Shown piece after piece: positions 1-64,000 of a stretch of 64,000 bases of DNA. The first letter of the stretch is position 1. Each line of letters starts with the position of its first letter. The notes beneath the pieces are model-generated. The model did not search any database. It was not told the DNA's origin and saw only the letters and a list, made by a program, of their open reading frames with translations. Source of the stretch: Botryllus schlosseri (taxonomy: Eukaryota); the NCBI GenBank assembly GCA_051294905.1, contig CM119371.1, forward strand, positions 30,630,001 through 30,694,000, given 5' to 3'. The position numbers and the translations under genes were made by a program.

Positions 1-187
1 AAAGAATTCGGCGATATTCTTTGTTCGTATCTGTCAAGGTGGTGTTGTCACGTCGCTGTAAAACAGGCATTATGTTACCGATAGTTTCCGTTTAGTTGGC
101 TGTCCCGCATACATATCACGAACCAGAGTTATTTGTACAGATGCCACGCATGTTAGAACAACTGAAACATTACATCATGCGTTTCAG

Positions 188-3100
188 GTTATCGAGCCGT
201 TCGTCAGGCCAGTTCATTCCGGTTACAACAGGCCGGTGGTCCTTTACACGAGTGCCGACGAAGAAGGCGGGGATTCATACAGCGAAATAGTGACCGTTGG
301 TCGCGGATCCAACGGATACCAGATCAGCGAACCTGGGAAATATGGCATCAGGGTCGTGTACAGCGGTGGGCGGTACACTGTCAGCTCAGGTGAGTTTGAG
401 TGATGAACATTGCACATGCATAAACAAATATTCACCTATATCTATCAGCATCGTAACATCTCGAGATTCCTAGAGGTCGATGGAGATTTCGTTGAACCCG
501 CAAACGTCTTTTCAATCCCCATATTTATACTGCGAAAAAAACAACATATAAATTCCAAAGTGGGTTGCCTCAAACTTGATAATTCTGTTTTAACAGCAAC
601 TTACGCCTTCGAGGTCGTTGACAATGACGATGATATGGGAATAGCTGACGAGGTGAGATCCGGCCTTTGTGGAATATACTGTGCATGCCGCACTAAACTC
701 GTCTTCAAATATTGCCGAACCTATCGTTATTCTCATTGTCAAGCATGCATATTTGTGTCGATATCATGGAATGTTCATTCCCTTGATCCAGTGGGTCCTC
801 AACTATCCCCCTAACATGAAATTAGGCTCTCTTGCTCTTCATTAATGGTAACTAATAAATACCGCATACCAATACACTTTATTCATTCGGGAGCCAGGTG
901 GCACTCAATGTAGTAGGCTATAAACAAATTGGTGATACACGATCGGATAAAAATTTGAGATAGGCCTACGCTGCTTTAGATGGTGACTAACGCAGTTCAT
1001 TATTACGCAAGGTCTTAACGGCCGCGACCTTGCACTCTTCGAATTACACCCGATTCGAAAAGCCGCTGGATTACTTCAAGAAGTTGGAGGGAGAATCCAC
1101 GAAGCAAAAGCGCGGAAAAACGGCGACGTTGATTGCGCTGTTGGAAGGTACGTAACTCTGCTTAGCATATTGGCCTCACATTTGGCTTGATATGCAATAT
1201 GCATACTGGAACTACTATTGTAGACTGGGGAGACCCGGACTTGAACCAGCATTATATCGTCAGTGATCGGCGGAGTTTGCACTGGTCAAAGTAGTCAGCG
1301 TTGGTACTAAATTAGAAGTAGACATAACGTAGTAAAATTCTAATCAATTACAAGTAGGAGTTGCGATTTCCGAGACATGTCCAAACTACTTCAAGTATAA
1401 GTCCATAGTGAAAGGTTCGAAGAGTATTCAAGTTAAATTGTAAAGAGCAGAGCAGATTAGATCATGATACAGCATAGCCTACACTTATCAGTGCGGAGCG
1501 GAACGACAAATTCTCTGGTCCTACTCCGATCCTGTTTTTTAAAACTCTGGTCCGACTGCGGACCGACGGCCGGATTCTAGAAATGACCGTGATCCGGCCC
1601 GAAAAAAATAATTATCTACTCACTCGATAGTATTGAATATTGATTGAAACCATGTAAACAGGAAATTAAAAACTCAAAGATCATACACAATCCTTATCTA
1701 AAGTAATTATGCTAACTTGGACTTGGGATGTGGTTTATTTCCATGAACGTTTCACTTTCCCTATTAATGCGATGGTGGAAAAGGGTAAGACTGTCATATT
1801 CTAAATAAAAAGTACTGATTCGGCTGCGAACCGGCTCCGGAACACAATGAGAAAATCCGGCCGGATATCCAGTCTGGCTCCGGTCCATACTACGACCTAA
1901 TACTTAGAAGCAGTTTTCAGAGATTTTCGACAGATGTGATTGTATTACAAATAGGTGGGATGTCCGAATATATATTCAGATAGCGTGAATCGGTGGCTAT
2001 TTTATGCGGTTGATGACAATTTCTCCCGTGAAAGTGATGTAAACTCCTAAAATTCAAAAGTGCCAAAAGTCAGTATAGTTTAGCCTAAGTTACTGTTCGA
2101 GTATAAGTGAAAGTAGTCTGAAAAAAAAAACGCTTGGCCTGAGTGAGTCTTAGGTAACTCGTACATGAGTATTATGGAAAAAGTGAGAGTACTTCTTTAC
2201 TAACCACTGACCTCCTCTGAGTAGAGTCAGAGTCTGAGTATAGAATCATATAGGAATTGGGATTGATGGGTTCTTACTCACAAGTCTTCACTCGAAATCA
2301 AATCATTACGAAATGTCAAAATGTGTCATTCATGAGACTCTGTTCACAAACACTTTAGGTTTATCAAAGGATAGCAGACGTGAGGCCGTCGAATCGACCG
2401 ATACTTCATCAAAGCGCGCTAAAACCTCATTTGTCGAAACCATGGCTGCGATCGATAAACACCAAGTCTTGAAAGACACCAGCGGAATAGTGCAGCACTA
2501 CCACGAAGAGGTAGGCATTTTCATGTTTTATCCACTTTACCCTATCCCTGAGTAACAACAATTGGTCACAACATTCAAGCCATAGTTAATTTTATACTTA
2601 TGGAGTCATGGGCAGGAAATCGAAGGTCACGACATGGGGTGCTTCGTGTGCGCCATATTTTCTGTGTTAAACTGACGTGATGGTATAGTATACACTAATC
2701 CAGCCACGTACGTCGTGGAGTCGCGGTGAGATCAGTACGTACATCGACCTGACCACGACAAATCTACTCGTCGCTAAATACCAATTCGATTTTCGTGCTT
2801 TCGCAACGGTGATCTCGTTTTAAATTCGTGATTTGAATAACGAGCTGAGCTGTGGCGAGATAGAATAGTGGTGTAATCCGCAGCCGCAGCACCAATGGGC
2901 TGCATGTTCAAGTCCGACTCCAGAATTCCTCTCGAAGTGTTGGAGTTTTATCTAGGCTCCTCCTCGCCACGTGATCCGCAAAAGTGGTGTATCATAAAAA
3001 GCCTAGAAGTCGGTAAATACAGAATCAAAAATAACGTTTATCGGCCTGGTGGAAAATAACCAATAGTCGAAACACCATGAATATCAATACAAACAACCAA

Positions 3101-6100
3101 ACGAGATGAGCTGATCACCACTAAATGACTTCGCATTGTGTATGTTTGAGAGACTTTAGTGTCGACTCAATCCAATAAATTTACGAAGTGGAACGTAGAT
3201 CACTATGATGTCTGTCAGCTGAGACCCGACGGTAAGGTCGCCGCGATTGTAGATCTCAGCACTCCCAATGAAATAATATGTATATGCCTGTTTGATTTCG
3301 CGAGATCGCCTCATAATTAAACCCTCCAAAACGTGTCCATTTACAGACTCATATCAGTCGATAGCTATGAGCCTACTTTTCTTTAACGTAGTGCATACTT
3401 TGTGATTAGCTCCAAATATATTGAAAAGCAGACACGTTCCAATAAGGAGGCATTGTTCAGTACTCAGACGCTCGCTAGAGACCACACCACTATACGCGAC
3501 GTGAACCTACCCCGAGCTTACACCGGTCATCCAGATATAGTTTGGAGTATTTGGTTGCATTGAGGTAATAATTATATAAATATTCACCTTGTAAAACGCT
3601 GCAAATCAGAACATCATACCCAAAAATCGTAAATACTACCGAAGAGTCCGGTTTCAACGTATATTTGAAGTTCGATCATGGACAACGGAGCGGCTCTTTA
3701 CGCACTTTATTCCATTAAAAATGTATTGTAATGTTCCTACCGCATATCAACTTTTTGAATACGACCAGGGCGACGTATCCGACAATCCGGAATACGCCAA
3801 TCTCGTGTTGTCGCGAGGTAAAGTCTACGTCAGCGCTGGGAAGGCATCAGACGGGGACGCAGAATTCAACCGCATGTTGAGCGACCTTGTGGCACGCGGA
3901 GCCAAGCAAGACTACGTAGCGAAGCTTTCACGAAGATGGAAGAAAATCAAGAATCCTAGTAAGATACGCTTTGTTTTGCTTTTCGTGAATTAACGACGCC
4001 CCAAACAATAATTAATATACGGCACGGATTGATCATATTGTCCAGTCCTGACTTCGCTGGACTTTATTCTGGAATTTAGAGACTAGTTGACAGCTTATTG
4101 ATATACTGAATTAGTTCCTAATTTGTATTTTAAAAGCATTCCGGGCCCAAGTGCTATACTTTATAATTCTCAGAGTAGAAGGTATATTGTAAAATGTATT
4201 TTCTCGCTCATATATGATGGGACGATTGTAACACTGCGATATTGCGATTCAATGCATTATTTGTATCGCAATTATGCATCCAGGAGATTTAGTTTGTCGA
4301 TTTTGTGTTGGTCCTATAAAGCTGACTCGCGTAAGGATTGGAGACTCATGAAACTGCGCTTTGCATAGGGTTATCATATTTTGAGATCCTGAAACGATGA
4401 CACTTTTCATAAATTCTGAAAGCTCCATTGCTTAGAGTTGACTCCTGATTTCACCGAATTTCTACGAAAGTCTGACGCAAACATGTCGGATTCGCATTTG
4501 TCATGTCATTTTATTCCTTTTAAGAGAAAAAGAGGACAAATTCCTAAAGATAGGACATTTAGGCGTCCCCCGAGGACACTTTCAATTTATTTAAAAAAGT
4601 GGACAAATTCTCTTTAAAGAGGACGTATGGTAACTATACTTCACCTTCACTTTCGAAGAAATCCTTCCTTGACAAACATTATCTCTTATCTCCACATACG
4701 CAGTACAAATTATACTTGCCTCATGTGACTTACTTTAACTGCCTCCACTATACCTTCCATAATTGCTTTAAAGTCAGGTCTATCTCACTCTATGAAAACT
4801 CGTAATAGCACGGTAACGCAACTTTCAATATTCGACAGCATCTAGGGAAAAGAAAGAAACCGCAGACAGTTTGCAGGCCAGGGTAGCGAAAGTCCTTGCT
4901 TGGTTCCCGACTACTTACGGAGACGGCGAGCCGGACCTGAGTGGAGTTGGTCTTGGGATGTGAGTAACATCTTTTGTTAAATGTCATATATTGCGGTTCG
5001 TTACAGCTGGTCGCACGAATAATCAACTTGCCAGTTTCCAAGACTATGACATCGTAACGATAAAGTATGCAGGGTTACTCAACTGCTTTCCGCAAAGGTC
5101 CAGTTACTAGAATTTGTATTATGCTTAGGTCCGTTATACGTCTAATGAAATAATTTACATTCACAGAAATGTAATGCGGTATAACTATATGTAATCCGTT
5201 ATTGTGGTATTAGCAAAAGCAATACGCAATCTACGTATTAATTGTACTGCTAGTCACAAGAGAGAGAATTGGCCGCGTCCCTCCAGTTGTGTAGCCCTAA
5301 TGTGGACCATCATATTAGATGGAAAATGACAGTATGCATTTTGAGTATATTTACAACACGGCATTAAACTCATCAACGCTATCCAGCCAAAACTAGACTT
5401 ATATTTGTTATTCCTGAATTTGGATGGAGAAGAGCATGTTTCCGTAGTAACAGAATTTCGTACGTTGTGTGCAGGCCTTTCAGTAGCTTTGACATGAACC
5501 AAGTCCAGAAAGCATCACGGATCATCGATATGCTATTTACGAAATACGAAGAGACCCAGGACTTGATCGCCACCATCAGCTACGCTAACAAGCTGCAAGA
5601 AGGTCGGGAAGTGAACAATATGGTGTTGAGATGGGCGTTGGAGGTCTTTATTGTGCACTCCAATGACGCGAAAAGAGCTGGGATTCGGTGGGTTGGCGTT
5701 CGTATTGTATCGGAATTTGCAAATAGTGAAGTCACTCAATTGCAGAAATATTCGCACCCTCAAGTTTTGGGTGCTCTGTGGGGTCTTGACAGAGCAATCT
5801 CCTATTTAATGAAAAGTAAATCCATTTAGAAACACTCACTAATACAGGGGTTCTCAGCCATTTTTTGGCTCTGGCCCATTTTCCGGTTTGAAAATGTTCT
5901 GTGGCCCACCTCTTATCCTAGACTAAAGTCATAGTCCCGTTCAATGAGTGGTAATCGTCACTGCTGATATGGCTATTTCTCTAAAATATGCGCATTTTTC
6001 TCTTATACTAATCATATTTAAATGTAGGCCGGTGTGAACATGAAATCGCGTTAAGCGAGACGTAAATTTTCAAGATAAATAAATCTCCAACAAACAACCA

Positions 6101-9100
6101 ACGAAATAATTTTGGTCAACTTCGATCTCCCCCAATTGGGGGTTAGGGGATCGAAAGTCGTGGCCCTGGAAGATCGTATAACTCTTGTGTACATCCGCTG
6201 TTCCACTTATGTCACATGTCATGTCAGCATTAACTTCCAGTTATTATATAATCGGAATTATTTTCGTTGCTGTTGGCTGATCAGTTGTCATAGCCGGGGG
6301 ACAAAAGCTGCCGTTTCCCCTACCATTTGCGACTTCTACATACATTGTGACTCCATACGTGCCAGTAAGTCTCATCAGAGTCGGATGAAAAGCTTCATGT
6401 AGCATACGTACAATTCGATTATATGAATATATTTTCGAATATATGAACATAACAAATATAACTAAACTTTCACCAATTCTACAATTTTCCAAATAGCTCT
6501 GTGGCCCACCTAAATTACTCCTGTGGCCCACCAGTGGGCCATGGCCCACCCTTTGAGAACGCCTGCTCTAGTAGGTTACCGCTGGATATTTGTATTGTTG
6601 AGCATAAGTTTGCTGTAGTCACATATCATTGAGTTATGAAGGACAGGTCAACGGGCTGAGGAAATCGATGTAGCGTAACGCGGCACTGCGCTCTAATTAC
6701 AGCCATGTGAAATAGCCCCTGTATTGCGGCAACTGAATATATTTCTGAATATTGTACCTATTTGTAGTGGCATTAGTCTTACTTGAGTAGGTTTCAAACC
6801 TTTCATTTCATAATTCCGGTTGAAGTAGTTTTGAGAAGTCATTGGAAAGCAAGTCGACTGTTTTCATCACCCGGACGAAATGCGTGGATTATATCCCCGG
6901 AAGAAATGCGTGGATTATATCCCCGAAATAGAACGTATCGGTCAAGTGGTTTCTGTTTCCGCGTATCGCCCCATGAAAGGGCAGGACTGTATATATTATC
7001 ATGTGAATTGGCATAATAAACTAATTCGCACCATTTGGTATTGGTATAAAGGCTGAATTACGTACCAGAAAACGACACGAAGTTGATTTGCTCGAGCTCC
7101 CATAGTGAAAATATAGTGGACGCACTTATCAACGAACAATGTCATTCACAGTGTCCGTTATCAAATAATCACGTATTTCATCGACTTATACCATGGCGCA
7201 GAGTGGAAATAAGATAAACGGCACTTGTCAGTTCGAATTCTGCGTTCATTGTGGGTGTGCACAAGTCAAATACCACAATTCTTATACACAGATATATCCC
7301 AGAAATGTAGTGGGTTCTGCTCTCGCGCATCACCCTAAAAGCTGCAAAAAGTAGCGCACGTGAACAGAACCCACTACACCCGTTGAACACTTTACTATAA
7401 ATACGAATTATTGTATTTACCGTGCTTTAAACTCGTTCTGACCCATAGTAATGGCTGTGAAATCACAATATGTTGGCTGAAAGCACTGGTGATCTTGTGT
7501 GCATACTACACTACGATGTAAATCTGGTAAATATAAATATACACTTATGTTCCGCCCACGCATTTACAGTGTGCTGTATATACTTGGCACAAGTATATTA
7601 CTACCTCACTCCTAAACCTAAACTGGTTTACCTGACACTTTGTAACAGGTACCCTGAACCGGAAGTGATCGACCGCTCCATGGCCAGTGATGCGGCGATG
7701 GTCAGTACAAGACGCCAAGGTCAGCCCGCGGAGGATTGGATGAACTACTGGAGGAATGACGCTGACTTCAATTACCACCACAGGTTTGGGCTCTTCGTTC
7801 GTGTATTATGCCCGTATCGAGGTAGATTGACAGTTCGTGTTGTATTCGTTTATGCCAGGGGTCACCAACTAGTGGCTCGCGAGGTAACTTTCGAAATTAG
7901 TTATAATATCAAAAAACGAATTGCCCAAGTTATTTATTGCAAACTTGCAAGGACAGGCCATAATTTTATTAGGCTGACTGCGAAATCTAGGATGTTGATG
8001 ACTAAAATATCAGTTCCGACATATTTGCGTACCCAGGGACAAGACGCTTTTTCGTAGAACTCCGTATCTTGGAGTATAATATATCACGGCAGATTTATTT
8101 TCCGTAAATTTTTTCTTCGCATGATTTAATATAACTCAGACCTGGTATTATGAATTCTGATGTAGGTCCTCTCTTCGTGTACCACACACGAATAGATACG
8201 CAACTTCCTGTGGTTACGCTTGGGCAAACAGTGTCTCTTATTGCTGAGCAATCCAAAAGTAGAGTAATTGGTAGTGCTATAGCTGCGACCCGACAGTTGA
8301 AATCTAGTGCAATTGGTCTTAATCGAATGCTAGTTTCGCACTGATTCCGAAAATACAAATTAAAATCTTGTCAGGCCAATGGAACCACCTCGAAACAGCC
8401 CTCAAAATCTGTAAAGCGGCATCGTTCCAACTATGGCGGCACCATAACACAATGAACGTAACGATGACCAATTTCGCCTAGCAATTGTTCGGAACGATGC
8501 CGATTTTCAGACTTTGACTGCTATGTTGAGGTGGCTCCATTGCCCTGACAAGATTTTAATTTGTAAATTGGAGATCAGTGCAACACTAGCTTTCGATTAA
8601 AACCAGTTATTTTAAATTTCAGCGCTCGGGTCGACAGCCACAGCACTACCAATTACGCTACTTTTAGCTTGCTCAACAACATGAGACACTGCTTGCCCAA
8701 GCGTAAACACTGGGAGTTGCGTATCTATCTAGTAATATATAGTAAAATTCACTTCACCATATTCATATGGTCTCATATGATGTTTTGTATTTGGCTCATC
8801 TACTGCACCAAATTATATAATTGTTTTTGTTGTGACATCTATGGTCATTTTCCACCAGGCTGATGTATTCCATACCTTTGAAGACGAGTGATCTCACAGC
8901 AAACTTTCGTGTTTGGCTTTCTATAAGACACTTTAAAAGATGGTAGTCAAGGTCGCTATTCCAATCGACGCTTACAAGTAGCCTGATTCCGCAAGTTTGC
9001 AGTCAATTGCAACTAGGGTTGCATTCAAAACAAAAATCAATTTAAAACAAACATGTTTAAAACAAGGCCTTTGTTTAAAACCTGTTTTTTTTTGTTTCAA

Positions 9101-12100
9101 GCCATGACGTCACCAATGTTCAATCGTGGCGTCATAGTGGATTCACATTCACAATTGAAAATATAGGGTAAACATAGCTCAATATCTACGCACTATAGCT
9201 GTTGAACCGACTATTTTGAGGTCTCCCAACCATCCCATACCATCCCATAGGCTCATACAACATGTTTTTGAAAAGCATTTACACAATTATGGCATAATTA
9301 TACAACTTAAATTTTTTTTAAAGGCCTTTATTTAAACACTGTTTAAAACATGTTTTAAACAAAGAGTTTCAAACAGTTACTTGTTTTCAATGCAGCCCTA
9401 TTTGCAACTAGTGACTTCAAAAACATTCCAAAACAAGAGGACGTGTAAAATGAAAAACCGAAACAGAACTTTAGTACGTAGTTTGATAAACTAGATTTGA
9501 TCGGGGGGGGGGGGGGGGGGACGCATACTTTCAGAGGTTAATCTGGGATGGCTATTTCCGAAATTGCAAGATATATCTCCGTGGCTATGTGGCTTACAAC
9601 ATTTATTTCCAAATTAAATTATGCATGCACGTAGGAACGCAAGAAGGTATGCGCGTAGGTGGGATTTATAACCGTGATGCAATCCTGACTTAGGTTCTGT
9701 TTTTGCTAAGAGTGTAACTCTCATACGTTTTTTCAGGCACTGGCATGTCGTGTACAACAGAACCGCGGCATCAGGAAACCCGCATTTGGAGCGACAAGGC
9801 GAATTATTCGGTTACATGCATTCTCAAATGCTCGCAAGATACGATGCCGAAAGAGAGTCGTGGGGATTGCCACCCGTATCGGTAAGTATATTGAGTGGGC
9901 CTGTATTGTCAAATACAGTTCCCTATATAAGTCAACCGTTATTATCGCTGATTGAATCATCGAATCAATCTGGGAATTATATGGATGATAGCGTCCTTTG
10001 GTCTGCTAATTTTCACCCGCCCCTCTCGCATCACGGTTTGAATAAAGTAGTCAGTAGTTTGCTGTATAAAATACCACCCATAGATCCTTTCCAGCCAGTG
10101 TAAATGAGCGAAATTCACTATTTCAAATCGAGATGATATGTCCCGAGTGCGTAGTGGGTTCGGAACTTGTGTACCACTGATGATGTATTCGTACTCTCAT
10201 GATTTACGCAAAGTCATAAATTGCGATGGATATGTGTTATAATCCGTTATCGTTACACAACGACTGGTTTGCCTACCACTGTATAACGGTCATGATTGCA
10301 ATTTCACTGTTCAAAGCAGTGTGATCAACGGAACGTGACAAATATCGGTAAATCAGGCATAATCTTCCAAGCTTTAATCTGTCAACGTCGTTTACCTAGT
10401 TTTCATGATGGCAATTTCACTCATGAAATTGTATGGTGCGAATTCATTTATATACCACATTCCACTTTTAAAAATATGGGTAGAAATAAGTAGTTTGACT
10501 TTAAAAACAGTTGAAATAGAAATGGAAGTTGTTTCCAAAACCATTTCAGTGAGTGAAAGTACACAGAATCCTCTTGATTACTTGGATAAAATAGGAATTT
10601 CGTTACTGATCCCCTGTGGCTGGGAGTGTTATTTATGGTTGGTATTAAGTTAGGGTTACGGGACCAGTAAATCCCCCGTCTAGCTCTCAATGAACATATT
10701 TGTCCATCGGAATTAAAGTTGTGCGTCCAGGGTGTTATACACAACACTTGTGGCGTGTTTATTTAATAGTCACGTCTATATATACTTTTACTTTTTACAT
10801 CATCTTGCATGTTTTTCTTGGTGTTTCGCCTGCAGGCTTTCGAGTACGGCGACGTGGCCCCCAGCTTCAACGCCGGACTGGAATTTCACAGCGACCGCCA
10901 ATGGGCCGGATTCGTTCCAAGGCCTACGCAGAGATGGTCATCGAATACCGTATCAACTTTCACGCGATGGCAACGATCCTACAACTCTGCAGTGGATTCG
11001 GGACAAGTGGCTACGGGGTGAGTGGTAAGCAGTGACTCACCCTGGCAACTATAAACATGATAGGTACATTTTCGAAAGCGTATAGGAATTCGAATTGGAG
11101 ACATCCATCGTGCAAAATAGATATCCACCATAACGTAGACTTGTAGCGTAAAGCACCCGCGTACAACTCGTGCTATACGGATGTGAATATACAGTACACC
11201 CGTGGCATACCAAACCAGACCCTGCCTCGGATTTACACCATGGTGTAAATCAAACACAACATTGTGATCCTAATGATGCTTGCACGTAAGGAACTTAGCA
11301 AGGTATGCGCGCGCGCATGCGCGTAGCGTTTATAACGATGATCAAATTTTGACTTAGGTTCTTTACCAAATGGTGCTTTCAAAGCCTTCTAACGGGTGAA
11401 AATAAATCATATACACCAATTCGTATGGAGATATATTCTAAAGGTGTATTGAGTCGGCTAAATTTATAGTATTTTCATGTTCAGTGTAGGGTTGTGCTAA
11501 GAAAGGATATTCGTGGAGAATCTCAAGGAAAATCGTTGTGCGGGAAGTTGAGAACTTATCCGTTTAGGCCTGTGGTTCTTAAACCTTTAGACCGGGACTC
11601 AAATCTGAGCTTTATTGGCATTTCACGACCCAGGCCTCACACATCGAAATAAATGTTTCCCAAGTTTTACGGGTATGTCTGACACGGCGAAGGAGCAGTT
11701 GTATGATCCCATTGCACACACCTAGAAAAAAAGCATTACAGCGGTCTTCGGCTATGTTAGATATAATACTAGAACTATACCGTCCTTTGATAATTGTGCA
11801 TAAAGTCACGTTCACTTCAGTAGACTGGTCGTACTAAAAATATGGGGCTCTGCTCTTTCACTGTCTATAATCTACCCGGATATTAAGACCGCGAGGTATA
11901 GCTTTCCAGACAAACCAATGACAGACGAATCCCGTCATGATATCGAACCAATTACGTAAATATAAAGGCCGCCATATTGTCAAGACCAAGCCATATTGTC
12001 GTAACCACTTTTCTGCTTGTCATAGCTAACCTGGAAAGGTTTGTTACCACAGGTCGCGCGAAGCGCGAAGAAACTCAGTAGTTGCTAGCACGAAATTCAT

Positions 12101-15100
12101 CTAATATTACATACGTATTAACAGATCGATCTGGTTCGTTGCAGACCCAAATTTATACGCTTCGCGACCCATACTTTAGGAACACCTGGTTTTAGACGAT
12201 CTGATAATCGTGAATAGTCGACAGAACCGTATCACGATCAAAACAAACTCAGTGATATATGTGGGAAGAGATGAAATATATGTGATATTTCGGGCAGACA
12301 CGTCGGCTGATAATACTGTCATTCAATCAGACCCACTCACCGTCGTTGAGCTTACGTCGAAATGCAGTAATGACGTTCGTAATATGGAAAAATTGTGTCT
12401 CAGTGTCGAAATGACGCCGAACTGGTCGGGCCATATCTTGGAGGCATCGTCTGGACGTTACACTCGAACCTACGGCGATTACCACAACTCGGGACACGGC
12501 ATTTTTGGCTCTAGCGGGATACCTCGAAATGTAAGCAGATTACGAGTACAGAGTTTATTTGACGCCAGGTCGATAATCCCTTTTAATATTATCGAGCTGC
12601 CCACGTATAGCCGACTATATAGCCAAGCTATAGCTGATTTATAGCAAAACGAATGTGCACCAAGAGTGCTCGAGCAAATAAGTTTTACAAAGTAGATTGG
12701 GTCGAGGGGCCCATCTACATTTGGCAGTTATTCGGAGTTTTCTACATCGCATGATGATACTACAAATAAACGCTATCTTTCAAAATATATTCAGTTCCCA
12801 CGATGCAGGGGATATTTCACACGCACAATACTACCAATTAGCAAGTAGAGGTGACGCAAAGCTAGGGTTGCCATATGTCCTCTTTTAAGATGATTTCCCC
12901 TCATTTTCAGTAAATTGAAAGCGTCCTCTTTTTTGAGGAATTTGACCCCTTTTTCAAGAAAAAGTATTAAAATCCGGTCAAAAACTCCACTCTGAAGCAC
13001 CGAACGTCGCAGTTGGCAACACAATAAACGTAAAATAAGGCGCGACGGGTATTTCGGGAGTAGAAATGGGAAAGATGACCTTTTTTTAGTCAGTTCAGTA
13101 CTATTTGCCGAAAATTTTCAAAAGATACCAGTTTTACCGGTAAATGTCTTCTCGGATCTCTCAAAATATGGTAACCGTACGCAAAGCATCTTAAAACTCT
13201 TTAATATTCTCCAAAATCCGAAGTACTAATTGTTAGGAGTATTGCTCGAAATAGTGATATGCAGAAATGGAAGTGGTGTTCAGATATAGCCACTTGAGTA
13301 TTAGGCGTAAGTAGGCAAAGCTGTCTTGAAATTAACGAAAAACTAGAAGCACTTCGTAACCGACCATCTCTGAAATCACCAATATAGTAGAACGCCATGA
13401 CTACTAAAGCAACATCCATTAAGAAGTAGAACGTTAAGTGCCGGAATACATCCGACGGACCTTTTCCTAATCAAATATTCTGTACTTTGTAAAGGTTGGA
13501 AGTTACATGAACAGCCCCTTAACCGCAGTGCGGGACCCGATATTCTTTCGGTGGCACAAGAGGATCGACGATATGTGGCAAGCGAACAATGACTATTACC
13601 GATCCGACCTTGCCGATGGCCCGCCGCCAGTTGTCATCACACCCGATGATATCATGCTGAGCACGGATCGGCATCCGCCTGTTGGTTTTACGGAGTAAGT
13701 AGATTCATGCGGATTGCTACACAATGAGAAACAACAGTTGCTCATGCGACACTTCAGAACTTTATAACCGAAAGTCGGATTTATAACCAAGTCAAAAGGT
13801 TCCGAGTAACAAGCCAATCATATTTGATGGTTTTGCCTTGAGTCAAGTCGAATGATTTTCAATGGACCACAGAGTGAAGTCCGAGTCCAATTAGGCGAGC
13901 AGAGGGACGAGTCCGAGCCATAGTGGTTAAACTAGAGTCCGAGTTCAAGTCATTGGGTTTACTGTTCAGTTTCGAGTTCAATCCATCTTCACTGAACATT
14001 GTTGAGCCCTCTTTTCTACAATTCAGCTTGGATGACATGGAATGTATTGCATACGTAATATAGCAATTTTCCACACTCCTCAACATTTTCTAGCTCTACT
14101 TTTCAAGTAACAGTACTGATAGACGAAATACCAATAATGTGGTAACCTTACTATTATTCGATAATGCAATGAAATGCCTGTATTGTCCTAGCCACGAGTC
14201 ATGCGCTATGAATCGACAGCACGTCAGGCCACCCAAAAATCACCACTCGACTGAGACTCGAGTCATTACAAACCTTCAAATAGCTAACCCTGACCACAGC
14301 CCTAACTTCGAAATTAACCCTCACCCCAAACCTGATCTCAGTTATTGAGGTAGCAAAATATTAACTCTAACCATGACTTAAACTCACATGCTCAATTGAC
14401 GCATGCGCTAGTGTCGCATGCTCGCGGAGATAGCGTAATGGTGAAGTGTCCGGCGTCTCGATCTGTAGGTCGTGGATTCAATCCCGGCCGGCTCAGACAA
14501 AAGACATAACTACTAACACTGGTATAAATGACCTCCCCGCTTGGCTCTCAGCATTGCCGGGATGGCGTGGAGGGATGTGCAAGACTTAGAAAGCCTTGCG
14601 AGGCTATATTTGCACATTCTTTGTTCAGCGGCATATGCATATCATCCAATCATGGTATGCATGTGCAGTGCGTGCACTGATCGTGTGTATGTATATCATG
14701 AGTCGGTGTATATGCCGCGAAAAATTCGGTCATGAGTCTCTTACTTCCGAAAGTTATCACCTCCGGTTGACTACAAACAGTCTGCGATGCCTCAACCTAA
14801 TATTCATTTTGAAGCAACTTGGTTGAGTACCATGCTTAGATCGCTCATTTTTCCACCTGGACTTCAAATCATATTGAGATATCTGGAGAATCACTACTTC
14901 TACTTCTAGCTGAATCGAAAGTTACGGTATCAACTTCCACTTGAGCAGCCGAGCTGACTGCTTGGGCCGCTTGTCCCTTCATGTTACTCAACAACGTTAA
15001 ATGCTAGTTACGAACGTTTCTAATCATAAGTGTATACATGAAAATAGGCAGGTCCCAGTTGTGATGTAATGAAACAGTCAATTATAAAATCAGATCGCGT

Positions 15101-18100
15101 GTGACTTAATGCTTTCGCCCAACAGCTGGACTGGTGACGGCTGGAGCGGTCGCGCTTCCGATGACGAGGCTGTGTTGAGGACGTATCTCGGACCGGCTCA
15201 AAAGAAATACGAATGGGACAACAAGCTAGGACACGAGAAGTTCTATTATCACTTGCGTTTGCGAAGAAGCCCGGAGGCGCCGACAGGTAAACCTCAATAC
15301 CAGAGGTGGTCAGTAACGAAGACACCACCCACAAAAACAAGTAGTCAGCGTTGCTACTCATGTAGAAGTATTAATAAATTTCTACTCAATTACAAGTAGC
15401 GTGGTGAGATAGCGCAGTGGTATAATCCGCGGCTGCAACACCAATGGGTGCGGGTTCGAGTCCCGGTCGACTTCCGAATTCCGAAGTGTTGGAGGTTTAC
15501 CTAGGCTCCTCCTCGCCACCTCATCCGCGACAGCGGTGTCTTACAAAAGCCTAGAGGTGGGCCGTGCTATAAGTCGGCAGTTACGGAAAAATAAGAATAA
15601 TATCGGCCTGGTGTAAATGACCATAGTAGTCGACAAACACCATGATTACCCCAAAACAAACAAACAAGTAGCAGTAACGATATCCAAAACGTTTTGAAAC
15701 CAGATATGATCAGCAACGAAGAACTTTTAATTTTATGGATCACGCAACATGTGTCGCCTACTGGCATTAATTATTCAAATCAAGATTTTGCCTATACTTC
15801 CACCTGCATTTATCAGTTTTATAGGCAAAACTAGTTACATTGTAGACTTTGCGTTTTCCTGAAGTAGAAAGAAGTTACGGCGTCTGTTTCCATCGCGTTT
15901 ATGAGTGAAACAGTGTCAGTCATCCTTTTGCGTTAGTCGCGAAGACACATTCAGCAATTTCGATAATAGCCCATGTTCTATGGACTCCTGAAAGCATGCG
16001 ACGTTCATTCTAGTTCAGAGGTTCTCAACCTTTAGTAATCCGCGGAAAACTTGCGCCAATCTTCCAGCCTTCGCGGAACCCTAAATTTTCGCATCTACCG
16101 GGATACACATCTAACTACACATCTAATACATTACTTGCAGATTACTGGTCTTCAAAATGACCTGTGCATCATCAGAGTGGTAAAAGAACTAAATAACTGA
16201 AACAGTGATTCCCAAACTGTGTGACGCCACAGATTCTCACTTTCTCAGGTGTGCCGCGAGCTCTTTAAAATACTTTGGGATAAGAACTTCATACATATGC
16301 TTTCAAACCAGAGGTGGTCAAAGTAGTCATCGTCGCTACTCAAGTAGAAGTAGGAGCGGTGGTTAACAAGTAAGTTAGTAGGTATTCTACGCTTATTTTT
16401 GTCTACAAAACTGAAAACTGTCAAGTAGAAGTAGAAGTAGTCTAATATCATAACTACTTAAAAGTAGTGTGAGCAGGCAAAATCTACTTCAATTACTTCA
16501 AAAAGTAGATGTACTTCATTACTGACCAGTGACCACCTCTGATTCAAACTAGCATATGTGGCTTGAAAGCGCTCTAACTGCTACATAGCTGAATGCAGGG
16601 ACCAATATGATAGAATCAACATGGCATTGCCTTTGAGTAGGGTAATTTTTCCGTCATAATTGTCGAATATGGTCTTAAGTTCATTTCACGCTCCTATTGA
16701 ATCAGCTAGGGTTGCATTTAAAACAAAAATCAATATAAAACAGTGTTTCTCAAACTAGGGAGCGTGCCGCCTTTGGGGGTCGTGAAAGCAACAAAAGAGA
16801 GGTGCGAAGCCGCAGTTCGCAGGAAAGTTTTCGCGCTCCGCGCGATTCACCGCATGCTCGTGGTGTTTTCTCTATATATTGTCCTAAATCATATTCTAGA
16901 ATACTCTCAACAATATAACATTATACTTTAATGCCATCAGATTATTCGTTGGGATTGCTAACATTCTGATTTCTATCTTTAATATTTTGTGTTATCGCGA
17001 TAAGAGGGGGGGGGGGGAATTCTTCACTATCAAAAAGGGGGCGTGTCTAGAAACGTTTGAGCACCACTGATTTCAAACAAACATGTTTTAATCATGTTTT
17101 CACGCCTTTACGTCACGAATATGTAATTGTAACGTTACAGTGCATTTACAATTCAAAATGTAGGGTAAATATGGCCCTTTCCAGCTCCATGTTCAGGGGA
17201 CTGACGCGTTCCTGGAACTAGCTCCCTGAAACCCTAGTGTTCCTTGAAACACCGGTCACGAACCACTGTTCTAGTTCAATATGGGCACGAACGGCGACTA
17301 CTTTGACCACTTCTGGTTTATTTTACATCAATCGGCAATCGAAAATGAATGTCTGGTAGGGCTGTTCAAAAATAACTTCTTTCCCGGAGTCCGACCAACC
17401 ACCGATTAAATTGTCAGGTTACCCTTAAAAACGCTGAACACCAAATTGGGTTCAATTATGACCTTTTAACCAGTATAAGCCGCCGCAAAGCCAATTTAAA
17501 TTATGAAAAATTAAAAAGAAAATTAAACATTTTCTGCAACTCCATGAAACTGTTGAGTTGTCTTCTAAAACAATGCAAAACAAGTTTGACTCCATTCCCC
17601 CGTAGAAGCGGAGTTATTGCCGTTGCAAGTTTTGAATTTGCAAAAATAGCATTGACTGTGGATAATCACGAATTACAAATTAAAACCTCCAATAACTCTG
17701 CTTCTACGGGTTAGAATTGAACCAAATTTGTTTTTCATAATTTTTGAAAACTACTTAACAATTTAATGGGGTTGACAGAAAATTTTGAATTTTTTCAAAA
17801 ACTTTTCATGATAAATTAAAATTTTAAATTGACTTTGCGGCGGCTTATACTGTTTCGAATTCAACCAAATTTTATGTGTAGCGTTTTTAGGGATAACCTG
17901 ACAATTTAATCAGTGAATGACTGGAATTCGGGAAAAAAGTTTTCTGTGACCAGCCCTAACTGGCAAATCCTCGAGCATATATAATTTCAAAATGTGCATT
18001 CGGTGGAAGGATACGTACGCATAATTTCAGCAGTGGCCACGTTCTTAATCACATGGCATCTTCACGACTGCCGCAAAATTACCAATAACACGACACACAG

Positions 18101-21100
18101 CTACTTTTTGCGAAAATATATTATGTTACTGTGATACAGCAGCTATTTCATTGTTGTAACCACAAATGCACTCATAAAAGGATTGCAAACATATCCGAAG
18201 ACTACTCTTTCTCAACAAAATCCAAAGACTAAAAAGTAAATAATTTATCAAAAATGTGCCGCGTAGAGGTGGAACATGGTAACGTGAGTAAATATCGCAA
18301 GAAGGTAAATTGTACTTGATTATTGCAAATACTATTCATACCTTCATTTAATAGTCTCGACATTGCACGCTTTTACGTCCAATGAGCGCCTTTCATGACG
18401 CCTTTTATTACTTCAATGAAAGCATTATTTTTTGTATAACTACAGGACAGGACATTCCGGTAACCATTCGTATCTTCATTTGTCCAAGAAGACGACAATC
18501 GGACAGAAGAATGTGGATTGAAATGGACAAATTTGTCTGCAGGTGGGTGATGTGAGAAATGATCAAGAACATCGGTTATCCGAATATAATGCACTCGCTA
18601 AAAAAGAGATCATACTTATAGCCAATCTGACATCTTGGCAGTGAAACGTACCGCCGCTGTTTTACTCTTTTATTTGATTACCATTTATTTTGTTCACATT
18701 TCCCGGGTAATTATAATGATCGCTTCAGTGTTTTTCTGAAGGACTCGGACCGATGTACGGTAAAACACACGTGTATCTGAAAATAGAACAACTCGCGTTT
18801 TCCAAAAGAACCCTCATTTCGTACAGCGAACGCCTAACTTCACCAATCACGACGGCTCAGTATGTTGTATAGTCTAATTGCAAACTGTATCCCAACTGCA
18901 TTAGTATAGAGAAAGAGAGAGAGAGAGTCTTAATTTTCATCCAATCAAAATACATAACACACGGCAGTGGTGGTGGTACAGAAAATATTATTGCACAGTA
19001 TTCGGTATTAGATAGGAATAATCGATAAGACCGTGAAGGTCATCTAGTCTGATCACACCAGCATCAAACAGGTACACTTGACTCTAAACAGTCTGGCTGT
19101 AACAAAGGTTACAGTAGTTAAAAAATTAAAATAGAAGAAAAATTAAACGATGGTAGCAAATGATCAATGAAGCAATGTCTGGGCGAGGTAGGGCAACAGG
19201 TAGGGCAACAATGTAAGTGTAACGATAAGAGGTGATCAAGTAGGGCTTTTTTGAATCTATTATAAGGCAATTCACGGACAGGTGGTGGTAATTCAGTTCA
19301 GATGATAGGTCCCGAGTAGTTGATAGATCTCTTAGTTGGGTTGCTATTGGGTGGGGGTAAGTATATATTTCCTTTAGACGAGGATCTCTTGTAGTTGACG
19401 AGTACACTGTAGGTAGAGTGTGCATACCTGAAAAGACGTTTCAATGTGTAAAAACAGTTTTGCCGAACGATATGAAATTTCAAACACGCTGAGCATGCTT
19501 CGAATCAAACGTGAGCGTGTAAAATTTATCATGCTCCACTCCAAGACTCTAAAATAGCCTATGTAGGCATACTTGTTAAATTAAACAGATGTGTCGAATA
19601 CGGACGTCAATAACATAGCCTTCGGCGTACATGCGATACGACGGATATCTTCGAAGTTGTAGTAAAACATACAATACTAACATAAAGTTTTCTGTGGAAT
19701 TAGACGTGGTCGAATGAGTCATCGTTGCAAATCAAGTAAAAGTAGAGCAATACTATGAATTTCCACTCAATAAATAAATAAAAAGTAGCAATCTACAAGT
19801 CGGGTAAAACTATTTCCAGCGGAAGTACAAAATGAAAGGACAGAAATGTATTCGAGTAAATAGTTTGGAAAAGTACATTTGGTCAAGGCATCGTAGACAT
19901 TATACTAATGAAATACAAACTTCGGGACATCTTCCACCTTTCGTGTTCTATTACAATACTGATACACTCTTTAATTTGTTCATTAGCATCGAATCTGGTA
20001 CGGACCACATCGAAGTGACCAGGGCCGACGTGCATTCGTCGGTCATCAAACGACTTCGCCGAGACTTGGAGGGGAGCGAGCCCGATTCGGAAAGGAGATT
20101 CGTGCGAACCCTTGGCGGCTTCTGCGAATGCGGGTGGCCGTACGATATGCTTCTACCCAGAGGAACGGCTGTAAGTATAGTCATGAGCGCCTTAATTACT
20201 AAAAATGTGAACATCTTAAAATATTTCGATATTTGGTGTATGCCAATATCGATGTACGGTAGTCGCAATTCGACATTCATAATGCTATCCTCTTCACACG
20301 GACGGTCGGTACCGCTTTCTCACCCTAAGCCAGAATCTTACCACAAGACAAGGGGTGGGCAACCTGCGACAGTAGAAGGAATTTTTTGCGGCGGTGGCGT
20401 GGACCAGTCATTCAATTGGTATGTGTTGGCGGCAGTCGACATCAAAATTTAATTTAGGAATAGACTCCCGAATTATTGAGAGATTAAGTAATATTCAAAA
20501 GATTTATTCGATCTTGAAACTTTATTAGCGCTACGCGCGATTCAATTTTTAATTTGGTAGCGCCGTTTGCAATCTGATCCCCAGAGTGTAGATGCGAACA
20601 GCGGAGGAAAATGATGCACCCCAAATAGAAATAACAACTTGGAAACGTGTGCTCATCAAGAAAGATATTTGTTTCCGGTACGTTCGGGATATTCCAATAC
20701 CTTAACACTATACCGACAATACTGATGTGAGATCAAGAAAAACAGCATGCAACAATGTGACTTATAACAATTGGTCCACCCGAAGATGCATCATCATTTA
20801 TGACTTGCCGTAAATTTTCAAAAAAATTAACCTCCATCAACTCTACCGGTGTTTCTGATCACATGGGCTGATAAAGGGTAAATATTCGATAGTTATACAT
20901 GAAACTATTAATATTAATGACGAAATTCATTCGTGAATCTGACAAAAATTTCGCGCTTGGCGTAACCATAACCACTCCCAGTAACTATTCATGATGTGAC
21001 CACTGGCTATTTCGACGCGTATAGTAAGACGAAATAAAGAAGTAGAGTAGTCCGGAGTTGACCGTAAATGTACATGGACAATGGACAGTTTAACGAGTAT

Positions 21101-24100
21101 TTGGTGTCCAGTAAGTTCATTACGACTATTTCTTGGAATGCGGCCGTAGGCTACATAAGTAATCGAAGTACGGACGTGAAAAGCAAAAAGGTTGCCCACA
21201 CCTGCCCTAGACTAACGAGCCGACGGATGCGTTGTATGAACTATTTTCAAAAGTTTTATTTGAAAATATCTCCTCAATTCATATTTATCGTGGTTAATTA
21301 AAAAATGTATTGTCTTGATTAGAGCCCGACCGATTATCGGCTCGCCGATAATATCGAGTCGATATCACGCTTGGAGAGAAATATCGGTATCGGCCATTGA
21401 AGGTAAAAAAAATATCGGCCATTTTCGTGACGTCACAACATGGTGGCAGAGAGTCAAGAGAAGTCGATAAAAGACGTGAGGTCGGCCAAATATAAAAATA
21501 AATGGCCAAGCTGCATATAGAGCATACTGCATACAGGGTAGTAGGTGTGTCTATCTGAAAAATATTATAGATAACTAACCACCGTTATGCCCCACTGACT
21601 TCGTGGGAATCCCCCTGTAGTAATCGATCACCAAAGACAGAGAGCCAGAGATGCCACTCCTGGGTTTTTCCACCCAGATCTGGGTTTCTCGAGCATCACC
21701 TGGGTTTCTGGGTTTTTGTGCTTGAAATCTGGGTTTTTTTCAACATCATGTTTGTCAGGTCAATTTTACGGCGCAAAATTGATTATTAGATTAGTAAGAT
21801 CTTCTAATGTCGACGGATTCCACTGTGATTGAAACGGCAGAGTCCAAAGAGACCCATTTACTATTAAAATGAGAGGTCTTGGTGTGATGCGATAGAGCTT
21901 CATTGAATACTGACTACTAGGTCGCCGAAAGTCATGTTCACAGGGCAACTCTGATTTAGGACTTGAATGCTACCGGTCCGGTAGCGCTGCAACAAATTCG
22001 TTGTGTGTCAGTAAATAGTACCTCCAAGACAAAAGCTACGTCGAAGGGTACGTGTAATAGTTGTATAATTACAATCCTAAATGGTCCGGATAAGTCCTAA
22101 ATTAATGATTGTGATTGGTGATTGATTGCACTGTACCATAATTTCACACTACATGCGTTTTAGAAGTCCTAAACTGTTATTTTCTCGTGCTCTGCCAAAT
22201 ATGTATGTGGGTATAAAGTCGAAGACAATCATAACATAATCATACGGTACGGTCTTGACATCTTGTCAAGGAGATTTACTACTAATACTACTAAATGAAT
22301 ACAGTCCATCCTCAAGATTACCGGACCACGACTGACCTATCGATCTCGCTTCCCATGACATGCCGCCCTATTTCTTGTCGCTTCCTTTTTCTATACTATC
22401 TTCTTTACTTTCATTCAGTGTGCATGCCTTCTCTTTACATCGCCTAGGCCAAGGTGGGTGTCTGATTCCATAAACAACTCCTAGTCGCTTCGACATCTTC
22501 CTTTCTTTTCATTGTATCGCATTTTTGTGGTGTATTGAACTGATAAAATTGCTAATAAACCAATGATGATGATTATTGTTAAATGAAAATGTACTCTTAA
22601 TTTCATGATTTGGCAGTTTCTTTTTCGACTAAAACAGCCCAGATAAAAGTGTTTGTCCCAGGTTTAATGAATCGAAAGCTATTTTCAATCTATCTGGTCA
22701 GCTCGCAGTCACTAGAATACCTTACAATCATCCTCACAATAGATGGGGATTAGCATTGTTACTAACATTACGAATATATAATACACTACGTATTGACCCC
22801 CCATACCGAATGCCTGGTAGCAATGTGTCGAGAGGAAAACATCATATTTCGATGGATTTGCTCATTTAACTGAGCAACGCATATTATAGTATGGAAATGA
22901 ACCGTTGGGATTTCAATATCAAGGGCTAAAACTTCTTCTATGTCCGTACAACTGTCATTGATGACTCTCAGTCACTGTTTTACAGTTATATCATAGAAAT
23001 TTGAGTGAAATAGCGGATCTGGGTTTTTCTGGTTTTTTTTAACGTCCAAATCTGGGTTTTTCCAAATATCTCAGTGGCATCTCTGCAGAGAGCAGCTGGA
23101 TGGATACGGATAGTTGTCTGCAGAAGATTTCAATCAGTAAGAGAAATGAGAACTTCAATCATGCTGGACTGACCCTCGTAATGATAGAGAAAAGCGTCGC
23201 GTCGAAACATTTCCCGGTTCGGTACCAACAGAGCTGATTATACCGGTAATGTATGAAGTCGTCTGACTGAGGCCTGCGGCTGCGGGGCCACCATGATAGG
23301 AAATATGCGAGCATAGAGGGCAAGAAAATCAAGCAAACGTGGAGTAAAGCCAATAATTGATACGAAAATTTTTGATTCCATGATGACATTGGCCAATTCT
23401 GACAAAAGAGTGTAAAATATTGATCAATTGATTGTTGAAATGCTGGTCAAGGCCCATGGGGGATGGGTGGAGCAGTTGCAGACGTGGACAATTTGAGTTC
23501 TTTTGCACATTCTCTTCAGCTATTTGTTAATGATGTGCTGAAGGCTCCAGGTGCATTGTCAGAAGATTATCAATATCAATATTTGGTTAAACCATTGAAG
23601 GAAAGATCCCCTGCAAGGGAGCGGTGGAACCGAAATGAAGAAAGATTTCCTGCTGTGCCACTAACTATGCTACCAAGTGAAAGACTGCTCACTGTGTTTA
23701 GTACTATATACATCATCTATGGATGGAAGACCACAGAAGTTCACTCCTTGGAGAAAGGGCCGATAAATTGTGCTTCGTGAACTGTAATCTGCAACTGCTG
23801 GATTGGTGCTTTTGATACATTTTTATAGTTCCTTGATCATTTATTTCATGTTCAAGCATATCAATGGCTGTAAAGTTGTTGAGAGAAATGCTCTTGAGGT
23901 GTTAAATATGGGCCTTGAGCTAGATTTCATATCTTTTGAATATCGGCTGAATATATCGGGGTTATCGGTGGAGGTACTGGATATCGGTCTTATCGGTATC
24001 GGCTCAGAAATCCAATATCGGTCGGGCTCTAGTCTTGATACGGCCTCGTTCGAGATTTCGACCCGGGACCTGTCGCATTTAAAGCAAGAATCACACCCCT

Positions 24101-27100
24101 AGACCAACAAGCTGACGGATGAGTTGTCTGAACTATTTTCAGGAGGTTTATGTGAAAAGAACATCTGAATTCATAGATATCGTCGTTAAGTAAAAATGTA
24201 TAGTCTTGACGAGGGCTCGTCCGGGATTTGAACCCGGGACCTCTCGCACCCAAAACGAGAATCATACCCCTAGACCAGGGGTCTCCAACACGCGGCCCGC
24301 GAGGTCCTATTTTGCGGCCCGCGACCTGATTTGAAAAAAATTCAGAAAAACGCTTAGTAAATCATGTTGAAACGCTAAAATTGATTTCAGTTGAAACATA
24401 ATGTTGTTGTTTTTCAAAGTGAGCCATTCTATGTGCCCACTATCACTATTACTCACTAGTTGATACGGCTTCGGCATGGTAATATCATTCCATGGATGAA
24501 GAATTTGCTGGTACGAATGGGCATATTGCCTTGACGTGCAATGGCCCACCACTGCCAAGACCGAGACGCCTGCAAAACGACTTCGGGCGCTCCAAAAGAC
24601 CATGCTTTACGAGGAGATAGTTGTCTAGCAAGTAGGCCTACCGTGTATAGCTAACCCCAATATTGGTTCTTCAATCCATGGGTGGCCAATCTGCAGCAGT
24701 AGAAGGAAAATTATGCGGCTGTCGACACTTGTAATAACAACCCTAAGTTTTCACAGATACCCCCTGCATCAGCTGTATCTGGGAATCTGATCACATTGGC
24801 CGAGAAAGGATAAATATTTTATAGTAATATGTGAAACTATACTAATATTTATTGACGAAATTCACTCATGAACATGAAAAATTTTTCGCCCTTCGCGCGA
24901 CTACAGATTGGTTCTCTGTGGCTCTTTACAACATAACTACTAACGATTTGGTGCGCATAGTAAGCCGATATGTGCATATAGATTAGTTCGGAGTGTACCG
25001 GCAATGGACATGGACATGATAACGTGGGTATTTGGCCCCAGCTAGTTTATCACGACTAACCACCGGTATGCGGCCGCGGGCTACATGAGTACGCGAAATG
25101 CGGCTGTGAATTACAAAAATGTTGGCCACCCCTGTTTTAGCGGCTAAAGAGTGTTGTCATTGTCAGGTATCGTGTACAGCTCATAGTCCAAAATATAATG
25201 ACATTGATGATCATGATACTTTTTGTTGTATTTGTGTTTGTTCAATAAAATATTAGTTCTTTTGTGGTGACTATAACCGTCGCCTATGTTAGAAAGCACA
25301 GCGTTGTAATAACGTAGAGTTATCAGACGTGGTTATTGAACTGCGTTGCCTACTTTTATATCGATATTGATGTCATGCGGCCCGCGGCCTCCAGGAATTT
25401 GGAAAAGTGGCCCGCGACCTATTTTGAGTTGGCGACCCCTGCCCTAGACCAACGAGCCGACGTGTGAGTGGCCTGAATTATTTTTCCAAGTTTAAATTGA
25501 AAATAACTCCTGAATTCATAGGTATCGTGGTTAATTAAAAACTATAGTCTTGGCACGGGTTCGTCTGGGATTTGAGCCCGGGACCTCTTGCAGTCAAAGT
25601 ATGAATCATATCCCTAGCTGGACCAACGTGGCGACGGATTTGTGGCCTGACTTATTTCCCAAGTTTTATTTGAAAATATCTCTTGAATTAATAGATATCG
25701 CAATTAACTAAAAACGGAGGCCATAGTCTTGACAAGGGCTCGTCCGGGATTTGAACCCGGAACCTCCCGCACACAAAGCGAGAATCATACCTCTAGACCA
25801 GAGGTCTCAAACAAGCGTCCCACGAGAGCATTTTGTGCCGCACACGACGGCATTTTGGAATTTCAAGTATTCAACAATATATTCAAGTGCCATATATCTT
25901 TTTTAGATCTAAGAACTTGAAGTTCACGCTGAAACTGCCATAAAAATTACTGAAATCTCAACAAACTACACTAACACATCACTTTTAAAAGCTACCATGC
26001 GGTAGAAGATCAGCTATGACGTCACATTTCTAGTTCATGATGATAAAACATGACCCGTTGATGATTCGTGACTGAAAATTGTGATTTGGATTGGTACGAC
26101 CTACTCGTAAAATTACTCGATTTGGGATTGACTGGGTGAATAAATAAAAATGACTCGAGATGAGTCAAACGTTAAAATTAGAGAAGGACTTGCGACTCGG
26201 AACGGGGTAAGTAAAAATGTATAGTCTTGACAAGGGCTCGTCCGGGATTTGAACCCGGGACCTCTCGCACCCTAAGCGAGAATCATACCCCTAGACCAAC
26301 GAGCCGACGGACTCGTGGCCGGAATTATTTTCGCAATAACTCCTCAATTCATAGATATCGTGGTTAATTAAAAAAAAGAAAAACTATAGACTTGACACGG
26401 GCTCGCTAAGTCTTTAATATATCGCCTTTATCCATTGCCAGCGACCAATGAGTCAGATTTAAACTCCATATGGGTATCCAAACCATAAGCATATTTTCAA
26501 AACGGACTACATGACTCATCTGGGGTCTTCCGCGATTCGGACCCAAGACCTCACGCAACTGTTGCGCAAATTGCCATCTGGAGCATGCTATATTTATTCA
26601 GGCCGGAGAGGACTATGTGCTTTGCGTCATTGCTACCGACAACCGTGTGGATAGTATTGATGTCCGCACCACTTGTGGAAGCATGAGTTACTGCGGCGCA
26701 AGAGGGCAGCGGTATCCCGACTCCCGACACATGGGTTACCCGTTCTGTAATCCGATAACTCTCGGAAGTGAAAGGGTAAGTAATGGTAATTGGTGTTGAA
26801 AAACCATATAAAAAACCTTGTAGTTTATGGCAACATTTTAGCTCTTAGCGACGCCTCTGCAGAAAAGTGGTCTCTGGTGGACATGCTTACCCTGCACAGT
26901 CCGGGAATAAAATATCATGCTTCGAATCGAAACCATCGGCTTCACTTTAATACGCTGGATCCATTCTATGTAGGCCTACATTGTGTAGGGCATTTGAGTC
27001 AAAAAGTTAAATATCCTATGTCCAGGCTACGGCTACTTTCACAAGTATTAGACAGTGACGTCATTACTCAAGCGTCTACTTGAGTACCGAAACCGACTAG

Positions 27101-38620: not shown

Positions 38621-39492
38621 CAGGGGTGGGCAACATACGGCCCGCGAAGGGATTTTGCCCGGCCCGCGGACAGTTTTCCGTTTTACATGATAATGTGGCC
38701 CGCGGCCCTAGTCTGCCGAGAATTCCCACTACTTGGTTACAACGTCAAATTTTAGTGACTGCATGTTATTATATACGTATATGCGCAGCGTGCTAGAGTG
38801 GAGCTTACGCTAAAGTTCGTCGAAGCGAGAAGACTTGCAATATCGGCATTTGCGATGTACTCAACGCTAATGTCGTTTGTGGTAATCATGGTGTTTGTCG
38901 ACTACAATGGTCAATTACACCAGGCTGATATTTCTTATTTTTCATTCTGTAACCGCCGACTTGTAGCACGGCACACTTCTAGGCTTTTGTAAGACGAAAA
39001 CACTGCTTATACCAGGGGTCGCCAACTCAAAACGGGCCGCGGGCCACTTTTCAAATTTCGTAGAGGTCGCGGACCGCATGAATTCATTATCGAGATTTCT
39101 CAGGCCACACAGTTGAACAGCGATGCTATCTCGTCACCTACTCAACCCTAATGAATTTATATGTTGGTACATTAGGGGTACCGGGGTTATCGATCTCCTT
39201 GAAATCTTAATTGAGGATTGCACCGTGTGTTGATTGATCAGATAGAAGCAGACATGGCGGCGCCTGTATGACAATGCTATTCTCAAATCCACGTGGTCTT
39301 CGTCATTATCGGCGAGAAATGGCTTTGAAGTGACGTTACTGTCGTTAAAATGTATTCATTAAATGCGATTTATCCCTTGTATATGTGAAATGTGGATAAA
39401 TGGGCGAATAATGTATCGATTCATCAATCCGGCCCGCCAAGTACTTTATTTTCCTATATCCGGCCCGCCGACTCGAGAAGTTGCCCCCACTG
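38621..39492. mobile_element. Second family-D element in opposite orientation, inserted in the next tRNA-Pro unit
   Basis: Follows GACTCGTTGGTCTAGGG (38604-38620). About 38750-39492 is the reverse complement of ~35184-36260 minus the 35625-36036 insert. The right TSD is missing. Confidence 0.85.
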
Positions 39493-39507
39493 GACGATGA
39501 ATCCGTC

Positions 39508-39579
39508 GGCTCGTTGGTCTAGGGGTATGATTCTCGCTTCGGGTGCGAGAGGACCCGGGTTCAAATCCCGGACGAGCCC
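39508..39579 (+). tRNA. trnP: tRNA-Pro(CGG), intact
   Basis: 72 nt, anticodon loop TTCGGGT, one variable-loop change (GGACCC instead of GGTCCC), T-run downstream. Confidence 0.92.
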
Positions 39580-39680
39580 GTGTCATGACTATATTTTTTT
39601 TAAATCTACCACGATATCTATGAATTCAGGAGGTATTTACAAATAAAAGTTTAAAATCTAGTTCAGACAGTGCACCCGTC

Positions 39681-40870
39681 GGCTCGTTGGTCTAGGGCAG
39701 GGGTTCTCAAAGGGTGGGCCACAGAGCATTTAGAGGTGGGCCACAGAGCTATATTTAGAAAATTGCAGAATTAATGTAAGTTTAGGTATATTTCTTATGT
39801 TATTCGCTAAAAATATATTCGTATTATCTAATTATACGTAGGCTACATATAAAGCTTTCATCCGACTCTGATTAGACGTAGTGGCACGTATGAAGTCAGT
39901 ATGTACAAATCCAAAACGTTAGGGCTTTTTCTACTGGCTATAACAACCTACTGCTAACAGCAACTAAAATAATTTCAAGTGTATTATAGCTGGAAGATAA
40001 TGCTGATGTAACCAAGTATTCCGGCAGGGTCATATGTCGTATGCCGTCAAAGGGGTATGTAATGAAATCGCAATGAAGTGCAATTGATGTGCAGATTTAC
40101 TGTACTTCTGCAGGCCGTATTATTGCAAGCTAAAAATAGCCATAATTGCAAATTATTAGTAACTTCTGAAGTATACTGCACCACCACAACGAATCTTAAT
40201 GGATTGAGGATTCATCGGAGCGCATTGTACATAATGAAAGAGTCGCAGGAATTGATTGCATCATTGGATTGAATATTCTGACATCGCAACTTCAGTTGTT
40301 TTGGTACAAGACATACAAAGTACATCATACATATTGAAAAATCTTTCTCCACTACTCTGTATTACGCCATTCACCAATGAATTGTTTGATGGTGGCCCAG
40401 AATGATTATAATATTCCCCACAATAGTATCACTAAAGTCCCAATCACACAGTGTGGGGATCTGATGATCGTGTTTCGCGACGCAAATGGAGCAGCGGCAG
40501 AAAATAATCTACGTAGGAGTTTCAGCTCATGATCTACCAGGGCCGTAACTGCCGCGTCCACACCCCCAATTGGAAGAGCTCGAAGGGGCCCAAGATTATT
40601 TCGTTGGTAGTTTGTTGGAGGATATTTATTCAGCTTATAATTTTTTTTCGCGCTTCGCGCGATATCATTTCCCGATACATCGAGATTTAAATATCACTAG
40701 TTAGAGAAAAATACGCATATTTTAGAGAAATGGGCATATCGCCGCTGTCCATGACCACTCATTAAACAGGATTGTGACTGTAAGATATCAGGGGGGCCAC
40801 AGCACATTTTTAAACCGAAAATGGGCCACGGCAAAGAAAGGGCTGAGAACCCCTGGTCTAGGGGTATGAT
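39681..40870 (+). pseudogene. tRNA-Pro split by a MITE, 3' truncated
   Basis: GGCTCGTTGGTCTAGGG | element | GTCTAGGGGTATGAT, then unrelated sequence. Confidence 0.88.
39698..40855. mobile_element. Non-autonomous hAT element, family E
   Basis: TIR CAGGGGTTCTCA, perfect TSD GTCTAGGG. Same family as 5845-6565. Confidence 0.92.
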
Positions 40871-42084
40871 AAACAGATTTACCGATAGAGCTGAGTGAGG
40901 TGTGTTTGAAAAGGTAGGACCCCTCAATAATAATTGAACATCTACGGGCGTATACCCATTATCAGGCACTTCGTCAGGCCTCCCGAAAAAACTCGGGTCT
41001 TGGGCTCCCATAGGGTGATAAATCTACCAAGCCATCACGTTGTTCGCTTTTGCCACGAAATCAGCTGTACTGTTTAGCGAGCTAGTGCGAAGCACGAAAA
41101 TGTTCGACAATTCATGATAAAACCGGTCAATAAGATCGGGAATTGCATATTGCTATCAATTTCTTGTCCTCTCTGCTCACGTTACCAGATTCACCGGTAG
41201 AGCTGAGTGAGGTGCAATGTTCCCTCTATAAGCTGTGCACGTGCGCATTGCTGACACGGTCTCGGCGCACAGAAAATCTACGTTGCGCACAACAAATCCG
41301 AAGTTATGACCTTTTGCTTAGTCGTTACGCACGGTTGTCCAAGGGTCTGCGCAGTGAGTTGGTGAGTGTGCGCAGACTCGTCAAAACGTAGAGGGAACAT
41401 TGTTATGCGTCTTGGAAACCGTAAGGCCCGTAACAAATAATTAAACATATTCGCGCGGGCGGACCCGTTAGTATGACTTCGTAGCATGATGTTATTTCGT
41501 GACCACCTGTCTGCTATATCAAAAAATATAGAATCGCCCAATCGTACTAAACTAAAAGATGCACGAGATTTCAAATTGGTATTTCTTCACTGGCATATAA
41601 TTTTTCCCTGCCATATGGAATTCGTCTTCTGAGGTTCAGATTGCAAAAACGGGAACATTCGGTGCCACTCATTTAGGCGCCTATGGACAATTACACCTGA
41701 ATACTCATTAGGGATATGTCCTACTACTACCACATCATCTACTGCGAAGCCATTTTTCTCCAGCGCCCCCCATATCGCCCCCCTGAGCTCAGCGCCCCCG
41801 TATCGCCCCCTGAGCGTTTCCGCCCCCTTCACCACCCCCAAGGGGCGTGGAGGCAAGGTTAAGAACCACTAATCTATATCTTTCATATTTCATACATCAG
41901 TTTATTTCTCTTCGGGATTTCTGTTGAGTGCAACAATAAATGTGCTTGTGAGAAGAATCATTTGAGGAAGATTATTGCCAATAAGGTTAGTGACAAGTAT
42001 AGCTTCACTTCCATCCTTCTTCCATACGCTTGCACTAACCTTGGCTCGTGGGAGTTGCTTCTCTTTCAGCACCGGTAATGTTAA

Positions 42085-43502
42085 CCCTTTTGCCGCGGGT
42101 GGATCCTATAGGATCCATGCACAGTTTTTAACAAACACGCTTCAATCAATTAACGACATCTTGCGTTGTAGTGGTCATAAACGGTTACAGTTATCGTCTA
42201 TAAATAGATATTGTCAATACGCATACGATGAGCTATATATATTCCATTGACTTATCGCAAAACCTGTTCAGAATGCATATTGAACACGGAAAAACGTTTC
42301 CCGCAAAATACAATCTGTAGCTCAGTTCGCCTGAATGAACGCTGCTCTTATAATCCCATGTATCTTTCGTTCTACACGTCGTAAGCAGACACATTTGTCG
42401 TTTTAGAGTAGTTGTTGATTGCAAGAGTTCATTGAAACCATAATAACGGAAATTAGTTGGATAGAACACGCTTCAAATTGGTGTGAAATGAAGCAATATT
42501 CTGTTACGTGAAAAATGCCGTGCACGTGTGAGCATTGCCGCATAAGGTCGTATACATTCACTTACGATTGCCTAATACTGTTGAATGTCACACACAAAGT
42601 TAGATGCAGTCCATAACACTTCAACACGATCAGTATCACGGAGTTTGGTCTTATATGAGTTCCCGACGCCAGTGCTAAACACTGTAGAAATGGGTGTGTA
42701 AGTTACGCGAGTATACGGTACTCGCGCCTGTAATAACAACACCATACAGACAGTTGAATCATCCGTTTTAGATGTTATAAGAAGTTACAGTAGACTTCAA
42801 TGAATAGGTGTTGATCATATGCCCATATACTGACGAACCTGTATCGGACAATCGATGTGTAGAACATGTTTCAAATTGATATGAAATGAAGCAACAAGAG
42901 AAATCGCGCGCCGATGAGAAGTGTCAAACAAAGCAATATATTTACTTACGATGGCCTTGTGCAGTCGCAAATTGAACATTTTGTTAGTTATGTACGATCA
43001 ATAGTATCTATAAGATCAGTAACATGGATTTTGACTCATATAATTAGATCAGGCAAAGCCGAATAAACGCGAATTACAAGGCGCGTAGTCTCTACCGCGA
43101 TGACGTAATCGACGGCGGCCGTGAATCATGCTTATAACGAAAACCTTCCAGTCTCGTGCGCGCGATTGCGTGAAGTTATCAAGCTCTGTAATGTCTTGTT
43201 TGAATGCCGAAATCGATATGTAAGATAACCATGTGGACATTCACCATGGGAAGGATTATGTATCACGTCAGGTGAAAACGAAAAACAAATTCCTCGTTTA
43301 CTTTTGAGAAATTGCGTAGACTTGTTCAAATATCACCGTCACCTCTCTCGACCGAGCCTTCCGGGTAGCTCAGTTGGTTAGGCGGCTATTTTCTGATCAC
43401 GGCGATACATTGGACGTCGGTTCAAGTCCCGGCATTCGCATTTTATGAACATTTTGGTTGATGCATCAAAATTTGGCCTGGCGGCCGACCGCGCGAGTAG
43501 GG
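42085..43502. mobile_element. Possible piggyBac-like non-autonomous element
   Basis: TTAA|CCCT...AGGG|TTAA with imperfect TIRs and no transposase ORF. Confidence 0.5.
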
Positions 43503-45085
43503 TTAAAGACGATCTTGTTTCTCCCGTAATTGCGAACACAGTCAGACTCAATCGGGTAAATTAGGCGTCTTTTTATTTTCAGTAGGGGGTAGGCTACCAA
43601 GCAAGAAATCGTGTGACAATTAAACACGCGAAGCGTGAAGAAAAATTTCATTACTATTTAGTTTATTGTAATGTACGACGATTTACTGAGAATTTGACTG
43701 GACCCTGGACCTGCCAATGCGTCGGAACTGATATTTTAGTCATCAACATCCCAAGAGTCGCAGCCAGATATGTAATTTTTGGTTGGCATTGCAAGTTCAC
43801 AGTCTGAGCAATTCATTTTCGATAATATATAGTAGGAAATTACATCGCGGGCCACGCAAAACCCTCTCGCGGGCCACTTTTGGCCCGCGGGTCGACCACC
43901 CCTGATACAGTCAGCCCCATTCGATAATATCAGAGCCGTAGCCGGAGCAGTGGTAATAATGCGGCTCCAGAGCTGGAGCCGGAGCAAATGTATGATAGAA
44001 GAAAGCTCCGGAGCCGGAGCTGGAGCAGTTTAAATTTACGGCTGCTCCAAAGCCCTGATTCAGAATAGGAATGTCGCCCCGAACCCCACAATGCAGACAC
44101 GGTAGCCGTGAATTTCATTACAGTCGCGACAATGGTTATCATTCAGCAACTTCTAAATCGGTCCCGTATCTGACAGCTACAGATCGTGTTTTGATACTCT
44201 AGTAATGCAATTGGTGAATCTTTCTCATATGACAACAGTATATAATTCTGACCTGAAGACAGAAATCACGATTGTTTTTCGACACTGAATTCTGCTTTTA
44301 CTAGGAAGGAGACTGACAACTGCAACAACAGAAACCTGAATGAAAACTTCAACATCATATATAGGCTACCCGAAAAGATTATGGTCGTTTGATGGTTACA
44401 CCCCCTATTTAGCGGTTTATTCATGAGAGACTGGGAGAGATGAGCACTGGAATAGACTTGGACTGGATAGGATTCGGACTATGGGTTATTTTCGTTGGGT
44501 GCGGATTGTGATTTTCGAAAGAAATGGATCCGTTGGACTTTTAGCATGGAAAAATCCGGACTGGGGTACGTTGGTTTCGAAACCAGGACCACGGTACGAT
44601 CGGAGAGACGAGGAGAAAAGTCGTTGCTTCATGAAGTTTTTATTTTGTAATGTCAGGGCCGGTGCAAAAACCACCAACGTTGTTAAGCTGGGAGCGGTAG
44701 TAATTTTGCGAATGTGACCATCACAGAGTGGATGGTGGTCTCCTCTTTTTAAAGCGTGGCACTGTGGTAGTCTTTTATAGTTTGTATGAAACCCAATCAT
44801 AGTGGGAAAACCGGTCACAAGTCAGGCGAAAATGTTGTTAAATGTCACTAAGGTATAGCTCATCTTCACTAATTAACTTTGACCTATGGCGTATTGAATT
44901 GCCGAAGCAAATAGCCTACTAGCAAGTTTGTTCAGTAGTTCACAAGTTCTCTATGGGCATTAGGCACATATATGTACATTGTACATGTTGTGATTCTTCA
45001 GGTATACCTATATATGGACACGCAGTTTTTCTAGTTTAAAATAGCTGTCTTGTTGCTCTAACGCAGAATGACGATTACTGTGATG

Positions 45086-46245
45086 CAGTGTTGGGATGAC
45101 TCGAAACATGACTTGACTCGAGTCTAACTCGAGTCACCTTTTTCGTATGACTTGACTTGACTCGTGTCACTTTGCTAAAATTACTTGACTGGACTCGGCG
45201 TATCAAAAATGTGGATTGACTCGTTACTCGGAGCAAAATTCACGAGTCAATTTCAAGTCATCAAGTAATCGGTGTCGATAAAAATCACTGTATCTTGCGT
45301 ATGTTCGGATTGTTCACGAAACGCTGCTGTAACTCGCGAGAGCGACCAAACATTCAATGATCGTGCGTTTTACTGAGCCTCCATTGTTCTCTCACTCTAA
45401 CAAATATATACTTTGTCGTAAACTAGCATTATAAAGTAATTTAATGGCAAAATGTATATTTCTCTTCTCTCTTCTTACCTTAACCAAACCTCTTGTTTTA
45501 TTGAAATTGAGTTCGAATATAGTTTACATATAGTCCTCACCAATTGGCGCAGGCTCGAATTGTATCATATCAAATTTTAAATGGATAATGTATTCCATCC
45601 TATCAATTCGTTTCTCTATTCTCTATTTTGGATGGTAACTATGAACTGAGGCTATGCAATTAGTTACGTAGTTTAGCAGTTCTACGTTGCCTATATGTGA
45701 GCGATACAGAGAGAGAGAGAGATCGTATTCTTTTTCATCTGCACCATCGAGATGCTTTGACGACGGAGATGCGACACGGCCTTCATAGTAAGGTCTAGTC
45801 TGCAAGTACCCCCGGTTTTTTTCTCCTCCATGCTATCCGTGATTGCCGAGCGCCTAGCAGGATAGCCGCGGATACCAGTTTTCGAGTCTTTGGTCTGACC
45901 CGGCCATATGGATCGAACCCACGACCTACTGATCGAGAAGCCGGACGCACAACCATTACACTATCAGCGCCTTCTTGCGTGTATTTTCAACTCTATATTC
46001 GTTCATTGGTTCGAAATCAATGACCAATCAACCTGTATTTCAGACAGCTAGCAAAATGCAGTGACGTAATGATGATTCATACTTGGAAAAGGTAACTTGA
46101 CTTGAATTGTGACTTGACTCGTGACTTGACTTGACTTCACTCGAGTCACCTTCGAAAATCGATTGACTTGTCTTGACTCGAGTCAAAATGTTCAATGACT
46201 CGAAATGACTCGTGACTCGAAGGTAGTGACTTGATCCCAACATTG
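45086..46245. mobile_element. TIR element with GACTC/GACTT subterminal repeats
   Basis: TIR CA(G/A)TGTTGGGAT, perfect TSD CTGTGATG. Carries a SINE at ~45700-45970. Confidence 0.88.
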
Positions 46246-49200
46246 CTGTGATGTGTAGTAGGCACTAGGCATACAGGAGAAGGGCATAATCGTACATGTT
46301 GTTATTTTAGGCCCGGCTTCTATTACACGAAATCAGGATTGTATTGACTCGAGTCATGACTCGACTTTAGTCCGACTCGAGTCGCGATTTTCTGATGACT
46401 CGACTTGAATCGAATCATTTTCGTTGCGGACATGACTCGACTCGAGTCAATATCTGTATTGACTCGACTTCGACTCGAGTCATTACGCATGACTCGGACT
46501 AAGTCATATGACTCGAGACTCAGACGGCCAAGACTGATATTTTACTGTAATTTCGAAGTTTAGTTAACTATTAACGACATTATTGAGATTTCGTCTATTG
46601 GCACTGGCATTTGAAAATGCCACAGAAACTGTTAAAAGTGAGGAAAATTAGTATATTATAAATTGGAACCATTCGATATCACCAAACAGAGTTATAAAAA
46701 GTGTGTTTAACAAGACTTTAACTGGAAACTGAGCAGTCAACACAATGACTTGGACTAGGACTCGAGTCATAATTCCATGACTCGGACTTAAGACCCTCTG
46801 CTCACCGACTCGGACTTGACTCGGTGGTGAATTGAAAATGACTCTCAAGTCAAAACTATTAAAACGAGTTTGATTTGTGACTCGGAGACTTGAGCACGAA
46901 GTTCAATTATTCTCTAAAACGTGCGGTTATTCGTTTTTTCAGTAGTAGAATCGAAATTTGAAAAATATCACAGTTCGCTCATCACTGATATAGAGCATGG
47001 AATAGTCACCTCATCCCGTTGAATCGAATTGATACGACGCTTACTCCACTGTTAAAATGGATTGAGACGTTTTGCAAATTACCGAAACTTGTAATCACGG
47101 GAAATGCATAAAATAATTGAAGTAATTTTCAAACCCTGCTAGTTCTATTAATACTTCAAGTAGTTAAGGTTTGATCTACAAGCACATACTTCCACTCGTA
47201 CTGGGTTAGAATTTTGCGTTACTCATTCTACTTCTAATACTTGAGTATATTTTTTGGCTACAGGTTTTAATGTATAGGCTACCCTGACGGTAAATTGAGT
47301 GATCTCAACTATGCAATTGTAGAATTCTGTTGAGATATTGTAATCGAATATCTCAATGATGAAGGTATTTCATCAATCCAGTGATCTCGTGACGGGATTC
47401 AGTGGCGAAGTACTTGTACTTTTTTGAACTATTTAAGCAGGTTTGGCCTACTTGCACTAATACTGTTTTTTTTCTACTTTTTATAATTCTATACATGAGT
47501 TTTTCCGACAAATCCTCTGGCTCTGCGCACTCTTCAATTTAAAAGTTGACAGTAATCTGGATTTTGTGGGTGAGATTGTCAAAACATGCAAGAAATGAGC
47601 GCAGTACAGATCTAGTTGAACTATCTCTACTTTTTCGATGCACTCAACTAGATTTTCATACTCGCAGGACTTGATTAGATCAATTTGTCTTTAATCCACT
47701 TCCACTTCTACTTGAAATATTCTCGAATAACTCTTCTTTATCGGAGTACTTGAGTCAATTTTCCTACTTGCAGTCCTCACTCAAGCGACGTCAATTGAGT
47801 TTGACAACTCTGAACTACATGGTACAATCTGTTATTATCAACCAAAATAGAGGATCGAATACGAAGCATCGAGAAGTTGAAACAAATTTATATTGCACAA
47901 TACAGTAACCATCTACATATCCGTGAGAATACGCATAAACTATATTCCATCGATTTAAATCATACAAGAACAGGGGCGGTCAACTTCCCGGTCACCGGCA
48001 CTGAAATGGGAAAATGAAGTACTTGGCGGACCAGATTAATCGAGTTTTTATTCACCTATACGAGGAATAAATCGTATTTAATATAAACTTCAAGTTTAGA
48101 GCATAGATACAAAAACAGTAGGCTATTAAATGAATATTAACTTATTATTATAGTCAATCAAACATCTGTTGTGAATCAAAGTTATCAACAAATCTGGATG
48201 CTTGTAGAATGTAGAAATCCTTGTTAAAGACTGCAAGTGGACATCAGTTTTATTGGGACGCAGCCATGTCTTGTTAAAAAGTTCATGGTCGGAAATATTT
48301 GCTCGCAAATCTATGTAGACCTCAGCATAGGAAGTAGCTTCATGAGCATCTTTCGCAGGTTGGCGAAACTTGGATTCACTTTGTGACGCAGAAAATTTGC
48401 TAATATTTTCAGATTAGAATTTCAATTTCAGGAAGGAAACTGTCTGCGGGCTGCTCAAAATGCCGTCGCAGGCCGTATCTGCCGCACGCTGGTATAAAAA
48501 TACCGAAACATATTTCTGTGTAGAACAGATATACTACAGTTTTATTTCTCAATTCCAAAACGCAAGAAGATGAGTGCTTTTCCATTGATTAGTGAAATAA
48601 ACATCACGTTTGAATTAATTGAGAATTGTGGAACGTATTTCAGCATGGCATCGCAATGCAGAGTTCATGGTCTACTTTAGGTCCGCTACAACGGTACAGA
48701 TGTTAAATAGCTGGGTCGTGGTACAGAACTTGAAGATAGCTTTCAATACAACATATACAAATACATATACAGATATTATTGCAAACTGTCAAAAAGCAGC
48801 CCAAAACTCGTTTCAGACAACTGATATGCGAAAGCTACGGAGAATCTTAAACAAACTGCAAATAAGCAACTATAAGCGGTATAATACAGGCTATAGCAAA
48901 TTCGCATTACTTTCGAAGGACACCAAACAATCATATTCCAGTTAGTGGTCTTTAACAGGATTTCGTGAGCTTCCTCTTGTAGAAAATTCATCAGAACTGC
49001 TATATAGTTTTAGTATAAATACGGCGTCATTCAATGGAGTTTCCAATATTACATTAAAGTTGTCGTAATTGAATTTAAAGTCTCGCCCTGGAAGGTTCGC
49101 CGGTCCGCGAGGTCAAAAGGATGTTTGTTTCTTTTGAGGTATTGATGATGTGTCTCGACTATGATAATTAAGACCAGGCCAATCATTTTTATTTAGTAGC

Positions 49201-50222
49201 TGCCGAGTTGTAGCACGGTCCACTTCTAGACTTTCATAAGACACCGCATACGCGGATGATATGGCAAGGAGCTAGATAAACCTTGGTCCGACTCGAGCCC
49301 ACAACCCATTGGTGTTGCAGCCGTAGATTACACCACTACGCTATCTCGCCACATTAAAAGGTTGACAACCACTGGCCCAGAACCAGCATCATTGTATTTA
49401 TTGCTTCGCGTATCACACTCTCGGTGATGATGTTCTGAGTGATACTCGAATACATGACAGCAATTATCACTAAACTACGACGAGAAACGAAACTCAAATT
49501 TTCACGCTCGAAAACATCATGTCTGTACATAGCAGACTTGGACAACTAGATAATTCTAGTTGTCTAATTTCACTAAATTAGAGCTAAATCACAGTAATCA
49601 AATTCTAATATAATTCGTGAAATGTATTGTTATGGGGGTCCGTGACGGTCCAAAAGGGGTCCGCGAAGACAAAAAGGTTTATAACCACTGATTTAAGATA
49701 TAGAAAGTTAGCATAAAATGGTGACGAAACATCGAGAATCTCACATAATTGATATTACATTGTTAACTTGAGTATATTAATGTCATTCAGAATAACTTAT
49801 TCCCATATCAATAATAAAAAATACTCACTAAGAAAGAGTCGGCTACTCTATTAGGGTTTTGATTTTAGTCATTTCAGAATGATCAAGGAAGCAGAAAACA
49901 TGGACATCGACACAGACGCATGGAAAATCGTTGTCTTGAAGTACAGCAACCGCCATGCATAAAAAAAAACTGAGCAGTTATAATTTGAATTTCAATCAGG
50001 TATTTGGGAACATCTCAAATGGTATTCTAATTTGGATAAGTCGCAATTTTATAGTTGTCCAAGACCGTGCGGTATTGATAAATTGCGATCAAGGCAGAAA
50101 TTTTCAACCAGCTTTGCACCAAAAAGTTCCTCGAGAAATTTCACTTCTCTGCAGGAACGATCGAATGACAGGCTGGAATCCTGCGAACATAAAACCCTAG
50201 TTTCGTCACAGTCGACCCATTT

Positions 50223-50924
50223 TCATTTTGAGACAAAACAAACCTCGATGTTGAAGCGACCCTTCCACTCAGCAATCGTGATGATGACGTCATCGGCCTC
50301 CATCTCCAAGTCGCACTCGTGCAGCAAGACTACCTGAACATTGTGTGAATTTAAACCATGGTGACGTCATATCACACGGACCTTGATCGCGTGTTTGACG
50401 GCGTGAGCATGACTCACGATCCAACATGTTTGCGTTGATTATGGCGTCACCATATGACTATAACTCACCTCCCAACACAGTTTTCCAGATAACGCTTCGA
50501 TCCGAGGGTGTCGGAGAAACGGACGGAGCGCGCGCGCTGAAATGAGGCTGCCACGCAAATTCACTTCCTTCACCTGAAACGGTTTTTGTTGTTCCACTGC
50601 GGAGGTATGACGTAACAGAGCGACTCACGTGGACTGGCTGCTTGAGACATCTCGCGATGACGGCCAATATCTCGTCGTCGATATTGCAGTCGTATAAAAC
50701 CAACCCATGAAGTCCTTGACTCCTCGCAACGAGCGTTCCAACGACGTGAGCTTGGATGCGACTCAATGAGGTGTGCCATACATCGATGCAGTCAAGCTGC
50801 TTCATGAGATCGTCGTTGTCTGATTCGTAGATCACTGTGTACAGTTCCATGTTGCCTCGCTCCTTCTCGAGCTGCGAACGAATCGATCGACCGAGAACTT
50901 CCCGCTTGCTCGTTTGAGCCGACA
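50223..50924 (-). CDS. NLR-type leucine-rich-repeat protein, three spliced exons (partial)
   Basis: Exons 50924-50629, 50573-50469 and 50333-50244 (or to TGA at 50223), GT-AG and in phase. Translation MELYTVIYESDNDDLMKQLDCIDVWHTSLSRIQAHVVGTLV...LHGLVLYDCNIDDEILAVIARCL | VKEVNLRGSLIS | VVLLHECDL resembles ribonuclease-inhibitor-type LRRs. Confidence 0.65.
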
Positions 50925-53503
50925 CTGTGACGAAACACGAAACATAGTGCCGATGACGGTCTTGCGCGTCATAATTACAAGATTCTTGCGGCAGTGTGGA
51001 AATAACCCACTGTAGCCATGACATCCATGATGTGAATATTTTGGATAAATTTGAAAAAATAACTGCCATGACAGTAGTTTAGTTACATGATGAAAATTAT
51101 TTTAAATGGTTTAAATCCGCAATGTCTTATCACTACTGTGAACAACAATAGAAAAAGATTTTTGTTGACTTCAGTGTATAGCGCGTACTTCGATTTTATT
51201 ATTGTTACGAGTTTTGCGTATTACACAAGTCTAGTAGAATAGGGTCCATCCAGTAAAGATATTCCTAATTGTTTTACATTTCCCACGTTCGATAGAGAGT
51301 TTAACACGCTTTAAATGGTACTCGATCCCCGGTGATATTTTCATACTGCGTATGTGCGCATGTTTCAATTCATTGTCGCAGATTCCGACGATAGACTTTG
51401 CATTGGTTGTGGGATATGACATTGCGACCGATTCCTAAATAGTCCCCCACCAGTTAAAATACAAATCGAGCGTGCGTGTATTTTGGAATGACAACTCCAT
51501 TGAGCTATTGTAGTGTACTTGGAAACATCGATTCGCGATTGTGTTAGGTAGCTTAGTTACTTTCTAAAATGTTTGTTGTACAACTCTTCCGTAATTTCGA
51601 TACAACTCATTCGTGATGAATTGTCGAATGTAATTTAAAACCACAAGTCGAAGAGGAATGAATTGTTTTATTCAAATAAAAAAAACTTTGTTCCGGTGTC
51701 GCATAAATGTAATTTGTATGAATGATATACGCAATGACGAAGCTATTTCTACAATTTGAAATGCTACTTTCAATAAAAAGTCTGACGACTTGTGTTCTAA
51801 TATTGACAATTGTGTTGATTAGTATGACCAGTTTACAAAATCACGGTGATCTTTTTGTTTTACGTCTGTTATGATCAAACAAATAGGCGATTTGTTTCAA
51901 GTCTTACGATTAGACATTATCTTTTGCGGTTGGAATAAAACGAAATTTCGTTGAAATAGAATACTTACGAGTTCAATAATATTCTTAATCGGTGTATGCG
52001 AATAATCCTACAGCTACAAGCAAATTTAAAACTTGATGTAGTTTTAAGGTTAACTCAAGTTAGTGACCGTGTTTGTTTGCGTTCATTTCAAGAATGATCA
52101 TGACGAGTTAGCCGAATAAATTGGTGACTGCACCCGTAAAGAGTTGCTGACATTCCAATGCCGGTGTACTAAATTTGTGTTAACTAAACTCGGATAGATG
52201 CCGCGGCTAAGAAGGACTTACGCATGGTTTTCACATATTGTACACATGCAAACTTTTGTGTAGACAACTCTGATGTTACCGTAAGTTGGACTGTTTGGAT
52301 ATTAAGAAACACGAACACCCATTCATACAATAAAGTTCTTGAGGTACCGAAACAGTTTGAAAGCGTCACCAATCATTGCGCAGGTTCTTAGCATGAGAAT
52401 ATCGAGAGAAGTCGAATATTTCGCGTTATGTAAACGTCTTTCATACCTTGGTGTTTCTTTGTAAGGATAATAATTCATTTTCTACAAAGTAACTAGTTTT
52501 TTAGTTTGAAAATCGAAGATGACTAACATAATTTTATTCAATATTGTACCAACATCGGATGTCACGTACGAAAAGAGTTTGTGGCTTATTCGATTCAATG
52601 TATTTCGATTATCGTAATGGTAGGAATCGACACGGTATTTCGGTGATGGATGTGTAATATTTGTTATTACTTATATCTTAGTATTTGTCGCATTCATGAA
52701 TCGGTAAATGATGACGATATCGAATTTTGGTTACAACTCGATTTGGTAAGTATACAGTGTTCGAACTCATGGCAAGTTCGACCATTCGAGTAGGATGGTT
52801 TTCGAAATATATTATGATCTGGTAAAAACGATCTATTGAATGAACGCTAACACAATGAGTCTACAATCCCAACGAATGAATATTGTTTTTGAATTGTTTT
52901 CTGCTACACTAATATAATTTGTATCTATAAAAAAATCCATACCGATGAAGTGATGTTGGTCAATATCCATTATGTAAAATGTGAGTAAATCCTCTTCCAG
53001 GTTGGTGAGATTCAAATCAATAGCATGTTACACAAAAACGTTATTTGTATTGTGTGGGATATTGTGAAGATGATACCGCAACAACACAACAAGTTATATT
53101 TTGTATCGGGCGTTTCTTTGTGATTTGGTAATAGTGGAGTGCGCGATATTTTTGATTTGTGTGGTTGGTTGAAAACTAGGCTCGTTATTGGGTCTAGAAT
53201 TCAACCACATCCAAGTAAGCTCTTTAGTGACTATGATTACATTAACTTTGACGAACGGAAACGGAAAAATTGAAATGGATACTACTAAAATTACAAAACG
53301 GTTCTATCAGGTTCAGGTGTAGGATATCTTTTCGATTTCGTTACCGGTGTGTGTTTGACGAATAATTCTGGTACACCTAACTAGATTACATCTAGCAAAC
53401 GTCGTGCATATTGTTTTATGTGATGGTAACGACTTTCGAAGACTTGGTTTCGATAACTTTTGTAATAGCTTGGCTGGCAATGGTATAATAGTATTCTGTA
53501 ATG

Positions 53504-54504
53504 CAGGGGTCACCAACACGCGGCCCGCGGGCCGCATGCGGCCCGCGACTTGATTTGAAAGTTCGGAAGAAACCTAAGAAAACCTATTTTGAAAAGCTGA
53601 AATTGACTACAGTTTCCACATATTGTTGTTGCTATTGTTTCAAAATAAGCTATTCACCGGTGCCCAACATCACTATTCCTCACTAACTAAAACGGCTTTG
53701 GCAATGTCAACTGCATTCCATCGAGGGAGATATAACCAACTGATATGAATGGGCAGGGCTTATTGCCTTGACGTGCAATGGCCCAAACACTGCCAAGACT
53801 GAAACGTTTGGAAAACGGCATCGGGCAGTGGTTCTCAAACTGGGGGGCGTGCCCCTCTTGTGGGGGTGTGAAAGCATCCGAAAAGGGCGCGGAACTGCGT
53901 TCATTTGTATTTTTTTCGCGCCCCGCGCGATTTACATCATATACAAATCTTGTGTATAGTCCGGAATTCATATAATAGAATCCTCCCATCAATTAATCAT
54001 AACCTTCCATGCAATCAAACTATCCGTTGGGATTGTTAGCATTGTAGTTGCATTTTGTGATATGACGGTAAGGGGGGAGTGAAATTTTTCAGTATCATAA
54101 AGGGGGCGTGTATAAAAAAGTTAGAGAATCACTGACTTAGGGCTTTCCGCAAGGTCAAGCTTAACGTGGAGATGGTCTTTCACTTAGTAACGTATCTCGC
54201 TAGCCCCAATATCGATTCCTTAGTCGCTAGAGCGTTTCCAGGAATCGAGCACAGCTCAGAGTTCAAAATAAAATGAAATTGAGGATAATGATTTTTGTTG
54301 CATTTGTATTCCTTTAATAAAATATTACTTACTTTGTGGTCACTATGCCCATTGTCTGTGTTAGGTAGCACGGCGTTGTAGACTACTGACGTTGAGTTTG
54401 AAAACGTTGTTGCGTAGTTTATATCGATATTGAAGACATGCGGCCCGCGGCTGTTATGAAATTTTAAAAGTGGCCCGCAACCCATTTTGAGTTGGCGACC
54501 CCTG
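53504..54504. mobile_element. Family-B hAT element at a non-tRNA site
   Basis: TIR CAGGGGTC(A/G)CCAAC, perfect TSD CTGTAATG, homologous to 24276-25441. Contains a nested CAGTGG element. Confidence 0.9.
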
Positions 54505-54722
54505 CTGTAATGGTTGAGGTACGTGAACAAGTTTCCAGTCAACTATTAATCTGACATACGACTTAGGTTTTACATATCGAAATATTTCTAAAACGTTTGC
54601 TGGTATCATAAGACACAAATCGAAATTCATATCAACCAAGATTTTTGCATGCTTTGAGTTTTGTGATGGCAATTATTTTCGAAGATTCAAATGAATAATT
54701 TTTTATCAATATTAGCCTACAA

Positions 54723-55801
54723 CAGGGGTGGGCAAACTACGGCCCGCGGGCCGCATGCGGCCCGCGAGAGTCTGAAAAAACTTTTTAAAAATATTGATAA
54801 AATGGGCACTAAAAATCGAATTAATGCAGTGACTTGATTAACTTTTTATTAGTATATTTCACCATGATAATTCTAAGACAGTTATTCTCAAACTGGTGCG
54901 CGCGCCCCCCTGGGGACGTGAAAGCATCTGAAGGGAGGCGCTAAGCTGCGCTTAACAGAAAAAATTTTCGCGCTCCGCGCGATTTACATCCAGTTCAATG
55001 ATATTGCTCTGTCTTTAGTCTGAATTACATCTACAAATCTCTCATCCACAGTCGTAACCTTCCATGCCATCAAATTACCCGTTAGGTTTGCTAGCAACCT
55101 GGGTGCGTTTTGTGATATGACGATAAGGGGGCGCAAGATCTTTCACCACCATACTTGTCTTAAAAAGTTTGGGAACCACTGCTCTAGGGAAAATACTTAA
55201 TATCACCCAGCGAGTTAGCTGCAACGAGATTGAAATAATTTGGATCACGAGTGGGATTTCAGATTGGCCACTCCATTTTTAATTATTTCAGTGTTGTGCT
55301 GATAAAAAACGATTCGGGCGTGTCTTGGGTAGATTCGTTGTCTGTATGCGTAAAATTGGGGTATTTATATTTTATCCACACATATTAGAAGCGTGTTTGA
55401 TGCTAACATGGATGCTGTCAGCATTGTGTGTCCTGGAACTGAACCAAAAGTGGAATTGGTAAATCAATGAGCAGATCGCTTCTCTCAGATTTAAATTTCA
55501 ATCCTGTTCTAACAATCGGCTCAACCGACTTTGATCTCTATAGTTTTGACAAATTGATTATTGAGGTCCTACAGCCTATGAGATCTCACCACTATATATG
55601 TTTCTGACGCGTGTACGATATCATCAATGCAATGTTTGGTTTGTTTTAAATAAGCATAACTGTATTATCTCCATGTCCTCACTATATAATCAAATATCAA
55701 TATTGCGTTTTGGTTTATAATCCCAATTTTATACAGTGCGGCCCGCGAATGGATTCAGATGTTGAATGCGGCCCGCGAGCTCAAAAGTTTGCCCACCCTT
55801 G
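54723..55801. mobile_element. Charlie-like non-autonomous element
   Basis: CAGGGGTGGGCAAACT...AGTTTGCCCACCCTTG, TSD GCCTACAA/GTCTATAA. Confidence 0.82.
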
Positions 55802-57639
55802 GTCTATAACGATGCAAACACATTTTACAGATTTCAGTGTAGCGAGTATTTCGGTTTCTTTGATATTATGGGTTTCGTGTATTAGACAAGTCTAGCTGAA
55901 TCGGAGGTGTATAGCACACATATACTAATTTGTTTTTGTAATGATGTTTATTTACAAATTGTGCTGCTACTATAGTACCGTATGTCCGTATACTTCATAG
56001 TTTGTTATTGTTGCCATTGGTACAATGCGAATTTCATGGTTTGAGATTTTGATTGTTGCGTCATACTTTGCCTTTTTGGTTTTGCTTTTAAATCTTTAAA
56101 TCTTTAAATCTTTAAATCCCTTTAGTGTGCCGATAACTCTTGAAAAGAGGCACCCGAAAAGTCTTCGAGTTAATAAATATTATTCTACAATGGATATTGT
56201 ATTGAAAGCTATATTCAAGTTCTGTACCACGAACCAGCTATTTAATGATGTTTTTGAAAAAGTGTGAATGCCTTAAATCTTTAAATCAAGTAATGGTATG
56301 CCAATTCATACATCTTGACACTGGGAAATGGGGGTATGTGTTTCAATTCTTCGTCGCAGATTCCCACAATGAAGTATTGTACTGGTCGTTGATCAGCAAA
56401 CGAAATTGTTGTTTCATCTTTAGTCTTGGTTACTGGAAACGATTGCATTTGTAAAATATTTTCTGATATCCGTAATACGCAGAGTGATTTGTACCAACAT
56501 GGAATAATTTTCAAATCAATAATATTTAAGACACGCTAATCTAGTTTTACAACTCAATATGTTAATAACAATGGCACTGAAAAGTTTGTTGCTGACATAA
56601 AAACCTTTATCACAACACCGGGTCTAATTAACGCGAATAATTTAATAATCAGGTCATGATCAACTATTACAAAATCTCATATATAAAATCAATTTGACGG
56701 ATGTTTACAGCATGATAACTTTCAATATGACGCCAGCGCTCGATTGTAATAAATGAAGTCTCAACTATACATTAGACAAACAGTCAGGTCTCGTAAACTC
56801 AAAACATAATATATGTTAATCTCAAGTCACGTGCACCGAGTAGTATTTATTTTTGTGTTGTAGAATATATCGAGTGTTGATTGCTTTATCTTGCAGAATA
56901 ACCCGTGCAGTAATAACGTTGTCTTACAGAATGGTAACAACTTTTACAGTTGAATAAAAAAGACGAGTCGTCGGAATATGAATACAACCGAACTTGGCCT
57001 GGATTTTAGGTTGTAGTGTCTGTACGTACTCGTGTATATTTGGCTGTTTTTCATACAGATAATGTTTGAGTTGGTTGGATAAGTTACAATTGGATTTAGA
57101 AAATGACAATGTTTTTGTGATTGACTTTTTTGAGTATGGCAAGATGTTAAAATATGAAGGTGCCGTATTAATAGTCTTTCGGAAACACTTTGACTAACTG
57201 AAAGCGGGGTCGCGAATAGAGTTGTGAGGTTTCAATAATTGTTTCAAATCAATATGCGTATAATCTCGACAAGTGACTGGATGAAAGTTGGTAGTAATGT
57301 TTGTCAATCCTATTTCAATTCAAACTATGCCATAGGCAAAATATTTCATTTTGCATTATCTCAATTTACCTATAGTACATCTCACGACACCGTACTATAA
57401 CATTTTTGATATTAAGGACTCGCGGATTTTCAAACAACAATACCTGAATTTTTTGGAGATGCTGGAGTTGGAAATGATACGCTGAGTGTCTTTATTGGGA
57501 GTTTTATTTAGCAGTAATAAAGACAACGATTGTATAATGTGCTTACACGTGATTCTTGATTATTGTTGAGATAGTTGGTATTGATTCTATAGGTGAAACA
57601 GCGGCATGGGAGCGTGTGAATAATCCAATGCAACTGAAA

Positions 57640-60590
57640 CTTGGCGTCAGAGGTATTTGTGCAACTCTGCCGGAGGTTCCTCCATAATGGCCTGATATTG
57701 CGCTGGGTGAAACCTGGGACCCATGCTTTGATCAGCAACGCGTCTTTCAAAGTCGTGCCTAATACTATTTTTGCAGGGGAGAGTCCGTTCGCGGGGTCGG
57801 GGCAATTGCGAAACTGTAGCAATGCCCGAGTAATTGCATCGGTCCGAATGCTGCCATCCTGCGAAATGTTGCCGAGAAGGAGTCGTTTCATCGATTTCAC
57901 CGCGGCCTCCGCGTGGTTATTTGACCTGAGGTGGTAAGCCGACGACAGCCTGTGGCCCACCCCCCATTTTCGAAAAAATTCCCGAGTGCTGTGCGCAGCA
58001 AATTCGGGGTCTCCGTCACTGGTAAGTTCTTCGGCCACTCCAAACGGGCCGAAGAAATTTCGTAATGCATCTTGGAGTCCGCGGGCTCCAAACGTTTGCC
58101 CACCGTGCTTTACATAGAATATCTCTGGCCAGTTGCAGAAGCGGTCAACAACGACTAAATAGTGGTGGCCTGCGGCGGTGCAATATTCAGCAGCAATTGC
58201 TTGGAAAGGGTAGGTCGGTTTGAATGGCTCGGCCGGAGGCATGTATGCTTGACTCGGTGCCATCTTACTGAAGTTGTCACAACGTGCTCGTGTACGTGCT
58301 ATACACTCAGTCATCCCAGGCGAAAATACTGTGGCCTGCGCCCTCTGTGACATGGCAGCAGTACCTTGGTGTGCCGAGTGCAAGATCTCACAAATAAACC
58401 CTCGCAGCGGCGGGGGAATGACAATCTGGTTATTATACATGATAACGTCGTCTACGATCGAAAGGTTGTCGTGGTACCGCCGATATGATTGTAGTTGAAA
58501 AGGCAGTTTGTCCGATTTATCAGGGAATCCTGAGATGATGTAATTTTTCAACTCACTGAGGACAGGGTCGTACTTCGTACTACGCTTCCCATCGTCCCAG
58601 GATACAACTTCAATGGCATTCAATGATGCTCGGGAGGCGGCCACGATGCTGATTTCAATCAGATTGGTGTCGTCATGTCATGGGTGGCATGTCGTCCGCT
58701 GGAGTCGAGGGAGCAGGGTGCCGGGACAATGCATCAGATGCAGGAATGAGCTTGCCAGGAACATGGACGACACGGAAGCGCCATGACCATGTGCGCTGCT
58801 TCAGACGAAATATCCTTGTGTTAGTAATTTCATAGAGGGAGCGGTCCCCAAAGATTTTTACTTAAGGTTTCTGGTCAGTGCAGATGACGAGATCGTCACA
58901 TTTTAGGGTGAGGAACTTCGTATCTTCCAATGCCCATGCGATTCCTTGCGCCTCGCCCTCTACAGCACAATAACGTTGTTCGGCGGATCGAAGGAACCTT
59001 GAGCAAGCGAAAGTGATTTTCCACCCATGTTCACAACAGTCGGGAGTCAAGGAAACGCATTTGCAGTGTTTTTGTCGCAACCAGTAGCCAATGCAAGACC
59101 TTGGCCAGTCCGGGGTCAGGCACGTTCTTTTAGTGGGGTCACAGATCCATACTCCATCTTTGATAGCGTTGACCAGCTCGAGCTTGGAGTTCGCGAATGC
59201 ATCATCAAGTTGGGAAGTCCAGCAAAATGGAATTTCGGGCTTAGTAACGGTTTGAATGGCGCCATAATGGTAGAAAACCGGCCATAATGGGATACCTGGT
59301 TGACCAGCCCAAACCATGCAGGTATATCTGCTATTTTGTAGGCCGTGGGAAGCACTGTGTTGCCTCTAAATATTTGGGCAGAGGGCGAACATTCTCAGCA
59401 GTAATTTCGAAGCCGACGAACTCGATATGTCTGCGGCAGAACTGGAACTTGGAGGCGTTTAGGATGATACCTTCACGGCCCATCAATTCTAAATAGTCAA
59501 TCAGTCACCACCAGTGTGTGGCAAGGTCATCGTCCCAGAGGACCGTGTCGTCCACGCGCTTCGTTTTGCGTGGCGTGTCGGCAATGATGCTGTCGTAGCG
59601 GTAAGCGTACCCATCGCCACTGGCCAGGTATCCGTGCGAGGCCACTCCATACCGATATCTCTCGAACTCAATGATGAATGTCAGAGGGTTTCTATCCTCT
59701 TCACGCACGGGCACGGAGTGGTAACCATTCCAGGCATCTGTGAGAGACCTGTAAGTGTTTGGAGGTATCGAGCGTGCCTGTTTGAAAGGAGGCAAAAAAT
59801 GGTGTGTGTCTCGAGAGCAGAAGCGGTTCAGCGGTTGGAAGTCAACAACTCTCGTCGGGCTGCCATCTGCCTTGCGGACCCATATGGCCCTATGAAACCA
59901 GGTCGTTGGCGTGCTCGGCTCCACTTTTTCAATCACCCCTAATTTTACGTCCGCCTCCAACTGCTTCTCAATTTCCTCTTTCCAATAAAGTGGAATGGGA
60001 GCCGGTGTGTGGACTGCAGACGGTGTCGCCGACGGATCGATATGAATGGAAATAGGCGGCCCAGTCATGGTCGGGAGTGGGCTGCGTTTGCACTTGTTGG
60101 ATGTGGATGATGCATACCTATCAAGTAGCCACTGCTTCATTTTAACAACATTCTTCGCACAAGGCTGGAATGGCAGTTGCTGGGGGCGTGGAGGAGGGGT
60201 TGACCTCTGTGGGCAGCTACATGTTTGACGCGGGTTACCCTCAAAGGTTGACTTTCATGTCGCGTGGAGTGCAGCTGCCCCAATTTGAGGAAAATCGGGC
60301 CCAATGATGCCTAACTTTTGCATGGCATCTCCACTAAGGTAGAAGAGTTTCGTAGAATCCGTAACGTATACCATCTCAGCGGTTTCTACGACATCACCAG
60401 AAACTGCTGCACCCGAAATTCTCAGAAGCACAGCGCCCAGGATGTGGATACACTCATCATTAGCTGCAACCATGCGTTTCTTCACTGGGATGAGATGCTG
60501 GTCACAGTATTTAGAGCGCACATGCCATGTCCATGCGCGATATCGTAGAAAACGCCCTATATGACGACGACACAGCACCGGGTGTTTAGT
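57640..60590 (-). mobile_element. pol: Decayed Ty3/Gypsy LTR-retrotransposon pol (PR-RT-RNaseH-IN)
   Basis: Protease-like 60255-60578; RT (KADGSPTRVVDFQPLN, TDAWNGYHSV, RVDD) 59505-60140; RNase H (CSRFLRSAEQRYCAVEGEA) 58862-59317; integrase (HSAHQG, LVVVDRFCNW, LTSDGDPEF, SNNHAEAAVK) to ~57640. Several frameshifts and stops; no LTRs or gag seen. Confidence 0.93.
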
Positions 60591-63500
60591 TTTTTTTTAC
60601 ATGGAACGCGTTCTCTTTGGCGTTGTCATCAACGGAAAGTATTTAGAGTGTTACCCCTTACTATTTCACTTGTTAGGAAGAAAATTGTAGTTTTATATTA
60701 ATTTTAAACTGTTATAATTTCATACCCTCATGTCAGTTTCAGTCATTCTATCAATAATAACATGATCTCATGCGAAATATTTGTTTGTCGAAAAAGCAGT
60801 TCCTCAGGCCTAACAATTCTACTTTTGCGCAATGGAAATACACATTCTCCTGTATAAATTGGTCAGTCTATCAAGACTAAAGTGGAGTACAAAGATATAA
60901 AATTTGTCCTTGAAAAGGTTACCTACAATACTCATGTACGTCTCATTTCTTTTGACTTGTAAATGGATAGTTGTTAATGGTTGTTCACAGTCGCTTGAAA
61001 CATTTTTCTGTGTTTGTAGTTTTCAGTACTCATGATTAAAAATAGTTCGAATACATTTCAGTTTTTTAATTAAAGGGTGTTCTACGTAACATGAATGAAC
61101 ATGAATACTAAATAGCTTGAGATTGTTGCTAATTACGTCGCTATACGGTTGCCAGAGAACATATCTCTACCGAATCAATTACATGTTTAACAGTAATTGT
61201 TATTGTAATTCAAATTTGATATTTTTAGCATTGAGTAATTGTAATGTAATTGAAACATGCAAGGGAGTAATCGTAATTGGAATTGAACTGAAATATCGTA
61301 ATTGATCCAACTCTGGTCACCACCACAGCCTATACCTGAAAGCACGAATCGCCACTCCCGGTTTTCACGGCACATCATCTCCACAGCCTATATCCGAAAG
61401 GTCACATCACCAACCCGCCTGAAAGAACACTTGGCAACATGCCCGCGATGGGGGTCTAAAAAGGTGGGGTCACTACCACGGGGTTTCACGCCACAGCATC
61501 ACCACAACCTTTACCAGACAGAGTGGCATCACCACCGCACCAATAAGACACAATGCCACCGTGCGACCCCCGCCTATACCTGAAAGGGTGTGGTCACCAA
61601 CACGTGTTTCGAGGCAGGTCACCGCCACTCCCATAAGAGCCCCATATATGTCCCCACCGATCTACACTACTACTGCCGCTGTCCAGTTGATTCTCGATAA
61701 TTGGAGAATTTCTGAATTGAAAATAACCTAATATGGGGCTAAATATTGTAGATACGATCGGCATTTCATTCAGACGTTTCATAAACGAGGTTAATATTGT
61801 AAATGTCACTTTTACAAGTGAGTCTATTCCCAACCAGAAACCCCTAAATTCCGCACCGGTTAGAAACCACTGCGTTAAAGTAGATCTTAGAATATAAATT
61901 TACATCATGACAATTATTTTGGGACAGCGGATCAGAGGGCCATTTCTTCCCGCAATCTGTGGGTTACACATTAACTTCATTCTAATCGATAACGGGTGCT
62001 CCGAACATATCATCAGCAGTTCTGTGGACAGAAAACTCAGTCATTTCAATGTTAGCAAATCCGAAAAAACGACCGCGCGCTCTGAGGACGCTCTGAGGGC
62101 TGGGCCCAATTTCTTCTCGTTTTGGAAAGCAATTGATTTCTGCTGTAAATCGCTGTTATGATAACGTAAAAACTATTATTGTGTTTATTACCAAACAATT
62201 GCTTCCTGCAACGCGCAAAGATGTTCTTCCTAATTTGAGACTTTCCTTCCGCATCTCGATTTCTCGATATTACATGGCGATATTTTTCAGATAGTGTTTT
62301 CAGTGAATTTCCTGTCTTCATTGTCGGGTTCTCTTTTCTTTGTATTTCATCAATTATTTTCCTATTTATGTTCTCTCGGTGCAATGCAGATATAATAGAT
62401 GCCATCAAGACTGGATCTGCTGTTTATTTGCAAAAGTAGGGCGTATGGAAAGCGGGACAGGAACTGCAATGGGGCGTTAATATGGAAATGACACCCTAGC
62501 AATTTTAAGGGGTGGGGTGAAATATTTGATGCACACCCAAAAGAGTAGGCTGAGTTTAGGCCATATACAGCTATAGGGAGGATAGGTTATGTTTTCGTGT
62601 ACCACCTGTCGGCGTGCGTGCACACACGCTAAGAGTGTGCAATCACCTTAACCATCGATCCGAAAAAATGTTGCTTCTATCAGGTCGGCATCTCCTTGAA
62701 AATCGATAAGTCCAGATCAACAACCATTACAAAAACATTCAAATCCATCCAAATCAGGCAAAATTGCACAAATCTCTATTTCTCTTCGTTACGTATCATA
62801 TTATGAAATCGTATATGCGACGAGACGGGCAAGGTAACCACAAATGTCCATTTCTCCGCGAATCTGTGGGTCACACAGTAGCATCATTAGCCAACATCAC
62901 GGTGTCCATTCTGTTATCAGAGATAACCAGATTCGATAAAGTTTAATGCGTGTTGGAGGCCGGCGTATTGTAACGTCGCTCTATAAGACAGGCTACATAT
63001 TTTTGAATTACAGTGATGTTTCTGTCGAATAGATATTGCGTGATGATCATCCTGCAAAAGCAGATAAATTATTTCCAAGTTCAACAAATTGGGCCAATCT
63101 CCATACCAATGAAAAATTCGAGGCTGATTGTGGGAGTTCCAGGGCCGCGTGCGGAATAAGATTTATATTTTCGTAATCAGTGCAGAGTCAGCTTTCGATT
63201 GATACCCGTTTTACCAAATTTAATGCTCGGCAAGCCGGTCAAAAATGACCGTCAAATTGACTGTAGCCAAATGGAAATTGTGACGTGAGACAATTCCACT
63301 GAGGCGTGAGATTTGCCTGTGTCGACACCATATAGGACACTATGGTTTTACTCTGGTATTTGTGTTGCATAATATTCTAAAATTATGCATTGTCGTAGAG
63401 ATATTATGACATCATAGATGAAAGGAACTCTCGTGACGTACACACCACATGATTTCGCTTCTAAGTGGTGCAGTGACGTGCGGTCCAATGAGGCAGGTGA

Positions 63501-64000
63501 GGCAGTCGTCTGGATGAGTAAGGGAATATTGTGAAACCCCTCCATAGTTAATGATTATATTGATGTTACACATCGATGTTCATAAATAACTAAATTGGAA
63601 CATTTTTTCGCCAAACGTCATCAATTTGAATCATTATTATTCAAAAATACAGCGCGAAAGGAGATGTGAGGCACGGGTGAGGAACGGGCGGGTCGTGCCT
63701 CACCTGCAACAATGCAATTCATCAGAAATAGCTCGGAATTCCTAATAACTGGAATCAATGAAATGCTATAGTAACACTGATTCGGAAAACCTAAATATTA
63801 ACAGTGTCAGAGCACCAGAACCCCCAAAAATCGCCCAGGAAGTTGACCTTCGCCTTTATTACAGACAATGCCATCATAGACAAACAATGGCTAAGTGAGG
63901 CACAAACGAATCTGGTTCATGCACTATTCGCTAACAATTGGACAATCGAAACCGAGTGAAACGCGCTACCGATTTCGGAATCCAACAGTGTTGTAGGAAT

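Follow-up and report, generated by a model that had tools for sequence, protein, structure and literature searches.

Sequence-driven hotspots of hAT insertion are already known, and the A box of tRNA-Pro genes probably adds another example. In the available portions of a study of human hAT elements, insertions are placed at NTCTAGAN within the 14-bp motif WWNNTYTARANNWW, and single-position hotspots, used in both orientations, are described within the repeat MIR3 (Levy, Schwartz and Ast 2010, PMC2836564). A literature search covering the top-ranked results returned no description of a tRNA A box as a hotspot of hAT insertion, and the accessible portions of PMC4316626 and PMC7337890 contain nothing on hAT insertion into tRNA genes. 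Here, we analyzed a 64,000-nucleotide stretch of the Botryllus schlosseri genome (contig CM119371.1, positions 30,630,001 to 30,694,000; hereafter the window) and followed up the proposal, made by an earlier reading of its letters (the sequence-only reading), that tRNA-Pro arrays are a hotspot for several families of hAT elements.

Results

tRNA-Pro genes are split at one nucleotide of the A box

The window holds 13 tRNA-Pro units in two arrays (Table 1), and six of them are split directly 3' of GGCTCGTTGGTCTAGGG, as had been claimed. In these six units the break falls between tRNA positions 9 and 10, GTCTAGGG is duplicated, and the inserts have CAG...CTG inverted ends. From position 7 to position 20 the gene has the sequence TTG-GTCTAGGG-GTA, which lies inside the A box. 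All 12 GTCTAGGG words in the window are found inside tRNA-Pro units (shuffling expectation 0.74), and the tRNA-Pro 17-mer occurs eight times at no more than one mismatch, against 0 expected. One split gene (24213-24283) was annotated as a tRNA by gene calling because the element end mimics U8-G9. Separately, the degenerate unit at 25561..25640 (-) has the A box GTCCAGCTAGGG, which, read by eye, is similar to a footprint-like allele, GTCTAGCTAGGG, of a large neighbouring array.

Table 1. tRNA-Pro units and transposable elements of the window.
Feature	Position	Strand	Remarks
tRNA-Pro array 1	20321..26408	-	7 units
Array 1, intact unit	26234-26305	-	n=1
Array 1, split units		-	n=3; broken by inserts A, B, C
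Array 1, degenerate units	24040-24108 and 25561-25640	-	n=2
Array 1, 3' fragment	~26398-26408	-	n=1
tRNA-Pro array 2	34838..40870	+	6 units
Array 2, intact units	34996-35067 (AGG), 39508-39579 (CGG)	+	n=2
Array 2, split units		+	n=3; broken by D1, D2, E
Array 2, 3' part at array edge	34838-34896	+	n=1
Insert A	20350..21204		855 bp; ends AAGGGGTGGGCAACC / CAGGTGTGGGCAACC
Insert B	24276..25441		1166 bp; ends CAGGGGTCTCCAAC / CAGGGGTCGCCAAC
Insert C, truncated	25799..~26206		single junction
Insert D1	35184..38439		3256 bp
Insert D2	38621..39492		872 bp; end at 39492, not 39497
Insert E	39698..40855		1158 bp; ends CAGGGGTTCTCAAAGG / CAGGGGTTCTCAGCCC
B-like copy, non-tRNA site	53504..54504		duplication CTGTAATG; about 75% identity to B
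E-like copy, non-tRNA site	5845..6532		75-77% identity to E
Other hAT-like element, TAGAGCCCGACCGAT ends	21320..24031		array 1 spacer, not A box

Perfect 8-bp duplications surround inserts B (CCCTAGAC at 24268-24275 and 25442-25449), D1 (GTCTAGGG at 35176-35183 and 38440-38447) and E (GTCTAGGG at 39690-39697 and 40856-40863), the number that the sequence-only reading had given, as well as at least 20 elements sampled in other loci. The flanks of insert A are degenerate, with CACAAGAC at 20342-20349, CCCTAGAC at 21205-21212 and two mismatches between them. The end CAGAGGTCTCAAAC of insert C adjoins CTCTAGAC of the tRNA 3' part (25736-25798), whereas the element's far end has been lost by deletion, along with the 5' half of the tRNA and most of the spacer. 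D2 has its 5' junction directly after GACTCGTTGGTCTAGGG; its far end adjoins spacer, with the 3' duplication and 3' tRNA part missing, and therefore about 150 bp have been deleted. Some inserts carry nested elements: an A-like element (70% identity, about 24677-25134) is nested in B, and D1 contains elements at about 35623-36036 and at 36302-38323 (duplication GTAAGCAA), the latter of which harbors a further one at 37218-38063 (duplication ATCTATAT/ATCTGTAT). The other hAT-like element of array 1 is flanked by the 8-bp duplication GTCTTGAT and holds a CAGAGATGCCAC-ended element at 21646-23085. No protein coding was found in the six inserts, the longest ATG ORF reaching at most 98 aa. Copies of B and E at non-tRNA sites, which had also been reported, were recovered (Table 1).

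The inserts are non-autonomous hAT-type elements

The terminal inverted repeats of hAT elements are short and begin with CAG or TAG. The elements studied here end in CAG[G/T]GG...CC[A/C]CTG, with 12-16 of 16 positions complementary. TCTAGAN followed directly by CAGKGG occurs 3233 times in the genome, compared with 50 occurrences of the reversed control, and all sampled non-tRNA duplications have a central TA, in agreement with the TA-centred, NTCTAGAN-like targets of hAT elements (PMC2836564, available portions). We infer that a hAT transposase mobilizes these elements. At least 150 scored matches to the hAT dimerisation domain (PF05699), among 2620 candidates, are present in the genome, many of them in ORFs of 600-934 aa. 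Among the three hAT transposase loci examined, one (L041) is a complete autonomous hAT of 3087 bp with a 648-aa ORF, CAGAGATGG ends and a non-TA-centred duplication; clear element ends were not seen at the other two, and none of the three was found to be an autonomous element with CAG[G/T]GG ends. A MITE in the strict sense measures a few hundred bp and has no coding capacity. At 855-1166 bp for those of the window and about 870-1930 bp for those of other loci, uninterrupted elements exceed the strict size of the MITE label under which they had been described, and 'non-autonomous hAT element' is the safer name. Excision of hAT elements leaves footprints that retain pieces of the two copies of the duplication. 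Alleles resembling such scars were seen at the site in 10 of 94 uninterrupted units (GTCTAGGCTTCTAGGG, GTCTAGGCCTAGGG, GTCTAGGCCCTAGGG, GT[C/T]TAGCTAGGG, GTCTCTAGGG and GTCTCTATGG); the short ones could also stem from slippage.

Occupancy of the target site depends on flanking bases

Genome-wide, 17 of 92 exact tRNA-Pro 5' halves (18.5%) run straight into CAG[G/T]GG, with 13 of the 92 sites classified from pattern matches only rather than read individually. The junction of GTCTAGGG with CAG[G/T]GG occurs 120 times in the genome (control, 2), and about 96 of these junctions (about 80%) lie outside tRNA-Pro and tRNA-Glu; all 29 non-tRNA junctions that we inspected have unrelated flanks. Non-tRNA GTCTAGGG is occupied at about 96 of about 5470 sites (1.7%), and NTCTAGAN sites at about 2.5%. 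These counts bear out the proposed tRNA-Pro hotspot, at roughly 10-fold over non-tRNA copies of the 8-mer, in a comparison that, like the others made here, carries no age correction although site ages differ between arrays. They also agree with the suggestion that targeting is not exclusive, most junctions at this 8-mer being non-tRNA. Equal occupancy of the bare 8-mer, which the sequence-only reading had set against its own proposal, is not what we observed (18.5% versus 1.7%), and we judge that comparison too coarse because target choice reaches past the duplicated 8 bp.

This reach is visible at non-tRNA sites, where TTG-flanked GTCTAGGG is occupied in 7 of about 85 cases (8.2%; p=0.0006 versus other non-tRNA sites), so that a 2.2-fold excess of tRNA-Pro over such sites remains (p=0.05), and ATG-flanked GTCTAGGG in 5-6 of about 79 cases, the denominators for flanked sites being estimates from reversed-pattern controls and the matches listed (a quarter of the genome) rather than full counts. 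Moreover, TG lies directly upstream of 428 of 3233 NTCTAGAN junctions (13.2%) versus about 6.4% of empty sites. Ten non-tRNA elements bearing different duplications, a small sample, had TG at 1 of 20 half-sites and showed no enrichment. For GTA as the right flank, occupancy is 0-1 among about 50 non-tRNA sites, a number of sites that does not allow an effect to be measured, and all but at most one of the 19 GTA-flanked junctions lie in tRNA-Pro or tRNA-Glu.

We therefore propose, at a probability of about 0.6, that an extended sequence preference of a hAT-type transposase is the main cause of the tRNA-Pro hotspot. The proposal draws on the identical site, the many families that use it, the non-tRNA insertions, the flank effect and the tRNA-Glu control described below. 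Several points weigh against it: the extra preference for tRNA-Pro would have to come from bases tested without adequate power, the denominators for flanked sites are estimates, the small sample showed no TG enrichment, no autonomous element with CAG[G/T]GG ends was found at the loci examined, and site ages differ between arrays.

tRNA-Glu genes share the 8-mer and are rarely struck

Like those of tRNA-Pro, the tRNA-Glu genes stand in arrays, with very regular spacing by coordinates, and their A box holds the same 8-mer, GTCTAGGG, in the same register. Taking the tRNA-Glu sequence of this genome from junction loci, we found about 3 of about 87 sites occupied (3.4%), an occupancy that is 5-fold lower than that of tRNA-Pro (p=0.0016) and not above that of ATG-flanked non-tRNA sites. 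A D-arm motif first taken for tRNA-Glu gave only 3 and 2 matches and is not this genome's tRNA-Glu, and the variants GCCTAGGGGTCAGGATTCC and GTCTAGGGGTAGGATTCC are single-copy with one match each.

This comparison bears on the idea that Pol III context adds to the sequence preference, such that an open, nucleosome-free or TFIIIC/Pol III-bound A box of an active tRNA gene is easier to reach or attracts the transposase. The 2.2-fold leftover excess of tRNA-Pro over TTG-flanked sites fits this idea, as does a report, mentioned in PMC13273895 and PMC7337890, that the hAT element Hermes inserts in nucleosome-free regions. In addition, a pattern of an element end, 20-48 nt and a B box yielded non-Pro matches, tRNA-derived repeats among them, of which 19 of 20 inspected were true junctions, all 19 at position 9/10. 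That these targets share the register is, however, what sequence by itself would predict, since the A-box consensus includes T8 G9 and then a TA-centred 8-mer. Furthermore, tRNA-Glu matches tRNA-Pro in 8-mer and register, is likewise transcribed by Pol III and tandemly arranged, yet is seldom occupied, and four-fifths or so of the insertions at the 8-mer are outside tRNA genes. Thus, the contribution of Pol III chromatin or TFIIIC that the sequence-only reading had envisaged was not borne out, given the low tRNA-Glu occupancy and a TTG flank that by itself lifts non-tRNA sites to 8.2%; the tRNA-Glu comparison gives no enrichment of Pol III genes independent of local sequence. We consider an added effect of Pol III context unlikely, while the twofold excess that remains (p=0.05) would allow for some effect of chromatin or of the arrays. 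Homing of these transposons specifically to tRNA genes is not supported.

Many families struck the site independently

The five families distinguished earlier among the six inserts hold within the window, with the caveats that an A-like element is nested in B and that D carries a terminus resembling that of B (about 100 bp at 80-84%). Insert C matches nothing else in the window. D1 and D2 (80-88% identity) are mutually inverted, which confirms that family D occurs in both orientations, and the right end of D lies next to the 3' part of the tRNA in D1 but next to the 5' part in D2; neither can therefore be a simple copy of the other. The claim of independent events also stands for the inserts, which are non-autonomous, hAT-like and placed at the same A-box nucleotide. 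In the 264 kb that we examined, 42 of 130 tRNA-Pro units are interrupted and 88 are intact. The 68 junction termini of interrupted units fall into 38 clusters and represent at least 22 family-by-orientation combinations from at least 17 element families, of which D, E, G, H and P were seen in both orientations. Dispersed tRNA-Pro copies have been struck as well (on contigs C1, C2, C7, C8, C9, C11 and C16).

Some of the interruptions were multiplied after insertion. In the large neighbouring array, family J occurs at least five times in the same orientation, a J/F chimera four times with regular spacing, and G, N and P twice each in the same orientation, and some units were plainly duplicated along with their insert. 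Copies of a family differ by 12-30%, which indicates old activity. These recurrences and this age, together with the very regular tRNA-Glu spacing, are what would be expected if old, decaying tRNA-Pro arrays gather insertions that are then multiplied through unequal crossing-over, segmental duplication or gene conversion between units, while recently homogenised arrays such as tRNA-Glu are purged. Such dynamics would nevertheless leave the use of the same nucleotide in every event unexplained, and they sit poorly with the number of family-by-orientation combinations, with dispersed single genes struck on seven contigs, and with the 15 of 92 exact sites that are still occupied once possible duplicates are collapsed. 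We therefore regard array dynamics and retention as an improbable cause of the hotspot, somewhat more so than Pol III context. That a single ancestral insertion, amplified with the array, gave rise to the six inserts or to most interrupted units is next to impossible despite the duplicated neighbouring units, since A-E align only over short termini and a single nested or composite segment, the inverted pair D1 and D2 joins the same element end to different tRNA flanks, and the termini form 38 clusters; within the window, the alignments refute a common origin. Equally implausible are Dada-type DNA transposons, which are specific to small-RNA genes: in the accessible portions of the sources, insertions of Dada families into tRNA genes frequently fall at positions 8-13, within the A box, and come with 6-7 bp duplications and no terminal inverted repeats (PMC3706591, PMC8869645), versus 8 bp and clear inverted ends here, and the Dada elements target small-RNA genes near-exclusively (PMC3706591), versus about 80% of insertions at the 8-mer outside RNA genes here.

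Discussion

We suggest that extended sequence preference would act as follows. The elements, which belong to many families of the non-autonomous, cut-and-paste hAT type and have CAG[G/T]GG...CC[A/C]CTG ends, would integrate by 8-bp staggered cuts at TA-centred NTCTAGNN-type targets, with a stronger preference where TG stands immediately 5' of the duplicated 8-mer. The tRNA-Pro A box, present in more than 100 gene copies, would be a near-optimal site, and related transposases would therefore have struck the same nucleotide repeatedly, in both orientations and in arrayed and dispersed copies. Each event separates position 9 of the gene from position 10 and duplicates positions 10-17. Later excision of some elements would have left scars, and array duplication would then have copied some interrupted units.

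In an essential multicopy gene, part of the promoter can match the favored target of a transposase, with a fifth to a third of the copies destroyed at one nucleotide. The resulting breaks reshape the arrays, as seen in the deletions beside C and D2, the chimeric elements and the inverted pairs. Our findings also call for caution, in that what looks like Pol III targeting by a DNA transposon is mostly explained by sequence once it is compared with sites of matching flanks and with another tRNA family that carries this 8-mer. For annotation, it is relevant that mimicry of U8-G9 by the element end let a split gene pass as a tRNA. In addition, the tRNA-Pro site offers a natural, well-replicated target for the study of hAT target choice. 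More tentatively, we speculate that this hAT clade has an extended target matched by the Pol III A box itself (T8 G9 then G-Y-N-T-A-G-N-G). In that case, tRNA genes and tRNA-derived repeats in general would be hAT sinks, and hAT activity would rank among the main causes of the decay of tRNA genes and the turnover of their arrays in the lineage, perhaps aided by open Pol III chromatin at tRNA-Pro. The downstream tRNA fragment would then retain an internal promoter, because the element end ...CTG and the duplication together rebuild a complete A box.

The cited systems resemble this locus to different degrees, as far as the accessible portions of the sources describe them. Ty1-Ty4 of yeast share the association with tRNA genes, but they are retrotransposons that protein tethering to the Pol III machinery directs to positions upstream of the gene (PMC13273895). 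Here, by contrast, DNA transposons occupy a sequence motif within the gene, and the tRNA-Glu control speaks against tethering. Dada elements are, as here, DNA transposons within tRNA genes, often in the A box, in multicopy genes where a single loss costs little (Kojima and Jurka 2013, PMC3706591; 2022 fish survey, PMC8869645); their RNA-gene targets are family-specific and near-exclusive (PMC3706591, PMC8869645), whereas the elements described here are mostly at non-tRNA sites. Human hAT elements of the MER1 type (PMC2836564) share the 8-bp, TA-centred duplication of the NTCTAGAN kind and a preference that extends past the duplication, and in both cases a multicopy sequence is struck at one position in both orientations because it bears the target motif. 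The preferred bases differ, with TG directly 5' of the duplication here and WW at -3/-2 in human (PMC2836564). Moreover, the target here is a functional gene family, hit in its internal promoter, the tRNA-Pro A box, by at least 17 element families that have split between about a fifth and a third of the tRNA-Pro copies.

tRNA-Pro units are interrupted at one nucleotide

ARAGORN called four tRNA-Pro genes in the window, and aligning the intact 72-nt gene to the window with BLAST recovered 13 units, at ~172 bp per unit in two arrays of opposite orientation (Table). Six of the 13 were broken directly 3' of GGCTCGTTGGTCTAGGG, at tRNA positions 9/10, which puts the break within the A box (in tRNA numbering, positions 8-18, here TGGTCTAGGGG). 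The duplicated stretch at split units is GTCTAGGG (positions 10-17), a word whose 12 occurrences in the window all lie within tRNA-Pro units (0.74 expected). The single-nucleotide register described in the sequence-only reading was confirmed, as were perfect 8-bp duplications at three inserts, here B, D1 and E. None of the six inserts has protein-coding capacity. One ARAGORN call, tRNA-Pro(TGG) at 24213-24283 (minus), consists of a split gene's 3' part and the final bases of insert B, whose end ...CTG mimics U8-G9; owing to this mimicry, every 3' tRNA fragment retains a complete A box and B box.

In pairwise BLAST, families A to E (D comprising D1 and D2) were mutually unalignable except at two points, an A-like element nested in insert B (70% identity) and a B-like terminus inside family D. 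D1 and D2 share 80-88% identity in inverted orientation, and the element end that adjoins the 3' tRNA part in D1 is the one next to the 5' part in D2. One amplified ancestral insertion is therefore excluded. The evidence supports the proposal that the inserts are hAT-type insertions made independently at a hotspot.

Features of the tRNA arrays and their inserts (window coordinates unless stated)
Feature	Position	Strand	Remarks
tRNA-Pro array 1	20321-26408	minus	BLAST of intact gene
tRNA-Pro array 2	34838-40870	plus	BLAST of intact gene
Insert A	20350-21204		decayed target duplication
Insert B	24276-25441		perfect 8-bp duplication
Insert C	25799-~26206		single junction; other end deleted with adjoining tRNA and spacer
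Insert D1	35184-38439		perfect 8-bp duplication
Insert D2	38621-39492		single junction; other end deleted with adjoining tRNA and spacer
Insert E	39698-40855		perfect 8-bp duplication
hAT-like element of different type	21320-24031		spacer of array 1; TAGAGCCCGACCGAT ends, duplication GTCTTGAT
Element nested in 21320-24031	21646-23085		CAGAGATGCCAC ends, duplication CAGAGAGC
2022-bp element nested in D1	36302-38323		CAGGGCTGTGGAGTCGG ends, GACTCC-repeat-rich, duplication GTAAGCAA
CAGGGGTGGGCAAC element	37218-38063		splits the 36302-38323 element
J/F chimeric inserts (loci L002-L005)	large-array positions 15442, 17621, 32396, 44074		regular spacing, four recurrences
tRNA-Glu arrays, large, very regular	C3:34422000-34468000, C5:13480000-13511000		GTCTAGGG in A box

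Across the 495.5-Mb assembly, in which the window spans C1:30630001-30694000, the exact 17-mer of tRNA-Pro occurred 92 times (control 0). We read 79 exact sites, 73 of them in 200 kb of fetched sequence (part of which is a tRNA-Pro array of 52 kb, lying 57 kb downstream of the window) and six in the window, and found an element end in place of GTATG after 19. With mismatches allowed, the 264 kb examined held 88 intact and 42 interrupted units, all 42 split at the same nucleotide. The 68 junction termini formed 38 clusters at ≥80% identity, representing ~17 element families; counted by family and orientation, the combinations number at least 22, with both orientations seen for families D, E, G, H and P. 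Interruptions were also present in tRNA-Pro genes dispersed over several contigs. Some interrupted units were later duplicated within the large array (family J at least five times, a J/F chimera four times). The chimera joins a family J end with left duplication GTCTAGAG to a family F end with right duplication GTCTAGGG, and looks like a deletion between two adjacent insertions followed by array amplification. On the margin of the large array, the target site is the exact point at which two tRNA-Pro 3' parts meet head to head (L001:170-310, C1:30750170-30750310; ...CATACCCCTAGA/CTCTAGGGGTATG..., slashes marking junctions), a palindrome for which aberrant transposition or a hairpin left unresolved might be responsible. 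Small insertions repeating parts of the 8-mer (e.g. GTCTAGGCTTCTAGGG, GTCTAGGCCTAGGG, GTCTAGCTAGGG) in 10 of 94 uninterrupted units could be the expected leftovers of cut-and-paste excision, or, for the shortest, slippage.

The inserts are probable hAT-type non-autonomous elements

The CAG...CTG inverted ends, 8-bp duplications and TA-centred targets fit hAT-type non-autonomous elements and agree with the NTCTAGAN preference that PMC2836564 describes for human hAT elements. Genome-wide, TCTAGAN/CAGKGG (K, G or T) occurred 3233 times, against 50 in the reversed control. Among 2620 candidates, at least 150 hAT dimerisation-domain matches were scored; no autonomous copy was linked to these elements' ends, and the sole resolved one (L041:535-3621, 3087 bp, 648-aa ORF) has CAGAGATGG ends, the end type of the element at 21646-23085.

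Flanking sequence and the occupancy of the 8-mer

The 8-mer GTCTAGGG occurs 5793 times in the genome and GTCTAGGG/CAGKGG 120 times (control 2): at 21 tRNA-Pro, 3 tRNA-Glu and ~96 other sites, with unrelated flanks at all 29 of the latter inspected. By pattern count, occupancy was 18.5% at the exact tRNA-Pro 17-mer (17/92), ~1.7% at non-tRNA GTCTAGGG (~96/~5470; p=1e-11 against tRNA-Pro, computed with 16/88 versus 95/5450) and ~2.5% in the canonical NTCTAGAN class (~1617/~65200). The bare-8-mer comparison put forward in the sequence-only reading thus does not refute the hotspot.

Much depends on the flank considered. TTG/GTCTAGGG/CAGKGG was found 27 times, 20 in tRNA-Pro and seven at verified non-tRNA sites; with ~85 of the 210 occurrences of TTGGTCTAGGG (control 79) being non-tRNA, these seven give an occupancy of ~8.2%, about fivefold that of other non-tRNA sites (p=0.0006). 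Among ATG-flanked non-tRNA sites, 5-6 of ~79 were occupied. TG directly precedes 428 of the 3233 NTCTAGAN-class junctions (13.2%) and ~6.4% of empty sites of this class (elements' own CTG ends subtracted). After three-base flank matching, the tRNA-Pro excess is only 2.2-fold (p=0.05), weaker still with possible array duplicates collapsed to 15 events, and this modest unexplained remainder could be owed to right-flank bases, to the history of the arrays or to chromatin.

At loci L037 and L067, two elements stand back to back and share one 8-bp word (...CCACTG/8-mer/CAGTGG...), and such pairs also occur among NTCTAGAN-class junctions (e.g. C1:24190535/24190539); where an element end is followed by its duplication, the favoured TG-flanked target for a further insertion arises. 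Two non-tRNA sites (L066, L069) carry different element families after a similar flank, ...AGTAGTCTTT..A..AGACACC.ACCTTG/GTCTAGGG, which suggests another repeat carrying a hotspot.

Other tRNA-like targets

The pattern of an element end, 20-48 nt and a B box gave 208 matches (control 13). Of 20 non-Pro hits inspected, 19 were true junctions; in all of these the break falls at position 9/10 of an A box in a tRNA-like sequence, genes and tRNA-derived repeats taken together, with duplications including GTGTAGTG, GCGTAGTG and GTGTAATG. This common register is what a preference for TG plus a TA-centred 8-mer predicts.

tRNA-Glu(CTC), read from junction loci as TCCCAGATG/GTCTAGGG/GTCAGGATTCC, carries the 8-mer at the same A-box register as tRNA-Pro, likewise in tandem arrays. 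CAGKGG followed 3 of ~87 tRNA-Glu sites (166 ATGGTCTAGGG minus ~79 expected generic), or 3.4%, not above generic ATG-flanked sites and fivefold under tRNA-Pro (p=0.0016); on the 3' side, 2 of 48 were junctions. For a high hit rate it is therefore not enough to be the A box of a Pol III gene in arrays, which argues against the suggested role of Pol III chromatin or TFIIIC, with the caveat that the very regular-looking tRNA-Glu arrays may postdate the time when the elements were active. At one interrupted tRNA-Glu unit (L077), one side is a Glu 5' half; the opposite side may be a Glu(TTC)-like 3' part that carries GCCTAGGG and lies ~1.85 kb away (L053).

Interpretation and comparison with known systems

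Most likely, with a probability of roughly 0.6, an extended sequence preference would meet a multicopy, near-optimal site in tRNA-Pro. The sequence-only reading is confirmed and extended in its observation and supported in its independent hAT-type hotspot insertions; the Pol III/TFIIIC mechanism that it suggested is not supported. Among the papers listed in our literature searches, none reported a hAT hotspot in a tRNA A box. Dada elements, which PMC3706591 and PMC8869645 describe as having 6-7 bp duplications, no inverted ends and near-exclusive RNA-gene targets, are rejected as the identity of the inserts: here duplications are 8 bp, ends are inverted and most junctions at GTCTAGGG lie outside tRNA genes. 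The tRNA-Pro site is the same in kind as the single-position hAT hotspots that PMC2836564 reports in human repeats.
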